DNA from: Candidatus Anderseniibacteriota bacterium
GTDB taxonomy: Bacteria; Patescibacteriota; Andersenbacteria; UBA10190
Direction of reading: 5' to 3'
Assembly: GCA_016197005.1 (NCBI GenBank)
Contig: JACPWO010000004.1
Span: 6,305 to 70,304 of the forward strand
Length of the DNA: 64,000 nt
Under the pieces are notes generated by a model, which saw nothing but the letters and a program-made list of their open reading frames with translations, did no database searches and was not told where the DNA came from. The position numbers were made by a program, and so were the translations under genes. Position 1 is the stretch's first letter. Each line of letters starts with the position of its first letter. Shown here one piece after another: positions 1-64,000 of this stretch.

Positions 1-3000
1 GTCGATCACGTTGATGTAAAGGATTCTCAAGCATCATCAAATGACATTACTTGTCAGGCCTGTACGAATAGTGGTGGTAACGATAACGCGGAGGCATCCC
101 CTCATTGGGTATTCCAAGCTGGCGGCTCAATTACGGTAGCGGGAACAGTGTATTCTGATGAAGGATCAACTCCTTTAACAGGAGGAAAGACTGTCAGCGT
201 AGCAATTAATGGAGGAGTTGAAGCTTCGGGAGAGACAAATACAACTACTGGCGTCTATTCTATTACCTCACCGCCAACAACAGCTGGCGATGTAATGACA
301 ATATATTTAGAAAACGAAACAGAAGATGCGGTAACCGTAACCGTAAATGATGGTACCAATATGTCTGGAGTAGACCTGTATCAAAATAAGCTGATCACTC
401 GACATGATAATGCGGGTTCTCTTACCAATGCGAATCTATCTACGGCTCAGTTTGGAACTGGCGGCTCAACCGTGTTTAGTGATTTATTCACTACGGCTAG
501 CGATACGGCGCTTCTCTCTCACGCCCCAAATACTGGTACGAGTTGGACAAAGCTTCTTTCCTTCGGTAATACCACGGTCAATAATCTGACCGTAAAAGCA
601 GCGGACTATTTACAACGAGGAGGTGGTTCTGGGGCAGTAAATACCGGCTCTCTTTACACAGCCAACGCAACTTACCCTAGTGCCAATTACGAAGTAAGTG
701 TTCAGCAGGTTCAAGCTCAACCAGACGATGATTATAGTTCAATAGCTGCTCGCATTCAGGATGCTAATAACTTTTACGTATTTTGGTGGAGTGAAGGGGG
801 GGGTGCCCTGGGAAAAGTAGTGAGCGGTGCTTCCTCAAGCTTAGGCTCTACGGCAGTGTCTATCGCAGATGGAAGTATCGTAAAATTGCGAGTCGAAGGG
901 ACAAGTATACAGGTGTATGACGACAGCACGCTCCTCATTGATGCGACTGATAGTAGTATTACCGCTGCCGGAAAAGCTGGGGTTGGAATGGGGGCACTAA
1001 AGTCTAATCTCTTGCCTTCCGCTGACTTAACGTTGCAACGAGTTGATAGTTTCTCAGTAAAAACAATTGGTGAGGACGATATAACAGCAATCTATTCGGT
1101 GACAAACGGAGAACTTACGATGGTTAGTGGTAAAGAGCTTTTGGTATGGGGTGGTGATACATTTGCGCCAGGCGGTAAGATAAATGTTGATGATATTGAT
1201 ATCAACGGAACACTCACTTTGAGTTCAAACACTGCTAAAGTGAGTGGTTCGTGGGATGCGACAGGAGGATCATTTACGTCTTCTGGTAATGTTGTGTTTA
1301 CCTCTCCTAGTGATGAGACAATCATATCTGACGGTGATGCATTTAATAACGTGTATATAAATGACGGCTTAATTGGTTACTGGAAAATGGATGCTGGCAC
1401 TGGCACAACCGTTGTTGATTCCAGTGGGTATGGGTTTAATGGCACATTAACAAATTCTGCGGGTGGATGGACATCGTCTGCACCGTCAGTGAATTTTACT
1501 GATCCGTATGCTCTCGATTTTGACGGAACAGACGATTATGTGGATATAGCTGATACTGATACTTTAGATGTTGGCCCTACTGCTGATTTTACGATTTCGG
1601 GGTGGTTCAACCGAGATACATTCACAACAATGGACACAATCCTAGCTAAAAAAGAAAATACTGCTACAACACCAGGATATTTACTTTACATTCACGATAC
1701 ATTGGATGTGTTGGGATTTAAAGTTGCTGACGGTCTTACTGCATACAGCGTAACGTCAACCAGTACATTCACTTCAACTGGCTGGAATCATTTTGTGGTG
1801 GTCTGGGATCAAGATAGTTCGGCAAATACAAAAATGTATATCAATGGGGTTGCTGAGGGTACACCTAGCGGCACAATTGGAAATGTTGGTGACCTTAGTA
1901 ATTCATTGAGTTTACGATTTGGTACTGAATCTGACGATGGTAATCCATTTGATGGTAAACTAGACGACATCCGCATATACAACCGTGTCCTCACGGCGCA
2001 AGAAGTAAACTCTTTAGCCGTTGGCAATCAACCCGCCACCGAAAACACTGCTGCCTCTGAATTCACCCTTGAAGATACACTGGATGTCAACGGCAATCTT
2101 GTCCTTAACTCCGGAGAACTAGATACCAAATCCGGTGAAGATAACAGTATTACCCTCGCCGGTGAGTGGCATAACAACGGCGGTAAGTTCACTCCTAGAT
2201 CAGGAACGGTGACGTTGGATGGATCTTCTTCCTCGCAAGAAATACAATCTGGTGGTCAGAATTTTAACAATCTTACGGTGTCCGGTTCAGGAGGATGGAC
2301 GATGCACGATCGGCTTGAAGTGGATGGCGCCTTTGCCCAATCAGCCGGTACATTTTCAACGAGTTCAAGTAACTACAATATTCAGAGTGGCGACTGGGAT
2401 CAAACCGCCGGAACATTTAACCCCAACTCCTCTACCGTCACTCTCAAGAGTTCATCCAATCAAACCATTAACACTGATGACCCCTTCTACGATCTCCAGG
2501 TAGAAGACCCAACCCCGGCCAACCTCCTCGGTTACTGGAAGTTTGATGAAGGTCAAGGAACGTCAGCTTTTGACTCTTCCGGCAACGCTAGCACTGGTAC
2601 GCTTACTAATACTCCCCTGTGGACTGAAACCGTCAACTCTACTACTACCTATGACAATCCTTACTCTCTGGACTTTGACGGAACCGATGATTATGTCACT
2701 GCTGGCGACATTGCCGCCGTGGATACCGTCACCGCCTTAACCGTCTGTGCCTGGGTCTACCACGATACGGCCACAACTGATGACTCCATTGTATCCAAAA
2801 CTGCCTCGGCTACTCTCGCTACTGATGGCTTCATGCTCTTCCGTGATGATGTAGGCTCCGCCAGTGCTCGAACAGATACCTACAAATGGGGTGTTGGTGA
2901 CAGTGCTGATGGTGATTCGGTATATATTGAAGGCGCTACCAACGCCGGCACGGCCAGTGCCTGGCGTAATGTGTGCGGTACCTACACCGCCAGCAGTGCC

Positions 3001-3807
3001 ACTGGTCTGCGTCTCTACATTAATGGCGCTGAAGACGCCAACAGCCCCGCCAGTACCAGTAGTATTGCCGCCATTAACGGCGGTACGGCTGCTGTCCAAG
3101 TCGGTATGATTAGTACCAGCTCCATTCCTTTTGATGGAAAGATCGATGATGTGAGGATATATAGCTCCGCTCTCACCTCTACTCAGATTGCAGCTCTCGC
3201 CGCTGGCAAGTATGCCGATGGGAATACTTCCGTTGCTACCTTCACCCTCAACACCGCGCTTGATGTGAACCACGACCTCTATCTCCAATCTGGCATCTTA
3301 GATGTATCTGCTTCTAACTGTTCTTCAGCTTCCTGTGCTATCACTGACGCTCGCAACTGGAACAACTACGGCGGTACGAGTTCCTTAACTGCTCGAACCG
3401 GTACCGTAACCCTTGATGGAACAGATCAATCCGTAAATGGATCAACGACCTTCTATAATCTCACAAAGAATGAGAGTTCGAACAACGCAACAGATGAAAC
3501 GGTGACGATGCAGATTAATCAGACAACGACGGTAAGTAGCCGGTTTACACTCGAAGGTCGGGATAGTGATGATCGCATTAATATTGTTAGCAGTTCGGCC
3601 GGCACGAAGCACACGATTGATGTAACAGCAGGTCAACAAGTTACCCACTGGGTTGATGTAAAAGATTCGCAATCTTCAACTTCCAATATTGCCTGTCAGC
3701 AATGCGTAAATAGCGGCGGAAATGATGATGCGGATGCTGCTCCTCATTGGTTATTTGGGGAGGGCAGTGGACGCAATCGCCTCGTGAGGGCTTTGGCAAC
3801 AGATTAG
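1..3807 (+). CDS. Giant secreted/surface protein with two LamG/concanavalin-A-like lectin repeats; 5' end lies outside the window (the reading frame is open from position 1)
   Basis: Frame 1 is open from nt 1 and in frame with the 148..3807 ORF. The motif ...DGTDDYV...DGK(L/I)DD(I/V)RIY...LT..(E/Q)(V/I)..LA.G... occurs twice (around aa 470-640 and 830-1030), which is a typical LamG signature. The motif VKDSQ.S..I.CQ.C.NSGGND.A.A.PHW is encoded both at nt 1-120 and at nt 3640-3760, implying a repeating module. The protein is rich in Thr, Ser, Gly and Asn. Confidence 0.6.
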   Translation, partial: VDHVDVKDSQASSNDITCQACTNSGGNDNAEASPHWVFQAGGSITVAGTVYSDEGSTPLTGGKTVSVAINGGVEASGETNTTTGVYSITSPPTTAGDVMTIYLENETEDAVTVTVNDGTNMSGVDLYQNKLITRHDNAGSLTNANLSTAQFGTGGSTVFSDLFTTASDTALLSHAPNTGTSWTKLLSFGNTTVNNLTVKAADYLQRGGGSGAVNTGSLYTANATYPSANYEVSVQQVQAQPDDDYSSIAARIQDANNFYVFWWSEGGGALGKVVSGASSSLGSTAVSIADGSIVKLRVEGTSIQVYDDSTLLIDATDSSITAAGKAGVGMGALKSNLLPSADLTLQRVDSFSVKTIGEDDITAIYSVTNGELTMVSGKELLVWGGDTFAPGGKINVDDIDINGTLTLSSNTAKVSGSWDATGGSFTSSGNVVFTSPSDETIISDGDAFNNVYINDGLIGYWKMDAGTGTTVVDSSGYGFNGTLTNSAGGWTSSAPSVNFTDPYALDFDGTDDYVDIADTDTLDVGPTADFTISGWFNRDTFTTMDTILAKKENTATTPGYLLYIHDTLDVLGFKVADGLTAYSVTSTSTFTSTGWNHFVVVWDQDSSANTKMYINGVAEGTPSGTIGNVGDLSNSLSLRFGTESDDGNPFDGKLDDIRIYNRVLTAQEVNSLAVGNQPATENTAASEFTLEDTLDVNGNLVLNSGELDTKSGEDNSITLAGEWHNNGGKFTPRSGTVTLDGSSSSQEIQSGGQNFNNLTVSGSGGWTMHDRLEVDGAFAQSAGTFSTSSSNYNIQSGDWDQTAGTFNPNSSTVTLKSSSNQTINTDDPFYDLQVEDPTPANLLGYWKFDEGQGTSAFDSSGNASTGTLTNTPLWTETVNSTTTYDNPYSLDFDGTDDYVTAGDIAAVDTVTALTVCAWVYHDTATTDDSIVSKTASATLATDGFMLFRDDVGSASARTDTYKWGVGDSADGDSVYIEGATNAGTASAWRNVCGTYTASSATGLRLYINGAEDANSPASTSSIAAINGGTAAVQVGMISTSSIPFDGKIDDVRIYSSALTSTQIAALAAGKYADGNTSVATFTLNTALDVNHDLYLQSGILDVSASNCSSASCAITDARNWNNYGGTSSLTARTGTVTLDGTDQSVNGSTTFYNLTKNESSNNATDETVTMQINQTTTVSSRFTLEGRDSDDRINIVSSSAGTKHTIDVTAGQQVTHWVDVKDSQSSTSNIACQQCVNSGGNDDADAAPHWLFGEGSGRNRLVRALATD

Positions 3808-3839
3808 CCGTTAAGGCTCTTTTGTGATACTAGGAAGCC

Positions 3840-6572
3840 ATGGTTAAGAAGGCGAAGATTGCTCTCATTGATGCTAACGCGCTCATCCACCGCGCGTATC
3901 ACGCGTTGCCACCTATGAGCACAAAAGATGGGCTCCCAACGCATGCGGTATTTGGTTTTACGAGTATGCTGCTCAAAATGTTTACTACGCTGAAACCAAC
4001 CCATGCTGTGGCTGCCTTTGATGTGAAAGGAAAAACATTTCGACACAAGAAATTTGCTGCGTATAAAGCCCATCGTAAAAAGACACCAGAGGACCTTATT
4101 GAGCAGTTTCCGATCGTAAAAGAAGTGCTGGCTGCCTTTGGTATTCCTATTATTGAAAAAGCTGGGTATGAGGCTGATGACATTATTGGAACGCTCGTAA
4201 AACGGATCGATGGTAGTACCAAGAAGATTATTGTCACCGGGGACAAAGATGCACTCCAGTTGGTGGACCAACTGACGAGTGTATTTACCTCTAAGCGTGG
4301 GGTAACAGATACGATTCTGTATACGCCGGAACTAGTACGAGAACATTTTGGCTTTGGGCCAGAACATATTGTTGATTACAAAGGACTACGTGGAGATCCC
4401 TCGGATAATATTCCAGGAGTAGCTGGGGTGGGAGATAAAACGGCCAAAGACGTGATCATTCAATTTGGGTCGGTAGAAAATATTTATAAGCATTTAGATG
4501 ATATTCCCGCTCGAGCGAAGAAGCGCTTAGAAGGGAAGCAAAAAGAGGCTCTTTTGAGCAAAGATCTGGCAACGATAGATAGAGATGTTCCTATATCTTT
4601 TCAGCTACAAGATGCTTCTTTAGATAGATATAATCCCACTGCCATTCAAGACCTATTTGCTCGTCTCGGGTTTCGCAGTCTCATGCAGCGCCTTCCTCAG
4701 CAGGCTCAAAGTCAGCCCACACTCTTTAGTAAAGGAGCAGCAATAAATGTAGTTACGTTGCCAGAAAATTATCATCTAGCGGCAACTGAAGAAGAAAAGA
4801 AAGAATTGCAGAAATTGCTTCGAAAACAAAAGTTTATTGCATTTGATACTGAAAATGATTCTCTAGGTGCGCGCATATATCCGATAGTAGGATTCAGTGT
4901 TGCCTTCCGGGTAGAAGGAAATATTCAGGCGTACTACGTCCCGGTTACTCGTGATTCAGTTAGAGAGTGGAAAGACATTTTAGAGGATCCGACCATTCAA
5001 AAGACTGGTCATAATATTAAATATGACATTGAAGTTTTAGCTCAATCGGGTATTCATTTGCGGGGTGTTGCCTTTGATTCCATGATTGCTGGGTATCTTT
5101 TAAGTCCAGGAACACGCCAGTACAACATGGACAGTATGGCAATGGAGGAACTAGGACACCGAACCATACCTATCATCGATCTCATTGGTACGGGAAAAGA
5201 CCAAAAAAAGATGTCAGAGGTTCCCTTACCTGAGTTGGCGCGCTATGCGGCTGAGGATGCAGATATAACACTACAGTTGTACGAGAAATTAGAGCCACGT
5301 ATTAAAAAAGAAGGACTAACGAGGGTTATGGAGGAAATTGAAATTCCCCTGATTCCGGTTCTTGTAGCATTAGAACTCAATGGTGTGGCAGTCGATACAA
5401 AAAAGTTGTCCGAACTTCAAAAAGTGGTCTCGCACGGGATCAAGAAATATGAACAAGAAATATGGAAAGTAGCGGGGTCAAAATTTAACATAAATTCTAC
5501 TCGTCAACTTCGGGAAGTGCTGTATGTAAAGCTCAAGCTTCCAACGGTTGGTATAAAGCGGACACAATCAGGGTTTTCAACTGCCGCTCCAGAGCTTGCT
5601 AAGCTCCATGGGACGCATGAGGTTATTAACTATATTGAGCATTACCGTGAACTGACGAAACTTAAGAATACATATATCGACACATTGCCGGAGTTAGTCG
5701 ATAAAAAAACAGGCAGAATTTACGGGCAGTTTAATCAGGTGGTTGCGGCTACCGGACGTCTTTCCTCCCAGGATCCAAATTTACAAAATATTCCGGCCCG
5801 AACGGAGCTTGGGCAAGAAATTCGTACTGCATTTATAGCCGCCAAAGGAAACGTGCTCGTTAAAGCTGATTACTCACAGATTGAGCTGCGGCTCGCAGCT
5901 CACATGTCGCAAGACGAAAAGATGCTGCAAGTATTTCGTGACGGCGGAGATATTCATCGGGCTACAGCCGCTTGGGTATATGGCATCGAGCCAGAAAAAG
6001 TTTCTGATCAACAGCGACGACAAGCAAAAACCCTTAATTTCGGTGTGCTGTATGGTATGGGCTCAATGGCCTTCGCTAGGGCCGCTGATATTAGTGTTGA
6101 AGAAGCCCAGTCTTTCATTGGTCGCTATCGCGAGCAGTACAATAGGCTCACGGCATACATTCAAGAGATACTGACCTTTGCATCCGAACATGGCTATGTT
6201 GAGACGCTTCTAGGTCGCAAGCGATACGTCCCGGAGCTTGAATCTAATAACCCGCAGGTACGGGCCGCTGCTGAGCGCGCTGCGTTCAACTTTCCCCTGC
6301 AAGGCACTGCAGCCGATATTATTAAGAAGGCAATGATTGAACTTCAACGAGATATTGAGAAAAACTTTCCTGATGCCAGGATGGTCTTAACAGTGCACGA
6401 CGAACTGGTGGTTGAAGTGTCCGAAAGGAAAGCAACAGTGTTTGCTAAGACGATGAAGAAAATAATGGAAGAGGTAATAACACTTGATGTTCCACTTATT
6501 GTTGATGTAGCGAAAGGGCGAAATTGGCGAGATATGCAGCCAATCAAAAATGGTAGAAAAAGTGACAAGTAA
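3840..6572 (+). CDS. polA: DNA polymerase I (5'-3' exonuclease, 3'-5' exonuclease-like and polymerase domains)
   Basis: 910 aa. The N-terminal 5' nuclease region reads GDKDALQLV. The polymerase motifs RLSSQDPNLQNIP, ADYSQIELRLAAHMS and VHDELVVE are present. Confidence 0.95.
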   Translation: MVKKAKIALIDANALIHRAYHALPPMSTKDGLPTHAVFGFTSMLLKMFTTLKPTHAVAAFDVKGKTFRHKKFAAYKAHRKKTPEDLIEQFPIVKEVLAAFGIPIIEKAGYEADDIIGTLVKRIDGSTKKIIVTGDKDALQLVDQLTSVFTSKRGVTDTILYTPELVREHFGFGPEHIVDYKGLRGDPSDNIPGVAGVGDKTAKDVIIQFGSVENIYKHLDDIPARAKKRLEGKQKEALLSKDLATIDRDVPISFQLQDASLDRYNPTAIQDLFARLGFRSLMQRLPQQAQSQPTLFSKGAAINVVTLPENYHLAATEEEKKELQKLLRKQKFIAFDTENDSLGARIYPIVGFSVAFRVEGNIQAYYVPVTRDSVREWKDILEDPTIQKTGHNIKYDIEVLAQSGIHLRGVAFDSMIAGYLLSPGTRQYNMDSMAMEELGHRTIPIIDLIGTGKDQKKMSEVPLPELARYAAEDADITLQLYEKLEPRIKKEGLTRVMEEIEIPLIPVLVALELNGVAVDTKKLSELQKVVSHGIKKYEQEIWKVAGSKFNINSTRQLREVLYVKLKLPTVGIKRTQSGFSTAAPELAKLHGTHEVINYIEHYRELTKLKNTYIDTLPELVDKKTGRIYGQFNQVVAATGRLSSQDPNLQNIPARTELGQEIRTAFIAAKGNVLVKADYSQIELRLAAHMSQDEKMLQVFRDGGDIHRATAAWVYGIEPEKVSDQQRRQAKTLNFGVLYGMGSMAFARAADISVEEAQSFIGRYREQYNRLTAYIQEILTFASEHGYVETLLGRKRYVPELESNNPQVRAAAERAAFNFPLQGTAADIIKKAMIELQRDIEKNFPDARMVLTVHDELVVEVSERKATVFAKTMKKIMEEVITLDVPLIVDVAKGRNWRDMQPIKNGRKSDK

Positions 6573-6599
6573 GATAATTGTGGTATGGTGAAATGATCG

Positions 6600-6905
6600 C
6601 AAGAGGCGGTCATCTGTTCATTCCGCCAGGCATGCATTGAAGCATGCCTACGCATCCTTATTAACCCGGGAGTGAATCCCGATGTGGTTTCGAGACTTTG
6701 GAAGTAGGCACTTTCGAAAAAGATCCTCACGAATGCACTGGCGCAGGAAGTATCATTGCCGTCGAATGATACGGGGAAGGAGGTGGTCCTAAGCTCTACG
6801 GCGTCTCCCCAGGTGGATGGGAGTGACACCAAACTTTGTTTAGCCCGAGGCGCCTATGCGCTGAAACCACTTAGGAACTCTAGGCAGTCTGTGCGTTCAC
6901 AGGCT
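6600..6905 (+). ncRNA. Structured intergenic RNA candidate; identity unresolved (tmRNA, RNase P RNA or another sRNA were considered)
   Basis: There is no plausible CDS in this region. Perfect hairpins lie in series: GGCGG..CCGCC (6602-6625), AGGCATGC-ATTGAA-GCATGCCT (6628-6649), CGGGA-GTGAA-TCCCG, GTATCATT-GCCGTCG-AATGATAC and GGGGA...TCCCC. A long-range CCTAAG/CTTAGG complement is present. The region ends in an intrinsic terminator. Confidence 0.35.
6867..6905 (+). terminator. Rho-independent terminator (12-bp stem AGGCAGTCTGTG/CACAGGCTGCCT followed by a T-rich tail)
   Basis: A perfect stem with one G-U pair and a CGTT loop is followed by TTTCTCTTACTCT on the + strand only. Confidence 0.6.
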
Positions 6906-6914
6906 GCCTTTCTC

Positions 6915-7946
6915 TTACTCTGAAAATTTCTCAGCACAGGCGTTTGAAGCTTGGACTTGTTTATTATATTGCTCGATTGTTTTTGCCAGTGCTGTTGAGC
7001 CGCTATTTAACTGGTTGACCTGGTCATTGTATTTCTTTTGCTCTACTTCGTATGTAGCTGCTTGTTTATCTGCTTCTAAGCGCAATTGCTTTCCTTCCTC
7101 TTGGAGCTGCTTTCCTTTATCCCAGTGTGGTTGCGCCTGATCGGTATTACCTGTTTCTTCATATACGTGGTTTCCCTTCTCGATTTCTGCATTCCCTTCT
7201 TCTATCTTTCTGGCTGCTTCTTCGAATAGTTGTTTAATTTCGTTGCTGCGAACAGTCAGATAAGCGGAGCTGGTTTTGAGTTCTTTATCTAATGAATCCA
7301 GTCGTGCTCTTTCTTTATCAATGGTGGTTTTAAGTGTTGGTTCAGGTAACGGGCAGGCCGAGGCGGGAGTGGCAAATGTTTGGACAGCCAGCCAAGTGTG
7401 ATCGCCTTCAAACATCCCTTGCCCAACCGCAATACCAATTTCCGTAAAACCGGCCGATAGCATATTTGCCCTATGTCCGGGTGAATCCATCCACGCTTGT
7501 ACCAGCGCCTGATCAGATTCAAAGTTTCCGAGGGCTAAGTTTTCGCCAACACGGATGTACAAGTAGCCAACGCCTTCTACTACTTCAGCTGGGCCTTCGC
7601 CCGTTGGCGATTGGTGTTCAAAATATTGTCTGGCAAACATATCCTCCAGCTTATTTTCTGCTGCCATATCAAGGGTAGTATTGCGAGTAAGAGCTTGTTT
7701 GCCGTCAGCTGTCCGGTGTTGGTTAGTAAACGTAAAAACCCCGTCGGCGGTAAGAGTAGTTTGTTGTTGACTGAAGGGGCCACGAAGTGGAGGCGGAGTT
7801 ATGACCTCACGAGAGAGAGGAAGAAGGCTAGTCCCTGCTTCAAAATCTTTTAACAACTCACCAACATTACCCTGGTAGTAATACCAGCCTAAGACTCCAC
7901 TTCCGCCGAGAATAAGGAGAAAGGCAATAAGAAGACGAGAGCTCAT
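6915..7946 (-). CDS. Membrane-anchored CAP/SCP/PR-1-like domain protein with a C-terminal coiled-coil region
   Basis: An N-terminal TM helix is present. The motif ...QAWMDSPGHRANMLSAGFTEIGIAVGQ... is typical of bacterial SCP/CAP (YkwD-like) domains. The C-terminal 120 aa are lysine, glutamate and glutamine rich with heptad-like spacing. Confidence 0.5.
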   Translation of the reverse strand: MSSRLLIAFLLILGGSGVLGWYYYQGNVGELLKDFEAGTSLLPLSREVITPPPLRGPFSQQQTTLTADGVFTFTNQHRTADGKQALTRNTTLDMAAENKLEDMFARQYFEHQSPTGEGPAEVVEGVGYLYIRVGENLALGNFESDQALVQAWMDSPGHRANMLSAGFTEIGIAVGQGMFEGDHTWLAVQTFATPASACPLPEPTLKTTIDKERARLDSLDKELKTSSAYLTVRSNEIKQLFEEAARKIEEGNAEIEKGNHVYEETGNTDQAQPHWDKGKQLQEEGKQLRLEADKQAATYEVEQKKYNDQVNQLNSGSTALAKTIEQYNKQVQASNACAEKFSE

Positions 7947-7995
7947 AGATTAAGTGTATTGGTTTTCGTGCGCTTGAAACAATATAATTAGCTTA

Positions 7996-10314
7996 ATGCC
8001 TGAAAACCGCGAACATATTTCCGTCGAACCTGAAATTCCAGAGGTAGAAGCAAATTCTTTTTTGGGTGGGATAGAAAAAGACAATGAGGATATTGAAATA
8101 TTATCTCATGAACGGGCAAATGAATCGTTGCCAAAAGACGTTGTCAGTGGAGCGCGACGTCAGATTGATATGGTCTATTACAACAAAGACGAAAAATACT
8201 GGCATCGTATGATGAAGGATGATCCTGATTTTTATAAAATCATTCATGAGCCAGGTGCTTACGAGCAACTCCGTCCGATTCAGGGACAATTGGAGTCAGG
8301 TAAAACATTTAATGATTTATTTCGATGGGCGGGGGATTCAGTAGTAGATGGATCAGACCGATGGAACAGAGTTACCGGACTTCGTGCTTTTTCTTTTGGC
8401 TTATTTAAACACGTAAATCCTGACCACAAGAAAGAAGCAGAGCTTACTGCCGACGCTCTTTCATACTCTCGTTTAGCGGATGAAGCGTTTTTAGAAAGTA
8501 ATCGAATACTTGAGAGCGGAAGATGGGAGAGGATTGCAAAGCCGCAAAAGGATGTAAATACATCCAGGGCACTAGACAAAAAAGAAGTTCCATTGGCGAA
8601 ACACATACCAACTCAGGAGCAGACAAAAAAATTGTCGTATCAGCCAGAAGTTTTTCAAAAAGATGAAAAAATTTACAACCCCCGAAAGCCGGAGTCATCT
8701 GAACGGGGGTTAGGTAGGAACGAGAGATGGAAGTTGGGATTCGAAAAATTAAATGGGGACGCAGATCATGATAAGCCAATCGCCGATCGACGAGAGGCTC
8801 TTCGTAAAATATTTGATCCTAAGAGCGGATATGATGATTTACAAAAGGAAACTTGGGCGAGAGCAAGGCAGACATTAGAAAAGCTAGAAGCAAGTCCGGA
8901 TACATCGTCTCTTATGAGACGGAAAATGGATCCTCAGACATTTGCTCGTGCTCAGGAGTTATTGCAGCAAATGGAACAAGGAGAAAAAAGTTTTATTGAT
9001 GTTGTACAAGCTACAGAATCGGTGAGTGATGCCAAAGCATTGCGTTTAATAGGTATGTCTTTCTTGGAAATTGGGTATGGTCAGGCTGGTACAAAAAACT
9101 TTGTGGAACTCCCAGAAATGAATAAAGGGATGGTCAGGGTAGGAGAAATCATTGGTCTTGAAGCAGAAAGAAAAATAATTGAACGTATGGCAAGTGCCGG
9201 AAAGCTGACACCAGACAAAGCAGCTGCCGCTCAAAAAAGATATTTTCAACTAGCAAACAGTGACGATATTCCTCGAGCATTTCAGAAGAGATTTTTAAAT
9301 GTTGAACAAAAATTGCGCGAGAAGTTTAACTTAGGAGAGTTGCATCTTAAAGAAACACAACCACTTCCTGAAGCAGCTGTCTCTGAAGGTGTGTCGCAGT
9401 CTGAATCTGAAACTGTTGCTTCAGAAACTGTGACAGTAGAGCACCTTGAAGCATCCGATGAGCAAATTCGAGAAGCGGTAGCGCCATTCGTAAATGAGCA
9501 ATGGATTCCAAATCAGCAAGGTAGGCAGGAAGTTCAGAATTTTTTGAATGATGTTGGTGAACATATGGAATACGCTATGTACATTACTGATACCAAATCA
9601 TTGCCAGGAAAACTGACGGCCTTGGTTGAAAAGATAGTCCATCGTCCTGCTCTTCATCGAAAAATATTTGGTTGGACAGGAATGGTCCGCTCTATCTTTA
9701 TGCGTAAAGAAGCAAACCGACAAATGGCTCAAGTTCGAGGCTGGGTCTTTAATGTCCTAAAGGGGGCGGAAGCATCTTCGGGTAACCCATTGTGGGGTAA
9801 ATATGCGGAGCTTTTAGCAGAAGCCAATCGTCGTGAGCCGCAGAAGACAACGTTGGATCCTGAGACAGAACAGATAATAGATAAGGGGCAAGAATTAGAA
9901 GCAGAAGTCATGGAAGGCGCATATGAAGCATCGGCCTCAACACCCTTTAACAATTCTACAAACGAAGATGAGATCATTGACTTAGTACAAATTGGAGAAA
10001 AGAAATATGCTCCGGCTGGATATGTTGAAAAAACGTCGGAGCGGAAAGAAGCTAGCTCAAACAATAACGAATCTCGTACTTTCCTGGAAGATCTTGTTGT
10101 GTGGCGAAGGAGTAATCCCAGTGTCGAAAGTTTAGACGCTTGGCGACTTCTAGCTTCGGATGAAGCAGAAAGTAGTTTTCGACAAGCACTGGTGTATGCT
10201 CGAGAACGACTAGGAAGTGAAAATATGGACGAAGAAGAGTTGTGGCGATTAATTGGTCAGCAGGCAGGAGTTATCCGGCGTTCTAAACCAAAGCCAGCTA
10301 AGAAAGCCGCGTAA
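7996..10314 (+). CDS. Large acidic hypothetical protein (772 aa); no family recognised
   Basis: A long ORF with coherent codon usage is present. There are no recognisable catalytic motifs. The protein is highly charged and rich in glutamate and lysine. Confidence 0.5.
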   Translation: MPENREHISVEPEIPEVEANSFLGGIEKDNEDIEILSHERANESLPKDVVSGARRQIDMVYYNKDEKYWHRMMKDDPDFYKIIHEPGAYEQLRPIQGQLESGKTFNDLFRWAGDSVVDGSDRWNRVTGLRAFSFGLFKHVNPDHKKEAELTADALSYSRLADEAFLESNRILESGRWERIAKPQKDVNTSRALDKKEVPLAKHIPTQEQTKKLSYQPEVFQKDEKIYNPRKPESSERGLGRNERWKLGFEKLNGDADHDKPIADRREALRKIFDPKSGYDDLQKETWARARQTLEKLEASPDTSSLMRRKMDPQTFARAQELLQQMEQGEKSFIDVVQATESVSDAKALRLIGMSFLEIGYGQAGTKNFVELPEMNKGMVRVGEIIGLEAERKIIERMASAGKLTPDKAAAAQKRYFQLANSDDIPRAFQKRFLNVEQKLREKFNLGELHLKETQPLPEAAVSEGVSQSESETVASETVTVEHLEASDEQIREAVAPFVNEQWIPNQQGRQEVQNFLNDVGEHMEYAMYITDTKSLPGKLTALVEKIVHRPALHRKIFGWTGMVRSIFMRKEANRQMAQVRGWVFNVLKGAEASSGNPLWGKYAELLAEANRREPQKTTLDPETEQIIDKGQELEAEVMEGAYEASASTPFNNSTNEDEIIDLVQIGEKKYAPAGYVEKTSERKEASSNNNESRTFLEDLVVWRRSNPSVESLDAWRLLASDEAESSFRQALVYARERLGSENMDEEELWRLIGQQAGVIRRSKPKPAKKAA

Positions 10315-10436
10315 ATTTTATGAACTCTTTTGAAATTTCCAGAATTATACGAATCTCCGGAATAGAAATAATTAGAAGAAGTTGATCGATCTCGATCATT
10401 GCTTGTTGCGGAAGGGGCGGTATAGATAGGAAGTAG

Positions 10437-10480
10437 ACAAAAAGAAACCGCGATCTCTCAAGCGAGAAACCGCGGCGAAT
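10437..10480 (-). terminator. Rho-independent terminator for the 10493..10861 gene
   Basis: On the minus strand a nested hairpin CCGCGG-TTTCTC-GC-TTGA-GAGA-T-CGCGG is followed by TTTCTTTTTG. Confidence 0.5.
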
Positions 10481-10492
10481 AAATACAAAAGA

Positions 10493-10861
10493 TCACCTTC
10501 CTTTTTTCCCTCCTAGAAAGTGAACCAAACTGGAGAAAAAGATACTCAGGATATAGGTAGCAAGGGCTACCGGCCAAGCGATCATCGCGGCTGCGGAGAA
10601 AGGTGTTTTCCAGAGCTTTTTCGCGCCCCGGGAAAACATCTTTGATAGTCCTTGGCAAGAACTTTTAGTGTATCGCTTAATTGCCTTTGCCCACCAAAAC
10701 GGTGAAGCGCCGAATGGATAGAATAAGACACCAATCGCAGTAGCGATAACCGCGAGTACGAGTAAATACTGCAGGAGGTTGCCCTCCATAGTGACCTCCG
10801 TTGTGAAAGAACGATCGAAACTGTAACTTACAATATAAGCACATTTTAATGTAAAAGTCAA
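10493..10861 (-). CDS. Small integral membrane protein (2-3 TM), hypothetical
   Basis: The sequence has hydrophobic helices (LLVLAVIATAIGVLFY; MIAWPVALATYILSIFFSSLV). A terminator lies downstream. Confidence 0.45.
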   Translation of the reverse strand: MTFTLKCAYIVSYSFDRSFTTEVTMEGNLLQYLLVLAVIATAIGVLFYPFGASPFWWAKAIKRYTKSSCQGLSKMFSRGAKKLWKTPFSAAAMIAWPVALATYILSIFFSSLVHFLGGKKGR

Positions 10862-10931
10862 TTAAAGGGGTGTGGGAGCCTCTTATAGTGTGGTTTTAGA
10901 GCTCCTTTATTGATCGTGATATACTGCAGCC

Positions 10932-11408
10932 ATGCCTTCACAAGAGCGCCCTCCGCAGGAGCGCGAGACGCTTTTATTTGATAATCCCGAAGCCGCGAAC
11001 ACCTTTCGCGAGCGCGTTGAACGACGAACTACTGCCGAAGAAAGGCCTGGCGTAAAAAATCGACGAGAAGTCGTGGCTGACGAGGTGGCTAATGAATTTC
11101 AAAAACAAGGAGAGTCGGCCACCTCCTTACATCAGCCGTGGGAGCACACTCCAGCGGAACATGAAGAAGTCCAAGACCTGGTGAATGTTACTTTCTCTCA
11201 GGATTTAAAGGCAGCTCTTACAAAAGCGCGACGTAGTTCCAATTATCCTCGTAATGTGGATTTGCTTCATGACGTGCTGACGTCAGAGATGTATCAGCTT
11301 ATGCAGCAACAAGAAATAAACAAGCAATCACTGTCGGGCTGGTTTATGGGTGTCTTAGTAACTGTGCTTATCGTATTGCTTGGTATTCTTTTACTCTTCT
11401 TGTTATGA
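10932..11408 (+). CDS. Hypothetical protein with a C-terminal tail-anchor TM helix
   Basis: 158 aa. The N-terminal region is charged and the C-terminus reads GWFMGVLVTVLIVLLGILLLFLL. The stop codon overlaps the start of the downstream ATPase gene (ATGA). Confidence 0.45.
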   Translation: MPSQERPPQERETLLFDNPEAANTFRERVERRTTAEERPGVKNRREVVADEVANEFQKQGESATSLHQPWEHTPAEHEEVQDLVNVTFSQDLKAALTKARRSSNYPRNVDLLHDVLTSEMYQLMQQQEINKQSLSGWFMGVLVTVLIVLLGILLLFLL

Positions 11409-13894
11409 GCTTACTACTCGCCTTTTTCTTAAGTTTTATCTTGGCAGCTGTCGGTACCACAATAATCTTTATTATTTGGCAGACACTAAAAGAGCAGGCC
11501 CGTCTTCGCCGTACCCTGGATGTGGCAATGTTACAAGTATTGTTACCGAAAGATATAGATAAGGACCGGGGTGAAAAAGAAGGGGAAGCTACAGACGCAG
11601 TAAAAGAGAAAATTAGTGTAGGCGAGCAGTTTCTTTCTACTCTTTCCAATTTACCAACAACCTGGAAGGATCAGCTGCTGTATGGTCAGCCTATTATTGT
11701 TTTTGAAATCATTGCGAAGAATGATGACACGATTGTTTTTTATGCTGGAACTGAACGACGCTATCTCGATCATTTAGAGAAACAGATTTACGCCCATTAT
11801 CCAGATGCTGAAGTAACACCAGCGCCGGACTATACAATTTTTGAAGAAGCTGACAATATTCGCACCGGTGTTCTAAAGTTGCGACGGCCCGAACATCTAC
11901 CGATTGCTACGTATCTTGAGTTAGAGGCAGATCCTATGCAGGCATTAACAGGAGCGTTGGCAAAAATTCAGAATAGGGATTCGGCAGTGGTGCAGTATAT
12001 TTTGCAGCCGGCCGGAGAAAAAGCACGTCGCAAAGCAGGTAAGGCTGCTCGCCGTACGGTACGCGGTCGGCAAGCAGATATTGGTTCTTCCGGTGGACTC
12101 ATGCACGTCGCTGGGGGGCTCATGAAAGACAAAGAAGCAAAAGATCGCAGCCGGCAAGAAGGCAGTCAGCTGACTGGTCGGATGCAGCAGCGGGTAGAGC
12201 TTACCGAAAACAAATCTGCTCAACAGCAGTTTAGTGTGAATATTCGGATTGGTGTTTCCTGTCGACAGCCGGAAGAAACAGAGCGCGTCTTTAACTCTGT
12301 TGCTGCTGCTTTCTCACAATATGATATGCCAGATCTTAATGGCCTCAAGTTATCGGTACCAAAGAATAACCGAACGTTTTTAAATGATTTCATTTTTCGT
12401 GTTCCTCGTCCTAAAGGAGCTAGTACTCTTTCCACCACTGAAATTGCTTCCCTGTTCCACTTCCCTCTTCCCACAACAGCTACGCCGAATATTTTATGGC
12501 GAGGCGCTAAAACCGCTCCTGCCCCAACTGATTTAGGCAGTGAAGGCGTGGTACTCGGAACAAATCTCTACCGTGGTATTGAAACGCCAATCCACTTCGC
12601 TCGAGAAGATCGTCGACGACATATGTACTTAATTGGTCAGACCGGAACCGGTAAGACCACAATGTTTCTGAATATGATTGTGCAGGATATTAAAGCGGGT
12701 GAAGGAGTCGGCGTCGTTGATCCGCACGGCGATTTAATTGAAGATATTTTGCTTCATATTCCGCCTGAGCGACAGCAAGATGTTATTTTATTTGATCCGC
12801 GCGATCGTGATTTCCCGGTTGGGTTTAACATGCTGGAAGTACAAGATGAGGCGCAAAAAGACTTAGTCGTAAACGAAGTGGTGGAAATTCTGCAGAAGCT
12901 AGCTGCTCGTCTTAATCCGGAGTCAATTGGACCGATGTTTGAACACTACTTGCGGAATGCACTGCTAGCACTAGTGGAGGATCCAAACAGCACGCTCATT
13001 GATGTACCGCGTATGTTCGTTGATGAGCCGTTTCGCACACAGATTTTGACGCGTCTTTCTAACCCCGTTGTAAAACAATTTTGGGAACAAGAATTTAAGC
13101 AAAGTCAGCGGGGTCAGATGTCAGCGGACATGCTCTCCTACGTTATTAGTAAACTTGGTCGCTTTATTGGCAACGAAACTGTTCGTAATTTAATTGGCCA
13201 AGCGCACTCTTCTTTTGATGTTCGAAAAATAATGGATGAGAAGAAAATTTTACTGTGCAATCTTTCCAAGGGACAACTCGGAGATATTAATTCTGACTTA
13301 CTTGGCTTTGTGCTCGTGTCTAAAATTCAGATTGCTGCTTTAGGTCGAGCAAATGTTCCAGCTGAACAGCGTCCTGACTTTTATTTGTATCTCGATGAAT
13401 TCCAAAACTTTACGACTGATAGCATTGCCACCATTTTGTCCGAAGCGCGTAAGTACCGGCTTAATCTCAATCTCACACATCAGTTCGTGAAACAGCTCGA
13501 TGACAAAATTAAAGAAGCAGTTTTTGGTAACGTTGGTACGATTGCTTCTTACCGCATCGGTGTTGATGACGCGGAATATTTAGCGGAACAATTTAAGCCG
13601 GTCTTTGCCGAGTATGACCTCCTAAACTTAAAGCGATTTACCGCCGTAGTACGATTACTCATGAATCAGACTCCGCAGCGCCCGTTTAGTTTGGCGGTGG
13701 CCAGCCCTCCTGCCGGCGGGGACGTTGAAGGAAGAGAAGCCGTGCGTGCCCTTTCTCGGCAGAAGTATGGACGGAATAAGGCAGATGTTGAGGCCGAAAT
13801 TTTGGAACGATTTAAAATGGGAAGCCCGGATAAACCGGTTGTTGCCCCTCCGAAGGGTGATTATTTGGGAGAATCGCTTTTCGATATTGGGTAA
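11405..13894 (+). CDS. Membrane-anchored P-loop ATPase of the VirD4/TraD/TraG (type IV coupling protein-like) family
   Basis: An N-terminal TM helix is present. The Walker A motif GQTGTGKTT is followed by VVDPHGDL, resembling the TrwB/VirD4 IVDPKGEL motif. A Walker B-like motif YLYLDEFQNF is present. Confidence 0.55.
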   Translation: MSLLLAFFLSFILAAVGTTIIFIIWQTLKEQARLRRTLDVAMLQVLLPKDIDKDRGEKEGEATDAVKEKISVGEQFLSTLSNLPTTWKDQLLYGQPIIVFEIIAKNDDTIVFYAGTERRYLDHLEKQIYAHYPDAEVTPAPDYTIFEEADNIRTGVLKLRRPEHLPIATYLELEADPMQALTGALAKIQNRDSAVVQYILQPAGEKARRKAGKAARRTVRGRQADIGSSGGLMHVAGGLMKDKEAKDRSRQEGSQLTGRMQQRVELTENKSAQQQFSVNIRIGVSCRQPEETERVFNSVAAAFSQYDMPDLNGLKLSVPKNNRTFLNDFIFRVPRPKGASTLSTTEIASLFHFPLPTTATPNILWRGAKTAPAPTDLGSEGVVLGTNLYRGIETPIHFAREDRRRHMYLIGQTGTGKTTMFLNMIVQDIKAGEGVGVVDPHGDLIEDILLHIPPERQQDVILFDPRDRDFPVGFNMLEVQDEAQKDLVVNEVVEILQKLAARLNPESIGPMFEHYLRNALLALVEDPNSTLIDVPRMFVDEPFRTQILTRLSNPVVKQFWEQEFKQSQRGQMSADMLSYVISKLGRFIGNETVRNLIGQAHSSFDVRKIMDEKKILLCNLSKGQLGDINSDLLGFVLVSKIQIAALGRANVPAEQRPDFYLYLDEFQNFTTDSIATILSEARKYRLNLNLTHQFVKQLDDKIKEAVFGNVGTIASYRIGVDDAEYLAEQFKPVFAEYDLLNLKRFTAVVRLLMNQTPQRPFSLAVASPPAGGDVEGREAVRALSRQKYGRNKADVEAEILERFKMGSPDKPVVAPPKGDYLGESLFDIG

Positions 13895-13933
13895 GGTAGT
13901 ATGAAGACCATTATCATTAGCTAACCAAACAAT

Positions 13934-15151
13934 ATGTCCGATAACATCCCGTCCAGCGGCCAAGAACAGAAGCCGCAAGTTCATCTCAACACAACTCCTC
14001 CTGTACCAATGAGCGGTGTTTCTCTTGGCGGTGGACCAAAGTGGTATCAGAATAAAAAAACATTGGGTCTCATTGGCGGTATCGTCGCCTTGCTGATTGT
14101 TATTGGCTTAGGTGTCTATGCCGCTATGCGCCCAACTCAGCAAGATCCATTAGTAGAAGACGATGACAAAGGAATCTTCGGACAACTTTCGGGAGCGGGT
14201 GATCGCGAAGAAGATGCGGTTCGAGATATCAGCGGACTTTCCGGTATGAAATGTGAGCATCCAACTCGTCGCCCTATCGGCGTTATGCTGGCTGGTGATC
14301 CGATTAATCGTCCTATCTCTGGCTTCGCCAAAGCAGACCTGGTCTTGGAAATGCCGGTACTAACATCTGATGTCACTCGTCTGACCGCATTCTATCAGTG
14401 TGGTGAACCGACCGATATCGGCTCTGTTCGTTCCGCTCGTCATGACTACTTGTTTATGGCTGAAGGTTTCGATGCCATACTTGGCCATTGGGGTGGTAGT
14501 TACCACGCGCTCAACCGTATTGCCGCTGGTGAATTTCAAACAATCAATGCGTTAACAAATCCGTACAATGCGTTCTTCCGCAAAAATACCTTGCCCGCGC
14601 CGTACAATGGATTTACTACATATGAACGGCTCTGGAACGCATTGTCTCAGTTGGGGTATCGCCAAGAAACAAAATTCAAAGGATATGAATTTAAAGATGA
14701 TGCCGCCGCAGCCGAGCGAGGCACTACTGGCACACTCACTATCGGTTGGCCGGGACAGTTTCGGGTAAGTTATGAATATGATCCAGCGACCAATAGATAT
14801 CAGCGCTTTTGGGCCGGAGTAAAGGTGGTTGATGGTGAGGACAACACGACGCCAGTTGCTCCAAGTGTGGTTGCTATCATGCGGGCAGAAAACCAGTTAG
14901 CTGATGGACCGGGTGGATATAACGAAATGGCAATTGAAGGAGAGGGTCCAGCCGTTGTTTACCAAGACGGCAAAGAAATTAAAGGTACCTGGAAAAAGAA
15001 TGTGTTATTTAAAAATGACCCAGTTCACTTTATGAACGAGAGCGGTAATGAAATTACCTTCACGCGCGGACAAGTTTGGATTATGGCGGTAGAGCCGAGT
15101 ATTGCCGTAACGTGGGAATCAGCAGCAACGACCGCTCCAGTCACGCCATAA
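13934..15151 (+). CDS. DUF3048 (YerB-like) family exported or membrane-anchored protein
   Basis: A TM/signal-anchor helix lies around aa 45-65. The motif RRPIGVMLAGDPINRPISGFAKADLVLEMPV...TRLTAFYQ resembles the N-terminal domain of Bacillus YerB (DUF3048). Confidence 0.45.
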   Translation: MSDNIPSSGQEQKPQVHLNTTPPVPMSGVSLGGGPKWYQNKKTLGLIGGIVALLIVIGLGVYAAMRPTQQDPLVEDDDKGIFGQLSGAGDREEDAVRDISGLSGMKCEHPTRRPIGVMLAGDPINRPISGFAKADLVLEMPVLTSDVTRLTAFYQCGEPTDIGSVRSARHDYLFMAEGFDAILGHWGGSYHALNRIAAGEFQTINALTNPYNAFFRKNTLPAPYNGFTTYERLWNALSQLGYRQETKFKGYEFKDDAAAAERGTTGTLTIGWPGQFRVSYEYDPATNRYQRFWAGVKVVDGEDNTTPVAPSVVAIMRAENQLADGPGGYNEMAIEGEGPAVVYQDGKEIKGTWKKNVLFKNDPVHFMNESGNEITFTRGQVWIMAVEPSIAVTWESAATTAPVTP

Positions 15152-15155
15152 CTAT

Positions 15156-16043
15156 ATGAATTACTTCTACGGACCGGATACGTTCGGTGCGCGGGAGGAA
15201 ATAGGGCGTATCGGACAAAAAAACTCACTGGCTATCCATTGGCTTGATCGCCAGCAGTTTGAAGAAAAATCTCTGACTGAGTGGTTGGATAATGCCACCT
15301 CGGGGCTCTTTGGCGGTGAGTTACCAGTAGTACGTGATAGTTGTGAGATGCCCAAGGCCTTTCAAGAACAGATTATTGCCGCTGTAAAAAGTAAGCGCAC
15401 AGCCCATTGGATTGTATGGGATAGGCAGAAGCCGGATAAACGAACGGAATACTTTAAGTTTCTTAAAAAATACGCTCAGGAGTTTCCGGCTTTATCAGAA
15501 ATGGAGCTGAGTGCCTGGCTTGGTAAAATTGGGAAAATCGACAAAGCTGGTGCGCGCGAGCTGGTCATGCGAGTTGGCACCGACCGTTTTAGTCTTCAGA
15601 ACGAGTTGGCTCGTCTTAACCTTACTCACGAACCGACCACCTTCGCCAATGTGCAGGCCGAAGTGCCGAGAAGAGATATGCCTGAAGAAATATTCGGTGC
15701 ACTTGACGCACTGTCGAGTGGAAATACTGCGCAAGCGCTTACACTTATTGAAAAACAACTAGCGGCAGGTGAGAGTGAGCTCTATGTGCTGTCTATGCTC
15801 GCCTACCAATTCAAAACACTGCTGGCTATAAAGACAAACCAAACGAAAGGATTACACCCATTCGTAGTAGAAAAGAATCAACCGGCTGTTCGAAGATTTT
15901 CAGTCGGTGGTTTGCAGGAGGCTCTAACTAAAATAATGGCCACTGACTTTGCCATTAAACAAGGAAAAATCGATGCTCGAACGGGACTTATGATGCTTAT
16001 TATGGGTCTGGTGCCGCAGACTCAAAAAAACCGAGTCTTGTAG
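15156..16043 (+). CDS. holA: DNA polymerase III subunit delta
   Basis: The N-terminus reads YFYGPDTFGAREEI. The region IFGALDALSSGNTAQALTLIEKQLAAGESELYVLSMLAYQFKTLL matches the C-terminal domain pattern of HolA. Confidence 0.7.
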   Translation: MNYFYGPDTFGAREEIGRIGQKNSLAIHWLDRQQFEEKSLTEWLDNATSGLFGGELPVVRDSCEMPKAFQEQIIAAVKSKRTAHWIVWDRQKPDKRTEYFKFLKKYAQEFPALSEMELSAWLGKIGKIDKAGARELVMRVGTDRFSLQNELARLNLTHEPTTFANVQAEVPRRDMPEEIFGALDALSSGNTAQALTLIEKQLAAGESELYVLSMLAYQFKTLLAIKTNQTKGLHPFVVEKNQPAVRRFSVGGLQEALTKIMATDFAIKQGKIDARTGLMMLIMGLVPQTQKNRVL

Positions 16044-16051
16044 AATCGGTT

Positions 16052-16318
16052 TTATTTTGCAATCTTGGCGAGTGCTTTTGCTAGGCGAGACTTCTTACGA
16101 GCCGCTTTATTGGGGTGAATGATATGACGACGGGCCGCAGCATCGAGAAGACTAGAAACAGCAATAAAAGACTTTTCCGCCTCCTTCTTATCTCCAGCGG
16201 TTGAAGCGACACGCAGCGCTTTCATTCCAGCGCGCAGATTTTTGCGCCAACGGTCGTTATACATCCGTCGATGTTTGTCCTGACGAAGTGCTTTTTTGGC
16301 TTGATCGAGCTGTGGCAT
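16052..16318 (-). CDS. rpsT: 30S ribosomal protein S20
   Basis: The segment ...KKALRQDKHRRMYNDRWRKNLRAGMKALR...HPNKAARKKSRLAKALAKIAK is S20-like. The start was placed at the internal Met (MPQLDQAKK), giving 88 aa; the ORF track's upstream Met adds 20 unrelated residues. Confidence 0.8.
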   Translation of the reverse strand: MPQLDQAKKALRQDKHRRMYNDRWRKNLRAGMKALRVASTAGDKKEAEKSFIAVSSLLDAAARRHIIHPNKAARKKSRLAKALAKIAK

Positions 16319-16467
16319 TTGAAGTGGTGAGTTATTAACTTGTGAATAGAGAGTAGAAGAAAAGGGAAATAAAAGCAAGAAAAGGCGGCATTTGTCGGCT
16401 AAGATGGGGAGAAGTCCTTAAAGAATTGAGGATGAGCTTCGAGGTATTGTTACCGCGACGTTTCGTA

Positions 16468-18317
<1,850 letters not shown>

Positions 18318-18321
18318 TATG

Positions 18322-19224
18322 AATGTCATCATAACCGGCGGACGAGGTTTCGTCGGTAGTTGGTTGCAGCAGGAATTTTCTCAGGCATGGCCCCAAGCTC
18401 GGGTTGAATCATGGGATTTACCGCAGGTAGATATTACGAAGCCAGAGACGTATGAGAGTAAACTTACAGCCCTTTTACCTGACTGGATCGTGCACTTAGC
18501 TGCTATTGCCTCAGTACCAGCTGCAAATAAAAATCCTCAGCTGGTAGAGCAGGTCAACGTAGGTGGGACTGAGCAACTGCTTTCCGCTGTACAAAGGCTC
18601 AAGCTACCGACAAAAGTTTTATTTACCAGCACAGCTGATATTTATGGGAAAGCCGTTCATACCGCTGCGGGAAAGCCCCTTCTTGAACTTCCACTAGCTG
18701 AGGCTCGACCTAGTAATCCCTATGCCCAAAGTAAGTATAAGGCGGAGCAGTTGATTGAAGAGCAATTTAAAGATTTTGTGCTCCGAGTGCGCCCATTTCC
18801 CCATATTGGTCCCGGTCAAGGAGTAGGGTTTGTCACAGCAGATTTTGCTTCCCAAATTGCAGCCATTGAAAAAGGAAATCAAGCCGCAGTACTAAAGGTT
18901 GGTAACTTATCTGCCGAGCGAGATTTTACAGACGTACGGGATGTGGTGCGAGCCTATCGTCTTCTGATGGAACAAGGGAAAACCGGGGAGGTATACCATG
19001 TTGCTTCTGGAGTGGGTACTTCAATTCAAAATATCTTGGATCAGCTACTTTCGGAGGCTTCGGTAGATATTTCCGTTGAAGAAGATAAAGAAAAAATGAG
19101 AGCAGCCGATACCCCAGTCTTAGTCGGCAATGCCCAGAAACTGCGTGATCTTACCGGCTGGCAGCCAGAAATTACCCTTCAGCAAAGTCTGCAAGAAATT
19201 TTAGACTGGTGGCGCGCTCGTTAG
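18322..19224 (+). CDS. rmd: GDP-4-keto-6-deoxy-D-mannose reductase (Rmd-type); GDP-D-rhamnose pathway with gmd
   Basis: The N-terminus reads MNVIITGGRGFVGSWL. The motif PFPHIGPGQGVGFVTADFASQIAAIEKG...LKVGNLSAERDFTDVRDVVRAY is characteristic of Rmd. The gene follows gmd directly. Confidence 0.7.
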   Translation, partial: NVIITGGRGFVGSWLQQEFSQAWPQARVESWDLPQVDITKPETYESKLTALLPDWIVHLAAIASVPAANKNPQLVEQVNVGGTEQLLSAVQRLKLPTKVLFTSTADIYGKAVHTAAGKPLLELPLAEARPSNPYAQSKYKAEQLIEEQFKDFVLRVRPFPHIGPGQGVGFVTADFASQIAAIEKGNQAAVLKVGNLSAERDFTDVRDVVRAYRLLMEQGKTGEVYHVASGVGTSIQNILDQLLSEASVDISVEEDKEKMRAADTPVLVGNAQKLRDLTGWQPEITLQQSLQEILDWWRAR

Positions 19225-21065
19225 CGGATGGAGTAGAGAAAATACGGGCCAGATTTTGCTACGAGATACCAGGTTGGGTGGTAGGCAATAGGCGCAAATG
19301 CACTTTCTTCTTGAGGACCAACAAGAACAAATTTAGGTTTCAGGTCAGGAAGAGTGGAAAGTGTTCCCTGATAATATTCCTTGATAGCCTTTTCCCGATC
19401 CCAGGGATCTCCACCGTGACTCCACACATGGGCGGCGAATCCTAGATAGCGGGGTCGACCAGCTAGTACGACCGCGGAGTTGTGGCTGGCTGCGGTTACG
19501 ATAACGTCACCCGGTTCGGTCACTTCTTTAATTACTTCGGCGGCTTGAATAGCGGCTATGTCCCACTCTCCCCAAATAAGAGCCGTGGGTAGAGTGAGTT
19601 TAAATATATCAACTCCGGCTGACACCATGTGCCCAGCCAGCAATACAATTACCGCAATCTTTCCGATAAGTGGAAAAGTACGAATAGCGTGCAGGGCAGC
19701 AAATGCAGCTAGCGGAATGGTAAATAAGAAGAAAAAGACAAAGAGTTTAAAGTTATCCCAGGCCCAAGGAGCAAACAGCCAAGTATTAGCCGCTGCAAAC
19801 AGGAGTAGTCCTGCTCCTGCCAAAATCTTAAGACTCTTAGGACTCTTTAAGAAAAATCCAGTAATCACCGTAGGGAGCAAGAGTCCGGTATTCTTGAGCC
19901 AGTACCAAATAGGGTTAATTTCCCCTGCCATCCAGCCTGGTTCAAAGCGGAAGAAAGAACCACTCTCACTTTCGCCGAGCATGTAATATAGTACCTCGGG
20001 AATACCAACTACGAGAGCAGTGAGCGTAAAGAGAAGCCATTGCTGAATGCGCGGCTGCAAAAAGAATAAGCCAATAATTGCTGGCAGAAGCGCAAGAACA
20101 GTGTGGCCATGGAAAAGAGGCAAAAGACCAGACAAAACTCCCGCCACAATATATTCCCCATCAGTTTTCTGTTTCGCCGGCTTTAGTAATAAAAGAATAC
20201 AAAGAGCGAGCGAAATACCAAACAAGAACGAACGCTGAGGCAGGAGCAGTGTTGTGACCGGGTTTAAGAAGTGGTAGCCATTCTCGTCGGTCCCAACACC
20301 AGAGTAATCTCGAGCCGGCAGGTGGGTTATAAAGTCGATGATGGAAGTGTCGGCCGCGGCAAAATCTTGAGGGAGTCGGGATATACCCAATGTTGCTCCA
20401 CCAAAAATAAATAAAAGGAGAGCAATGATGGCGGCGTGTTTGCTGCGGGTAAATTCATGCGCAAAGCAGTACAAAAGCGTTAGGAGTACCGGAATCATCA
20501 GCATAGCTGGAACATTGATGCTGGCTGGCAGTGACATTCCAGCTGATAGCAACACTCCGCTCATAAAATTGGTCATGAATGGATAGAGAAGGTTTGTACC
20601 GGCAAAGATTGGGTTTTGCGGGGGAGTTGTTTGCCCTTCGGCAAACATGACGACGTTAGCGGCATGCCACGCCACATCGCCATACGCGTTAATGATGCCA
20701 GTTGAGTAGCCCTCTTTATTTTCGATGAATAACTTAGGAGCAATGATCAAGCCAAAAATAATAAAAGAGACAGCGAATACAGCCACGGCAACCCAGTCCA
20801 GTTTTGTTCCTCGCCAAGGCAGAGGGCCGGTATACCACAAAAGTCCGACAGCGAGCACGAGAAGCATAATAGTCTCGACTACAATGAGGGTAGAGTTTAA
20901 GGGAATACCTATATTGAGGATGTAGGTGAGAGTGGTAGCTGCCGCCAAGCCTCCAACAATTCCAACAAGAAATCGGATCGCGTGTTCTCTTAAAACACCG
21001 ACTGCATAGATAGCCGCTACACCCGCTGCGCAAGCAGCTAGAAGCCAAGTAAGTGCCAGTACCAT
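19221..21065 (-). CDS. Large polytopic membrane protein, probably a GT-C-type glycosyltransferase (PMT/ArnT-like); start set at the internal Met MVLALTWLL
   Basis: There are more than 12 predicted TM helices. The C-terminus carries a soluble domain of about 130 aa. The gene lies inside the glycan gene cluster. Family assignment is by architecture only. Confidence 0.4.
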   Translation of the reverse strand: MVLALTWLLAACAAGVAAIYAVGVLREHAIRFLVGIVGGLAAATTLTYILNIGIPLNSTLIVVETIMLLVLAVGLLWYTGPLPWRGTKLDWVAVAVFAVSFIIFGLIIAPKLFIENKEGYSTGIINAYGDVAWHAANVVMFAEGQTTPPQNPIFAGTNLLYPFMTNFMSGVLLSAGMSLPASINVPAMLMIPVLLTLLYCFAHEFTRSKHAAIIALLLFIFGGATLGISRLPQDFAAADTSIIDFITHLPARDYSGVGTDENGYHFLNPVTTLLLPQRSFLFGISLALCILLLLKPAKQKTDGEYIVAGVLSGLLPLFHGHTVLALLPAIIGLFFLQPRIQQWLLFTLTALVVGIPEVLYYMLGESESGSFFRFEPGWMAGEINPIWYWLKNTGLLLPTVITGFFLKSPKSLKILAGAGLLLFAAANTWLFAPWAWDNFKLFVFFFLFTIPLAAFAALHAIRTFPLIGKIAVIVLLAGHMVSAGVDIFKLTLPTALIWGEWDIAAIQAAEVIKEVTEPGDVIVTAASHNSAVVLAGRPRYLGFAAHVWSHGGDPWDREKAIKEYYQGTLSTLPDLKPKFVLVGPQEESAFAPIAYHPTWYLVAKSGPYFLYSIR

Positions 21066-21092
21066 ATGTGGTGTAAGATAGAGCAAGGATAT

Positions 21093-22490
21093 ATGAACAG
21101 TCCAACTATTACCTTTTATGGAGCAGCCGGCGGAGTAACCGGCAGTAAGCATTTAGTGCAGGGAAACAAGAGTCGCATTCTTCTTGATTGCGGTATATTC
21201 CAGGGACTACCAGACGTACGAGAGCGAAATCGCAGTTTTCCTTTTGCGCCTGATTCCATAGACGCAGTCGTCCTGTCCCATGCTCACCTCGACCACACCG
21301 GAATGTTGCCTCTGTTAGTAAAGCGAGGTTTTGCTGGAAAGATTTATGCCACGCCAGCTACCCGTGACATCGTGGAATATATGCTGGCAGATACAGCAAA
21401 AATTGAAGTGCAAGATGCAGAATATCGAGCGCGCCATCACTTGGGTTCTCCGGATGAGCGAATACCGCTTTTTGACGCCGAAGATATCCCGCCAGTCATG
21501 GATCGTTTTATGCCAATCCCCTATGCTCGAAAAGATCCGAGTTGGCACGAAGTGGGTAGTAACGTTCGCATGAAATTCTATGATGCTGGGCACATTCTTG
21601 GATCAGCCGTAACCGTGCTCGAGGTTGATGGAAAAATTGTTGCCTATACTGGCGACTTAGGACCAAACAGTATTCCACTTTTGCATGATCCAGAAGTACC
21701 AGAGGAAGAAATAACAACGCTTCTCATGGAAGCTACGTACGGGAAGCGCGAACACGATAATCTAGACGGCGCCATTACTAATCTCGCCGCCGCCATTAAC
21801 CGTATTTGTGAGCGAGGTGGAAAGATGCTGGTGCCTGCATTTTCGCTCGGCCGCACCCAAACAATTGTCTATATCATTCATAAATTAGTCGATGAGGGTC
21901 GTATTCCGCGCTTCCCGATGTATGTAGACTCTCCTTTAGCTTCGCACATTACCGAAGTTCATAAGCATCACCATGACTTGTTTGATAAAGAAACAACTGA
22001 AGATTTTGGGGATGATCATAAACCGCTCACGTTCCGGAATTTGACGTATACCGAGTCGGTCGATGAATCCAAGAAACTCAATAGTATGGACGGGCCCCTG
22101 ATGATTATTTCTGCGGCTGGGATGATGACGGGCGGGCGGGTCGTTCATCATGCTCGTCAGATTATTTCTGACAAAAAGAATGCGGTTATTATTACCGGTT
22201 TTCAAGCCGGTGGCACGCCTGGACGTCAGCTCGTAGAGGGAGCACCAGAAATTGAACTTTTGGGAGAGCGACTGCCAGTAACGGCCGAAATATTAGTACT
22301 TAATGAATTTTCTGCCCATGCCGATCGACGACAGCTGCTTACCTACGCTCAGAAAATAAAAGGTCTGCAAAGTATTTCTCTCGTCCATAGCGAATCGGAA
22401 CAGGCGACGGCGCTAAAGCAATATATGGAAGCGGAAATTCCTGAGCTTGCCGTTACTATTCCGAGTGAAGGCGACACAATCAGTTTGTAG
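21093..22490 (+). CDS. Beta-CASP family MBL-fold RNA-metabolising hydrolase (RNase J/CPSF-like)
   Basis: The MBL motif is LSHAHLDHTGMLP. The C-terminal beta-CASP motif is present (LNEFSAHAD). The start was set at MNSPTITFYG. Confidence 0.7.
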   Translation: MNSPTITFYGAAGGVTGSKHLVQGNKSRILLDCGIFQGLPDVRERNRSFPFAPDSIDAVVLSHAHLDHTGMLPLLVKRGFAGKIYATPATRDIVEYMLADTAKIEVQDAEYRARHHLGSPDERIPLFDAEDIPPVMDRFMPIPYARKDPSWHEVGSNVRMKFYDAGHILGSAVTVLEVDGKIVAYTGDLGPNSIPLLHDPEVPEEEITTLLMEATYGKREHDNLDGAITNLAAAINRICERGGKMLVPAFSLGRTQTIVYIIHKLVDEGRIPRFPMYVDSPLASHITEVHKHHHDLFDKETTEDFGDDHKPLTFRNLTYTESVDESKKLNSMDGPLMIISAAGMMTGGRVVHHARQIISDKKNAVIITGFQAGGTPGRQLVEGAPEIELLGERLPVTAEILVLNEFSAHADRRQLLTYAQKIKGLQSISLVHSESEQATALKQYMEAEIPELAVTIPSEGDTISL

Positions 22491-22492
22491 AA

Positions 22493-22720
22493 CTATTTTT
22501 TCCAGCGTTCGTTATCAGGGTGCCACTGAGCATTATGCCGCATCGCTTTTTCTATTTGTTCCTTCGCGAGGTCCATGCGCACCGGATGCTTATAGCCGCC
22601 ACCAAATCGATTGCCGAGCATTACACCGATTACAAAACCGGGCCCAAAACCAATAATGACGTAGAGCGCGACTAATGTGAGTGCGCGCAGGGTGACAGCA
22701 ATGGTCTCAGTTATTCCCAT
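22493..22720 (-). CDS. Small membrane protein (1 TM), hypothetical
   Basis: 75 aa; the helix reads LTLVALYVIIGFGPGFVIGVML. Confidence 0.35.
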   Translation of the reverse strand: MGITETIAVTLRALTLVALYVIIGFGPGFVIGVMLGNRFGGGYKHPVRMDLAKEQIEKAMRHNAQWHPDNERWKK

Positions 22721-22723
22721 AGT

Positions 22724-22839
22724 TATAATCGGTAGTATTTACCGGCTGAAAGCAGTCCCTTAGTCAAAAAGAAGCCAAGCACTATCCCAAGCAAGAATAG
22801 TGCTCCCCATAGAAATAAGTGATCCCAAATAGTCAGCAT
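22724..22839 (-). CDS. Unannotated 38-aa hydrophobic peptide (MLTIWDHLFLWGALFLLGIVLGFFLTKGLLSAGKYYRL), immediately upstream of and co-directional with the 75-aa membrane ORF
   Basis: This is my manual translation of the minus strand. It is below the ORF-track size cut-off and is separated by a 3-nt gap from the next ORF. Confidence 0.25.
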
Positions 22840-22865
22840 AGTCTGATATCCTTAGTATACAGCGT

Positions 22866-23471
22866 ATGCAACTCATCGACATTACGAGACCTATCCATTC
22901 CTCGATGGCCATCTATCCCGGAAATCCGGCGGTAGTACTGGAGGAGGCAGCGACCGCTTCGAATACCTCGAGCGCTCTGACAAGAATCACGCTCGGGTCA
23001 CATACCGGCACGCACATTGATGGGCTAAGCCACATTACAAAAGGTGCGGCTGGTACGGGCAGTTATGCTCTTGAGCCGTTCATTGGTGAAGCGCAAGTTA
23101 TAGCAGTAGATGCGGAAACGATTACTGCTGCTATTCTTCCGAAAACAGCTGTTGAACGTGTGCTCATTAAAACAAAAAACTCTGCGGTAGATATAAACAC
23201 ATTTGATCCAGATTTTGTTGCTCTTGATGAATCGGCCGCTCAGGAGTTAGTAAATCGGGGAATAAAACTTATAGGTATTGATGGGCCTTCCATAAAGAAA
23301 AAGGGCGTGCGTGATCGAACGCACGCTATTCTGTTAGATGCCGGGATAGTGATTATAGAGAGCTTGTGGCTGAATACTGTTGAAATCGGTTCCTACGAGC
23401 TCATTTGTTTGCCGCTGGCGGTCGATTTAGATGGGGCGCCAGCTCGAGTAGTTTTGCGCTCGACAAAGTAG
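22866..23471 (+). CDS. Cyclase family protein (kynurenine formamidase-like fold, PF04199-type)
   Basis: The sequence contains GSHTGTHIDGLSH, matching the cyclase HxGTHxDxPxH motif. Confidence 0.6.
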   Translation: MQLIDITRPIHSSMAIYPGNPAVVLEEAATASNTSSALTRITLGSHTGTHIDGLSHITKGAAGTGSYALEPFIGEAQVIAVDAETITAAILPKTAVERVLIKTKNSAVDINTFDPDFVALDESAAQELVNRGIKLIGIDGPSIKKKGVRDRTHAILLDAGIVIIESLWLNTVEIGSYELICLPLAVDLDGAPARVVLRSTK

Positions 23472-23496
23472 TCACTTTTCGCTACATAGTAAGCCC

Positions 23497-25377
23497 ATGA
23501 AAATACAGCCGCTTATAGCAGGAAATCGTTCAATTGGCCCCGGCGAGCCTGTTTTTATCATTGCCGAAGCGGGAATTAACCATAATGGCAGCGTAGAACG
23601 TGCTCGCCAGCTTATTGATGCCGCCGCTGAAGCCGGAGCTGATGCCGTCAAGTTTCAGAAACGGAACTTAGCCCAGGTATACCAAAAGAAAGTTCTGGAA
23701 AACCCTAATTTGTATGAACAGAAATACCAGTACTTAATCCCCCTCCTCAAAGAGTTTCAACTGTCCGATGAGGCATATGTTGAACTCGAACAACACGCTA
23801 ACAAACGAGGTATTATGTTTATGGTCAACCCGTGGGATAAACAGAGTTGTGACGAAGTAGAAAAACTGCTCCATATCCCCATATATAAAATTGGCTCACC
23901 GGATTTTACGAATAATGAATTAATCGAACATATTGCCCGTACCAAGAAGCCACTCATTGTTTCTACCGGCATGGTGACGCCGAAGGAAATTGATGCCGGA
24001 GTAGAGTTTCTACGTACACTCCACGTCCCTTTTGCCATTCTGCACTGCAATAGCACGTATCCGGCTCCGTTCGATGAAATTAATCTGGCGTTCATGGATA
24101 CGCTCAAAAAATACAATGTGCCTGTGGGATATTCTGGGCATGAGCGTGGCACCGCTGTATCAATTGGTGCGGTTGCCAGAGGGGCCACTATTATTGAACG
24201 ACATATTACCGTTGACCGGAGTTTAGAAGGACCAGATCACAAGGCTTCACTTCTCCCTCATGAATTTAAGGAAATGGTTTCCGGAATTCGGGAAGTGGAG
24301 CGCGCAGTGGGACTCGCGGTGAAGCGACTGTCGCGAGGCGAGATTATGAATCGAGAAATTCTGGCTAAAAGTATTGTCGCTGCCACTTTTATTCCAGATG
24401 GTGTTGTTATTACCCGCGAAATGCTTACAACGAAAAGTCCTGCCAAGGGGTTATCTCCTCAGCGAATGAATGAAGTGGTCGGGATTACGGCTAGTCGAGA
24501 TATTCCTTCCGGAGAAGCACTCACGGAGGATGATATTAGTGCCAACACCATTTTAGAAACATTTTCGAGTAAGGATGTCCTATGGAAGTGGGGACCAGTT
24601 GTTCGTTTCTCCGATTTTGAAAATTATTTGCGATACGAACCAAACTTATTTGAGTTTCACTTATCGGATAAGGACTTAGACGAAAAACTGCCTCAAGGAA
24701 AATGGAGTCAGGAAATTATAGTGCATGCACCGGAATATATGAAGCGGGTGTATCTCAACCCAGCGGCGGAAGATAAAGAAGAGCGGGCGATTGCCATTAA
24801 AACATTGCAGCGGTCAGTCGACCTAGCTCGAAAGCTGGGCGAATCCTTTTCTAGTACGCCTAAATTTATTATTCATCCTGGTGGTATTACACTGCAGCCA
24901 GCAGTGGATCCTAAAAAGCTACTCGATATCTTTGCGGATACACTTTCTCAGCTCAAAGCCGATGGTGTGATGCTGCTACCAGAAAATCTACCACCGCGTC
25001 CGTGGGTCTTTGGCGGGGAATGGGTAACAAATATCTTTATGTTGGCGGAAGAAATTGAACGCTTCCTTAAAGACACCGGTTACAGCATGTGCTTTGATAC
25101 TTCCCACGCGGCTTTAGCTTGTGAGGCTTACAACGAAGACTTACCACAAATGATTACAACGCTACAGCCATATATTCGTCATTTACATGTTGCTGACGGC
25201 TCAGGAACAGGTGATGAAGGGTTACAGGTAGGCGAGGGTACCATTGATTTTACAAAAGTTTTGTCTCCCCTAGCTGGGTACTCACATACAATGGTTCCCG
25301 AAATTTGGCAGGGGCATTTACATGGCGGGAAAGGTTTCTTGCAGGCAATGGAGCATTTGAAGCCGTACTTGAAGTAG
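23497..25377 (+). CDS. Nonulosonic (sialic/legionaminic/pseudaminic-type) acid synthase NeuB-like domain plus SAF domain, fused to a C-terminal xylose-isomerase-like TIM-barrel (sugar phosphate isomerase/epimerase) domain
   Basis: The N-terminus reads VFIIAEAGINHNGSVERARQLIDAAAEAGADAVKFQ, matching NeuB/PseI/LegI. The SAF-like segment lies around aa 280-345. The C-terminal 270 aa read ...VHAPEYMKRVYLNPAAEDKE...IIHPGG..., which is AP-endonuclease-2/TIM-barrel like. Confidence 0.65.
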   Translation: MKIQPLIAGNRSIGPGEPVFIIAEAGINHNGSVERARQLIDAAAEAGADAVKFQKRNLAQVYQKKVLENPNLYEQKYQYLIPLLKEFQLSDEAYVELEQHANKRGIMFMVNPWDKQSCDEVEKLLHIPIYKIGSPDFTNNELIEHIARTKKPLIVSTGMVTPKEIDAGVEFLRTLHVPFAILHCNSTYPAPFDEINLAFMDTLKKYNVPVGYSGHERGTAVSIGAVARGATIIERHITVDRSLEGPDHKASLLPHEFKEMVSGIREVERAVGLAVKRLSRGEIMNREILAKSIVAATFIPDGVVITREMLTTKSPAKGLSPQRMNEVVGITASRDIPSGEALTEDDISANTILETFSSKDVLWKWGPVVRFSDFENYLRYEPNLFEFHLSDKDLDEKLPQGKWSQEIIVHAPEYMKRVYLNPAAEDKEERAIAIKTLQRSVDLARKLGESFSSTPKFIIHPGGITLQPAVDPKKLLDIFADTLSQLKADGVMLLPENLPPRPWVFGGEWVTNIFMLAEEIERFLKDTGYSMCFDTSHAALACEAYNEDLPQMITTLQPYIRHLHVADGSGTGDEGLQVGEGTIDFTKVLSPLAGYSHTMVPEIWQGHLHGGKGFLQAMEHLKPYLK

Positions 25378-25394
25378 TATATATACAAAGACTT

Positions 25395-26189
25395 ATGTAC
25401 CACTTAGAGAAATTTTACCCACCAAACTTTGACCCACGAGCGTACTGGGATGCCCGCTATGCTCAAGAACACATTGCCGGCAAAAGTGCCGATGAGTTTC
25501 GTAAACAAGGCTTTTGGCCGCTGCTAGAAAAAAACCTTACGAAAGATAAGCGATATCTCGATGCCGGGTGTGGTGTTGGTGGCTGGGTCATATTTCTGGA
25601 TGAAGAAGGATACAACGTTGAAGGTATAGATATTGCCGCGCGCATCATTCGTGCCTTAACAGAGTACAACCGTGACCTCAAAGTAAAAGTTGCGGAGATG
25701 ACACAAATTCCGTATGCCGATGCTTCGTTTGATGGTGTGCTCGCTATTGGTGTCCTTGAATATGTTGAGGGCAAGGTGCCCATTGCGTTAGCGGAAACCG
25801 GGCGAGTATTGAAACCAGGCGGCATGCTCTTCTTGGAAGTTCCCATGGCGAATGCGCTGCGTCGTTGGGTATATCTGCCGCTTAAGAAAATTGAAAAGCT
25901 GGTAAAAACTACTCAAGGCAAGCAGCCGACATTTGCTAGTTACCTCTTTACTCACCGCAGTCTTATGGAGCAACTGAGTAAAGCTGGTTTTGAGATTGTA
26001 GAAGTGCGTCCCCATGAATTGCCAGAATCCGACTCACATTACGGTTTGTATATAGATTGGAAAATATTGCGAGGCAGTCAGCCCTACAAGCTCAATATAC
26101 TTGGTCGAATCGTGAAGGCGGTAGCTAATTTCCTTTCGCCTTGGATTGCTTCAACCGGTATGGTGGTAGTAGCTCGAAAGAAACTATGA
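25395..26189 (+). CDS. Class I SAM-dependent methyltransferase
   Basis: Motif I is LDAGCGVGGWVIFL and is followed by VEGIDIA. The start was placed at MYHLEKF. Confidence 0.7.
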   Translation: MYHLEKFYPPNFDPRAYWDARYAQEHIAGKSADEFRKQGFWPLLEKNLTKDKRYLDAGCGVGGWVIFLDEEGYNVEGIDIAARIIRALTEYNRDLKVKVAEMTQIPYADASFDGVLAIGVLEYVEGKVPIALAETGRVLKPGGMLFLEVPMANALRRWVYLPLKKIEKLVKTTQGKQPTFASYLFTHRSLMEQLSKAGFEIVEVRPHELPESDSHYGLYIDWKILRGSQPYKLNILGRIVKAVANFLSPWIASTGMVVVARKKL

Positions 26190-26968
26190 ATGCCTTTGAT
26201 TTACATGGAAAAGTAATACTTGTAACCGGCGGGGCGGGATTCTTGGCGGAACATTTTGTTACATCCTTACTTGAAGCTGGTGCCAAAGTTGCACTCGCAG
26301 ATATTGCCCTTAAGGCAGTACAAGCAAGAGCGCAAAAGCTCAGGGAAAACGTAGTACCGGTACACATGGATGTTACAAAACAGGATTCCGTTGATGAGGC
26401 GTTTGCAGCTGTCATAAAAGAATTTGGTCGTATTGATGTCGTTGTAAACAACGCAGCTATTGATCCGAAGTTTGATCCTAATTCTTCTGCCAATACCAAA
26501 GTATTTGAGAATTACCCAGAGGAAGCAATGGAGCAGAGTGTTGATGTAAATATGCTCGGTACCTGGCGGGTAAGTAAGGCAGCAGTGAAACACATGCTCG
26601 AGAGCGGTGGCGGAAACATTATTAGCATTTCTTCGATGTATGGCCTAAGTGTTCCCCACCAAGATATTTATCCCGAAGGCACACAGAAACCAGTGGACTA
26701 CGGTATGACGAAGGCAGCTATCCAGTACTTAACAAAATACATTGCTGGTACCTACGGTCAGAAAAATATTCGGGCCAATGCATTGGTACTAGGTGGAGTG
26801 TTCAAGAATCATGACGATGCATTTGTTGAGAAGTATGCCAAGTACACCATGCTCGGGCGTATGACTGATCCAGCAGAAATTGGTGCTCCCTTGGTATTTC
26901 TTGCTTCCGAAGCTTCAAAGGGTATGACAGGACATCTTTTGGTAGTTGACGCCGGTTGGAGTGCTTGA
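26186..26968 (+). CDS. SDR family NAD(P)-dependent oxidoreductase
   Basis: The Rossmann motif is KVILVTGGAGFLAEH. The catalytic motif is S...YGMTKAA. The start overlaps the upstream stop codon (ATGA). Confidence 0.75.
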   Translation: MNAFDLHGKVILVTGGAGFLAEHFVTSLLEAGAKVALADIALKAVQARAQKLRENVVPVHMDVTKQDSVDEAFAAVIKEFGRIDVVVNNAAIDPKFDPNSSANTKVFENYPEEAMEQSVDVNMLGTWRVSKAAVKHMLESGGGNIISISSMYGLSVPHQDIYPEGTQKPVDYGMTKAAIQYLTKYIAGTYGQKNIRANALVLGGVFKNHDDAFVEKYAKYTMLGRMTDPAEIGAPLVFLASEASKGMTGHLLVVDAGWSA

Positions 26969-26970
26969 AG

Positions 26971-27927
26971 CTAGACCGTTTGAGTTTCTTTCGGCCACCT
27001 GGAGGGGTCAATAAGGTTGGGGTCGGAAATGGCGAGAGCCTCAAGTTTGGCTATAATTTCTGGTGGTAGAGGACCAGCTTCAACTGCATCTTGCGCTGCT
27101 TTCAGGTGCTGCGTTTTCATAGTTCCGACTAACGCTGTCGAAATTGCTTCATGCGAGAGCACAAATCTAAGTGCGAGACTCGGAAGGTTTGTTCCAATTT
27201 CCAGTGCAATTTGTTCTGCTTGAGCGGCTGCCTCTTTTAAAGGAGTAAGCGCAGTGGGGAGTTTAGAATAATGTTTAGTAAGTACTCCTTTAAGCAATAC
27301 GGAGCGATTGATGATGTTGACTCCAGCAGCTGCAGCTTTTGGCAAGACATGAGGTACCATGCGCTGATCGAGAATGGAATAGGCGGCTTGGATTGTTTCA
27401 AAGAAGCCTGAATCTATAGCAGCCAGTGGCGCTTCCTCTCCACGAGTGGCAATACCGACGTGTTGTATTTTGCCTTCGTCCTTTAGTTTTTGCATCACTT
27501 CAATAATTTCACCTCGTTCAATTTGTTCTTTACTACCACCATGGAGTTGCACGAGTTGTAAGGAGTCTACTTGTAGCATGCGCAAGCTCTCTTCAATATC
27601 TACTCGGATTCTTTGTTCGAGCTCTGTGCCACGAGGATCTTCACCTTTTTCTAAAAACTGGGCTGTCTTTGTTCCGACAACCACGCCAGGCTTTTTAAGG
27701 ATTCCAGATTTTCCAATACGTTCTTCCGCTACCCCGTAGGCACGAGCAGTATCTATATATGTTATGCCCAAATCTACTACTTCGTTGAGAAGGCGAGTAG
27801 CATCGTCTTCGGAAATGAGTCCTTTTTGTCCCATAGCATAGTTAGCAATTCCAATCTCAACGGTGCCAAGTCCGAGACGAGATATTACTAGACCAGATTT
27901 TCCTAATTGATTCTTATTCATACGCAT
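26971..27927 (-). CDS. Aldo/keto reductase
   Basis: Matching segments are GLGTVEIG and IDTARAYGVAEERIGK. The fold is a TIM-barrel AKR pattern. Confidence 0.75.
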   Translation of the reverse strand: MRMNKNQLGKSGLVISRLGLGTVEIGIANYAMGQKGLISEDDATRLLNEVVDLGITYIDTARAYGVAEERIGKSGILKKPGVVVGTKTAQFLEKGEDPRGTELEQRIRVDIEESLRMLQVDSLQLVQLHGGSKEQIERGEIIEVMQKLKDEGKIQHVGIATRGEEAPLAAIDSGFFETIQAAYSILDQRMVPHVLPKAAAAGVNIINRSVLLKGVLTKHYSKLPTALTPLKEAAAQAEQIALEIGTNLPSLALRFVLSHEAISTALVGTMKTQHLKAAQDAVEAGPLPPEIIAKLEALAISDPNLIDPSRWPKETQTV

Positions 27928-27931
27928 TCTT

Positions 27932-28399
27932 TTAGACTAACTTAGTAAGAATTTTTACTACAACTTTTCTACACAATTTATTTTTACTGTCAGAAACTTT
28001 TGGTCGATGAGCATCAGTGGGTAAAAATACAGCAAATGCCCCAGCTGTTAGATCAATGCTATTAAACTGGCTTGTTGATTGGTACAAGCAGTAGTCTTTT
28101 TTAATATCAAATTTCATTGTTGCGACAAGTTTGTCTACAGATGTCCAATCAATGACCTCCTCACCTTCTAAGCAAAAGTGTAAATCAATGTATTCTCGGT
28201 GAGCTTCGAAAACAGTAATTGATCGGGGCCTCGTTTCAATGGTGGTAATAGATGCATATAAATCGCGTCCGCGAATTTCATATTCTCCATCAGGTTTTTG
28301 CGAAGCCTCCGTTGTAATCCAAGATAACACTTCCTGCCACACTGGTTGTGGTAGCAATTTTTTATATATTTCGGGGTGATCAATGTGTCCTGTAGTCAT
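27932..28399 (-). CDS. YhcH/YjgK/YiaL (DUF386) family protein, associated with sialic acid metabolism
   Basis: The motif FEAHREYIDLHFCLEGEE matches the family's E-x-H-x-x-Y-x-D-x-Q/H...G-x-E signature. The protein is 155 aa. Confidence 0.6.
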   Translation of the reverse strand: MTTGHIDHPEIYKKLLPQPVWQEVLSWITTEASQKPDGEYEIRGRDLYASITTIETRPRSITVFEAHREYIDLHFCLEGEEVIDWTSVDKLVATMKFDIKKDYCLYQSTSQFNSIDLTAGAFAVFLPTDAHRPKVSDSKNKLCRKVVVKILTKLV

Positions 28400-28439
28400 A
28401 ATTTTGCGTTTAGGATATCTATGAGTACGCTACAACCAT

Positions 28440-29255
28440 ATGGCTAATACCGTAAAAAATCCAAAGCGAGAAACAATTGAGGTAGCCGCTATTATTCCGG
28501 CTCGAGCAGGGCAACAAAGTATCTCATACAAGAATCTGCAAAAGCTGGGAGGCAAGACATTGGTGCAATGGGCGATTGAAGTGGCACTGGAAGCTACGAC
28601 TGTTGATGTCGTTATTGTGTCTACGGAAGATGAAAAGATTGCGGAAGAAGCCAAAAAGTTTGGTGCCTTGGTTGCTCCCCGCCCTGAACAATATTCTCAA
28701 CCCACGAGTGGTGATGGTGGTTTTTATCATCACGCGGTTACATGGATGGAAGAAGAATTTGGGTGGACGCCAGAACTTCTCATTAACTTACGTCCGACTA
28801 GTCCGCTGCGATTTGCCTCTGACATTGACGCGATGGTTGCGCATATGAAAAAGACAGAAGCTGATGGGCTCAAAAGTGTTATTCCAGCTCCACTCCATCC
28901 TTACAAAATGTGGCACTTGGAAGGAAAGCCTGAGGTGGGTGCTTCCGGCAAGCTCACTCCACTGGCAGATTTTCAAACTGATTTTCGAAAACAATATGGC
29001 CCTGATCAGCCACGACAGAAAGTGCAAAAACTCTTTCCCATCTTTTTCCAAGACGGACAAGTGGATATTACCCGGCGCAAGTTTGTGCTGCGTCCTGAAT
29101 GTTTAGAAAATGAAAACGTCTGGGGAGAAAACTTACACGGTTATGTTTTGGATCCACGTACCAGTACAGACTTAGATGAACCAGCAGATTTTATCCGAGC
29201 GGAAAAAATATACGAAGAGCTCCGAGGCGAACGTGGAGAAAACTCAGCGAATTAA
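28440..29255 (+). CDS. Acylneuraminate (CMP-nonulosonate) cytidylyltransferase family protein
   Basis: The N-terminus reads VAAIIPARAGQQSISYKNLQKLGGKTLVQWAIEVA, which is the CTP_transf_3 pattern. Confidence 0.65.
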   Translation: MANTVKNPKRETIEVAAIIPARAGQQSISYKNLQKLGGKTLVQWAIEVALEATTVDVVIVSTEDEKIAEEAKKFGALVAPRPEQYSQPTSGDGGFYHHAVTWMEEEFGWTPELLINLRPTSPLRFASDIDAMVAHMKKTEADGLKSVIPAPLHPYKMWHLEGKPEVGASGKLTPLADFQTDFRKQYGPDQPRQKVQKLFPIFFQDGQVDITRRKFVLRPECLENENVWGENLHGYVLDPRTSTDLDEPADFIRAEKIYEELRGERGENSAN

Positions 29256-29265
29256 GAATAACCAA

Positions 29266-29637
29266 TTACTTTTTCTTACTCTGTAGTTTCTTCTGGAGAA
29301 GTTTCAATCCTTCCGGACCTTTTCGAGCGGCTTGCTCTACTTGATTGCGCATTTCAGCTGGTAGCTTGTTCATAAATCCTTGCATGAGGTCGTGAGCAGA
29401 CACCTGTGTTCGACCCGATTTTTGAGCGGCAGCTTCCGCCGCCTTCTTAAGATCGCGACGTACTTTTCCTTTAAGGAGTTTCGGAATAGGGGCTTGAGCA
29501 AGCGTTTGCTCTAAAGCTTCAGTTGCCTCGCTACTCCAGGTGATTGAATCAGAGACAGACGAACCCTCGACAGGAGCGGGAATAGGAGCATTTATTGGTT
29601 TTTCTTCCTTTTTCTTTTTTCTAAAAAATGACAGCAT
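29266..29637 (-). CDS. PCP_red-domain (protochlorophyllide-reductase C-terminal-like) small protein, hypothetical
   Basis: The segment ITWSSEATEALEQTLAQAPIPKLLKGKVRRDLKKAAE...VSAHDL resembles PCP_red family repeats. The N- and C-termini are lysine rich. Confidence 0.35.
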   Translation of the reverse strand: MLSFFRKKKKEEKPINAPIPAPVEGSSVSDSITWSSEATEALEQTLAQAPIPKLLKGKVRRDLKKAAEAAAQKSGRTQVSAHDLMQGFMNKLPAEMRNQVEQAARKGPEGLKLLQKKLQSKKK

Positions 29638-29654
29638 GTGGCTATCATACAGAG

Positions 29655-30380
29655 ATGATAAAACAGGGCAAGTATGTTCTTGAGGTAGAAGGCGAGCACA
29701 TTCCGTATCTGCTCCGTCGTTCTCGCCGTGCCCGAAATTTACTGCTCCACGTAGAGCTGGATGGTAGTGTTGAGCTGGTAGTTCCCTGGCACGCTCCCTT
29801 CCGTGAAGGGCTTCGCTTCATTCAAGAAAGAGGGCAGTGGCTTTTGGGACAACGTCGACGACAAGCCGTTCGGCAAGCGCAAGTAAAATCGATTGATCTG
29901 GTGTCAGATACTGCCTTGTCTGTTTTTGGTGAAGTAGTACAACTTCAAGTTGCAGTTGAACCAAAACGACGGAAGTCTTACCGAAAAGAGCACGAAGGAA
30001 TTTTGCAGGTGACCGTAGGAAATGCGGAACGTATCCGTCCTCAAGTTGAAAAATGGTATCGGATTCGAGCGCTTGCCTTCTTTAAACACGAAGTAACAAA
30101 GTTGATCGTGACTTCTGGATATAGCCCGGTACGTATTCGAACGAATGCAGCGACGACGCAGTGGGGTAGCTGTAATAAAAAAACAAATACGCTCACATTT
30201 AATTGGCGTCTAGCCTTAGCTCCCAAAGAGGTGGCATTATATGTTGTGGCGCACGAAGTGGCGCATCTTGTACACACCAATCACTCCCGAAAATTTTGGA
30301 AACTCGTGGCTAGCCTTCAACCAGACTTTGAATATCATCGACAGTGGCTACGGAGATACGGACACACTCTTTCTCTGTAA
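29655..30380 (+). CDS. YgjP/DUF45-type zinc metallopeptidase (M48/SprT-like fold)
   Basis: The segment YLLRRSRRARNLLLHVELDGSVELVVP matches the family's N-terminal region. The HExxH motif is present (VVAHEVAHLVHTNHS). The start is ambiguous between 29628 and 29655. Confidence 0.65.
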   Translation: MIKQGKYVLEVEGEHIPYLLRRSRRARNLLLHVELDGSVELVVPWHAPFREGLRFIQERGQWLLGQRRRQAVRQAQVKSIDLVSDTALSVFGEVVQLQVAVEPKRRKSYRKEHEGILQVTVGNAERIRPQVEKWYRIRALAFFKHEVTKLIVTSGYSPVRIRTNAATTQWGSCNKKTNTLTFNWRLALAPKEVALYVVAHEVAHLVHTNHSRKFWKLVASLQPDFEYHRQWLRRYGHTLSL

Positions 30381-30382
30381 CA

Positions 30383-30415
30383 AAAATCCCCGCCTTTGCT
30401 GCGAGGATTTTTGAT
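30383..30415 (+). terminator. Rho-independent terminator (AAAATCC...GGATTTT stem followed by a T-tract)
   Basis: A 7-bp outer stem and a 3-bp inner stem are followed by TTTTTGATTAC. An A-run on the other side may make it bidirectional. Confidence 0.55.
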
Positions 30416-30442
30416 TACTTCATAAAGTGATTTTGAAACTGA

Positions 30443-30568
30443 TTATACAGCCTCTTCTTTATCGCCTCCCATGTCACCTCCCATATCGCCGCCTTCGGTT
30501 GGAGTCGGGGTAGGAGCGGCAGTGTCGCCACCGTCCATTCCACCTTCTTCTTCACCATCGAACATCAT
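30443..30568 (-). CDS. Unannotated 41-aa acidic Gly/Asp/Met-rich peptide (MMFDGEEEGGMDGGDTAAPTPTPTEGGDMGGDMGGDKEEAV) with a strong SD
   Basis: This is my manual translation. GGGAGGTGATACGT precedes the ATG. The ORF is flanked by a terminator. Confidence 0.3.
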   Translation of the reverse strand: MMFDGEEEGGMDGGDTAAPTPTPTEGGDMGGDMGGDKEEAV

Positions 30569-30670
30569 ACGTATCACCTCCCTTTCTAGAATTAGTGTGT
30601 AAAACTGCTCTTATTATAGCCCCAGTATAGCCGATTGAAACGATATCCCAAGAGGATCTTGCTATTCCTT

Positions 30671-30699
30671 TTGACAAAGAGTGAAAAATTTGGTATGAG
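30671..30699 (+). promoter_or_regulatory. Sigma-70-like promoter TTGACA-17-TATGAG upstream of the efp region
   Basis: The -35 element matches consensus and the spacer is 17 nt. The ATG of the 30706 ORF lies 7 nt after the -10 element, which suggests a possibly leaderless transcript. Confidence 0.35.
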
Positions 30700-30952
30700 G
30701 GGTCTATGATTCCGTGGCAACAGTTTAAAGTTTTTACTGCTTGGTTTTCTTTGCTGTTTATTTTTGTCGGGCTCGCTATGGGTGCATATGTTTTAGAGCG
30801 CACTCATATTTTATACTTTGCATCCCTACCGCGATCACAACGAGTGGTGTCAGTGCCGGGCGCAATTTCAACGCAAATAATTGCTAATCCAGTTTTGCGT
30901 ATTCAAGTACCAGCCTCTTCCATATTTGCCCCAGCTGAGTAAGATACGGGGT

Positions 30953-31510
30953 ATGTTATCAATGACCGAAATACGCAAAGGTAAGATTATTAACCTTGAA
31001 GGACAGCCCTATCAGGTAACGTCAGCTAATTACCTGCGAATGCAACAACGTCGTCCAGTAATGAAGACAATCTTAAAGCATGTTCAAACCGGCGCGACGA
31101 GAGAGCATACGTTTCAGCAGTCAGACAAAGTAGAGGAAGCGGATATTGGTCGAACACCGTACCAGTATCTGTATCAGGATGATGGCACGTATACATTTAT
31201 GGATGATGCTACCTATGATCAAATTGAGCTTTCTGCGGAAATGCTAGGAGATAGCGCTCGATACCTTATTGAAGGCCAAACTATTGATATCGTGATGTTT
31301 GCTGGTGAGCCAATTGGGGTTGAGTTACCGATTAAAATTGAACGCAAAGTTATTGAAGCCCCAGAAGGCGTTCGGGGAGACACTTCTTCCAACGTCACGA
31401 AAGATATCTTAGTTGAAGGTAACCTGCGCGTAAAAGCTCCTCTCTTTATCAAAGAAGGAGAAGTTATTCGTATTGATACTCGCACCGGCGATTACGTCGA
31501 GCGCGCCTAA
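30953..31510 (+). CDS. efp: Translation elongation factor P
   Basis: The N-terminus reads MLSMTEIRKGKIINLEGQPYQVTSANYLRMQQRRPVMKTILKHVQTG, a typical EF-P N-terminus with the KOW-like fold. Confidence 0.9.
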   Translation: MLSMTEIRKGKIINLEGQPYQVTSANYLRMQQRRPVMKTILKHVQTGATREHTFQQSDKVEEADIGRTPYQYLYQDDGTYTFMDDATYDQIELSAEMLGDSARYLIEGQTIDIVMFAGEPIGVELPIKIERKVIEAPEGVRGDTSSNVTKDILVEGNLRVKAPLFIKEGEVIRIDTRTGDYVERA

Positions 31511-31515
31511 ATATC

Positions 31516-33285
31516 ATGGCCGAGAAAATTCCACAGTGGGATTTATCGGATTTATATAAGGGAATAAACGATCCTGCTATTGCTCGTGACCAAGCGCGTC
31601 TAAAAAAAGAGGCGCAGGCTTTTCATAAGAAATACGCTCGCGGTATATCTGAAAATACTTCTCCAAAAGAAATTACGTCGGCCATTAAAGAGTATGAAAA
31701 GATATTACGAGATATAGATAAAATTCAGATATTCAGTCGGTTGCTATTCGCCACCAAGACGAACGACAAAATCGTCGCTGCTCGAATGCAGGGGATTGAT
31801 GAATGGGCAGCCACTGTGCGATCACTCCTCCTCTTTTTTAGTTTATGTATCGGTTCTCTGCCGGCATCCAAACTCAAGGATTTAATGAAAGCACCAAGCC
31901 TGGCGTCATACCGTCACTGGTTGCAGCGCCTAGTGGATATGAATCAGTATCGGTTATCGGAAAAGGAAGAAGCCTTACTTCTGGAAACTTCTCTTACCGG
32001 TCGAGATGCCTTTACTCGTTTGTATGAACAGGAGGATGCAAAGCGTACGTATCCCTTCAAAAGCAGTGGCCATACCCACGTTCTGAACGAGTCAGAAATT
32101 TTAAGTAAATTCTATGATCCGAAGCGAAGCGTGCGCCAACAAGCATCAGAAAGTCTGAATCATGCCTTAGTGCAAGATGTTGATCGAACGGCCTTTATGT
32201 ACAACATGATCGGTCAGGACGTTATTCTAGATACTCGCCGTCGCGGTTTTGCTCGTCCGGAGGATGCACGACATGTAGGAAATGAAGTTTCTACTAAAGC
32301 GGTCGACGTGCTCATTTCCCAAGTTACGGCCAATTACAAAATAGTTCACGACTACTACAAATTTAAAAAACGTCTCCTGAAGCTACCAGCATTGTATGAA
32401 TACGATCGTTACGCGCCGGTAGCGGCAACGTCTAAGAAATATACGTTTGCACAAGCAAAGAACATCGTGCTTACAGCCTTCGGAGAGTTTTCACCAACAT
32501 TTCGTGAAGTAGCGGAACTTTTCTTTGATAACAACTGGGTTGATGCGCGGCCTGGGGCGGGTAAGCAAGGGGGCGCCTTCTGTGTCTACGTAACGCCGGA
32601 TCTGCACCCATACGTACTTATGAATTTTAACGGAACAATAAATGACGTCATGACACTAGCTCATGAGCTTGGGCATGCCATTCACGCATATATCGCTCGT
32701 AAAAATTCCTATCTCCAATTCGATTGTTCCCTGACAATAGCAGAAATTGCCAGTATTTTTGCCGAGATGATTGTATTTAATGCTGTTAAAGAAACGCTTT
32801 CGCCAAAAGAACGATTTGCACTCTACGCAGTAAAAGTAGAAGGCATTATTGCCTCAGTATTTCGCCAAGCTGCCTTTTTTGAATTTGAGCGCGTCTTTTT
32901 TGAAAAACGATCTCAGGGAGAACTTACACCTCAGGATTTAGGCGAGATTTGGCAAGGTACGTTTAAGAAAATGTATGGTCCTTCTATTCGACAATCCCCC
33001 GGAAGTGAATTGCAGTGGGGCATGATTCCACATTTCTTTCAGTGGCCATTTTATGTGTACTCGTATGCGTTTGGTGATTTACTCACTCGCTCCCTTTTCG
33101 CTCAATACAAAAAAGATCCCACGACCTTTGTGCCGGCGTATCTTAAGATGCTGGCCTTCGGCGGATCAAAGTCCCCACAGGATTTGCTATCTGAATTCGG
33201 AGTGAATATAGAAAAGGCAGCGTTTTGGCGAGGTGGAATCAAAGAGATTGAAACACTGGTTACCGAAGCGAAAAAATTAGCATAG
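31516..33285 (+). CDS. pepF: Oligoendopeptidase F (M3B family)
   Basis: The zinc motif is HELGHAIHAYIA. The protein is 589 aa. Confidence 0.85.
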   Translation: MAEKIPQWDLSDLYKGINDPAIARDQARLKKEAQAFHKKYARGISENTSPKEITSAIKEYEKILRDIDKIQIFSRLLFATKTNDKIVAARMQGIDEWAATVRSLLLFFSLCIGSLPASKLKDLMKAPSLASYRHWLQRLVDMNQYRLSEKEEALLLETSLTGRDAFTRLYEQEDAKRTYPFKSSGHTHVLNESEILSKFYDPKRSVRQQASESLNHALVQDVDRTAFMYNMIGQDVILDTRRRGFARPEDARHVGNEVSTKAVDVLISQVTANYKIVHDYYKFKKRLLKLPALYEYDRYAPVAATSKKYTFAQAKNIVLTAFGEFSPTFREVAELFFDNNWVDARPGAGKQGGAFCVYVTPDLHPYVLMNFNGTINDVMTLAHELGHAIHAYIARKNSYLQFDCSLTIAEIASIFAEMIVFNAVKETLSPKERFALYAVKVEGIIASVFRQAAFFEFERVFFEKRSQGELTPQDLGEIWQGTFKKMYGPSIRQSPGSELQWGMIPHFFQWPFYVYSYAFGDLLTRSLFAQYKKDPTTFVPAYLKMLAFGGSKSPQDLLSEFGVNIEKAAFWRGGIKEIETLVTEAKKLA

Positions 33286-33494
33286 CTACGAGCCGATAAG
33301 TCCCTTCGTGGATATTGATGTCAATGGCTTCGACAGCTTTTACTGCCTTCTATTTCAGTTGAATATTGAGCTCCTAGAGCCTCTCATGCCCAATTCCGTT
33401 TGATAAACGCAGTGTTTTTTATTAAGCAACCGGTCGCAACAATAGAGCCTAGAGACATCTGTTACGAGGTTTAACAACAAGTGCATAAACTGAT

Positions 33495-33551
33495 TTGCCA
33501 CCCTGTGCCCAGGGTATATGATATTAGCACTCACGGGATACGAGTGCTAAC
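33495..33551 (+). promoter_or_regulatory. Candidate promoter (TTGCCA-16-TATGAT) followed by a perfect 9-bp inverted repeat TTAGCACTC-N10-GAGTGCTAA, upstream of the sigma factor gene
   Basis: The palindrome at 33524..33551 starts 1 nt downstream of the -10 hexamer, which is an operator-like position. Confidence 0.35.
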
Positions 33552-33640
33552 GCACCGACCCACCGCCTCGACTAGAGGCACACGAACAATTACATACGGA
33601 GGAAAAATAAAAACGCAATATCCACCTACGTTCTTTTTTT

Positions 33641-34537
33641 GTGACCCTTAACTACTCCACTATGACACTTTCAGTTAACAAAAAAGCAGAAGCGGCGAAA
33701 CGTGCACCCCGCTCTGTCTCTGGACTCACTCGATATCTTCAAGATATCGGGAAAGTACCTCTCCTTACCGGACCAGAAGAGCAGGCACTAGCTCGTCGTA
33801 TTCGAAAAGGAGATCAAAAGGCGCGTCAGCATATGATGCTGGCCAACCTGCGCCTCGTGGTAAATATTGCCAAGCAATATGTGCCGGGCGGCGATCCAGA
33901 CTTACTTATGGACTTAGTGCAGGACGGCAATATTGGGCTGATGCGCGCTATTGACCGATTCGATCCCAAATTTAAAACAAGATTCTCTACGTACGGTGTG
34001 TACTGGATTCGGCAAGCTATCCTTCGTGCCTTAAAGAGTCGACGTCTGGTGAGACTACCTGAGAATGTTCAAGATAGAATTCTCGAGATGCAGCGGACTC
34101 GCCAACGACTCTATCAAATGTTAGGACGCTCACCAGCCCCGGAAGAATTAGCACGTGAGATGAGTGCCTCTGTAAAAGAAGTGCGTCGCTTAGAAGAAGT
34201 AAATGCTGACGTTGTCTCATTGGAGAAAGCAGTTCGCGGTCGAGACGATGAGGAAGATACGCGTCTGGGGGATTTACTCGAAGATCAGGATGCTCTTTCT
34301 CCAACGGACACTGCCCAAGTTGAATTTGTTCGACGCAAAGTGCAAGAAGCAGTGGCTACATTGCCGGCGCGCGAGCGAGCAATTATTGAGCAGCGCTTTG
34401 GTTTGACGACTGGTGTTCCAAAAACTCTAGAAGAAATTGGCCAGGAATTTCAGATTAGTCGTGAGCGTGTCCGACAACTACAAAACGTAGCATTGTCTCG
34501 CTTAAAGCAGCGCAAGAACGTTCAGAACGTTAGGTAA
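33641..34537 (+). CDS. RNA polymerase sigma factor, sigma-70 family (short RpoD-like)
   Basis: Region 1.2/2 reads TRYLQDIGKVPLLTGPEEQALARRI...LRLVVNIAKQY...GLMRAIDRFDP...FSTYGVYWIRQAI. Region 4 reads LEEIGQEFQISRERVRQLQNVAL. Confidence 0.85.
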   Translation: MTLNYSTMTLSVNKKAEAAKRAPRSVSGLTRYLQDIGKVPLLTGPEEQALARRIRKGDQKARQHMMLANLRLVVNIAKQYVPGGDPDLLMDLVQDGNIGLMRAIDRFDPKFKTRFSTYGVYWIRQAILRALKSRRLVRLPENVQDRILEMQRTRQRLYQMLGRSPAPEELAREMSASVKEVRRLEEVNADVVSLEKAVRGRDDEEDTRLGDLLEDQDALSPTDTAQVEFVRRKVQEAVATLPARERAIIEQRFGLTTGVPKTLEEIGQEFQISRERVRQLQNVALSRLKQRKNVQNVR

Positions 34538-34548
34538 CAAGGCAGAAA

Positions 34549-34581
34549 ACTACTCCGCTAGTACGGAGTAGTTTTCTTGTG
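34549..34581 (+). terminator. Intrinsic terminator-like hairpin (12-bp perfect stem AAAACTACTCCG/CGGAGTAGTTTT) after the sigma gene
   Basis: The stem is perfect with a 6-nt loop. The stem end is U-rich and followed by CTTGTG. Confidence 0.45.
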
Positions 34582-34617
34582 AGTGGTTTCTCTGAAGTGG
34601 GCTGCTATGATAAAGAC

Positions 34618-35796
34618 ATGTCGCTTCCTTCGCAATTTTTAATTGGCGCTGCTACCAGCTCTCATCAGGTAGAAGGCAATAATATTTACAATGACTGGTG
34701 GGAGTGGGAGCAAAGTCGGCCAGATATTGGTAACTCGGGGCGAGCAACTGATCATTGGAACAAATACAAAGAAGACTTTGCGTTAGCCAAACAGCTAGGC
34801 CATACCGCCCATCGTTTTTCTATTGAGTGGAGCAGAATAGAGCCGAAACCAGGAGCATTTAATCGCAAAGCAATTGAACATTACCGGGAAGTGCTGGAAG
34901 AATTGCGTCGGCTCAACATAAAGTCCTTTGTTACTCTTCATCATTTTACTAACCCTGTCTGGCTGGCGAAAAAAGGCGGTTGGGAAAATGGATATGCGGT
35001 CGACCGGTTTGAAAAATATGTGCGGTATGTTGCGCAGCACTTAGGACACCTGGTAGATTTTTGGGTCACCATTAATGAACCAATGGTGTATGCCTCGCAA
35101 TCATACTGGCGAGCCGATTGGCCACCGCAAAAGCGAACGCTTAGAGGTATGTTGCGAGTGATCCGAAACATGGCTTATGGACACATGATCGCCTATCGGG
35201 TACTCCATAGTATTACACCAGATACACCGGTTGGGTTAGCCAAGCACCTCATTGCGTACTTGCCAGAACACCGCCGACAGCTCGATGACCAAATTATGGC
35301 TGGTTTAGAAGATTGGTGGTTTAACCATCGGTTTTTTTCGTTAACCGGTAACACCCACGATTTTATTGGCGTTAACTATTACTTCACAACTAAGCTGCGA
35401 GTGAAATTGTTTCCACCTCGATTTATGAAGGTTCCGTGGGAAGGAGCGGTATCAGATATAAACTGGCCCATTCGTCCGGAAGGACTAACGCACGTTCTCT
35501 TACACATGAAGAAATATAATCTGCCAATCTACATTACAGAAAATGGTTTAGCAGATGCATCTGATAGTAAGCGTTCTGAATTTATTCGTAGTCACATAAA
35601 GGCTGTGAAGAAAGCGATGCAGCAAGGAGTGAATGTGCGTGGGTATTTACACTGGTCACTTCTGGATAACTTTGAATGGGCGGATGGATTTAAACCACGG
35701 TTCGGTCTTATTGCTGTTGATTACAAAACGCTGGAGCGAAAAATTCGCCCCAGTGCCTATGTGCTTAAGGCATTTGCCGACTCTGCTAATATATAA
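34618..35796 (+). CDS. Glycoside hydrolase family 1 (beta-glucosidase-like)
   Basis: Matching segments are SSHQVEGNN, TLHHFTNPVWL, the acid/base motif TINEP and the nucleophile motif YITENG. The start was set at MSLPSQF. Confidence 0.8.
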   Translation: MSLPSQFLIGAATSSHQVEGNNIYNDWWEWEQSRPDIGNSGRATDHWNKYKEDFALAKQLGHTAHRFSIEWSRIEPKPGAFNRKAIEHYREVLEELRRLNIKSFVTLHHFTNPVWLAKKGGWENGYAVDRFEKYVRYVAQHLGHLVDFWVTINEPMVYASQSYWRADWPPQKRTLRGMLRVIRNMAYGHMIAYRVLHSITPDTPVGLAKHLIAYLPEHRRQLDDQIMAGLEDWWFNHRFFSLTGNTHDFIGVNYYFTTKLRVKLFPPRFMKVPWEGAVSDINWPIRPEGLTHVLLHMKKYNLPIYITENGLADASDSKRSEFIRSHIKAVKKAMQQGVNVRGYLHWSLLDNFEWADGFKPRFGLIAVDYKTLERKIRPSAYVLKAFADSANI

Positions 35797-35798
35797 AG

Positions 35799-36722
35799 AT
35801 GATTTGGGTCCTTCTGGCTCTCATTGCCCATGCGGGCAATGGTTTGGTCTTTATTGTCGACAAGGGACTACTAGGAACTGATTCTGGCGCCGGAAATCCG
35901 AAAAAATTAGCTTTTTATTCCGGACTACTTTCGGCTGCCGCTATTGTTTTGGCTGCCCTCGATTTTGCTGTGCCCAACCTGTTTGCGGTGACGTGGTCGT
36001 TAGTAGGAGGAGTGTTGTTTGTAGGAGCTCTGTGGCTCTTCTTTGCCGCTCTCGATAGCGATGAAGCCTCGCGTGTAGTACCCGTGACCGGGTCAGCTGT
36101 TCCTATTTTTACGTTGCTATTTGCTTGGCTCTTTTTGCAGGAGCCGCTTACCTCGCAGCAAATTGGAGCGGTATTGTTACTTATTGCTGGTGGTGGCGCT
36201 CTGTCGATTGGTTTTAAGAATACAAAACGCATGTCGGCAAAAACATGGGTTCTGGCAATTGCTGCTGGGGCCGCCTTTGCCGCTTACTTTGCGGCAGTAA
36301 AATTTCTGTACGACAACTTCAACCCGTTTTGGTCCGCCTTTGCCTACAGCCGTTTTGCTGTTGGCGTTGCCGCCCTTTTGTTCTTAGGTCCGCTTATGTG
36401 GGTAGGGAGAGGTAAAAAGGAAAAATCAAGACGAATTTCTAAAAAGAAAAAACGAACTTCCCGATATATTCTCACTTCTTTTTTTGGAAGCAAGGTTTTA
36501 AGTACGGCAATGTTTATGTTGCAAAGCTATGCGATTGATTTAGGTAGCGTCACGGTTGTGAATGCTCTCCAGGGAACACAATACGTATTTGTTTTAGTCG
36601 TAGCTGCGCTTTTGTCTAAGAGACTACCAAAACTTTTCCATGAAGAAGTGCATCGAGTCGCTCTGATTCAAAAGGGAATTGGTATTTTGCTTATTAGTGG
36701 TGGGTTGGTGCTGCTGTTATGA
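35799..36722 (+). CDS. Polytopic membrane permease, probably DMT/EamA-like
   Basis: There are about 10 TM helices in two halves. A lysine-rich loop (KKEKSRRISKKKKRTSR) separates them. Confidence 0.4.
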   Translation: MIWVLLALIAHAGNGLVFIVDKGLLGTDSGAGNPKKLAFYSGLLSAAAIVLAALDFAVPNLFAVTWSLVGGVLFVGALWLFFAALDSDEASRVVPVTGSAVPIFTLLFAWLFLQEPLTSQQIGAVLLLIAGGGALSIGFKNTKRMSAKTWVLAIAAGAAFAAYFAAVKFLYDNFNPFWSAFAYSRFAVGVAALLFLGPLMWVGRGKKEKSRRISKKKKRTSRYILTSFFGSKVLSTAMFMLQSYAIDLGSVTVVNALQGTQYVFVLVVAALLSKRLPKLFHEEVHRVALIQKGIGILLISGGLVLLL

Positions 36723-37744
36723 AAGGATTTATTCGAGCAGTCGTAGGGTTAACTATTATTCTTCTTACCTTAGCAGCCGGCGGTGTATTTCTTTTAGCGG
36801 CACCACTGCCTGGTGCACCAAGTCAAATACAAGGCGTTTCTTTTTCTGCGCCGCACGCCAGCGGCATTGGTCTTAATTGGCAGCAGACATACATTGCTGT
36901 GCTTGATGACTTAGGCGTACGACGTCTGCGCCTATCTGCGTACTGGGATGTAACGGAGCCGCAGAAGGATATGTTTTCTTTTGCAGATTTAGATTTTCAA
37001 ATGGATGAAGCGGCCAGTCGGGGGGCCCACGTCATTTTGGGAGTGGGTCGCAAACTTCCGCGCTGGCCAGAATGTCATGACCCGCAGTGGGCAGCAGAGC
37101 TCACCGAGCAAGCAAAGCAGCAAGAAGTTTTAGAGTTAGTTGAGGCAACAGTAGAGCGTTACAAAGGTCATCCGGCGCTGGCGATGTGGCAGCTAGAAAA
37201 CGAGCCACTGCTAAAGTTTGGGATTTGTCCGCCTCAAGATCGACAGTTTTTGATGCAGGAAGAGGTGCTCGTGCGATCACTTGACCCTGATCACCCTATT
37301 CTTATGACCGATTCAGGAGAGCTCAATTGGTGGCTTGATGCATCTTCCTTCGGCGATGTACTAGGAACGACGATGTACCGCACTGTATTTTCCGAAAAGA
37401 CACTCAAGCAGTTCAGCTATGATTACATCTTTCCTTCCTGGTTATACCGACTCAAGAGTCGATACGTCAGGTTACTGCGAGGGAATGAAGTATTAATTTC
37501 TGAACTGCAGGGTGAGCCGTGGGGCAGTCAGCCCTTTCCACAGATGTCAGCGCAGGAGCGCGAGCAATCTTTTTCACCGGAGCGTTTCTTAGACAACTGG
37601 GATTTTGCGCAGCGCACACAACTACCTTCGGCATATTGGTGGGGAGTGGAATACTGGTACTGGGAGAAAGAAATAAATGGCGACGGACGATATTGGGAAA
37701 TTGCGAAGGAGGTATTTGCGCGCAATAATAAAAAAAATAATTAA
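36719..37744 (+). CDS. Membrane-anchored TIM-barrel glycoside hydrolase-like protein (GH5/cellulase-superfamily-like)
   Basis: An N-terminal TM helix is present. WQLENEP gives an NEP acid/base-like motif. The beta/alpha alternation is consistent with a TIM barrel. Confidence 0.35.
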   Translation: MKGFIRAVVGLTIILLTLAAGGVFLLAAPLPGAPSQIQGVSFSAPHASGIGLNWQQTYIAVLDDLGVRRLRLSAYWDVTEPQKDMFSFADLDFQMDEAASRGAHVILGVGRKLPRWPECHDPQWAAELTEQAKQQEVLELVEATVERYKGHPALAMWQLENEPLLKFGICPPQDRQFLMQEEVLVRSLDPDHPILMTDSGELNWWLDASSFGDVLGTTMYRTVFSEKTLKQFSYDYIFPSWLYRLKSRYVRLLRGNEVLISELQGEPWGSQPFPQMSAQEREQSFSPERFLDNWDFAQRTQLPSAYWWGVEYWYWEKEINGDGRYWEIAKEVFARNNKKNN

Positions 37745-37768
37745 CTCAACAAAGCCATAAAGGTACTA

Positions 37769-37797
37769 TTGACATTTTAGTAATTTATGACTATAAT
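37769..37797 (+). promoter_or_regulatory. Perfect-consensus sigma-70 promoter TTGACA-17-TATAAT driving the DGR target gene
   Basis: Both hexamers match consensus exactly and the spacer is 17 nt. The promoter lies 138 nt upstream of the start codon. Confidence 0.55.
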
Positions 37798-37829
37798 TAG
37801 CAGTTCTTTATAATAGAATATCACTGTGT

Positions 37830-37882
37830 ATGAGACGAGTATTTTGCAGTTTTTTTGTAAGACTCCAGAATACTCGTCTCAT
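37830..37882 (+). promoter_or_regulatory. Perfect 14-bp inverted repeat ATGAGACGAGTATT-N25-AATACTCGTCTCAT in the 5' UTR of the DGR target gene
   Basis: The repeat was seen directly in the sequence. It lies between the promoter and an AAGGAG SD. It is not followed by a U-tract, so it is not a terminator. Confidence 0.4.
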
Positions 37883-37935
37883 CAGAGATTGGTCGTTTCC
37901 CGACGGTTCGGGTAAGTTCTTCTACAAGGAGAAGG

Positions 37936-38841
37936 GTGATGACGATGACCACATCGATCACATCCGGTCAGAAGGTTCAGTACTTGAGAATGGTCGAAGA
38001 CGCTGCACGACGTGCAGCCAATTTGGCCCTTGAGAAGGTTGAAAGCCTCGACAAGACAGGTGCACAGCGACTGATCGAGCATGGCGACGAATTCGAGACA
38101 GCAATTGCCGAGCTCGTGGTTGCTAAGACGAGAGAGTTATCTCTCTCCAATCAGTTCGCCAACGAAGAAGTACCGTCAAACTACGGCTACCTCTCCGGCT
38201 ACAAAAAGCCGAAGGGCATGACCGAACAGACCAATCTTCTTCGTCAGCTTTTCCCTGGTATCGGTTTCGCCGACGAGCAACTGGCTACGCGCGACCTGCC
38301 GAAAGGTGCTGAAGGCTACTTTGCCATTCCGCGTTGGGAAACGTTGGCACCGACCTATGGCGAAGCCGTGCAGAAAGTGCTGGATATGATCAAAAAAACC
38401 CGCAACGGTAAGCTTTACAACTACTGTGAAGGGAAACTTGGTCCGCAGTATCTGCGTCAGCACGCCAAAACGTCAAAAGCGTTTCAAGTGCTCGGTGATC
38501 AACAAAAGGGCTACGACATTCTCGTGGTACCCTGCCAGTTTGGTCTCCGTCACAGAGGTCGTTCAGTGCGCCGAGCACGAGAAGTCATGATCGCCAGCGA
38601 ATTTGCTCTCGGAGCTTTCGCGAACGGCATCATGATTTTGACTCATCCGGAACGTCTTCAACACGATAACGATCTTTGGATCGACGGTGGTGGCGACGAA
38701 TTTTCTCCGGATGCCGGTGGTCGGTTCGACTTCGCGCCTAGCTTCGTCTTCGATGGTGGCAGGGTCAGGTTCGACGCGTTCTGGGTCCTCTATGCCCTTG
38801 ACCTCTATGGCTCTCCGTCTGGGTTCTGTCCGCAGAAGTGA
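37936..38841 (+). CDS. DGR target (variable) protein; the C-terminal approximately 45 aa are encoded by the variable repeat
   Basis: The 301-aa ORF's 3' end is a near-copy of the downstream TR, with differences only at TR adenines. The C-terminus reads ...GSPSGFCPQK. The GC content is visibly higher than that of neighbouring genes. Confidence 0.75.
   Translation: MMTMTTSITSGQKVQYLRMVEDAARRAANLALEKVESLDKTGAQRLIEHGDEFETAIAELVVAKTRELSLSNQFANEEVPSNYGYLSGYKKPKGMTEQTNLLRQLFPGIGFADEQLATRDLPKGAEGYFAIPRWETLAPTYGEAVQKVLDMIKKTRNGKLYNYCEGKLGPQYLRQHAKTSKAFQVLGDQQKGYDILVVPCQFGLRHRGRSVRRAREVMIASEFALGAFANGIMILTHPERLQHDNDLWIDGGGDEFSPDAGGRFDFAPSFVFDGGRVRFDAFWVLYALDLYGSPSGFCPQK
38704..38835 (+). repeat. DGR variable repeat (VR)
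   Basis: The VR aligns to 39218..39350 with about 23 mismatches, all at positions where the TR has A. The final 28 nt are identical (CTATGGCTCTCCGTCTGGGTTCTGTCCG). Confidence 0.8.
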
Positions 38842-38894
38842 TGCTTGTTCCTTGAACGCTTGGATCTTTTGTTTTCTTGATCCTTCGCGTCGAC

Positions 38895-38930
38895 GGGGTT
38901 TTCCACAGTTTGGAGACCCCGTTTTCTTTT
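38895..38930 (+). terminator. Hairpin plus U-tract downstream of the VR (intrinsic terminator; DGR targets commonly carry a hairpin 3' of the VR)
   Basis: GGGGTTTTCC-loop-GGAGACCCC forms a 9-bp stem with 2 G-U pairs and is followed by GTTTTCTTTT. Confidence 0.5.
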
Positions 38931-39217
38931 ACTTAATTTTTCTTAAACCATATATACTCATCTTCGAGTTAAGCTCATGTACGACCGTTTACGGATTGTC
39001 GTCGTTTACACTCTTTCTCTTCACGAGAAAAAGCCAGAATCCGGCTGATCACGCGTTTGCCGGAGCGAGCTTGTACGAGGAGATACTGCTTGTCTTTGCT
39101 CAAGGCAAACTTCGCTAATAAGCGGGGTGTTGCCACAAACAATACAGGAATAAGAGGCGTTCACTGATGCCTAGCATCGCCACCTCAAGTTCCAGTGACT
39201 CAGATAGGCAAAGACAA

Positions 39218-39350
39218 ATATCCGGATGCCGATGGTCAGTTCGACAACGCGCCTAACTTCAACTTCAATGATGGCAAGGTCAAGTTCGACACGAACTGGG
39301 TCAACAATGCCAATGACAACTATGGCTCTCCGTCTGGGTTCTGTCCGAAG
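39218..39350 (+). repeat. DGR template repeat (TR), A-rich with many AAC/AAT codons
   Basis: No ATG-initiated ORF is present. An in-frame TGA lies at 39164-39166 upstream. Asparagine-like AAC/AAT triplets occur wherever the VR differs. Confidence 0.8.
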
Positions 39351-39366
39351 TCTCTCCTTATATAAA

Positions 39367-39393
39367 GGCATCCATAGACGGATGCCTTTTGTT
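39367..39393 (+). terminator. Perfect 7-bp hairpin GGCATCC-ATAGAC-GGATGCC plus TTTTGTT immediately 3' of the TR
   Basis: The hairpin was seen in the sequence. It may terminate a TR transcript and/or the antisense avd. Confidence 0.45.
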
Positions 39394-39736
39394 ATCTAAT
39401 TGAACGGCTCCATCCGCCGAGTTGTCGGCCGATCTCATCAATAATTTCTTGCAACACAATGTATTTTTTGTTGTCGAGCGTTTTTGTATCTTTCATGAGA
39501 CGAACCAATAGTCGGAGTAAATTCAGTTTGGCACTGATCTGCTCAAGAGTTGTGGCTTTATTCACGGTTTTCGCATAGCCAGCAAGAAAAAGGTTTTCAA
39601 TAATATCCAGGATGAGTCGCTCACTCCACTCATAAATTGTAAAGCGATCTTGTTTCGGCACAGTCTTACGGTACTCGTGAAAAGTTTTGTAGAGTTCGTA
39701 GGCTTTCTTAAGAATAGGAATATCGCTATCGTTCAT
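39392..39736 (-). CDS. avd: Accessory variability determinant (Avd), a four-helix-bundle protein of DGRs
   Basis: The 114-aa protein aligns by eye to Bordetella phage bAvd: VPKQDRFT~IPRKHGVA, ENLFLAGYAKT~ELFIVAGKSNQ, LLRLLVRLM~LRFWLRFLAG, QEIIDEIGRQLGGWSRSI~QVLIAEVGRILGSWI. Confidence 0.7.
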   Translation of the reverse strand: MNDSDIPILKKAYELYKTFHEYRKTVPKQDRFTIYEWSERLILDIIENLFLAGYAKTVNKATTLEQISAKLNLLRLLVRLMKDTKTLDNKKYIVLQEIIDEIGRQLGGWSRSIR

Positions 39737-39741
39737 AGGCT

Positions 39742-40817
<1,076 letters not shown>

Positions 40818-40926
40818 ACTACAAAACTGTTTTTGCGAAGTGACAGTCATCACTTTTCTTTCCTCTTTGGCCTGCTACACTTTATATTATAGATGCTTAT
40901 TCCATGAACGAAGGAGGTGACGGTAT

Positions 40927-41145
40927 ATGATGAAAGATACAAATTTACAGTTGTGGGCAGCCGTTCTACTTCTGGTTGGCGGCCTTGTTCACCTGATTCC
41001 AGCGCTCTATACCGCTCTGTCTAATCTGACAGGAGGCACGCCTTGGATTCAGATTATCGTTGGTATCTTGTCCGTGATCGTCGCGTTGGTGATGTTCGCT
41101 GGGGACAAGCCAAATTCTGGTTCAAACGCAGGATCTGGAATGTAA
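40927..41145 (+). CDS. Small two-TM membrane protein, hypothetical
   Basis: 72 aa. The SD GGAGGTGA precedes the start. Two hydrophobic helices are present. Confidence 0.4.
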   Translation: MMKDTNLQLWAAVLLLVGGLVHLIPALYTALSNLTGGTPWIQIIVGILSVIVALVMFAGDKPNSGSNAGSGM

Positions 41146-41211
41146 TATCGGCTGTAAAAAAGACGAGCCTTCCTGCTAGGAGGGCTCGTTTCGTTTTGGT
41201 ACAGTTACAGC

Positions 41212-41802
41212 ATGGGAATAAAAGCATCTTTCTTCCGTTGGTGGGTAAATGCCTGGCCGCATCGTGTCCGTCTACGTAAATACGTGCCGGAATTTTTGCG
41301 TAGCTCTCCCGAACCCTTTCGGGGTGAAGTGCTGGAACTTGGCGCTGGGCATGGGTGGACGTCACGGAAGATTTTAGAAACTTTCCCGCAAGTTGAGCTA
41401 ACAGCGGTCGATAGCGATTCGGGTGCCGCTAAGGCGTTTGCGCGCCTGGAAGCAAAATATGGTCGTCGCCTCAAAGCATTGCAGGCAGATTTATTTAAAC
41501 TCCCATTTGATCGAGAGTCCTTCGATATTGTTATTGGGATAAATGTTTTTCCATATCTCAAGCCCTACAGTGTGCGCAAAGCAGTCGAGGAGTCACTACG
41601 CGTACTGAGGCCGGGTGGCCTCCTCGGTATTAGCGACTGGGCATTGCTGCAACCAAGTTACAATGTTCGCCGCAAATCACTAGAAGAAATTTTGCGAGAA
41701 GAACACTGTGAAATTTTGAAGGCCACCGGTGCTAGCCCTCGTGCTCTATGGGCACGCAAGCCGTACCCCATTCCGCCTGAATCAGTCACGGTCGAAGAAT
41801 AA
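41212..41802 (+). CDS. Class I SAM-dependent methyltransferase
   Basis: Motif I is VLELGAGHGWTS and motif II is IVIGINVF. Confidence 0.65.
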   Translation: MGIKASFFRWWVNAWPHRVRLRKYVPEFLRSSPEPFRGEVLELGAGHGWTSRKILETFPQVELTAVDSDSGAAKAFARLEAKYGRRLKALQADLFKLPFDRESFDIVIGINVFPYLKPYSVRKAVEESLRVLRPGGLLGISDWALLQPSYNVRRKSLEEILREEHCEILKATGASPRALWARKPYPIPPESVTVEE

Positions 41803-41842
41803 ACCTGTACAAAAAGGGAGAATATAGATATAGTGCGGGGTT

Positions 41843-43351
41843 ATGTCTCGTATTGTCGTCACCGTTTCAAGTCTCGCCGCCCGTCCACCACTTGATGTGG
41901 TGGTAGTACCGGTATATTTCGATCGAAAGATCGCAACTACGCTTCCTAAGGCTCTCGAGAAAATAGTACGAGAGCAAATGCGAAAATTAGAATTTAAGGG
42001 TGGTTGGGGAGCAGCTGAGCTCATTCCAGCACCAGCTGGTCGCATCGCTCCATTTTTGGCATTAGTTGGTATGGGAAAAGAGGAAAGCAATCCTTCCGCA
42101 CAAGCTGAAGCAGTGCGCCGAGCCATGGGAAAAATATTTCAAGATGCTCGGCGTCATGCTTTACGACAGATAGGTGCTCTATTACCAGCCGTTCACAGTT
42201 CGGAAATAGCTATGGCAGTAGTCGAATCGGCCGAGCTTACGAATTACCGTTTTGCGGAACATCGTAAACAATTACAAAAGGATCAAGCCAAGCGCGCCCT
42301 GCGCAAGCTCGTTCTCTTTGCTCCAGAAAAAAATATACCGATCATTCGTCGCGCCGTAACAAATGCACGCACTACACTTGCTGGTGTCACTCTTACTCGT
42401 ACTCTAGTAGATCAACCGGCCGGACATGCTAGCCCTCTTGCTCTGGTAGAAGCAGCCCGAGCAATTGCTCAAGACAGTGAAGATATTTCTCTTACCGTGT
42501 TTGATCGGAAGGAAGCTGCCAAGCGAAAATTTAATGCGTTCTTAGCAGTCGCCCAAGGTTCTATTGAAGAGCCGTACGTTATTCATCTTACTTACAAACA
42601 TCCAGCGCCACTGCGCCGGATTGCGCTCGTTGGTAAAGGCATCACGTTTGATTCGGGAGGATTGTCACTAAAACCAGCTCAACACATGACTGATATGAAA
42701 ATAGATATGGCAGGTGCAGCGACTGTTCTCGGGGTATTTTCTGTTCTGAAGAAATTAAAACTGCCTATTGAAGTGCACGGCATTATTGCGGCTTGTGAGA
42801 ATATGCCATCAGGTAGTGCTTACCGTCCAGGAGATGTGGTCGAGGCAATGAATGGTAAAACAATTGAAATTCAAAATACTGATGCTGAGGGTCGAGTAAC
42901 ATTGGCCGACGCTCTGACGTATGCTTGCCAGCAAAACGTCGATACTGTTATTGATATTGCTACGTTAACTGGAGCTGTTATGGTCGCGCTGGGTGAGACA
43001 CACGCTGGCATGTGGACCAATGACTCGAAGCTGGGAAAAAATCTGTTGCAGTCAGCTAAGCGAGTTGGTGAAGGGCTGGTTGCGTTGCCGTTGCCGGTAG
43101 AATATCGTCCTATGATCCAAAGTACGGTGGCTGATCTAACCAACGCAGCGGGGAATCATCCTGTTGGTGGAGCTATTACTGCCGCTTTGTTCCTCCAAGA
43201 ATTCGTGAAAGGTGTAGCCTGGGCTCATCTTGATGTAGCCGGCCCAGTACATATGCGAAAAGCAATTTTGTCATACTATGCCTCTGGCGCTACCGGTTAT
43301 GGCGTTCGCACACTCGTTGATTTCTTGAAGACAACTGGTAGTCAAGCGTAG
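41843..43351 (+). CDS. pepA: Leucyl aminopeptidase (M17 family)
   Basis: The M17 signature NTDAEGRVTLADAL is present. The metal-binding segment reads VGKGITFDSGG. Confidence 0.85.
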   Translation: MSRIVVTVSSLAARPPLDVVVVPVYFDRKIATTLPKALEKIVREQMRKLEFKGGWGAAELIPAPAGRIAPFLALVGMGKEESNPSAQAEAVRRAMGKIFQDARRHALRQIGALLPAVHSSEIAMAVVESAELTNYRFAEHRKQLQKDQAKRALRKLVLFAPEKNIPIIRRAVTNARTTLAGVTLTRTLVDQPAGHASPLALVEAARAIAQDSEDISLTVFDRKEAAKRKFNAFLAVAQGSIEEPYVIHLTYKHPAPLRRIALVGKGITFDSGGLSLKPAQHMTDMKIDMAGAATVLGVFSVLKKLKLPIEVHGIIAACENMPSGSAYRPGDVVEAMNGKTIEIQNTDAEGRVTLADALTYACQQNVDTVIDIATLTGAVMVALGETHAGMWTNDSKLGKNLLQSAKRVGEGLVALPLPVEYRPMIQSTVADLTNAAGNHPVGGAITAALFLQEFVKGVAWAHLDVAGPVHMRKAILSYYASGATGYGVRTLVDFLKTTGSQA

Positions 43352-43391
43352 TTTCCAAAACGCTTAGCTTTTGGGATAGTAAGCAGCAGGT

Positions 43392-44462
43392 ATGCAAGAT
43401 ACTATTCGGCGCAATGTTCCCTTGGCGCCTTTAACCACAATTAACCTGGGCGGGCCAGCTCGTTTTCTTGTCGTGTGCAAAAACGAAGAGGATATTCGTC
43501 GTGCTCTAGCACTATCTCACCAAGAAAACGTTCCTCTCCATATTTTAGGCGGGGGAAGCAACACTGTATTTGCCGACGAAGGATTTCAAGGCGTCGTTGC
43601 GAAGATAGAACTTAAGGGCCTTACCTTTACGGAAGAAAATGAAACTGTACTTGTATCTGCAGCGGCGGGAGAAGTATGGGACGAAGTTGTTCAGGCGTCT
43701 CTAGCAAAGGGGTTGGCGGGTATTGAATGTCTGTCGGGTATTCCGGGATTAGTAGGGGCTACTCCTATGCAGAATGTTGGTGCATACGGACAAGATGTAG
43801 CGGAAACAATTGAAGACGTTACGACGATTGATCGTAGAACCGGGAAGTCAGTAACGTTTACAAATGCAGCATGTACATTTGCTTACCGGGTTAGTCGATT
43901 CAAAAAAGAAGATCTAGGTACCTACATTGTTACCAATGTTCGGTTTCGGCTGCGTCGAGATGCAGTACCAACGATTCGTTATCCACAAGTCCAGGCACAG
44001 TTGGAAAAAATGTATGGCACAGTCGATATAGGTACAGGACAGGAAGCTTTAGAGAAAGTGCGAGAGACGGTACTGCACCTGCGCCGGAGCAAGTCAATGG
44101 TAGTTAATCCATCTGATCCTCACTCTCGCTCGTGTGGTTCTTTCTTTACTAATCCCATTATTTCCGCCGAAAAAGCTAAATTGGTGCAAGCAACACAATC
44201 AGGACAGCAAGGATATACGGTCAAAGGAGGCGTGAAAATGTCAGCTGCGTGGTTGGTTGAGCAGGCCGGCTTTGCGCGCGGTCAGCGTTTTGGAAATGTT
44301 GGTATTTCACCGAATCATTCACTGGCTTTAGTGAATTATGGTGGAACGACCAAGGAGCTCTTAGCAGTAGCAACTACGATTCAAAAAAAAGTGAAAGAAC
44401 TTTTTGATATTACGCTTGAATTGGAACCAGTGGCGGTATTACCTCATAATTCGGTACAGTAA
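43392..44462 (+). CDS. murB: UDP-N-acetylenolpyruvoylglucosamine reductase
   Basis: The FAD-binding segment GGGSNTVFADEGFQGVV is present. The typical C-terminal substrate domain is present. Confidence 0.8.
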   Translation: MQDTIRRNVPLAPLTTINLGGPARFLVVCKNEEDIRRALALSHQENVPLHILGGGSNTVFADEGFQGVVAKIELKGLTFTEENETVLVSAAAGEVWDEVVQASLAKGLAGIECLSGIPGLVGATPMQNVGAYGQDVAETIEDVTTIDRRTGKSVTFTNAACTFAYRVSRFKKEDLGTYIVTNVRFRLRRDAVPTIRYPQVQAQLEKMYGTVDIGTGQEALEKVRETVLHLRRSKSMVVNPSDPHSRSCGSFFTNPIISAEKAKLVQATQSGQQGYTVKGGVKMSAAWLVEQAGFARGQRFGNVGISPNHSLALVNYGGTTKELLAVATTIQKKVKELFDITLELEPVAVLPHNSVQ

Positions 44463-44469
44463 CGATATG

Positions 44470-45228
44470 TCTGCTGAAAAAACAATGTTTGCTGCTGAGG
44501 TTAAGAATCTCACGGTAGATATTAATAGTCATCGTGTTGTGAGTGATGTCTCTTTTACTGTGCCGGTAGGATCAACCACGGCAATCATTGGCCCGAACGG
44601 TGCTGGTAAGTCAGTCTTATTAAAAGCGCTACTGCGACTTCTGCCCAAAACATCGGGGGATGTGAAAATATTTGGCATTCCTCACGAAAATTACAAAGAA
44701 ATAGCCCCCCTCATATCGTACATTCCACAGCGCCTCGCTTTTGATGATCATTTTCCGCTCACGGTAAAGGGATTATTTGAACTTAAGTCGCCACGTCCCA
44801 TCGGAATGTCAGTCAGTGAGCGAACACGCATGGAAGAAGTACTCGAACTTGTCAGCATGCGCACACATTTGCATGAGCGTTTGTCTGAATTGTCTGGTGG
44901 ACAGCTGCAGCGTGTCCTTATCGCCTACAGTTTAACTGATCACCCGAAATTACTATTCTTAGACGAACCATCAGCGGGAATTGATGTTCAAGGACAAGAA
45001 ACTATTTATGCTCTGCTTGATCGTATTCGGCAGGAAGAGAAGTTAACCATGGTACTCATCAGTCACGAATTAGAAATTATTATGCAGTATGCAGATCAGG
45101 TGCTGTGTTTAAATCAGCGACTACTGTGCGCAGGGGCGCCACAGCATGTTCTGACGGATGATTTATTAAAAGAAATGTACGGTACGGGAGTAGAAAGATA
45201 CGAACATAGTCACCCTCACCATGATTGA
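44470..45228 (+). CDS. Metal (Zn/Mn-type) ABC transporter ATP-binding protein
   Basis: Walker A is GPNGAGKS. The ABC signature is LSGGQLQRV. Walker B is LLFLDEPSAGID. The gene pairs with the ABC-3 permease. Confidence 0.75.
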   Translation, partial: SAEKTMFAAEVKNLTVDINSHRVVSDVSFTVPVGSTTAIIGPNGAGKSVLLKALLRLLPKTSGDVKIFGIPHENYKEIAPLISYIPQRLAFDDHFPLTVKGLFELKSPRPIGMSVSERTRMEEVLELVSMRTHLHERLSELSGGQLQRVLIAYSLTDHPKLLFLDEPSAGIDVQGQETIYALLDRIRQEEKLTMVLISHELEIIMQYADQVLCLNQRLLCAGAPQHVLTDDLLKEMYGTGVERYEHSHPHHD

Positions 45229-46030
45229 AATTTTGACATTACCTTTTTTTCAGCGAGCCCTTCTGGTCGGACTCATGCTCGGCAGCATGATGGCAGTGTT
45301 TGGTGTGCTTGTATTGTTGCGACGCATGTCATTTTTTGCGGACGCTATTGGTCACTCGGCACTAGCTGGTATTGCTATTGGGTTACTAGTCGGCATAGAT
45401 CCATTTGTGGGTGGGTTAGTATTTGCGGTTGCAGTAGCTCTTGGGATTGCCGGCGTTCGTCGTATTTCTACACTGCCACTTGATACCCTCTTAGCAGTTT
45501 TCTTTTCAGCGTCAGTTGCGCTCGGGGTTGTTCTCATTACCTTATCTCCCGGGTACCAAGCTGACCTTATTTCTTTCCTATTTGGTAACATTCTAACGGT
45601 TACCAATGCTGATGTCGTACTCAGTTTTGGCATGATGATCATAACTGGTGGAGTACTTCTGTGGGTGGGAAAGGGATTAGTAGCAATTGCGCTTGATGCA
45701 TCACTAGCCAAAGCCGAAGGCGTCCCAGTAGGACGATATGAATTATTACTTTTGATATTACTGGCCGTTACGATTGCGTTATCTATAAAGGTAGTGGGTA
45801 TTGTGTTAGTTACCGCCCTTCTTATTATTCCAGCTGCAGCCGCACATAACATTTCTCGTTCGCTTGCCGGAATGTTTGGTTGGTCCGTTGTTGTTAGTAT
45901 TGTTTCGGTAGTAGTAGGGTTGCTTGCTAGTGCCGTACTAGATACTCCATCAGGACCAACGATTGTGCTGACTGGTTCAATTATCTTTGCTATTTCGCTT
46001 GTTACCCGTCGATTGAGTGGGACTGCGTAG
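45221..46030 (+). CDS. Metal ABC transporter permease (ABC-3/ZnuB-like)
   Basis: 269 aa with about 8 TM helices. The start overlaps the ATPase stop codon. Confidence 0.7.
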   Translation: MIEILTLPFFQRALLVGLMLGSMMAVFGVLVLLRRMSFFADAIGHSALAGIAIGLLVGIDPFVGGLVFAVAVALGIAGVRRISTLPLDTLLAVFFSASVALGVVLITLSPGYQADLISFLFGNILTVTNADVVLSFGMMIITGGVLLWVGKGLVAIALDASLAKAEGVPVGRYELLLLILLAVTIALSIKVVGIVLVTALLIIPAAAAHNISRSLAGMFGWSVVVSIVSVVVGLLASAVLDTPSGPTIVLTGSIIFAISLVTRRLSGTA

Positions 46031-46066
46031 TTTGTAGGTCAGAATTTCTTCCAATCAACGTGACAA

Positions 46067-48067
46067 TTATTTACCATTCTTTACTCTTCGCTTCCGAAGT
46101 TTTTGAATGTTATCCCGAAGTTTAGCCGCTTTCTCGAACTCAAGGTTTTGAGCAGCGATCTGCATCTTGTTTTTAAGTGTCTTCACGGCCCGCTCAATTT
46201 CCTCGGGCGGAATTTCATCAATGTCTATATCTTCGGCTTCCTTCTCCTTTTCTGCGCCCATGATACCGTAGCGAATTGCCTTTGAAATAGTTGTCGGCGT
46301 AACACCGTGCTCAGTATTGTATTTCTCTTGAATGCTGCGACGACGCTGGGTTTCATCGATCGCGGCTTTCATAGAGCCGGTAATCGTATTGGCGTACATA
46401 ATAACTTTACCTTCTGAATGTCGAGCCGCTCGACCCATCGTTTGAATGAGGGCAGTCTGCGAACGTAGGTATCCTTCCTTGTCTGCATCCATAATGGCAA
46501 CTAAAGATACTTCCGGTAAATCTAATCCTTCCCGCAAAAGGTTAATGCCGACAAGCACGTCGTAGGTGCCGCTGCGGAGACTGCGGAGAATATCCAGCCG
46601 TTCAAAAGTATCTATGTCTGAGTGGAGATACGCTGCTTTGGTACCGGTTTCTACTAAATAGGTAGCGAGCTCTTCCGCCATTCGTTTGGTAAGTGTAGTC
46701 ACAAGTACGCGTTGTTTACTCGCAATACGCTCTTTAATTTGATCCATGACGTCGTCGACCTGATGATCAGTCGGTTTAATTTCAATGAGGGGATCAAGTA
46801 AACCGGTGGGGCGAACGATAAGTTCAACTGTCTTTTTGCTGGTGTTTTGTTCGTATTTTGCTGGGGTCGCGGAGACAAATACTGTTTGGGAAATGCGGTC
46901 TTCAAATTCATGAAACTTAAGAGGTCGGTTATCAGCCGCGGATGGGAGACGGAAACCATGCTCAATGAGGCTCTTCTTACGAGCAGAATCTCCGCCGTAC
47001 ATAGCCGAAACCTGAGGGATAGTCATATGGGATTCATCAATAAAAGTAAGAAAATTTTTACCGAAGCTGTGAGTAAAATAATCAATAAGAGTAGAAGGAG
47101 GTTCTCCTGGGGCTCTCCCATCTAAGTGGCGAGAGTAGTTCTCAATGCCGGACACATATCCTAGGTGTTCAAGCATTTCGAGGTCGTACGTTGCGCGCTG
47201 GGCAATGCGCTGTGCTTCAACTTCTTTGCCGATTTTCTTAAAGTGCTGAATTTGCTCGGCAAGTTCTATGCGAATACTGTCCATGGCTCGATTGCGTTGT
47301 TCGAGGCTGGCAATGAAAAAGGTGGCGGGGAAGATAGAGATTGGCTCATCCGGTGTCGCGTTTTTTATTTTATGTCCCGTTAAGGAATCAAGAATAGTGA
47401 CGGAATCAATAACTGCTCCAAAGAATTCAACCCGCACTAAATGATCCTCACCGGCAGGGAAAATATCTACAACATCTCCGCGTACACGAAAATCTCCACG
47501 TGAAGGATCAAGGTCATCGCGGTTATATTGCAGTCGAGTAAGTTCCAGGAGTAATTGCTGACGTGACATGACAGCGCCTTTCGTGAGTCCAATTCGCCAG
47601 TCGGTATATACGGAAGGTGCTCCCAATCCGTAAATACAAGAAACTGAAGCCACCACGATTGTATCCGGCCGAGTTAAGATTGCTTCCATCGCCGCGTGAC
47701 GGAGTCGATCAATTTCATCGTTAATACTGGAGTCTTTGGCAATGTACGTGTCAGTACGAGGGATATATGCCTCCGGCTGGTAATAGTCGTAATAGGAAAC
47801 GAAGTACTGCACAGAGTTTTCCGGGAAGAATTCTTTTAACTCTTCAGCGAGTTGAGCTGCTAGTGTCTTGTTGTGACTAATAACAAGGGCAGGTCGTTGT
47901 GTTTTCGCTATGACTGAAGCCATGACGTACGTTTTTCCGCTACCGGTCACTCCAAGCAGCGTCTGTTTAGGTATGCCTGACTCAATCCCTTCGGATAAGG
48001 TAGTAATTGCCTTCGGTTGATCACCCGCCGGCTCAAAAGGGGACTTTAATATGAATTTTTTAGCCAT
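46067..48067 (-). CDS. uvrB: Excinuclease ABC subunit B
   Basis: Walker A is GVTGSGKT. Helicase motifs are present. The C-terminal UVR domain reads QIAAQNLEFEKAAKLRD. Confidence 0.95.
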   Translation of the reverse strand: MAKKFILKSPFEPAGDQPKAITTLSEGIESGIPKQTLLGVTGSGKTYVMASVIAKTQRPALVISHNKTLAAQLAEELKEFFPENSVQYFVSYYDYYQPEAYIPRTDTYIAKDSSINDEIDRLRHAAMEAILTRPDTIVVASVSCIYGLGAPSVYTDWRIGLTKGAVMSRQQLLLELTRLQYNRDDLDPSRGDFRVRGDVVDIFPAGEDHLVRVEFFGAVIDSVTILDSLTGHKIKNATPDEPISIFPATFFIASLEQRNRAMDSIRIELAEQIQHFKKIGKEVEAQRIAQRATYDLEMLEHLGYVSGIENYSRHLDGRAPGEPPSTLIDYFTHSFGKNFLTFIDESHMTIPQVSAMYGGDSARKKSLIEHGFRLPSAADNRPLKFHEFEDRISQTVFVSATPAKYEQNTSKKTVELIVRPTGLLDPLIEIKPTDHQVDDVMDQIKERIASKQRVLVTTLTKRMAEELATYLVETGTKAAYLHSDIDTFERLDILRSLRSGTYDVLVGINLLREGLDLPEVSLVAIMDADKEGYLRSQTALIQTMGRAARHSEGKVIMYANTITGSMKAAIDETQRRRSIQEKYNTEHGVTPTTISKAIRYGIMGAEKEKEAEDIDIDEIPPEEIERAVKTLKNKMQIAAQNLEFEKAAKLRDNIQKLRKRRVKNGK

Positions 48068-48101
48068 ACTGTTCGCTTTACGGTTTTCGTTTTACTCTTT
48101 C

Positions 48102-48668
48102 ACTATGATTGCGAGGATAACAGGAACAGTAGTTGAACGCGAGGAAAAAGCGATTATCGTCTCGGCCAGTGGTATTGGCTATCGTGTAGCCGTGGGTAAA
48201 GCGGTTTTAGAAGCGGTACATGAGGGAGAAGAGGTTATACTGCGTATTTACCACCACATTACCCAGGACAAGCAAGATCTCTATGGTTTTATTGAGTCTG
48301 CTGAAGAAAAGTATTTTCGTCTGTTGCTAGACGTGCCATCAGTCGGTCCTCGAACCGCCCGTAACATATTAGATGCCGCTACTCCCGCTATTCTCGAGCA
48401 AGCAGTCGCGGAAGACGACGTTACCCTACTCACGAAAGTCTCTGGTGTAGGGAAGCGAACGGCCGAGCGCGTCCTTATTGAACTCAAAGCTCGTATTAAG
48501 CAGCCAAAGAAAACAAGAGCAACTGGTGTGGTGCAAGAGCAAGCGATTGAAGCACTCATCTCAATTGGGTTTGCGCCCTCGCAAGCACGAGTAGTGGTGG
48601 GTAAATTACCTAAATCTGTAAAGACTGTTGAAGAGGCGGTGAAGCAGGCGCTTCGGCAGAAAGCATAG
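48102..48668 (+). CDS. ruvA: Holliday junction branch migration protein RuvA
   Basis: The N-terminus reads MIARITGTVVER...GIGYRVAV. The HhH segment reads GVGKRTAERVLIELK. Confidence 0.8.
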   Translation, partial: TMIARITGTVVEREEKAIIVSASGIGYRVAVGKAVLEAVHEGEEVILRIYHHITQDKQDLYGFIESAEEKYFRLLLDVPSVGPRTARNILDAATPAILEQAVAEDDVTLLTKVSGVGKRTAERVLIELKARIKQPKKTRATGVVQEQAIEALISIGFAPSQARVVVGKLPKSVKTVEEAVKQALRQKA

Positions 48669-48673
48669 GGCTC

Positions 48674-49705
48674 ATGAATATTCGGCTGGCGCAGGAACAT
48701 GATAAGGAAAAGTGGAATCAGTTTGTCTTTCGTGTACCAACTGGGTCCGTTTTACAGTCGTGGCAATGGGGGCAAATGCAGGAGTTACTGGGAACTTCAC
48801 ATTGGCGATATGTTATGGAAGATGGTGGGACTATTGTTGGTGTTTTTTTAGCAATACAGCGTGAGCTACCTTTGGGAAGAAGTTGGTTGTATGTGCCGCG
48901 AGGACCGGTCATGCAAGCATATGAAGAAAGGAACTGGCCCGCTGTCCAGGATGTACTGACAGAGCTGGCGAAGAAAGAGAAAGCTATTTTTGTGCGTATT
49001 GATCCTTTCCTCGAAGAAAGCCAAAAGCCCTTTTTCTTAAAAAATACGTCAGAAAAATCCTTGTGGCGCAAAAGCGAGCGAGAAGTACAGCCTCGCCATA
49101 CCCTCATTCTTTCTCTTCAGCCAACTGAAGAAGAGCTGCTGGCGCAAATGCACTCCAAGACTCGCTATAATATCCGTTTGGCACAGCGCAAAGAGGTACA
49201 AATCCGCTTTTCTACCTCACTGAACGATATTGATCTGTTTTTGCAGCTTGCTCAAGAAGTTACCAAGCGAACAGGCTTTCATTACCATCCAGATAACTAT
49301 TACCGCGCGATGCTCTCCGTCTTAGTTCCGGATGGAATGTTCGAAGTGGCAATAGCCGAGTACAAAGAACAGCCAGTAGCTGTCCACTTAATGTCGTACG
49401 CTGGAAAGACTGCAACGTACATTCACGGGGCAAGTTCCCACGCTCATCGTTCAACGATGGCGCCGCAATTGTTGTACTGGGAAACAATTCGTCGCGCGAA
49501 ATCTAAGGGAATGGAGTTGTATGATTTCTTTGGGGTCGCTCCACAAGATGCATCAGCAGATCATCCTTGGTCAGGTATTACGCGCGTGAAGCAAGGTTTT
49601 GGTGGAACGTATGAGTCATACATTGGTGCGTACGACTTTATTGTTAGTGACAATATGTATGAACTGTTTAATACTACTCGGCGCGTGTGGGGATTATTCC
49701 GATAA
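48674..49705 (+). CDS. FemAB-family peptidoglycan interpeptide-bridge aminoacyltransferase
   Basis: 343 aa, the size of a double GNAT-like fold. The N-terminus reads MNIRLAQEHDKEKWNQFV. The protein has FemAB-type sequence composition. It lies next to Mur ligase and murB. Confidence 0.55.
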   Translation: MNIRLAQEHDKEKWNQFVFRVPTGSVLQSWQWGQMQELLGTSHWRYVMEDGGTIVGVFLAIQRELPLGRSWLYVPRGPVMQAYEERNWPAVQDVLTELAKKEKAIFVRIDPFLEESQKPFFLKNTSEKSLWRKSEREVQPRHTLILSLQPTEEELLAQMHSKTRYNIRLAQRKEVQIRFSTSLNDIDLFLQLAQEVTKRTGFHYHPDNYYRAMLSVLVPDGMFEVAIAEYKEQPVAVHLMSYAGKTATYIHGASSHAHRSTMAPQLLYWETIRRAKSKGMELYDFFGVAPQDASADHPWSGITRVKQGFGGTYESYIGAYDFIVSDNMYELFNTTRRVWGLFR

Positions 49706-49711
49706 ACATAT

Positions 49712-50914
49712 ATGTTTGGACGACTCTACCAACAATTAAAAAACATCTACCATTTTTTTCAGGCTCATCTTTGGCGAACTGTGTATGGTCGTCCAGATAA
49801 GGCATTGCACCTCTACGGTGTAACCGGTACAAACGGGAAAACAACTACCTGCCATATGGTCGCCGGTATTCTGGCTGCTGAATATGGAGCAGAGAAGGTG
49901 GGAATGCTTACCACTATTAATGTGCGGCTCGGTACAACAGAAAATGTAAACGAAACAAAACTAACTACCTTACCGAGTAAGCTCGTATATTCTTACCTGA
50001 GACAAATGAAAGATGCTGGTCTTACCCACGCCGTCCTCGAGATGACTTCCCACGCCCTTGATCAGCATCGTCTAGCAGGCCTGCAGCTTGATGGGGCGAT
50101 TATTACTAATATTGAGCGCGAGCATCTGAATTATCATCGAACAATGGAAGAATATACGAGGACAAAATTACGCATAACTGGCTATCTAAAGCCGAAATCT
50201 CCTTTTGTATACAAAAGTGATGATGAGTGGATCGCAAAAGGAATCTCCTCTTTACTTGGTCTCAAAGACCGTCTTCGTTTCATTCCGTTTACCACCGCTG
50301 AAGCTAAGGAAGTTACAACCCCAATGGCAGGGAGCGTAAATCAAGAAAATGCACTTTCCGCTAGTAAGCTTGCGGCGGCACTTGGTGTTTCTTCTTCAGT
50401 AATACAGCGTGGCATAGGAACCGTCCGTTACGTCCCGGGGCGAATGGAAGAAGTAAAAAATAATCGGGGACTGCGAATAATTATTGACTATGCAGTTACG
50501 CCAGCAGCGCTTGATCGCTTGTATCACGATGCAAAAGGAAAAACATCGGGCAAAGTTTTTGCATTGCTTGGCGCGGCGGGGCTACGTGATCGTGGTAAGC
50601 GCGCGGATATGGCAAAAATAGTTGCTTCCTACACTGACCTCCTCGTTATTACTCGCGAAGATCCGTGGACAGAGCCGGAAGAACAAATATTCCAGGATTT
50701 AGAAAAAGGATTACAAGATACCAAAACAAAATGGCAACGAATTATTGATCGTCGCGCGGCGATTGAATTTTTGTTAGCGCAAGCTCACAGTGGTGACACA
50801 GTTGTGGTAACCGGAAAAGGTGCGGAGACAGGGATGGGCGTGGGAAAAGATATAATTCCGTGGAGTGATAAGAAAATAATTCAAGAAAGTTTACAAAAAC
50901 TATATGACGGATAA
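49712..50914 (+). CDS. Mur ligase family protein (MurE/MurF-like, short form)
   Basis: The ATP-binding segment is GVTGTNGKTTT. The C-terminal ligase domain reads DTVVVTGKGAETG. Confidence 0.6.
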   Translation: MFGRLYQQLKNIYHFFQAHLWRTVYGRPDKALHLYGVTGTNGKTTTCHMVAGILAAEYGAEKVGMLTTINVRLGTTENVNETKLTTLPSKLVYSYLRQMKDAGLTHAVLEMTSHALDQHRLAGLQLDGAIITNIEREHLNYHRTMEEYTRTKLRITGYLKPKSPFVYKSDDEWIAKGISSLLGLKDRLRFIPFTTAEAKEVTTPMAGSVNQENALSASKLAAALGVSSSVIQRGIGTVRYVPGRMEEVKNNRGLRIIIDYAVTPAALDRLYHDAKGKTSGKVFALLGAAGLRDRGKRADMAKIVASYTDLLVITREDPWTEPEEQIFQDLEKGLQDTKTKWQRIIDRRAAIEFLLAQAHSGDTVVVTGKGAETGMGVGKDIIPWSDKKIIQESLQKLYDG

Positions 50915-51191
50915 GATAACGCTCAAGATTAATACCGCCACCGGAGAAGCTACTGCTACCCTCCTTCGTGGGACAAATGTTTTAGCTGAGCGAACTTGGC
51001 CGAATGATGCCCATACCGGTTCAAAGCTATTGGAGGCAATTGAGCAGTTGCTGACCAGCCAAAACCTAACCTTGGAAGCGGTAGATGTAATAGAGGTACA
51101 CCGAGGGCCCGGGGGTTTTTCGTCGCTGCGGGCAGGGATTGTGACAGCTGAAATACTTCGTTTCGCCTTAAATACTGAAGGTTCGAGGTAA
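50904..51191 (+). CDS. tsaB: TsaB/YeaZ-like N-terminal domain protein (truncated partner of tRNA t6A synthesis)
   Basis: The protein is 95 aa and reads ITLKINTATGEATATLLRGTNVLAERTW...IEVHRGPGGFSSLRAGIVTAEIL, matching the TsaB N-terminal ASKHA half. The C-terminal domain is absent. Confidence 0.5.
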   Translation: MTDKITLKINTATGEATATLLRGTNVLAERTWPNDAHTGSKLLEAIEQLLTSQNLTLEAVDVIEVHRGPGGFSSLRAGIVTAEILRFALNTEGSR

Positions 51192-51403
51192 AAAAGGGGT
51201 ACTAATGTGGAAAACTAATCTTGAATTTTGCCAAATCCGCTTGACAAGATTAGACCCCTCTTCTAAGCTTCCTATTATCGTCTTTTGACGAGTAGGAACT
51301 GTGTGCATCAATCAATTTGACTGAAAAAGGAGTAGACCGGATAGCCAGAGGGAGCTAGCCGGGCGTTGTTTTGTAAATTACGCAAATATTTTTTTATTTA
51401 TAT

Positions 51404-54400
51404 ATGCCCCAACTACCCGAGGTAAAAACTGTTCAATTTAATCCTCGACGTACGCGTCACACTTTTTCCGAAGGTGCGCGAGTATCTCACGACTTGCCTC
51501 ACTTACTCCAGGCACAGCTCGACTCAAATGGATGGTTTTTTGAATTCGGTCTCAATGAATTATTTGAAGAAATTTCTCCGATTACCGATTACAGTGGCAA
51601 TTTAGAATTACATTTTGTTGATCATTATTTAGATGCTCCGAAACACACGGAAGAAACTGCTCGTCAGCGCAACGCAACTTTTGAGGCTCCACTGCGCAGC
51701 GCTGTTCGTCTGGTAAATAAAAAAACCGGTGAAGTAAAAGAACAAGAAGTGTATCTGGGTGAATTCCCAGTCATGACTGCTCGTGGCACGTTTATTATTA
51801 ACGGTGTTGAACGAGTTATCGTTTCCCAGCTCATTCGTTCAGCTGGAGTTTTCTTTTCTAGCGCTACTGCTAAAGGTCGCCGTTGGTATGGAGCAAAAAT
51901 TATTCCAAATCGTGGAGCGTGGCTTGAATTTGAAACTGCGCCTGACCGCGCCCTATATGTAAAGATTGATCGCAAGCGTAAAGTAGCGGTGACTTCTTTG
52001 CTGCGCGCTGTTGGTATTGAAAAAGATGAAGAAATTCGAAAACTCTTCAAAGATGTTGATACTGACAAAGCCGGTTCATACATTGAAGCTACGTTGGCTA
52101 AAGATGTGTCGAAGAACCAGGCTCAGGGCCTAAAAGAGATCTACAAGCGTCTGCGTCCTGGAGACCTCGCTACGGCAGATAACGCCCGCCAGATGGTCCA
52201 TGACATGTTCTTCCGTTTTGATCGTTATGACTTAGGCCGAGTAGGACGTCATCGCATGAGTCAGCGTCTATCTCTTGATACACCAGAGGATCGTGAACAT
52301 CGCACCTTTCAGGTTGGAGATTTTGTTGCGGTTATTCGAGAAATTATTCGTCTCAACGTTACTCAGGACCCAGCTGATGATATTGATCACTTAGGTAATC
52401 GCCGCGTTCGCGCTATTGGTGAATTACTCCAAAACAAATTCCGCGTTGGGCTGATGCGTATGGAGCGTATTGCGAAGGACCGTATGAGCACACTCGAGCC
52501 GGAGCAAATGACGCCCTCTCAGCTTATTAATGCTCGTCCAATCATTGCCGCGATTAAAGAGTTCTATACCAGTTCCCAGTTGTCCCAGTTCATGGATCAG
52601 ACGAACTTACTGTCAGAAATTGAACACAAGCGTCGTGTCTCAGCCATGGGTCCTGGTGGTCTCGATCGTAATCGAGCCGGATTCGAAGTTCGTGACGTTC
52701 ACCGATCACATTATGGTCGTGTCTGTCCGGTACAAACACCTGAAGGACCAAACATTGGATTAGTTGGACACATGGCGTCATTTGCTCGTCTCAATTCCTA
52801 TGGATTCTTAGAAACCCCATACCGAAAAGTAAAGAATGGGAAGATGACTGACGACATTGAATATCTCGATGCCTACCAAGAAGACAAAGCAATTATTGCT
52901 CAGGCCAGTGAACCGCTCACCAAAAATGGAACATTCGTAAATGAACGAGTAGAGGCTCGTGGTATTGATGGTCAATTCGTAGAAGTTCCAGCCAATGAGA
53001 TTATGTATATCGACGTTGCCCCATATCAAGAACTGTCACTCGCAGCTGGCCTTATTCCATTCGTTGAACACGATGATGCTCAGCGCGCACTCATGGGATC
53101 AAACATGCAACGCCAAGCTGTGCCTTCCGTTCGTCCACAAGCACCACGGGTAGGAACCGGACTTGAATCAGTGGCCGCTGCTAACTCTGGTCAGGTTGTC
53201 TTAAGTGATGCTGATGGAGAGGCAACCGAGGTTGATGGACGACACATTACTATTACAACGAAAGATGACAAGAAACACATTTATAATCTCCAGACCTTCC
53301 TACGAAGCAATCACTCAACTGCGCTTATCCAACGTCCTATTGTTAACCTAGGAGATACGGTAAAGAAAGGCGATATATTGGCAGATTGTGCGAGCACTGA
53401 ACAAGGAGAAATTGCTTTGGGTCAAAATCTATTAGTAGCCTTTACTCCTTGGTACGGCAACAACTTTGAAGATGCTATCGTCGTATCTGAGCGTATTGTC
53501 CGTGATGATCGTTTCAGCTCAGTTCACATTGAAGACTTTATCGTTGATGTTCGAGATACCAAGCTCGGACCAGAAGCAGTCACTCGAGATATTCCAAACG
53601 TCAGTGAAGAAAAACTGCGTAATTTGGGTGATGATGGTATTGTTCGCGTCGGTGCCGAAGTTCGCTCTGGCGATATCTTGGTTGGTAAAGTAACCAATAA
53701 AGGTGAAACTGATCTCACTCCAGAAGAACGACTGTTGCGCGCAATTTTCGGCGAGAAAGCAAAGGATGTTAAAGATACTTCTCTCTACTTACAACACGGT
53801 GAAATGGGTAAGGTCGTTGATGTTAAAACGTTTTCTCGAGAAGAAGGCGATCGTCTGCCTTCCGGTGTTATTAAACAGGTACAAGTAAGCATTGCTCAGT
53901 TCCGTAACCTCCAGGTAGGAGATAAGCTCGCTGGTCGACACGGTAATAAGGGTGTTATTGCCAAGATTGTTCGTGAAGAAGACATGCCATACCTAGCTGA
54001 TGGTCGACCGGTTGATGTGGTTCTTAATCCTCTCGGTGTTGTCAGTCGTATGAACATTGGTCAAATTCTCGAGACCCACCTAGGCTGGGCAGCTGACAAG
54101 CTAGATATTTACACGGCTTCCCCGGCGTTTGCTGGTATGCCAGAAGGTGCTATTCAAGAACAACTTAAGAAAGCTGGTTTACCTGAAAATGGAAAAATAG
54201 ATATGTATGACGGCTTAACCGGAGCGAAACTGGATCGTCCAGTTACCGTTGGTGTTATGTATATTCTCAAACTGCACCACATGGTTGAAGACAAGATTCA
54301 TATGCGTTCAACTGGTCCGTACTCTCTCGTTACTCAGCAACCGCTTGGAGGTAAAGCCCAGTTTGGTGGTCAGCGTTTTGGAGAAATGGAAGTATGGGCT

Positions 54401-54682
54401 CTCGAAGCGTACGGTGCCGCTCATACCTTACAAGAAATTTTGACGGTAAAGTCTGATGACGTCGGTGGACGTAGTAAGACATACGAGACGATCGTGAAGA
54501 ACGGTATTATCCAGCCACCGCATACTCCCGCTGCCTTTGATGTGCTCGTGAATGAAATGAAAGGCTTGGGACTTGATGTTGAAATGTTACTTGGCCCGGA
54601 AGCGGAGCCAAAGCAAGACGCGGCGACGGCGGAAAAATCAGAATCAGCGGAAATAAAGAAAGAGATAACAGTTCGTCCGTAA
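51404..54682 (+). CDS. rpoB: DNA-directed RNA polymerase subunit beta
   Basis: 1092 aa. Conserved Rpb2 motifs are present (GDKLAGRHGNKGV, MVEDKIHMRSTGPYSLVTQQPLGGKAQFGGQRFGEMEVWALEAYGAA). Confidence 0.97.
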   Translation: MPQLPEVKTVQFNPRRTRHTFSEGARVSHDLPHLLQAQLDSNGWFFEFGLNELFEEISPITDYSGNLELHFVDHYLDAPKHTEETARQRNATFEAPLRSAVRLVNKKTGEVKEQEVYLGEFPVMTARGTFIINGVERVIVSQLIRSAGVFFSSATAKGRRWYGAKIIPNRGAWLEFETAPDRALYVKIDRKRKVAVTSLLRAVGIEKDEEIRKLFKDVDTDKAGSYIEATLAKDVSKNQAQGLKEIYKRLRPGDLATADNARQMVHDMFFRFDRYDLGRVGRHRMSQRLSLDTPEDREHRTFQVGDFVAVIREIIRLNVTQDPADDIDHLGNRRVRAIGELLQNKFRVGLMRMERIAKDRMSTLEPEQMTPSQLINARPIIAAIKEFYTSSQLSQFMDQTNLLSEIEHKRRVSAMGPGGLDRNRAGFEVRDVHRSHYGRVCPVQTPEGPNIGLVGHMASFARLNSYGFLETPYRKVKNGKMTDDIEYLDAYQEDKAIIAQASEPLTKNGTFVNERVEARGIDGQFVEVPANEIMYIDVAPYQELSLAAGLIPFVEHDDAQRALMGSNMQRQAVPSVRPQAPRVGTGLESVAAANSGQVVLSDADGEATEVDGRHITITTKDDKKHIYNLQTFLRSNHSTALIQRPIVNLGDTVKKGDILADCASTEQGEIALGQNLLVAFTPWYGNNFEDAIVVSERIVRDDRFSSVHIEDFIVDVRDTKLGPEAVTRDIPNVSEEKLRNLGDDGIVRVGAEVRSGDILVGKVTNKGETDLTPEERLLRAIFGEKAKDVKDTSLYLQHGEMGKVVDVKTFSREEGDRLPSGVIKQVQVSIAQFRNLQVGDKLAGRHGNKGVIAKIVREEDMPYLADGRPVDVVLNPLGVVSRMNIGQILETHLGWAADKLDIYTASPAFAGMPEGAIQEQLKKAGLPENGKIDMYDGLTGAKLDRPVTVGVMYILKLHHMVEDKIHMRSTGPYSLVTQQPLGGKAQFGGQRFGEMEVWALEAYGAAHTLQEILTVKSDDVGGRSKTYETIVKNGIIQPPHTPAAFDVLVNEMKGLGLDVEMLLGPEAEPKQDAATAEKSESAEIKKEITVRP

Positions 54683-54691
54683 ACAACTCTT

Positions 54692-57600
54692 ATGGCCTTT
54701 GATCACCAAATAGAAAGAAAACCTACCTTCCAATCGATTCGGCTTCGCTTAGCGTCTCCGGAAACAATTTTAGATTGGTCACACGGAGAAATTACCAAGC
54801 CGGAGACGATTAATTATCGCACCCAAAAACCAGAAAAAGATGGTTTGTTCGACGAACGTATCTTTGGTCCAACCAAAGATTGGGAATGTTACTGCGGTAA
54901 GTATCGCCGGATTCGATATAAAGGAATTGTCTGTGACAAGTGCGGCGTTGAGGTAACACGTTCGGCTGTTCGTCGTGAGCGCATGGCTCATATTAATCTC
55001 GCCACACCTGTTTCTCATATCTGGTTTCTGCGCGGTGTGCCATCAAAGATGGGACTTCTGCTCGATATTAATGTCAGTCAACTGGAGAAAGTTATCTATT
55101 TTGCTTCATACATAGTAACGGCTGTTGACGCGGCCGCTAAACAGGAAGTACTGGATCGTATTCATCGTGAAGGAGAATCGAAGAAATCAGCCATTAAACA
55201 AGGGTACAAACAGCTGCGCTCGAAGTTACCAAAAGATGCCAAAGATCGGGACGCGCGCAAAGAAAAACTAAAGAAAGAAGAAGGACAGGAAGTAGATAAG
55301 CTTGATGCAGCGCTAACGATTGCTCGTGATCAAGTTGAGCGTTTGGCTCCCTATCTCATTATTTCTGAAGTTGAATATCGTGACTTGTCTCTCAAGTATG
55401 GACACGTCTTTAAGGCTAGTATTGGCGCCGAAGCTATCCGCGGCATTTTTGAGAAAATGGATTTGGACAAGATGGCCATTGATATGGAAAAGGAAGCAAG
55501 GGAAGCCTCAACTGCTAAGCGTAAACGTCTGATGCGTCGCCTCGCTCTCATTCGTAGTTTGCAGCGAGCACAACTCCGTCCCGAATGGATGCTCTTAACA
55601 CAGCTACCAGTTATTCCACCGGATTTACGTCCAATGGTGCAGCTGGATGGTGGACGATTTGCTGCTTCTGATTTAAATGATTTATACCGTCGCGTTATTA
55701 ACCGTAACAACCGCTTGAAGCGTTTGCTCGAACTTGGTGCGCCAGAAATTATTACTCGCAACGAGAAGCGTATGTTGCAAGAAGCAGTTGATGCTCTGAT
55801 TGATAACTCGGCTCGTCGTGGTTCAACTACTATTAGTACAACCGGTCAGCGCCGTCAGCTTAAATCTTTGGCTGACATGCTTAAAGGTAAACAAGGACGA
55901 TTCCGTCAGAACCTACTTGGTAAACGTGTCGATTACTCCGGTCGTTCCGTTATTGTGGTTGGTCCAGAATTGCAGCTGCATCAGTGTGGACTCCCAAAGA
56001 TTATGGCTTTGGAACTCTTTAAGCCATTCGTTATTAGCAAATTAATTGAACGAGAATTGGCTCACAACATTCGCTCGGCTTCTCGTTTGATTGAGCAAGG
56101 TATTCCAGCCGTGTGGGATGCGCTCGAAGATGTTACTCGTGCTCATAAGGTACTGCTCAACCGTGCACCAACGCTCCACCGTCTTGGTATTCAAGCGTTC
56201 CAGCCAATTTTGATTGAAGGCAAAGCTATTCAGATTCACCCAATGGTTACACCACCCTTTAACGCTGACTTCGACGGTGACCAAATGGCCGTACACGTAC
56301 CGCTTTCTGATAAAGCTCGTTTCGAGGCCGATGAAATTATGTTGTCTTCGCACAACCTTCTAAAGCCATCTGATGGTCAGCCAGCTACATCGGCAACCCA
56401 AGATATCGTATTAGGTTTGTATTATATTACCAGCGTAGAAGAAGGAGCTAAGGGAGAGGGACGTGCCTTTACTGGACTGGATGAGGCAACGATGAGTTAC
56501 CAGTTAGCGCAAGTTGCTATTAACGCTAAGGTCAAAGTTCCTAATCCAGCCAAGGGCAGTGAAATTGTTGAGACCACTATTGGACGACTCATGTTCCATG
56601 CCATCCACCCTGATCAAGAAACCTTCATTAATGATGTCTTGGATAAGAGCAGACTGAAGAAAATTATTGGACGAGTGCTCACCATTTACGGTCAAGAGCG
56701 TTGCGCAAAATTCCTCGACGACATGAAGAACTTAGGATTTGCTCACGCGACGTGGAGCGGTATGTCATGGGGTAGCAGCGATTTAGCAACACCAGAAGAT
56801 AAGCACAAAGTACTGGAAGAAGCAGAAGGTAAGGTTACCCGCATTCGTGAACAGTACGAAGAAGGTTTACTGACGGAAGATGAGCGGTACCGTATGGTGG
56901 TCGGCGTGTGGGAAAGTGCTCGTGAACAAATGGGTGAGCTGACGAAGAAAGCGCTTGATCCAAAAGGTAGTATCTATGCCATGGTAGCCTCTGGTGCTCG
57001 TGGATCATGGACACAAACTTTGCAGATGGTTGGTATGAAAGGTACTGTCGCTGGCCCAACCGGTCGAGCCGTTGAATTACCGATTAAGAGCAGTTTTAAA
57101 GAAGGATTTAACGCTCTGGAATACTTCTTGTCTACTCACGGAACTCGTAAGGGTATGGCCGATACCGCGCTGCGTACTGCTACTGCCGGTTACCTTACCC
57201 GCCGTCTTGTAAACGTTGCTCAAGATATTGTGGTGCACGAAGAAGACTGTGGGGATAAAGAAGGCAGCACACTGAACGCAGCTGACAGCGAAGAGATTGG
57301 TGTAACGCTGGGGAAACGAGTACTCGGTCGTATATTGGCTACTGGTTTGAAGCACCCTCGCACTGACAAATTGCTATACAAGCGCGGTACGCTGATTGAT
57401 CAGGAAATCGCTGATAAGATTGATAAACTGGAAATTTCTGAAGTTACGATTCGTTCGGTAGTAACGTGCGGTGCTCGCTTCGGTATTTGTCAGACATGTT
57501 ATGGCTGGGATTTGGGTAGTAACGCTATGGTAAAGATTGGTGAAGCTGTTGGTGTCGTTGCCGCTCAAGCTATCGGTGAACCTGGAACTCAGCTGACCAT

Positions 57601-58348
57601 GCGTACCTTCCATTCTGGAGGTGTTGCCGGTGAAGACATCACTCAAGGATTGCCTCGTGTTGAAGAATTGTTTGAAGCTCGTATTCCAAAGGGTGAAGCG
57701 ATCATGTCAGAAATCGATGGAAAGGTTTCCATTAAAGAATCCAAAGAAGAAATTTCTATCGTTGTTACAAATAGTAAAGAAGAAAAGGCATATTCTGCTC
57801 CGGCTAACGCTACGCTTTTGGTAAAGAATAATGCGAAGGTTATGGCTGGGGAGCAGTTGACGGAAGGACACTTGAACGTACAGGATCTGTATCGAGCTGC
57901 TGGTGCTCGCGCCGTTCAGCGCTATATTCTTCGTGAAGTACAGCAAGTGTATGCCATTCAGGGTGAAACAATTAACGACAAGCACTTAGAGACGATTGTT
58001 CGTCGTATGCTTTCTTCTGTTCGTGTAGAAGAGCCAGGTGATACAGAACTTATTCCCGGTCGAGTTGTTGAATTAACTGAATTTGAAGCAGCCAACGAAA
58101 AGGTGAAAGCCGCTGGTAAACAAGAAGCTACTGGTGACCGTCTCCTGCTGGGTATCACGAAAGTCTCTCTTTCTACAGACAGCTTCCTTGCCGCCGCTTC
58201 CTTTATGGAAACCGCTCGTGTTCTTATCGATGCTGCTGTTACAGGTCGAGCTGATACTCTCCGTGGTCTCAAGGAAAACGTTATCATTGGTCGTCTCATT
58301 CCAGCCGGTACCGGCTATCGCAAACCAGGCGCGCTCTATTCAATCTAA
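54692..58348 (+). CDS. rpoC: DNA-directed RNA polymerase subunit beta'
   Basis: 1218 aa. Zn-binding cysteines are present (CYCGKYRRIRYKGIVCDKCG). The catalytic NADFDGDQM motif is present. Confidence 0.97.
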   Translation: MAFDHQIERKPTFQSIRLRLASPETILDWSHGEITKPETINYRTQKPEKDGLFDERIFGPTKDWECYCGKYRRIRYKGIVCDKCGVEVTRSAVRRERMAHINLATPVSHIWFLRGVPSKMGLLLDINVSQLEKVIYFASYIVTAVDAAAKQEVLDRIHREGESKKSAIKQGYKQLRSKLPKDAKDRDARKEKLKKEEGQEVDKLDAALTIARDQVERLAPYLIISEVEYRDLSLKYGHVFKASIGAEAIRGIFEKMDLDKMAIDMEKEAREASTAKRKRLMRRLALIRSLQRAQLRPEWMLLTQLPVIPPDLRPMVQLDGGRFAASDLNDLYRRVINRNNRLKRLLELGAPEIITRNEKRMLQEAVDALIDNSARRGSTTISTTGQRRQLKSLADMLKGKQGRFRQNLLGKRVDYSGRSVIVVGPELQLHQCGLPKIMALELFKPFVISKLIERELAHNIRSASRLIEQGIPAVWDALEDVTRAHKVLLNRAPTLHRLGIQAFQPILIEGKAIQIHPMVTPPFNADFDGDQMAVHVPLSDKARFEADEIMLSSHNLLKPSDGQPATSATQDIVLGLYYITSVEEGAKGEGRAFTGLDEATMSYQLAQVAINAKVKVPNPAKGSEIVETTIGRLMFHAIHPDQETFINDVLDKSRLKKIIGRVLTIYGQERCAKFLDDMKNLGFAHATWSGMSWGSSDLATPEDKHKVLEEAEGKVTRIREQYEEGLLTEDERYRMVVGVWESAREQMGELTKKALDPKGSIYAMVASGARGSWTQTLQMVGMKGTVAGPTGRAVELPIKSSFKEGFNALEYFLSTHGTRKGMADTALRTATAGYLTRRLVNVAQDIVVHEEDCGDKEGSTLNAADSEEIGVTLGKRVLGRILATGLKHPRTDKLLYKRGTLIDQEIADKIDKLEISEVTIRSVVTCGARFGICQTCYGWDLGSNAMVKIGEAVGVVAAQAIGEPGTQLTMRTFHSGGVAGEDITQGLPRVEELFEARIPKGEAIMSEIDGKVSIKESKEEISIVVTNSKEEKAYSAPANATLLVKNNAKVMAGEQLTEGHLNVQDLYRAAGARAVQRYILREVQQVYAIQGETINDKHLETIVRRMLSSVRVEEPGDTELIPGRVVELTEFEAANEKVKAAGKQEATGDRLLLGITKVSLSTDSFLAAASFMETARVLIDAAVTGRADTLRGLKENVIIGRLIPAGTGYRKPGALYSI

Positions 58349-58429
58349 AGCGAAAGTGGTCGAAGGGAGCTAAAAGTCCCAAACAGGTGGGTTTTACGCA
58401 TTTGGCTGTGGGCTTTACACTTACGTAAT

Positions 58430-60667
58430 ATGCGACTTAATCCTTTCTCGCGACCTCCTCGGAGTCGGAGTCGATCAGTAGAAAGTGAGCCATGGCTACG
58501 TCCTGAAACCCGCGAGGCCATTATTGGAGTTGTCCTCATTATTGCCTCTCTTATTGTCATTTTGAGCTTCTTTTCAGCAGCTGGGCCTGTCGGTGAAGCG
58601 TCTTTATCGGGTCTGCGTTACCTGTTTGGCCTCCTGGCGTATGTGGTACCACTTCTAGCAGGAGCAATTGGAATTTATTTGGTATATCCCGGGGAGAGTC
58701 AGTTTCCGCGCCTGCGCGCCTTTGGAGTGTGTCTTACCTTTCTTGGGTTAGTTGGATTATTCCATTCAATCGGTATTACGGCTGAAGATGCCCTCGAAGC
58801 TGCTCGTGATGGTCGCGGTGGTGGACTGGTTGGTTTTGCGCTCGTATGGCCACTCAATGTAGCGTTTGGCAGAATTGCTTCCACTCTTTTGTTTGTGGCT
58901 ACCTTGCTCATTGGTGCTTTTCTTACACTGAATATTTCTCCTATGGATATTCGCCGCTGGCTTGCCGCTTGGTGGGCAACTGCAGAAAGTGACGAGGAAG
59001 TTAGCGAAGAAATATATGAAGAAGGCGAGGAAGTACCGGAAGGCGAATCACCAATGCGTATTCCGCATTTCCGTATTAGTCGGGTAAAGCCAGGTGAGCC
59101 TGACCCTAATCAGATGCAACTAGAGCAACAAAAGAAAGTGGAAGAAGAACAGCGGCAGCGAGTATCTCAGCAATTGCGATCGGCTAACAAACGATATAGT
59201 CCGCCAGACCTTAATCTCCTGCATGTTTCTGTTGGAAGGGCCGATACCGGAAATATAAAAGAGAATAAGGAAAAGATTCGTGAGACGCTGGAGAAGTTCG
59301 GTATTGAAGTGAAAATGGACAAAGTAAACGAAGGTCCAACTGTAGCCCAATATACGCTCGTGCCGGCCCCAGGTGTAAAACTGGCTCGTATTACCGCTCT
59401 GCAAAATGACTTAGCGCTGGCTTTAGCTGCTCACCCAATTCGTATCGAAGCACCTATTCCGAAAACTCATTTAGTGGGTATTGAAATACCGAATCGGGAA
59501 GTGTCATTGGTGCGAGTGCGAGACTTGATTGGCGGCAAGGGATTTAAGCAATCGCCTTCTCCTTTAACGATTGCGTTAGGGAAAGACGTCTCTGGTATTC
59601 CGCGGTATGCCAGTCTTGATCGCATGCCTCATCTTTTGATTGCTGGTGCTACCGGATCTGGCAAGTCCATTTTTGTGAATACACTCATTATGTCCCTCCT
59701 ATACCGAAACAGTCCCTCGTTAGTTAGGTTTATTATGGTGGATCCGAAACGAGTAGAGCTGTCGTTGTATAACGGTATTCCACATCTACTAACGCCAGTT
59801 ATCATGGAGCCAGATAAAACGATTAATGCACTCAAATGGGCAGTGCGTGAAATGGAACGCCGCTACCGACTATTATCCGAATCCGGCTCTCGTAACCTCA
59901 TGTCGTTTAATGCGAACAATCCAGAAGAAGCCCTCCCTATGATCGTTATCATCATCGATGAGTTAGCTGACCTTATGGCCACACACGCCCGAGACGTGGA
60001 AGGCGTTATTGTACGTCTGTCTCAAATGGCTCGAGCTATTGGTATCCATTTGGTGCTGGCTACCCAACGTCCTTCCGTAAACGTTATTACCGGCCTTATC
60101 AAAGCAAATATTCCAGCTCGAGCTGCCTTTAATGTGGCTTCGCAAATTGATTCACGTACTATTTTGGATGGAGCGGGAGCTGAGAAACTCTTGGGTTCAG
60201 GAGATATGTTGTACTTGTCGGGTGATCAGGCAAAACCCGTCCGTATTCAAGGAGGATTTGTTTCTGAAGAGGAAGTTCGCGCTGTGGTAAAGGATATAAT
60301 CAAGCGCAATCCCATGGATATTGAGCACGAGGACGCTATTGTTAATCCGATTCGAGAAGTATCGTCCGGCAGCGGCGATGCCGGTGAAGATGATTTGTTT
60401 GAAGATGCTCGGCAGCTGGTAACAGAATCAGGTAAGGCTAGTGCCTCTCTTTTACAGCGTCGTCTGCGCGTTGGGTACTCGCGAGCCGCTCGTCTTTTAG
60501 ATATGTTGGAAGAGCAAGGGATTATTGGTCAACAAGAAGGGAATAAACCTCGCGAAGTACTAGTTAGCTCCGAAGTGGAAGTGCCACGAGATGAAGAAGA
60601 GCCAATACCTGCGGGGGAAGAGATGGTAGAAGAAGATGACGACACACCCGAAGACTTCACCCGTTAA
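58430..60667 (+). CDS. ftsK: DNA translocase FtsK/SpoIIIE
   Basis: N-terminal TM helices are present. Walker A is GATGSGKS. The C-terminal gamma winged-helix domain is present. Confidence 0.9.
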   Translation: MRLNPFSRPPRSRSRSVESEPWLRPETREAIIGVVLIIASLIVILSFFSAAGPVGEASLSGLRYLFGLLAYVVPLLAGAIGIYLVYPGESQFPRLRAFGVCLTFLGLVGLFHSIGITAEDALEAARDGRGGGLVGFALVWPLNVAFGRIASTLLFVATLLIGAFLTLNISPMDIRRWLAAWWATAESDEEVSEEIYEEGEEVPEGESPMRIPHFRISRVKPGEPDPNQMQLEQQKKVEEEQRQRVSQQLRSANKRYSPPDLNLLHVSVGRADTGNIKENKEKIRETLEKFGIEVKMDKVNEGPTVAQYTLVPAPGVKLARITALQNDLALALAAHPIRIEAPIPKTHLVGIEIPNREVSLVRVRDLIGGKGFKQSPSPLTIALGKDVSGIPRYASLDRMPHLLIAGATGSGKSIFVNTLIMSLLYRNSPSLVRFIMVDPKRVELSLYNGIPHLLTPVIMEPDKTINALKWAVREMERRYRLLSESGSRNLMSFNANNPEEALPMIVIIIDELADLMATHARDVEGVIVRLSQMARAIGIHLVLATQRPSVNVITGLIKANIPARAAFNVASQIDSRTILDGAGAEKLLGSGDMLYLSGDQAKPVRIQGGFVSEEEVRAVVKDIIKRNPMDIEHEDAIVNPIREVSSGSGDAGEDDLFEDARQLVTESGKASASLLQRRLRVGYSRAARLLDMLEEQGIIGQQEGNKPREVLVSSEVEVPRDEEEPIPAGEEMVEEDDDTPEDFTR

Positions 60668-61307
60668 CGTTGGAGCAACATTGCAGGCAGCGCGAGTTGC
60701 CCAGAGGCGCTCGCTGGAAGAAGCCTCCAAGGAACTTCGTATTCCTCTTAGGCAGCTTGAAGCTCTCGAACATGATCAGCCACAAACATTCTCGGCAACG
60801 GTGTATGCCTTAGGGGCACTACGAGCATATGCCAAGTGGTTGGGGCTTGAGGAGCGACCACTAGAACGAGCAGTGGCCTCCGCTCTTCGAGAAAAATCTC
60901 GGCCGCGGCCGCTAAAACTTGCTACGTTTGCTCGCTGGCACGAGCGAGTGTTGTCGGGAAGTACTGTCCTGACGATGAGTATTGCGCTGGGTGTATTGGT
61001 AGTAGGTGGGTATGTTGTCTGGCAAGTAAATTCTTTTTGGCGTCTGCCACATCTTACGCTATCTTCTCCAGCTCAAAATGTAGTGGAAGGTGATGCTGTA
61101 ACGGTAAGTGGTATGAGTGAACGCGATGCACGGGTACAAATTAATGGCGAGACTATTATGCTGCGCGAAGATAATTCGTTTGAACACACGGTCCCGATTG
61201 AGCCTGGTATTACCATTGTGCGGGTAGAAGCTCATGGTCCTTCTGGGCGGGTAGCTGTGCAAGAAAAGCATTTGCTTAAGGTGCGCAGCGGCGGTACGGT
61301 GAGATGA
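60636..61307 (+). CDS. RodZ-like helix-turn-helix membrane protein (HTH, TM, C-terminal beta domain); start uncertain
   Basis: The HTH reads [31 protein letters not shown]...[13 protein letters not shown], as in RodZ. The TM helix reads [19 protein letters not shown]. The ORF overlaps the end of ftsK. Confidence 0.5.
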
Positions 61308-62344
61308 TGACTAAGACGAAAGAAAAAACTGCCGAAAAGGTCGACGATAAAGCAGTCAGTGTAACCGCAGCAATTGATACAATAAAAGAACGATTTGGCG
61401 AAGGCGCAATTATGCGTCTGGGAGAAATTAAAAAAGTAGACGTGGATGCTATTTCTACCGGCTCAATCTCGCTGGATATTGCTCTGGGAATCGGCGGTGT
61501 ACCACGCGGGCGTATTATTGAGGTGTACGGCCCAGAATCTTCCGGAAAATCTACGTTAGCTCTTCACATCACTGCCAATGCTCAGAAAAAGGGCGGGACA
61601 GTTGCCTATGTTGATGCCGAACACGCGCTTGATCCGCAGTATGCCAAGCGGGTAGGTGTCAATTTAAATAACCTTCTTATTAGCCAGCCAGATACTGGGG
61701 AGCAGGCTCTCGAAATTGTAGAAACACTTGTACGATCCGGTGCAGTTGATCTTATTGTTATTGACTCTGTTGCGGCCCTTACTCCTCGGGCTGAAATTGA
61801 AGGAGAAATGGGAGATTCACACATGGGCTTACAGGCTCGACTTATGAGCCAAGCGTTGCGTAAGCTCACCGCTATTGTCTCTAAGACAAATACGACGATT
61901 GTTTTCATTAACCAGATTCGCATGAAAATTGGCGTTATGTTCGGTAATCCTGAAGAAACAACAGGTGGAAAAGCTCTTAAGTTCTACTCCTCTGTTCGTA
62001 TCGATTTACGTCGCCGGGCTCAGATTAAAATGGGTGAAGATAAGATTATTGGTAATCGAGTTCATGCCAAGATTGTGAAGAACAAAGTTGCCCCACCATT
62101 TAAAGTAGCTGAGTTCGATATTATGTATAACCAAGGAATTAGCTACGAAGGAGATTTGATTGATATCGGTGTGGTCTACAAAGTTATTGAAAAAGCTGGT
62201 GCTTGGTTTTCATATAAAGGAGAAAAATTGGGTCAGGGTCGTGAAGCTTCAAAAGCGTTCTTGAGAGAAAACCCCAAGACAGCGAAAGACATTGATACTG
62301 AGATTTGGAAAGCAGTAGAGGCCGAAGAAAAAGCCGCGCAGTAA
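61304..62344 (+). CDS. recA: Recombinase RecA
   Basis: Walker A is GPESSGKST. The motif [31 protein letters not shown] is present. The protein is 346 aa. Confidence 0.97.
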
Positions 62345-62348
62345 TCCT

Positions 62349-62657
62349 TATTTGTTTATAGCCAAAATGGCGTCGAAGTTATCGTCGATCGCAATTTTGT
62401 TGCGCTGAATTTTACCGCACCGCTGGCATTCGTGAACAAGATCCAATTTTGCCGGATCGACTCCTTCGACGCCTACGGCCGGCATCAACCCGCCACAGCT
62501 ACTGGCGCGGTCGCCTGGTATTTTGTCATCGACGTGTTTAGAGGTAAGGCAATAGGGGCAATGATTTCGAGACGTACTCCGGGCAGGTAGTACGTCTTTT
62601 TTACAGATCTCGCAGGTAAACCCCTCGTTGCGGGGAATGAAATTTTTTTGCTCCAGA
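62349..62657 (-). CDS. RNHCP-domain zinc-finger protein; the reading frame is open but has no canonical in-frame start codon
   Basis: My translation gives ...FIPRNEGFTCEICKKDVLPARSTSRNHCPYCLTSKHVDDK...CGG...HECQRCGK... with Cys pairs and an RNHCP signature. Upstream in frame there is only CTG/ATT before a TGA. Confidence 0.4.
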
Positions 62658-62903
62658 TTATTCTTGACCGCGGTATTTGATCAGACCCATCTCGCGGGCT
62701 TGTTTGATCTCCCGTGCAATCTTGCGTTGGTGACGAGCGGTTATACCAGTCTTACGGCGAGGAAGAATCTTACCTTGGGTACTAATGAAAAGGCGGAGTA
62801 ATTCCGTGTCGCGGAATGTTACCTGATCCAACACTTCTGCTTGCAGCAGTTGTTCAATAGATTTCTTTTGGCGGGAACGAGTTTTCGGGCGCTTCATTTG
62901 CAT
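62658..62903 (-). CDS. rpsR: 30S ribosomal protein S18
   Basis: The segment ...FRDTELLRLFISTQGKILPRRKTGITARHQRKIAREIKQAREMGLI is S18-like. The start was placed at the internal Met (MQMKRPK). Confidence 0.8.
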   Translation of the reverse strand: MQMKRPKTRSRQKKSIEQLLQAEVLDQVTFRDTELLRLFISTQGKILPRRKTGITARHQRKIAREIKQAREMGLIKYRGQE

Positions 62904-62913
62904 AGTAATAAAA

Positions 62914-63375
62914 TTAGAATGGGATATCTTCAATGCGAATCTCTTCGTCAGACGTAGGCTGTGCTTCACTCATGGCCATAGCAGGAGCTGGTGTGGCTGT
63001 TTGTTTTTGGGCCGGGCGACTTGCTTGAGCTGGAGAACTACCTTCGCCACGGCTACCTAACATAATCATGTTATCGGCGACTACTTCAGTTCGGTATCGC
63101 TTCTGTTTATCTTGGCCTTCCCAGCTACGAGTTTGCAGGTGTCCTTCGAGGTATATTTGCTTCCCTTTCGTTAGGTATTGAGCGCAGATTTCAGCCAGAC
63201 GTCTCCAAGCAACAACATTGTGAAATTCAGTATTTTCTTTTTGTGTTCCCTGATCGTCTTTCCAAACACGGCTAGTTGCAATGGAGAAATTGGTTACGGC
63301 CACGCCTTGAGGAGTAGTGCGAGCTTCTGGATCTCGTGTCAGGCGACCAATAAGCATTACTTTATTGAGATCCAT
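62914..63375 (-). CDS. ssb: Single-stranded DNA-binding protein
   Basis: The OB fold reads MLIGRLTRDPE...FHNVVAWRRLAE. An acidic C-terminal tail ends in DIPF. Confidence 0.9.
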   Translation of the reverse strand: MDLNKVMLIGRLTRDPEARTTPQGVAVTNFSIATSRVWKDDQGTQKENTEFHNVVAWRRLAEICAQYLTKGKQIYLEGHLQTRSWEGQDKQKRYRTEVVADNMIMLGSRGEGSSPAQASRPAQKQTATPAPAMAMSEAQPTSDEEIRIEDIPF

Positions 63376-63377
63376 AC

Positions 63378-63818
63378 TTATTTAACTTCCTCTGTTAAGA
63401 CATCTTCAATGCCCTTTTCAACGTCCTCCATCGTTACCTTCTTTTCTTCAGCTTTCTTAGTAGCCTTCGGAACAAGAGCTTTTTTGTCAGTCGTTAACAT
63501 CTCTCGGATCATATCGGCGTTAATGGCTTCACGAGGCGGTGTATTCAAGATGGTAAAGCGGAGGACACCAGCGTTCCGTTTGAGCCAATCATGGATGTCT
63601 GCGATCTTCTCAGGAGCAATAAGAACGTTAATTGTTCGCAGAAAACCAGCTCGTTCCTTCGCTATAGGGTAGGAGAGCTGACGGCGGAGGGCAGCAGAAG
63701 CCCGTTCAATCTTGCCCTCTAAGGCAGAGATCTTTTCCTCTAGTTCCCCATTCAGCTTATCGCGGTCCTCATCGACCGTTTTTGGGCTGATAATATAGGT
63801 GATTTCGTAGGTATTCAT
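63378..63818 (-). CDS. rpsF: 30S ribosomal protein S6 (with C-terminal extension)
   Basis: The N-terminus reads MNTYEITYIISPK...RRQLSYPI. The classic rpsF-ssb-rpsR gene order is present. Confidence 0.75.
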   Translation of the reverse strand: MNTYEITYIISPKTVDEDRDKLNGELEEKISALEGKIERASAALRRQLSYPIAKERAGFLRTINVLIAPEKIADIHDWLKRNAGVLRFTILNTPPREAINADMIREMLTTDKKALVPKATKKAEEKKVTMEDVEKGIEDVLTEEVK

Positions 63819-63883
63819 GTGGAATAAACCTAGCGAAATGGCCTAAATATGTCAATTTTGACTAAATGAGTTTAATGTGCCGT

Positions 63884-64000
63884 TTAGTTAAATTTGAAAA
63901 GCATGACATCGCCATCTTTTACGACATATTCCTTACCTTCATCTCTGACTTTTCCGGCTGATCTGGCAGCCGCGTAAGACCCCAGCGTATCCAAGTCGCT
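63884..64000 (-). CDS. ychF: Ribosome-binding ATPase YchF, C-terminal end (partial; continues beyond the window)
   Basis: The minus strand encodes ...[23 protein letters not shown], which is the typical YchF TGS-domain C-terminus. Confidence 0.6.

Follow-up and report, generated by a model that had tools for sequence, protein, structure and literature searches.

What occupies the gap between two convergent genes, polA (stop at 6572) and a gene for a CAP-domain protein (end at 6915), in the genome of a member of Candidatus Andersenbacteria? The organism is an uncultured groundwater bacterium of the Candidate Phyla Radiation (CPR), and its genome was assembled from a metagenome. The initial annotation of the window, that is, of the whole 64,000-nt stretch of DNA analysed, had correctly given the size of this gap as 342 nt, and had proposed that it encodes a highly structured RNA and that its only open reading frame (ORF) was an implausible antisense one. 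The antisense ORF is present (6344-6832) but is not the sole one, since a second, of 55 amino acids, lies on the + strand (6756-6923); both are mechanical calls that overlap the gap, and neither matches Pfam. The G+C content is 51-53% inside the gap, compared with about 39-45% in the flanks.

The order of polA, gap and convergent CAP gene is conserved in relatives whose PolA is 65-73% identical, and a homologue of the candidate RNA was found downstream of polA in 10 related genomes, full length in nine and known only by its 5′ part in the tenth. Read on the + strand, the RNA spans roughly 6595-6919 of the window, about 320 nt, as against 205-380 nt in the relatives, and has, in order, a sigma-70-type promoter, a 5′ hairpin (P1), a fast-evolving body, a 15-nt box, a variable tail and an intrinsic terminator (Table 1). 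Comparison of the homologues shows where the predicted promoter lies, that P1 has compensatory changes, that box and terminator recur and that no ORF is conserved. The reading that we favour, and to which we would give roughly an even chance, is that of a lineage-restricted, untranslated non-coding RNA gene whose product docks on the anti-Shine-Dalgarno (anti-SD) tail of the 16S rRNA.

Table 1. Features of the candidate RNA gene, in coordinates of the window.
Feature	Position	Strand	Description	Source
Promoter	6562..6589	+	-35-like GTGACA (6562-6567), 16-nt spacer, extended -10 TGgTATGGT	Promoter scan
5′ hairpin P1	6593..6613	+	AUGAUCGC / loop AAGAG / GCGGUCAU	Fold and covariation
Conserved linker after P1	6614..6619	+	CUGUUC; UGUUC/UGUAC in most homologues	Alignments
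Variable structured body	6620..6773	+	Hairpins 6628-6649, 6667-6681, 6697-6718 and 6750-6772
Conserved 15-nt purine box	6774..6788	+	GGGAAGGAGGUGGUC; kept in nine full-length homologues
Variable 3′ region, box to terminator	6789..6881	+	No conserved reading frame
Intrinsic terminator	6882..6919	+	12-bp stem, CGUU loop, U-rich tail UUCUCUUACU

Relation to known RNA families and distribution

The suggestion that the gap holds a housekeeping RNA (RNase P RNA, tmRNA or 6S RNA) did not survive the covariance model searches, which gave no match to RNase P, tmRNA, 6S or SRP RNA even at permissive thresholds. No relevant Rfam match was obtained in the whole window at the gathering score, in positions 6450-7050 at E≤10 or in nine homologous loci at E≤1; the RNaseP_bact_a and RNaseP_bact_b models (types A and B) were unmatched in the window and in the nine loci, as were the 6S model and, at permissive thresholds, the SRP RNA models, and ARAGORN found neither a tRNA nor a tmRNA in the window. 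The lone Rfam match was a chance lncRNA at E=7, located inside the CAP gene. A very divergent member of one of these four families would suit the size of about 320 nt and the density of hairpins, and CPR lineages are poorly covered by covariance models. However, besides these empty searches, the body of the RNA is unconserved in sequence, length and structure, the 5′ end folds locally and does not pair with the 3′ end, and close relatives have no RNA at this locus, so that we consider a divergent housekeeping RNA extremely improbable. For 6S RNA in particular, the 5′ end is a local hairpin with covariation and the folds of the homologues are branched. The other possibility that had been raised, a novel RNA, fared better: the data point to a non-coding RNA gene outside Rfam, on the + strand, ending in the terminator originally noted and with homologues in 10 genomes.

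In the fetched loci the homologues always lie directly downstream of polA, and one locus (L163) carries the RNA with no CAP gene downstream of it. Five close relatives (L080, L082, L083, L091 and L160) have no RNA at the polA/CAP locus because polA and the CAP gene abut or overlap there, and in a further two (L079 and L162) the gap is filled by other genes and not by the RNA. The RNA is thus best read as dispensable, as judged from its absence at the polA/CAP locus in several close relatives, and in that case no essential ribosome function would depend on it. A scan of the genome collection with PolA brought up only distant PolA loci (≤48% identity), in which there was no RNA homologue, and an nhmmer profile of the RNA run against 163 fetched loci (1.10 Mb) matched only its own input sequences. 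On the reading favoured here, the RNA is confined to one clade of Candidatus Andersenbacteria. A sequence resembling the box in another locus (L153) was rejected as an RNA homologue, being low-complexity repeat sequence.

The perfect local hairpins described in the initial annotation are real: both of the 8-bp stems that it named, AGGCATGC/GCATGCCT (6628-6635/6642-6649) and GTATCATT/AATGATAC (6750-6757/6765-6772), are 100% complementary, and the minimum-free-energy fold contains further hairpins at 6593-6613 (ATGATCGC/GCGGTCAT), 6667-6681 and 6697-6718. The + strand folds better than its dinucleotide shuffles (z = -2.75, with 0/100 shuffles as good). The - strand does likewise (z = -3.36), so folding energy cannot choose the strand. 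Among the homologues, the distance from P1 to the box varies from 114 to 199 nt with the length of the body, which has no alignable sequence or structure and whose folds are branched and dissimilar; the stretch from box to terminator is shortest in L076, at about 4 nt, and longest in L072, at about 180 nt. A consensus structure sought for the whole RNA (MAFFT L-INS-i and RNAalifold) recovered P1 alone. Because the dense hairpins are not conserved, the description of a highly structured RNA fits this one sequence and not the family, whose members share only the 5′ hairpin and, mostly, the terminator hairpin.

Promoter, 5′ hairpin and terminator

The -10 hexamer of the predicted promoter lies at 6584-6589 and the promoter overlaps the last codons of polA. 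In the nine homologues that include the RNA start, P1 is preceded at 3-4 nt by a TAnnnT box (-10 boxes TATGGT, TATAAT, GACAAT, TATGAT, TACAAT, TATACT, TATGGT, TATATA and TATACT), apart from the different spacing in L074, whose hairpin is divergent and follows TATACT at about 20 nt. Transcription would start at about 6595-6596, in which case the core of P1 (GAUCGC/GCGGUC) would be flush with the 5′ end. The usual -10 spacing would place the outer P1 pairs upstream of this presumed start.

P1 and the box were aligned by hand, with loops padded with N, in a sample of nine full-length homologues and one 5′ fragment, because automatic alignment left the 3′ arm of P1 out of register. In the P1 alignment (A6, eight homologues) 93% of the cells pair, compared with 22-63% in slid controls, and four of the nine pairs change on both sides (C-G/U-A/G-U; G-C/A-U); the covariation score was reached by 0/500 shuffles. 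Covariation among the homologous intergenic regions thus supports P1, but not the body, which is not conserved.

At the other end of the RNA, the 12-bp stem and U tract that had been noted on the + strand were found as described, the stem AGGCAGTCTGTG/CACAGGCTGCCT at 6882-6909 being followed by TTCTCTTACT and called as a + strand terminator by the scan; its tail and the stop codon of the convergent CAP gene (6915-6917) overlap. A G+C-rich hairpin with a U tract, on the + strand only, closes eight of the nine full-length homologues, and the exception, L163, has no clear terminator. What would be expected of a stand-alone small RNA (sRNA) was therefore found, namely a conserved -10 box (nine homologues), + strand terminators (8/9 full length) and no conserved ORF.

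These features also bear on whether the region is a separate gene at all, or the 3′ UTR and terminator region of polA, with elements that serve the stability or termination of the polA mRNA. The element is always directly downstream of polA and the -35 sequence overlaps the last polA codons; moreover, there is no terminator between polA and the RNA, so polA read-through must contain the RNA, and since the promoter overlaps the end of polA, such read-through would yield the same RNA as a 3′ UTR. A fixed spacing between the -10 box and P1 in the nine homologues showing the RNA start would, however, be needless for a 3′ UTR, the region is missing altogether from some relatives, in which polA meets or overlaps CAP, and the 15-nt box would be left unexplained. 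We therefore regard the 3′ UTR reading as quite improbable.

A purine box complementary to the canonical 16S rRNA tail

Apart from the 5′ end, the box is the only motif that the homologues share: GAGGTGATC was the sole k-mer common to all eight RNAs above the shuffle maximum (8 versus 5), and the box pattern occurred within 1.11 Mb of fetched loci in RNA homologues only. The box is complementary over all 15 nt to the canonical bacterial 16S tail 5′-GAUCACCUCCUUUCU-3′, and its complementarity ends exactly at what we take to be the start of 16S helix 45 (E. coli numbering). The canonical tail, which Bacillus-type 30S subunits carry, was assumed as the partner for this lineage; neither an rRNA nor an rRNA signature was found in any fetched locus. 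Over the alignment 99% of the 105 cells pair with GAUCACCUCCUUUCU. The nine columns opposite C, A or G are invariant and the only variable ones are the six opposite U, which change only between A and G, so that pairing with the 16S tail is kept; by our own arithmetic, the chance of six variable columns landing on those six positions is 1/5005. Pairing extends over 15/15 nt in five homologues and 14/15 in L072, and in the other three both halves of the box are kept around a 2-nt bulge (7+8 in L075 and L078, 8+7 in L163). The predicted duplex of box and tail has an energy of -25.2 kcal/mol in the window, the strongest of the 64 kb on either strand (all-site mean -3.8, sd 2.7), and of -20 to -27 kcal/mol across every homologue. 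The second-best tail-pairing site in the window (-19.7) is a genuine SD.

Within the RNA the box has no consistent partner, and its mean unpaired probability (0.04-0.42) is about average for each RNA, so that no special exposure is predicted. The idea that the P1 5′ arm pairs with the box to form a switch or a closing stem was rejected, since the box is fixed whereas the arm changes, in concert with its local partner. Further complements of the box in the window were also discarded, the best two being inside or beside minus-strand genes, and one of these being the real SD of a small ORF. Nor did the RNA resemble a CsrA-type sponge, as GGA motifs were not enriched in our own count of the sequence.

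The same architecture of own promoter, 5′ hairpin, single short conserved box and terminator could belong to an ordinary trans-acting sRNA or a protein sponge, in which the box would be a seed for CU-rich targets or a protein site and the match to 16S rRNA would be incidental. Docking on the ribosome is proposed from sequence complementarity, and a pattern of invariant G and variable A suits any fixed CU-rich partner. Indeed, constant G residues beside varying A residues could also reflect recognition of the G residues by a protein or by a different CU-rich RNA. Against an incidental match, the putative partner is the canonical 16S tail over all 15 nt, ending at the start of helix 45; a target able to fix the box across PolA identities of 65-73% must be extremely conserved; and the 64-kb window contains no complementary site of equal quality. 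We consider an ordinary sRNA or sponge unlikely.

Could the functional strand instead be the minus strand? The 3′ UTR of the CAP mRNA would then mimic the 16S 3′ end (hairpin plus GAUCACCUCCUU) and could bind SDs or factors that recognise the 16S tail. On this strand the box reads GACCACCUCCUUCCC and is preceded in L076, L072 and L092 by a hairpin, like helix 45 in 16S rRNA, and the folding energy is equally good. However, only the + strand carries the conserved -10 boxes and has U tracts behind the terminator stems, the same hairpins read on the - strand have no U tract after them, P1 would make a poor terminator, and L163 has the RNA yet no downstream CAP gene; this reading seems to us very improbable. 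A decayed 16S gene fragment on the minus strand was likewise dismissed, given that no locus has an rRNA signature.

If the box resembles an SD, is it used as one? Of eight homologues checked for an ATG, GTG or TTG at 4-12 nt past the box, only L074 has one, a TTG. The frames that open after the box range from 3 to more than 50 codons and are unrelated in sequence, and in a six-frame cross-comparison of the homologues only matches of 5-27 amino acids appeared, in shifting frames and on both strands, with no conserved ORF. Leaderless translation of a small ORF from the conserved AUG in AUGAUC was also rejected; such ORFs would be of 5-46 codons and unrelated in sequence, and the -10 box stands too near (3 nt, versus 6-7 nt for the leaderless genes of the clade). 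A small-protein gene or dual-function RNA, in which the box actually serves as ribosome-binding site for a short ORF that escaped recognition, would find a parallel in the window's only other extended SD, which precedes a small ORF (30443-30568, minus strand), and the 55-aa + strand ORF does cross the region. This ORF has no Pfam match, though, and the scarcity of start codons after the box, the unrelated frames and inconsistent six-frame matches, and the terminator that begins 4 nt beyond the box in L076 make such a gene very unlikely.

The clade's own genes lack SD sequences, and many of them look leaderless. Of 43 genes in the window and 60 in relatives, 3 and 7, respectively, have an SD-like 4-mer (background 9%), whereas 16 and 28 resemble leaderless genes in having a -10-like box upstream of the start codon at a distance of 4-9 nt. 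Extended SDs are rare but present, AGAAAGGGAGGUGAUA ahead of the small ORF at 30443-30568 and GAAAGGAGGUG ahead of L079:7560, and imply that the canonical 16S tail is retained.

A proposed docking on the ribosome and its parallels

On the docking reading, the box is probably an SD-like sequence that is not used in translation. It would base-pair with the entire free 3′ tail of 16S rRNA (G1530 to the 3′ end, 15 bp) and so dock the RNA on the 30S subunit at the anti-SD site, a site that the lineage's own genes almost never use, with P1 protecting the 5′ end of the RNA. What docking would achieve is the least certain step: the bound RNA could occupy or mask the anti-SD tail and thereby tune the few SD-led genes, or silence or protect ribosomes; alternatively, docking might stabilise the RNA itself, as a STAB-SD element does. 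For a single RNA species to act on the ribosomes as a whole, its abundance would need to be high. A count of only some tens of ribosomes has been reported for ultra-small CPR cells; if this is correct, moderate expression of one RNA could suffice to titrate a large part of the pool. By analogy, the RNA might be a dedicated ribosome regulator, a counterpart for the ribosome of what 6S RNA is for RNA polymerase, which masks, silences or protects the 30S subunit, or sets the expression of SD-led genes, in a lineage that has abandoned SD-led initiation for leaderless mRNAs yet seemingly keeps its anti-SD tail; we rate this extension as doubtful.

To our knowledge almost nothing is known of RNA regulators in the CPR, and our literature searches returned no precedent for such an RNA in CPR/Patescibacteria, nor for sRNAs that pair with the anti-SD sequence. 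The locus thus provides a concrete and testable candidate RNA family in this radiation. If docking is true, it would be a natural stand-alone RNA aimed at the anti-SD site itself and not at an mRNA, with a bearing on why SD-poor bacteria retain the anti-SD sequence; if docking fails, it would still be an unclassified, lineage-restricted sRNA.

Several known systems resemble the candidate in part. 6S RNA is a stand-alone, stable RNA that occupies a site of RNA polymerase by imitating an open promoter, and by analogy only the RNA described here would mimic an mRNA ribosome-binding site for the 30S subunit; unlike 6S RNA, it has no match to that family in sequence or structure, lacks the rod-with-central-bubble fold, has another putative target, appears dispensable and belongs to a single clade. 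With generic base-pairing sRNAs it shares its own promoter, a protective 5′ hairpin, a short pairing box and a Rho-independent terminator, as well as a narrow phylogenetic range and frequent loss. It differs from them in being larger than most (205-380 nt), in having a purine-rich seed in place of the usual CU-rich anti-SD type, and in its proposed partner, which is an rRNA and not an mRNA.

Ribosome-associated non-coding RNAs are the subject of a review (PMC8938821). Among such RNAs, a Val-tRNA fragment of Haloferax volcanii binds the small subunit and competes with mRNA, but does not act through an SD/anti-SD interaction (PMC5711459). That fragment is a product of tRNA processing, whereas the RNA considered here would be the product of a dedicated gene, with an anti-anti-SD as its only conserved single-stranded element.

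The box also resembles STAB-SD, a non-translational SD element in the 5′ UTR of the Bacillus thuringiensis cry3A mRNA that binds the 30S subunit and blocks the 5′-3′ exonuclease RNase J1 (PMC4113751). Like STAB-SD, the box is SD-like, is complementary to the 3′ end of 16S rRNA (here the canonical tail) and does not direct initiation, no start codon or ORF following at a functional distance; in L076 the terminator comes 4 nt past the box. STAB-SD, however, lies near the 5′ end of a protein-coding mRNA and shields the part downstream, whereas the RNA described here stands alone, is without an ORF and carries the box in its 3′ half, where a terminator and not a reading frame follows on the + strand. 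The box also extends to 15 nt, the whole free tail, its binding to the ribosome is a prediction, and it is found in a genome that otherwise hardly uses SD sequences.

The polA–CAP junction in the window and in related genomes

The candidate RNA gene lies in the 342-nt gap that the initial annotation described between polA and the convergent gene for a CAP-domain protein; this gap is present in the sequence, as are the perfect 8-bp hairpins and the 12-bp terminator stem reported from it. The gap folds better than shuffled sequence (z = -2.75), and its G+C exceeds that of the flanks by 6-10 points. The adjacent polA encodes a protein identical to the PolA of GCA_016178385.1 (Candidatus Andersenbacteria, CPR/Patescibacteria; contig JACOTL010000001).

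Features of the polA–CAP region and other sites (positions refer to the window unless a locus is named)
Feature	Position	Strand	Remarks
Laminin_G_3/concanavalin-like giant surface protein	148-3807	+	extends upstream beyond the window edge; 2931 aa on the longer contig L001
polA	3840-6572
Candidate RNA	~6595-6919	+
P1, 5' hairpin	6593-6613	+	found by folding
Hairpin, perfect 8 bp	6628-6649
Hairpin	6667-6681	+	found by folding
Hairpin	6697-6718	+	found by folding
Hairpin, perfect 8 bp	6750-6772
Purine box	6774-6788	+
Terminator, 12-bp stem	6882-6909	+	followed by a U-rich tail
CAP-domain protein gene	6915-7946	-
Apparent 617-nt gap	10315-10931		raised G+C; contains the next ORF
ORF, small hydrophobic protein	10493-10861 as listed	-	likely ATG at 10791; below the ORF-scan cut-off of at least 150 aa
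Small ORF	30443-30568	-	41 aa, very acidic (MMFDGEEEGGMDGGDTAAPTPTPTEGGDMGGDMGGDKEEAV)
Two unrelated, unannotated ORFs (171 and 86 aa) in the junction	L079 5301-6202
Tsp45I-like restriction enzyme and N6/N4 methyltransferase in the junction	L162 4740-6580
Second, partial box copy, AGAAAGGAGGAUAC	L163 4970-4983		~50 nt past the first; -16.3 kcal/mol with the 16S tail

Because a PolA scan of species-representative genomes gave distant polymerases only, the contigs of relatives (loci with L-numbers) were fetched via PolA homologues (56-73% identity) in the protein collection, and metagenomes were additionally scanned with a CAP-protein alignment. In one PolA homologue (P0037, 1354 aa) the polymerase is interrupted by intein and homing-endonuclease domains (PF07591, PF14528, PF14890). 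Many relatives share the order polA, gap, CAP, and the content of the gap differs. Homologues of the RNA occupy the junction in the window, L072, L073, L074, L075, L076 (= L077), L078 and L092; L163 has a variant form followed by a gene other than CAP, and L161, where the contig ends, has the 5' part only, giving a sample of nine full-length homologues and one 5' fragment. In L080, L082, L083, L091 and L160 polA and CAP abut or overlap, leaving no gap, and in L079 and L162 the junction holds other genes.

In a quick neighbour-joining tree built from the C-terminal part of PolA, the carriers of the RNA group in a single clade that includes one loss; L092 is placed outside this clade, a position that is uncertain because its PolA is partial. 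From this pattern and the junction contents it follows that the RNA has been passed on vertically and repeatedly lost at this locus, in a variable junction, which is at odds with an essential housekeeping RNA.

A purine box complementary to the canonical 16S rRNA tail

In automatic alignments most of the RNA could not be aligned between homologues, and four elements remained: a -10-like hexamer, P1, a purine box and the terminator. Of the conservation in relatives on which the initial annotation would have judged the RNA, promoter, P1, box and terminator are kept; the hairpin-rich body is not conserved. In a k-mer screen of eight RNAs, GAGGTGATC was the sole word common to all (8 against a maximum of 5 in shuffles), and all other shared words remained at or below that maximum. 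It belongs to the 15-nt box, which, like P1, was aligned by hand.

The purine box in the homologues
Source	Box
Window	GGGAAGGAGGUGGUC
L076	GGGAAGGAGGUGAUC
L092	AGAGAGGAGGUGAUC
L073	AGAGAGGGGGUGAUC
L074	GGGAGGGAGGUGGUC
L072	UGAAGGGAGGUGAUC
L075	AGAAAGG[UC]AGGUGAUC
L078	AGAAAGG[UA]AGGUGAUC
L163	AGAAAGGA[AC]GGUGGUC

The box complements the canonical Bacillus-type 3' tail of bacterial 16S rRNA, 5'-GAUCACCUCCUUUCU-3', a sequence assumed here for the lineage's own 16S; no rRNA was found in any of the fetched loci. A formal count against this tail gives 99% pairing over 105 cells. No variation occurs in the nine columns opposite C, A or G, and the variable columns are exactly the six opposite U, with A/G changes only, so that an A-U or G-U pair is preserved; by our own arithmetic, the chance of six variable columns hitting those six of fifteen positions is 1/5005. 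The complementarity ends at the C opposite G1530 (E. coli numbering), where the single-stranded tail begins past helix 45, and the box therefore spans this canonical free tail and nothing further. With the canonical tail, predicted duplex energies lay between -20 and -27 kcal/mol for every homologue. When all 20-nt segments on both strands of the window were scored (mean -3.8, SD 2.7), the box was the strongest predicted tail-binding site, at -25.2 kcal/mol, and the runner-up, at -19.7, was a genuine ribosome-binding site. The degenerate box pattern had no other occurrence in 1.11 Mb of fetched loci.

Within the RNA no consistent partner of the box was found, each homologue's fold pairing it differently, and its predicted exposure was not unusual. 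A P1 arm resembling GAUCAC was considered as a partner and rejected, as it co-varies with its local partner instead. Since the box stays fixed while all around it has diverged, its constancy fits an unchanging partner, and this one invariant element points to the anti-Shine-Dalgarno (anti-SD) tail of the ribosome. The best-supported reading of the sequence comparisons is a stand-alone sRNA whose box would dock on this tail of the 30S subunit without starting translation. A rival reading, in which the box is a seed that binds a protein or a different CU-rich RNA, explains the 15-nt pattern less simply.

Promoter, strand, coding potential and known families

The -10-like hexamer was found in each of the nine homologues in which the RNA start is visible (TATGGT, TATAAT, GACAAT, TATGAT, TACAAT, TATACT, TATGGT, TATATA and TATACT), in many cases accompanied by a TG extension and a plausible -35; it precedes the first hairpin by 3-4 nt except in L074, where TATACT precedes a divergent hairpin by ~20 nt. 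In P1, 93% of the cells in an alignment of eight sequences are paired and in 4/9 pairs both partners are replaced (C-G to U-A or G-U; G-C to A-U), a covariation score reached by 0/500 shuffles; slid-register controls pair 22-63% only. P1 of L163 differs in sequence (AAGAGCAG/CUGCUCUU). If transcription starts 5-6 nt after the -10 box, at about 6595-6596, the P1 core GAUCGC/GCGGUC would be flush with the 5' end, and the outer two or three pairs may be present only in polA read-through transcripts. An element of the polA 3' UTR would be carried on such transcripts, and explains the 15-nt pattern less simply than docking on the tail.

The terminator, a G+C-rich hairpin followed by a U tract, occurs on the + strand only (in L163 a clear one was not found), and promoter and terminator together assign the RNA to the + strand. 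The reverse strand of the gap folds equally well (z = -3.36); mimicry of the 16S end by the minus strand is again a less simple explanation of the 15-nt pattern.

The RNA also appears to be non-coding. In 7/8 homologues checked, no ATG, GTG or TTG follows the box within 4-12 nt, L074 with a TTG being the exception; the terminator of L076 starts 4 nt past the box. Frames opening after the box run from 3 to >50 codons with no common sequence, and a six-frame cross-comparison of nine homologues gave only matches of 5-27 residues at the conserved nucleotides, on either strand and in no constant frame. A leaderless start at the AUG of a conserved AUGAUC was rejected, as its frames have only 5-46 codons and the -10 box is too near. 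A hidden small ORF, with the box as its ribosome-binding site, accounts less simply for the 15-nt pattern.

No Rfam match was obtained at the gathering score across the entire 64 kb or at E<=1 over nine homologous loci, and at E<=10 region 6450-7050 gave nothing relevant; ARAGORN found neither tRNA nor tmRNA. RNase P RNA, tmRNA, 6S and SRP RNA are therefore without support. The housekeeping RNA considered in the initial annotation, for which a covariance-model search was the suggested check, thus found no backing there, the RNA is missing from the locus in several relatives, and we reject that identity. A very divergent housekeeping RNA might escape such models, and explains the 15-nt pattern less simply than docking does. 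We take the RNA to be a real, previously unclassified, lineage-restricted gene.

Shine-Dalgarno usage and comparison with known systems

An SD-like 4-mer at -18 to -5 precedes 3/43 window genes and 7/60 genes in the relatives' loci, and TAnnnT ending 4-9 nt before the start codon precedes 16/43 and 28/60, respectively, against a background of 9% for each at random positions. In the Andersenbacteria clade (window; L072-L079, L160-L163) SDs are not enriched over background. The TAnnnT excess, often 6-7 nt before ATG (as at the starts at 3840, 7996 and 10932), suggests widespread leaderless mRNAs. Extended SDs occur in a few places: AGAAAGGGAGGUGAUA, with a GGGAGGUGAU core that stops 4 nt short of the ATG of the 41-aa ORF, is the second strongest tail-binding site in the window, and GAAAGGAGGUG precedes L079:7560. 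They argue indirectly that the lineage has kept the canonical anti-SD tail with its UUUC part.

Docking could serve to mask the tail or protect it, to adjust the rare SD-led genes or to silence ribosomes, or it could do no more than stabilise the RNA. A literature search revealed no report of a natural sRNA pairing with the anti-SD, and nothing for CPR; a ribosome-associated ncRNA of Haloferax acts explicitly without an SD/anti-SD interaction (PMC5711459). The nearest precedent is STAB-SD of Bacillus thuringiensis cry3A, an SD-like sequence that does not initiate translation and acts via a 30S subunit bound at the 16S 3' end (PMC4113751). Unlike STAB-SD, the box of this RNA sits outside any mRNA leader.

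Follow-up and report, generated by a model that had tools for sequence, protein, structure and literature searches.

What does it mean for a DGR when its two repeats carry the pattern of adenine mutagenesis and its reverse transcriptase (RT) gene cannot be read in a single frame? The question is raised by a locus in a 64,000-nucleotide stretch of DNA (the window; contig JACPWO010000004.1 of assembly GCA_016197005.1), in which a target gene, a template repeat (TR), avd on the reverse strand, and an RT gene follow one another in that order, and in which the RT gene is interrupted by a run of GA dinucleotides (Table 1). Taking the evidence as a whole, we consider it very probable that the locus is a chromosomal DGR of Candidatus Andersenbacteria (CPR/Patescibacteria) whose RT is out of frame.

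Table 1. Features of the DGR locus, with positions counted from the first letter of the window
Feature	Position	Strand	Remarks
Promoter-like site	37769..37797	+	TTGACA-17-TATAAT, 12/12; consensus match only; upstream of target
DGR target gene, 301 aa	37936..38841	+	VR at C-terminal end
VR	38704..38835	+	codons 257-300 of target; within last 46 codons of the ORF
IMH-like 3' block	38809..38832	+	24 nt, A-free, same in VR and TR (GGCTCTCCGTCTGGGTTCTGTCCG)
Terminator-like hairpin	38892..38923	+	after target gene; nearest to VR, starts 57 nt downstream
TR	39219..39350	+	34 A, none at codon position 3; 10 Asn (AAC/AAT) codons
TCTCTCC motif, TR-specific	39351..39357	+	directly 3' of TR
Strong hairpin, 10 bp	39364..39389	.	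between TR and avd 3' end; terminator-like on + strand
avd, 114 aa	39392..39736	-	opposite strand to TR and RT; start codon 5 nt from RT start
DGR RT gene	39742..40817	+	split in two frames
RT N-half ORF	39742-40365	+	stop within IGNLTSQ-coding sequence
(GA)17 tract, perfect	40293..40326	+	site of RT frame break
RT C-half	40344 to stop 40817	+	+2 frame; carries GIPIGNLTSQ

A repeat search returned a direct repeat at 38706-38835 and 39221-39350 with 83% identity. Aligned in full, VR 38704-38835 and TR 39219-39350 pair without a gap over 132 nt at an offset of 515, and they differ at 23 positions. The base in the TR is an adenine at all 23 of these (23/23), and a tabulation by TR base places no mismatch at a C, G, or T. 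The substitutions from TR to VR are A>G (nine), A>T (nine), and A>C (five). Adenines make up 34 of the 132 nt of the TR, and the probability that all 23 mismatches would fall on them is 2.8e-14 by a binomial and 9.5e-18 by a hypergeometric calculation. An earlier note on this DNA had claimed, from an alignment made by hand, that every difference lies at a TR adenine, and the computed alignment bears this out. The same note had taken the A-rich downstream copy as the template, in agreement with our finding that all 23 mismatches carry their A in that copy, and had described 28 identical nucleotides near the 3' end, which we locate at 38805-38832. Its VR interval stands, but its TR start at 39218 has to be moved to 39219 to bring the two copies into register. 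Likewise, the codon pairs TTC/AAC and CTC/AAC that it listed are present, but twice each rather than three times, and the number of codons that differ between VR and TR is 17.

Classic DGR templates carry their adenines at codon positions 1 and 2, in AAY codons, a placement that gives maximal amino-acid diversity without creating stop codons. Read in the frame of the VR, the adenines of this TR are distributed over codon position 1 (13) and codon position 2 (21), with none at position 3, and ten of its codons are Asn codons. The TR lies 380 nt 3' of the VR and is itself non-coding: on the + strand it is not covered by any ORF of 60 aa or more. When the 98 non-A positions of the TR were matched against both strands of the 64-kb window, no second VR for this TR was found. 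We also considered a longer repeat, with its 5' limit at 38692/39207, which would bring in six further mismatches, five of them opposite a TR adenine and one opposite a TR C. This extension was rejected because it would take in GDEF residues that are invariant or nearly so in the target family, and because the region upstream of the TR is merely A-rich.

The remaining parts of the cassette lie next to the TR. The Avd protein was identified by its matches to PF22296 (bAvd; 3e-17) and phrog_3206 (2e-20), and it reaches 77.5 bits against NF033474 (DivGenRetAVD), for which the cut-off is 80. The closest solved relative of the RT is Bordetella bRT (8ub7; E 1.3e-42), and both halves of the split RT match RVT_1. 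On either side, the flanking genes are ordinary chromosomal ones, encoding an EamA transporter, a glycoside hydrolase, a methyltransferase, and a leucyl aminopeptidase, with MurB and components of an ABC transporter (ATPase and ABC-3 permease) as further chromosomal neighbours. The host genome is a MAG, whose proteins NCBI files under Candidatus Andersenbacteria. The mismatch pattern, a VR within the target gene, a non-coding TR, Avd, and the RT are all present, and the attribution of the two repeats to DGR adenine mutagenesis in the earlier note is upheld. We conclude with high confidence that the repeat pair is a genuine DGR, of a kind common in CPR bacteria.

To place the cassette among its relatives, we scanned species-representative genomes and collected 80 related loci, with RTs 47-70% identical to the one in the window. 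By label they are mostly Patescibacteria (Paceibacterota, Saccharibacteria, Parcubacteria, Peregrinibacteria, and others), and a few carry another label or none. The layout of target, TR, reversed avd, and RT recurs in nearly all of the 80 relatives, and in nearly all of these loci the start of the reversed avd abuts the start of the RT gene. At 57 of the 80 loci, a TR just upstream of avd is accompanied by one, two, or three VRs, and 80% or more of the mismatches fall on a template A. The same observations bear on a rival reading, in which the two copies are no TR/VR pair but the product of an ordinary duplication followed by neutral divergence. Such a duplication would account for the presence of a direct repeat and for nothing beyond it. 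It is at odds with 23/23 mismatches at the adenines of one copy (P about 1e-17), with adenines restricted to codon positions 1 and 2, with the adjoining Avd and DGR-type RT, and with the same pattern at 57/80 related loci, and we regard its chance of being correct as vanishingly small. The DGRs of CPR bacteria were reportedly first surveyed by Paul et al. in 2017. In Wu et al. (2018; PMC5758913), the avd/TR architecture called B3 accounts for 90% of CPR DGRs, and the layout here is probably B3. Roux et al. (2021; PMC8144416) place the CPR lineage in their DGR clade 2. In its host group, its chromosomal setting, its gene order, and the clustering of its RT with CPR RTs (47-70% identity), the cassette resembles the CPR/Patescibacteria DGRs, and its TR/VR pair does not differ from theirs in any respect.

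The target protein has no Pfam, NCBIfam, or PHROG family and, like the targets of other CPR DGRs, lacks any recognisable domain or transmembrane segment. Its own family comprises more than 2000 proteins that are 60-70% identical and whose named members are from CPR. To relate this family to the TR, we compared its alignment columns in a set of 88 sequences (the target and 87 homologues). The mean frequency of the top residue is 0.39 in columns opposite A-containing TR codons, as against 0.84 in columns opposite A-free TR codons and 0.83 in the rest of the protein (0.39 versus 0.84: Mann-Whitney P 2e-7). Hence the hypervariable columns are those of the A-containing TR codons, and the family is diversified exactly where this TR has adenines. 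The C-terminal part of the target resembles a C-type-lectin fold and may be one; when its model was compared with the PDB by Foldseek, no match had E <1. The target has no sequence-level family match to the DGR variable proteins with this fold, namely Mtd, TvpA of T. denticola, and archaeal AvpA, and in comparison with these three its N-terminal helical part and its conserved core (QFGLRHRGRSVRRA, LTHPERL, and DLWIDC.GDE) are without a known counterpart.

By analogy with the DGR of Bordetella phage BPP-1 (mtd-avd-TR-brt), the cassette would work as follows. The TR (39219-39350) would be transcribed into a short RNA that ends at the hairpin at 39364-39389, and a complex of RT and Avd would copy this RNA into cDNA with misincorporation opposite the template adenines. 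The cDNA would then swap into the VR (38704-38835), with the A-free 3' block common to both repeats as its guide, and up to 22 A-containing codons could be recoded on what is predicted to be the ligand-binding face of the 301-aa protein. The two systems share adenine-specific TR-to-VR substitutions, an AAC-rich TR, a VR at the 3' end of the target gene, an Avd accessory protein, and an RT with an I/LGxxxSQ motif, and the C-type-lectin fold of the BPP-1 target may have its like in the C-terminal part of the target here. They differ in that avd lies here between TR and RT on the opposite strand, whereas the BPP-1 order is avd-TR-brt, and in that the element here is cellular and not phage-borne. 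They differ also at the 3' ends of the repeats and of the TR.

At the 3' end of the repeats, the earlier note had suggested looking for a GC-rich, IMH-like element. What we find is the A-free 24-nt block at 38809-38832, which is 64% GC; unlike the BPP-1 element it is not a pure G/C run. At 38833, directly after this block, the VR has a C, which makes the codon CAG (Gln300), where the TR has an A and reads AAG. [quoted passage not shown] Across the target family, Gln300 shows 93% conservation. Because of this recurrence and this conservation, we suggest that the last of the 23 mismatches may be a fixed IMH/IMH* difference and not a product of mutagenesis. Alternatively, the recurrent difference at 38833 could reflect strong selection for Gln. 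The earlier note included neither this possible marker at the 3'-most mismatch nor the RT being out of frame.

In the window as in the relatives, the AAG of the TR is usually followed by T and a CTCTCC-like motif. In 34 of 55 relatives a CTCT or TCTC stands no more than 12 nt 3' of the TR, where the background rate is 6%. Slightly further on, a stem with 8 or more uninterrupted base pairs (median 13), starting at a median of 14 nt after the TR, is present in 50/55 relatives and in 6% of shuffled sequences, and the sequences of these stems vary from locus to locus. From its position, we infer that the hairpin at 39364-39389 also acts on the avd strand. In this lineage the TR RNA would then be a discrete short transcript with an end at a hairpin that it has in common with the convergent avd. 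This arrangement, apparently a short transcription unit of the TR's own, contrasts with BPP-1 in having no spacer that runs into the RT gene. A promoter search found no sigma-70-like promoter for the TR, and an Rfam scan of 37500-41200 matched the TR region to no known RNA family, with miRNA matches at chance level only.

The RT gene departs from this otherwise familiar picture. Its two halves lie in different frames, and no intact RT frame is present in the assembled sequence, a finding that bears on present activity and not on the identity of the element as a DGR. The break is at the (GA)17 tract, which is the only dinucleotide repeat of five or more units in the 64-kb window. Whichever of the three frames is used, a run of (GA)n is read as Arg-Glu and contains no stop, and one full-length RT ORF would result from (GA)16 or (GA)19, that is, from one unit fewer or two units more. 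In the alignment to bRT the tract region is a break, with 26 residues here opposite a 7-residue linker there (about 19 extra residues, including the Arg-Glu run), and in a model of the repaired RT the pLDDT over the tract stretch is below 50. On the strength of this alignment break and this low pLDDT, insertions and changes of length at the tract site are probably tolerated. We rejected two ways in which the split gene might still yield its product. Two separate polypeptides are disfavoured in that the sole start codon of the C-half (ATG 40392) falls 3' of IGNLTSQ, and a role of the GA tract as a Shine-Dalgarno-like signal for re-initiation was set aside, by reasoning alone, for its want of a GG core. 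With the RT out of frame in (GA)17, the element as assembled most likely makes no RT at present, and its VR would be frozen.

To better understand the tract, we examined its counterparts in related RT genes. Among the 120 closest full-length RTs, 23 have an (RE)n run at the tract position, and the remainder have a short ..LFERKG.. linker encoded with a GAGAGA-type seed. A search of RT-centred genome loci totalling 637 kb gave only ten dinucleotide repeats of at least seven units. Nine of the ten are GA tracts: six are at this RT site, two follow closely 3' of the RT match, and the ninth lies between avd and TR. We then scanned metagenomes with a pattern that is blind to the upstream frame, namely (GA)8, a gap of 4-34 nt, and PxGNLTSQ-coding DNA, and at least 120 loci matched. 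Two independent tests of frame agree on the matches listed among these at least 120: tblastn of the two RT halves puts 18 loci in frame and 87 out of frame, and tracing of open frames puts 16 in and 70 out. A strict set was drawn from the matches listed by requiring at least 450 nt open upstream and at least 390 nt open downstream, which left 74 loci, or 71 clusters when grouped at 95% identity. Among these listed loci, 15/74 are in frame and 59/74 out of frame, with their tracts at the same RT position. All 74 have both halves of the RT open, so the only lesion detected in the 59 out-of-frame loci is the one at the tract. The in-frame share is 20%, compared with the 33% that would be expected among the matches listed if frame were neutral (binomial P 0.02, for loci that are not fully independent).

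These numbers speak to selection in two ways. The in-frame share, which is close to the neutral expectation, shows no selection for an in-frame consensus, as would also be the case if a dispensable gene were drifting neutrally or if recoding were at work. The open RT halves show that selection keeps the gene. A lack of selection for frame combined with intact halves is typical of contingency loci, short of proof. Three of the listed loci share 600-nt flanks without a single difference (100% identity) and match at 97.8% over 3.4 kb, yet two of them (L085 and L124) are out of frame with (AG)9 and the third (L110) is in frame with (AG)10. On and off alleles with such tract-length polymorphism were observed in the relatives, while the two assemblies of the population studied here both have 17 units.

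We propose, with a confidence that stops just short of an even chance, that (GA)17 is a slipped-strand contingency locus, in which gain or loss of units would toggle the RT, and hence hypermutation, within the population. Under this proposal, which is built on sequence comparison, the RT would be off and the VR stable in most cells, and rare slippage would restore the frame and set off a burst of diversification. An error of assembly or sequencing in the low-complexity tract would be another account of the broken frame, in which case the DGR would be intact and active. Dinucleotide runs are indeed liable to PCR stutter, and the two Logan contigs (k = 31) from this locus both end within the tract, whose length is not readable from them. 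The sequence of the window, however, differs from assembly GCA_016178385.1 by one substitution and in segments of 216 nt and 35 nt, so that the window is a second assembly agreeing on 17 GA units, and an identical frameshifted RT product of 207 aa is found under two NCBI accessions. The 59 of 74 listed loci that are out of frame come from many projects and presumably from different assemblers, and tracts of the length found in out-of-frame relatives, 16-43 nt, are in our judgement below the size of the largest k-mers with which such assemblies are usually made. Moreover, the VR is identical, at the level of the consensus, across the four assemblies examined, which fits an RT that is currently off and speaks against an active element. 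We regard an artefact as very unlikely.

An invariant VR and a frameshifted RT are also what a dying DGR would present, with an RT pseudogene, no switching, and a VR that is a frozen relic of past activity. Such decay is hard to reconcile with RT halves free of stops and an intact Avd, or with a TR that has kept its design, having no adenine at codon position 3 and no mismatch at a non-adenine. It also sits poorly with a tract that is the only lesion detected in 59/59 out-of-frame relatives listed, and with near-identical sequences one unit apart, on in one case and off in the other; we think it unlikely. The genomic frame would be irrelevant if recoding at (GA)n, by transcriptional slippage or ribosomal frameshifting, yielded a full-length RT. 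The tract would lend itself to this, being stop-free and Arg-Glu in every frame, and a tRNA that slipped by 2 nt would re-pair perfectly. In addition, all three frame relations are found among the listed loci, with 16, 27, and 43 loci in a looser set of 86. On the other hand, a programmed shift would favour one frame relation and not both, no bacterial case of recoding on a dinucleotide repeat is known to us, and polymorphism of length was directly observed at the level of DNA. Recoding is accordingly an improbable explanation in our view. The broader proposal, that (GA)n in the RT gene makes targeted hypermutation phase-variable in a large share of CPR DGRs, is a tentative one, which we hold at somewhat under an even chance.

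A slipped-strand switch in the RT gene would have close parallels in the contingency loci of Haemophilus, Neisseria, and Campylobacter. Here as there, a perfect short-unit repeat lies inside an ORF and a gain or loss of units shifts the frame, on and off alleles occur in nature in genes that are otherwise intact, and near-identical sequences are found one unit apart. The phase-variable contingency genes known to us encode surface structures or restriction-modification enzymes. In contrast to the loci of those three genera, the gene switched here, if it is a switch, would be the engine of a targeted hypermutator, and the host is an uncultivated CPR bacterium.

The TR/VR pair is one more example of the catalogued CPR DGRs and on its own changes nothing. 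To our knowledge, the regulation of DGR activity is poorly understood. Roux et al. (2021; PMC8144416) classed DGRs as active or inactive by the diversity of their VRs. A frame-breaking (GA)n in a DGR RT is mentioned neither there nor in Wu et al. (2018; PMC5758913); the former makes no mention of frameshifts, and the one mention in the latter concerns indels in VRs. A full-text literature search, the range of which did not extend to Paul et al. 2017, turned up no account of a repeat that toggles the frame of a DGR RT gene. Among the matches listed, the RT is split in about 80% of the loci with a tract, so DGR-finding pipelines that need a full-length RT ORF could miss such cassettes. If our proposal is true, the contingency repeat would give a DGR a simple and heritable means of being switched on and off through its RT gene, and alternating phases of diversification and stasis would be explained. 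The repeat would then act as a second-order bet-hedging switch on top of a first-order generator of diversity.

A perfect (GA)n tract disrupts the frame of the RT gene in the window. Among the matches listed, 59 of the 74 complete related DGR loci are likewise out of frame, with intact halves of the gene on both sides of the tract. In a near-identical pair of loci that lie one repeat unit apart, one carries the RT gene in frame (on) and the other out of frame (off). We noted that the same position of RT bears (GA)n in many relatives, namely the loci from the metagenome scan (L084-L203) and six from the genome set (L004, L006, L029, L053, L078, and L082).

Coordinates of repeat and hairpin features in the window and in related DGR loci
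Feature	Sequence	Coordinates	Remark
Perfect (GA)n tract	Window	40293-40326	Disrupts RT frame
CTCTCC-like motif and hairpin	Window	39351-39389	3' of TR
Further GA tract	L010	5082-5099	9-11 units (range for the three)
Further GA tract	L019	5049-5070	As for L010
Further GA tract	L049	2581-2600	As for L010

Across 55 related loci, a CTCTCC-like motif directly 3' of TR is conserved, and a strong hairpin (median stem of 13 bp), whose structure but not whose sequence is shared between loci, lies ~14 nt past the end of TR. GAGAGA, the repeat unit within the RT gene, is the complement of this motif, a match that may or may not carry meaning. Further downstream, the start codons of avd (-) and RT (+) are back to back with 5 nt between them (window 39736-39742), an arrangement also seen in nearly all 80 relatives. 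Since the starts are only 5 nt apart, either each promoter lies within the opposite gene or RT is expressed by read-through from TR across antisense avd.

The final difference between VR and TR (window 38833 and 39348, respectively) is a CAG in VR and an AAG in TR, and it is identical in the window and in 14 of 14 comparable relatives. We suggest, from this sequence comparison, that it may be a fixed marker distinguishing IMH, the 3' end element of VR, from its counterpart IMH* at TR, rather than a product of mutagenesis. At the other end, the VR/TR alignment extends 12 nt upstream (38692-38703 and 39207-39218); here five extra mismatches fall opposite adenines of TR and another falls opposite a C of TR. 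The extension is probably a relic or chance, outside the active template, because family-invariant GDEF residues fall within the stretch.

The window has a single target gene, unlike several related cassettes in which target genes arranged in tandem carry two or three VRs that match one TR (L015, L034, L036, L044, L048, L062, and L075). Some homologs of the target protein (P0002, P0011, and P0012) are longer, at 370-480 aa, with the conserved core partly or fully duplicated internally; their first core copy is not followed by the typical VR pattern.

Compared with contig JACOTL010000003.1 (GCA_016178385.1), the window differs by one substitution, at 40980, and has two segments that the GenBank contig lacks, of 216 nt (43958-44173) and 35 nt (44574-44608), located within a murB-like ORF and an ABC-transporter ATPase ORF. 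MurB is 356 aa long in the window versus 284 aa in JACOTL010000003.1. These absences could reflect assembly collapse or real deletions. The sole long homopolymer within the window is a G8 at 796-803.

Two relatives carry further GA tracts immediately 3' of the RT match, and a third has one in the avd-TR interval. Given these tracts in three relatives, GA repeats seem to be clustered in DGR cassettes more generally.

Follow-up and report, generated by a model that had tools for sequence, protein, structure and literature searches.

How is the template RNA of a DGR produced, and how is its reverse transcriptase (RT) expressed, when the gene for the accessory variability determinant (avd) lies on the opposite strand between the TR and the RT gene? 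This question is raised by a locus in a 64-kb stretch of DNA (hereafter the window), for which the original prediction had described an antisense avd sandwiched between TR and RT together with hairpins on both sides of the TR. All of these elements were found at the places claimed. Our comparisons with related loci favor an ordinary CPR-type DGR of architecture B3 which is likely to be expressed as three separate units and not as a single avd-TR-brt operon as in BPP-1, a reading to which we assign a probability of about 0.75. The most interesting item at the locus lies outside the coordinates covered by that prediction and is a simple repeat within the RT gene which appears to gate its expression.

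Components and layout of the locus

A complete DGR cassette was found at positions 37936-40817, where a target gene with its VR is followed by the TR, a bAvd gene on the minus strand and an RT gene on the plus strand (Table 1). The VR and TR share a 130-nt direct repeat of 83% identity (38706-38835 and 39221-39350) in which all 22 mismatches are of the TR-A to VR-N type. The downstream copy is identified as the TR because it carries the A at all 22 mismatches, and the template RNA is a transcript of the plus strand since this is the strand on which the adenines are mutated. With A-tolerant scoring the repeat stretches to 38692 and 39207 (144 nt), where 28 of 29 mismatches fall at a TR adenine. 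The VR ends 6 nt before the stop codon of the target ORF. The minus-strand ORF had been proposed to be Avd-like and a profile search confirmed this with a match of its product to the Pfam family bAvd (PF22296; E 3.3e-17, 63 bits, cutoff 40). Matches to RVT_1 were observed on both pieces of the RT gene (39742..40365 and 40392..40817), and the repaired RT of 357 aa matches the solved reverse transcriptase 8ub7 (E 1.3e-42) and carries the GIPIGNLTSQ motif. The N-terminal RT ORF is identical to a database protein (P0001) deposited from a Candidatus Andersenbacteria MAG, and the locus probably belongs to a genome of this group. A DGR-clade RT, an adenine-type TR/VR pair and a VR at the 3' end of a target gene are all present at this locus. 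A second avd, whether on the same strand as the RT (an arrangement that the original prediction had considered) or on the other, a second RT and a remote VR were all searched for by tblastn and none was found in the 64-kb window.

Table 1. Coordinates of the features of the DGR locus (positions are those of the window)
Feature	Coordinates	Strand	Basis or remark
DGR target gene, 301 aa	37936..38841	+	ORF; VR in C-terminal end
VR	38692..38835	+	Repeat comparison with TR; A-tolerant boundaries
CT[TC]G motif array, period ~8 nt	38842..38890	+	Directly 3' of VR and stop codon
Terminator-like hairpin and T-tract after target gene	38892..38930	+	12-pair stem 38892-38923, then TTCTTTT; aligns in relatives
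TATACT, conserved -10-like box, putative for TR RNA	38953..38958	+	TANNNT at aligned position
Structured 5' leader of TR RNA	38965..39206	+	RNAalifold, covariation
Leader hairpins with UACGG-containing loops	~38980-39003; 39031-39072	+	Covariation model
12-bp leader helix, 3' strand abuts TR 5' edge	39090-39101 with 39206-39217	+	Covariation model
Hairpins enclosed by 12-bp helix	39105-39133; 39147-39193	+	Covariation model
TR	39207..39350	+	Repeat comparison; mutated positions are plus-strand adenines
TR-specific 3' flank (CCGAAGTCTCTCC...), predicted clamp strand	39345..39362	+	Pairs with leader 39070-39089
Hairpin and T-tract, TR to avd stop	39364..39394		Terminator-like for TR RNA, possibly for convergent avd too
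avd, 114 aa	39392..39736	-	Pfam bAvd PF22296
Gap between divergent avd and RT start codons, 5 nt	39737..39741		Sequence
DGR reverse transcriptase, frame-broken in assembly	39742..40817	+	RVT_1 on ORFs 39742..40365 and 40392..40817
(GA)17 simple repeat in RT linker, candidate on/off switch	40293..40326	+	Directly 5' of GIPIGNLTSQ motif

The target protein (37936-38841) has no sequence match in Pfam or PDB, and many related loci have homologues with 35-60% identity at this place in the cassette. We noticed a perfect TTGACA-17-TATAAT match (37769-37797) upstream of the target gene, together with an inverted repeat (37830-37882; 24-nt arms, 88% complementary, 5-nt loop) located between this match and the start of the target ORF. 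These two elements could form a regulated promoter/operator of the diversified target gene.

Related loci were gathered with Avd as the query, 16 of them from species-representative genomes and 80 from metagenomes; this choice of query introduces no bias for the state or the orientation of the RT. Avd homologues with 45-83% identity were found at 96 loci. RT was observed to diverge from avd in 87 of the 88 loci with RT on the contig, which come from CPR and DPANN genomes and from metagenomes. The gap between the two start codons ranges from -2 to 42 nt across the family and is most commonly 3-4 nt; the 5 nt predicted for the window are exact. The TR lies 45-65 nt past the avd stop codon and the VR is found ~500 nt further upstream (~55 loci). 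The sole relative with RT on the same strand and downstream of avd, which is the canonical avd-...-RT order, is L011 (5001-6429), where a TR was not found on the side on which the other loci carry theirs.

This layout corresponds to architecture B3, which is written as "TR-(avd)-RT" with parentheses for the reverse strand and which accounts for 90% of CPR DGRs according to Wu et al. 2018 (PMC5758913); Avd is the sole accessory gene of this class, with HRDC, MSL and CH1 all lacking. The window has the same order (TR at 39207-39350 on the plus strand, avd at 39392-39736 on the minus strand and RT at 39742-40817 on the plus strand), with the target and VR upstream on the RT strand and a CPR host, and no difference in layout was seen from B3 as described there. 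The architecture had been called unusual, and a comparison with other Patescibacteria DGR loci had been proposed; this comparison shows a reverse avd to be the rule and not the exception, so that the antisense avd is a published norm of CPR DGRs and is not to be treated as an anomaly. A local inversion of avd in this genome, for which the orientation itself and nothing more can be cited, is therefore excluded by an orientation and spacing that are alike in 87 of 88 loci from many CPR and DPANN lineages and by the published B3 norm. Wu et al. compiled "putatively functional" DGRs, and the accessible part of their paper makes no mention of a repeat or frame break in the RT or of RNA structure upstream of the TR (PMC5758913).

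The proposed TR RNA unit and its flanks

Two alignments were made, first of the intergenic region between VR and TR (44 loci) and then of the entire putative unit (45 loci, alignment A2). The elements were found in a common order which consists of the target gene terminator, a TANNNT box, ~250 nt of conserved blocks and variable hairpins, the TR, the CCGAAGTCTCTCC motif and a hairpin. The upstream hairpin and T-tract had been expected near 38895..38930 and was located with its stem at 38892-38923. Of the 22 loci displayed, 20 have TANNNT at the position of the box, which is situated 8-12 nt upstream of the onset of leader conservation. No -35 element for the TR RNA was evident. The hairpin and T-tract predicted directly after the TR is also present; its stem had been given as 7 bp, which is too short, and consists of 10 pairs (39364-39389, AAAGGCATCC/GGATGCCTTT) followed by TTTTGTTA, with the T-tract running into the avd stop codon at 39392-39394. 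The sequence features of an intrinsic terminator, a G+C-rich stem-loop with a U-tract, are found at this site. The terminator pattern scan by itself was not significant (5 sites compared with 3.2 +/- 1.9 in shuffles). Strong hairpins with unrelated stem sequences were observed after the TR in 52 of 55 loci, with a T-rich 3' side in 39 and an A-rich 5' side in 18; L001, L003 and L006 are without a hairpin at this position.

The region between the -10-like box and the TR shows extensive covariation. RNAalifold gave 45 pairs for this leader, 41 of which show compensatory changes. In the alignment 95.3% of the leader cells were paired, compared with 40-50% when the partners were slid by 1-3 columns, and cells with double changes numbered 538 against 74-107 in the slid controls. 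The observed values were reached in none of 500 shuffles. No Rfam family was detected for the TR leader or its flanks at E <= 1 (38600-40900). The 12-bp helix at the 5' edge of the TR, which encloses two of the hairpins of the leader, may be the signal at which cDNA synthesis stops.

The 3' flank of the TR pairs with the 26 nt that precede the 12-bp helix, and the CCGAAGTCTCTCC motif of this flank is a conserved feature of the TR that the VR lacks at its own 3' end. Duplexes between the leader and its cognate flank have a mean of -15.2 kcal/mol, compared with -11.9 kcal/mol for non-cognate combinations, and the observed mean was reached in none of 5000 permutations. As examples, L005 and L010 have perfect 12-bp matches between leader and flank, and in L013 both strands have been completely swapped (UCAGACAC/GUGUCUGA). 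The pairing is predicted to act as a clamp which closes the TR into a loop held between two helices.

In several loci we also noticed a similar G+C-rich palindromic insert (CCTGCCCGCCGAAG...CGGCGGAGGCGGG) at differing positions in the leader or after the CTTG array (columns 160-195 of A2 in L029 and L075; columns 64-100 of the intergenic alignment in L037, L050 and L069). This insert may be a small mobile hairpin element.

An independent short TR RNA bounded by two terminators had been put forward as one explanation of the layout, and the -10 box, the covarying leader, the clamp and the T-tailed hairpin provide good comparative support for it. In our working model, the first unit would be a stand-alone TR RNA of ~430 nt from the plus strand (~38965 to 39394) which starts at the conserved -10 box just past the target gene terminator. 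This RNA would fold into a 250-nt leader with its last helix abutting the 5' end of the TR, the 3' flank of the TR would pair back to the leader so that the TR is held as a closed loop, and the transcript would end at the T-tailed hairpin. The second unit would be avd, transcribed convergently toward the post-TR hairpin, and the third would be RT, diverging from avd. The TR RNA would be used in trans by Avd and RT, and the resulting adenine-mutagenised cDNA would replace the VR. The roles of the leader may be to stop the cDNA at the 5' edge of the TR and to recruit RT-Avd. The transcript ends, the action in trans and the leader roles are inferred; the gene identities, the adenine-specific differences between TR and VR, the conserved layout, the covariation of the RNA fold and the recurring hairpin were observed directly.

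The flanks assigned to the TR RNA differ from those of the BPP-1 DGR. There, avd coding sequence forms the 5' flank, of which ~300 nt are required for complete retrohoming and a minimum of 20 nt for the synthesis of cDNA, and the 3' flank is a spacer of 140 nt in which cDNA is primed from A56 (Handa et al. 2018, PMC6182149). A motif in the 3' end of the BPP-1 avd halts reverse transcription, and a BPP-1 TR RNA that has been given a separate promoter is active in trans, with a 35-fold improvement in a reconstituted system (PMC12875486). Both systems have a DGR-clade RT, a bAvd-family partner, adenine-specific transfer from TR to VR and a hairpin downstream of the VR, the BPP-1 genes being arranged as an avd-TR-brt operon (PMC6182149). 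In the window, however, avd is antisense to the TR, which is preceded by a dedicated, structured leader without coding function and followed by a 3' flank of just ~45 nt (clamp strand plus hairpin). Leader and clamp would stand in for the 5' flank that BPP-1 draws from avd and for its 140-nt 3' spacer. The CPR model differs from BPP-1, the only well-studied DGR, in the position of the structured flank. The comparative data amount to a testable RNA model for CPR DGRs, which predicts the two ends of the RNA, five helices and a clamp that encloses the TR; no biochemical study of any member of this CPR-type family was found in the literature.

Another conserved element is located directly after the VR and the stop codon of the target gene, where five to seven CT[TC]G motifs were found in every related locus examined. 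The mean density after the VR is 4.0 motifs per 70 nt (46 loci), compared with 0.74 in shuffles and 0.5 after the TR, and the commonest spacing is 8 nt. The array occupies the position where BPP-1 has its IMH and stem-loop and may be a marker of the recipient site, as a counterpart of the IMH.

Expression of avd and RT

The original prediction had noted that the promoters of the divergent avd and RT genes would have to lie within each other's coding sequence. The geometry on which this is based is correct, and a TATAAA-like box was found upstream of avd; a comparable constraint for an RT promoter inside avd was not found. Codons 3-5 of RT are biased across the family to ATT TAT AAA, with top-codon frequencies of 0.89, 0.73 and 0.80. 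On the avd strand these codons read TTTATAAAT, which contains a TATAAA box that precedes the avd ATG by mostly ~10 nt (0-20 nt among the loci read). In the window the equivalent codons are codons 2-4 of RT (39745-39753), where the minus strand has TATCAT. The box fits an avd promoter with a short leader embedded in RT and may serve as one, but the ATT TAT AAA bias could equally reflect AT-richness at the start of translation; in a codon-variation test of the avd and RT starts, the AT bias was confined to RT codons 3-10. Synonymous variation in avd codons 2-12, where an RT promoter might be sought, was not reduced. Read-through transcription that starts at the TR promoter may therefore supply RT, in which case TR and RT would be co-transcribed in part.

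This leads to a different view of the locus, in which TR and RT share a transcript, as they do in canonical DGRs, and the post-TR hairpin is a leaky terminator, an attenuator or simply an RNA structural element. The RT mRNA would then start at the TR promoter and carry 345 nt of antisense avd as a leader, and convergent transcription would couple the levels of avd and RT. The lack of a constrained promoter-like element for RT inside avd agrees with this view, as does the start of the RT gene, which is without a Shine-Dalgarno sequence and has only 5 nt of non-coding DNA upstream, and in all relatives TR and RT share one strand. Against it, a T-rich tail follows the hairpin in 39 of the 55 loci, the fold predicted for the TR RNA is self-contained and closed by the clamp just upstream of that hairpin, and the antisense avd segment shows no conservation beyond its coding constraints. 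We consider this co-transcription to be possible but somewhat unlikely, and three separate units are preferred.

A simple repeat in the RT linker

The original prediction treated RT as one gene and missed that it is not a single ORF in the assembly. A change of frame at a (GA)17 tract (40293-40326) divides it into 39742..40365 and 40392..40817, and this tract is the only dinucleotide repeat of at least 5 units in the 64 kb. Removal of one GA unit gives an uninterrupted RT of 357 aa that aligns to 8ub7 in two stretches, where the segment encoded by the repeat replaces a 7-residue linker before GIPIGNLTSQ. The RT copy in the window is therefore off as assembled, its consensus being out of frame.

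The same site was surveyed in 80 loci with both halves of RT on one contig. A plain linker, usually of 36 nt, is present in 57 of them and all 57 are in frame. A repeat was found at exactly this linker site in the other 23, most often as (GA)8-21, with a degenerate (AG)6 in L012, (CA)16 in L014 and G7, G10 and G14 in L013, L082 and L028. Twenty-two of these 23 loci are out of frame (16 in one frame and 6 in the other), and only L003 is in frame. No stop codon was found in either half of RT among the repeat loci translated over full-length hits, and the differences between TR and VR in repeat-bearing loci are still almost solely at adenines. In the RT tree, the RTs with a repeat are spread across at least 10 clades, and sister taxa were observed to have different repeat types, for example G14 in L028 and (GA)8 in L034.

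Variation in repeat number was also observed between close relatives. Four 90% protein clusters hold alleles in different frames, three of them in all three frames, with N-terminal regions that are identical up to the repeat. Within a cluster, the count of RE units and the downstream frame are the only differences between alleles, which include full-length forms (P0171, P0122, P0141, P0147, P0154 and P0155) as well as both truncated frames. Off alleles were found on more contigs, with ~12 of 64 contigs on. The clearest example involves L099, where (GA)11 (3052-3073) gives an intact RT of 353 aa, and L100 and L101, where (GA)12 (3052-3075 in L101) gives a split RT. The single GA unit is the only internal difference between L099 and the other two in 5,618 aligned nt; the three contigs come from the JGI samples 3300044511 (L099) and 3300044510 (L101) and from a Logan assembly. 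Assembly or PCR stutter could contribute to differences in repeat length. As the differences extend to six units and the deficit of in-frame repeats is strong, biology rather than stutter is favored.

Simple sequence repeat (SSR) contingency loci are the phase-variable genes of Neisseria, Haemophilus and Campylobacter. The RT gene resembles them in that the window has a perfect repeat within the ORF and that changes of unit number between near-identical genomes of its relatives move the downstream frame on or off. It differs from them in that the switched gene encodes a targeted hypermutation enzyme and not a surface or restriction-modification function, and in that the hosts are CPR. These sequence comparisons point to the repeat as a candidate on/off switch of RT that operates by slipped-strand phase variation.

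The out-of-frame RT might instead be expressed by programmed recoding, through ribosomal -2/+2 or transcriptional slippage on (GA)n, with no switching at the level of DNA. A 2-nt shift on a GA repeat would re-pair the tRNAs or the RNA-DNA hybrid perfectly, as can be seen from the sequence, and the share of in-frame repeats (1 of 23) is below the 1/3 expected at random. There is also a precedent in the accessible part of Benler et al. 2021, where the DGR RT of the phage Quimbyvirus lies in three overlapping frames that are read as two programmed frameshifts, DGR RTs being otherwise predicted as single ORFs (PMC8008677). Quimbyvirus and the window are alike in having an RT that is not one ORF within an apparently active DGR; a repeat tract is not reported for Quimbyvirus in that part of the paper, whereas the RT described here has a single break at a dinucleotide or homopolymer repeat together with length variants at the DNA level. 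Recoding is at odds with the occurrence of both non-zero frames (16 and 6 loci), with the change of repeat type between GA, CA and poly-G, and with the direct observation of DNA-level length variants that include in-frame ones. No conserved stimulatory structure was detected downstream of the repeat (mean z -0.74, compared with -0.48 in controls). We therefore regard recoding as unlikely.

A hairpin 3' of the RT repeat was considered as a conserved frameshift stimulator. It was seen in the window and in L012, L029, L031 and L048, and it is absent in most loci, at a level equal to that of the controls, so that this stimulator was rejected.

The split of RT into two ORFs at 40293-40326 might also suggest that the DGR of the window is a decaying, inactive remnant. 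However, the sole lesion is one repeat unit whose removal restores the 357-aa RT, 22 independent loci are broken at the same site with both halves free of stops (in the full-length repeat loci that were translated), and the TR/VR differences of frame-broken loci remain almost entirely at adenines. Intact and split alleles moreover alternate among otherwise identical sequences, and decay is regarded as very improbable.

Slipped-strand phase variation thus remains the favored explanation of the repeat. Taken together with the RNA unit, it would define a family of CPR and DPANN DGRs in which a separately transcribed TR RNA of ~430 nt uses a leader and clamp in place of the Bordetella flanks and in which, in ~30% of loci, RT is gated by a (GA)n, (CA)n or poly-G contingency switch that is off in most population consensus sequences; for the two parts to hold jointly we see about an even chance. 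If this is true, a stochastic switch would be placed on top of a targeted hypermutation engine. Descriptions of a ~430-nt clamped TR RNA or of an RT repeat switch, and more generally of DGRs with phase variation, dinucleotide or other simple repeats or covariation, were not found in the literature searched, the scope of which did not extend to Paul et al. 2017. The repeat would account for the many CPR DGR RTs that carry two-fragment annotations or that surveys have dropped as non-functional. It further suggests that DGR activity is switched at the population level in CPR hosts, with consequences for our view of how hypermutation costs are kept in check and for the scoring of DGR "activity" in metagenomes.

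The strain of the window is also represented by two Logan contigs with identical Avd (L097:1-580 and L098:1-579), both of which stop within RT at the (GA)n tract, where the repeat has probably interrupted the assembly. Database RTs that end in ...RERERE may therefore be fragments from contig ends, and proteins with exactly this ending were left out of the frameshift counts given above.
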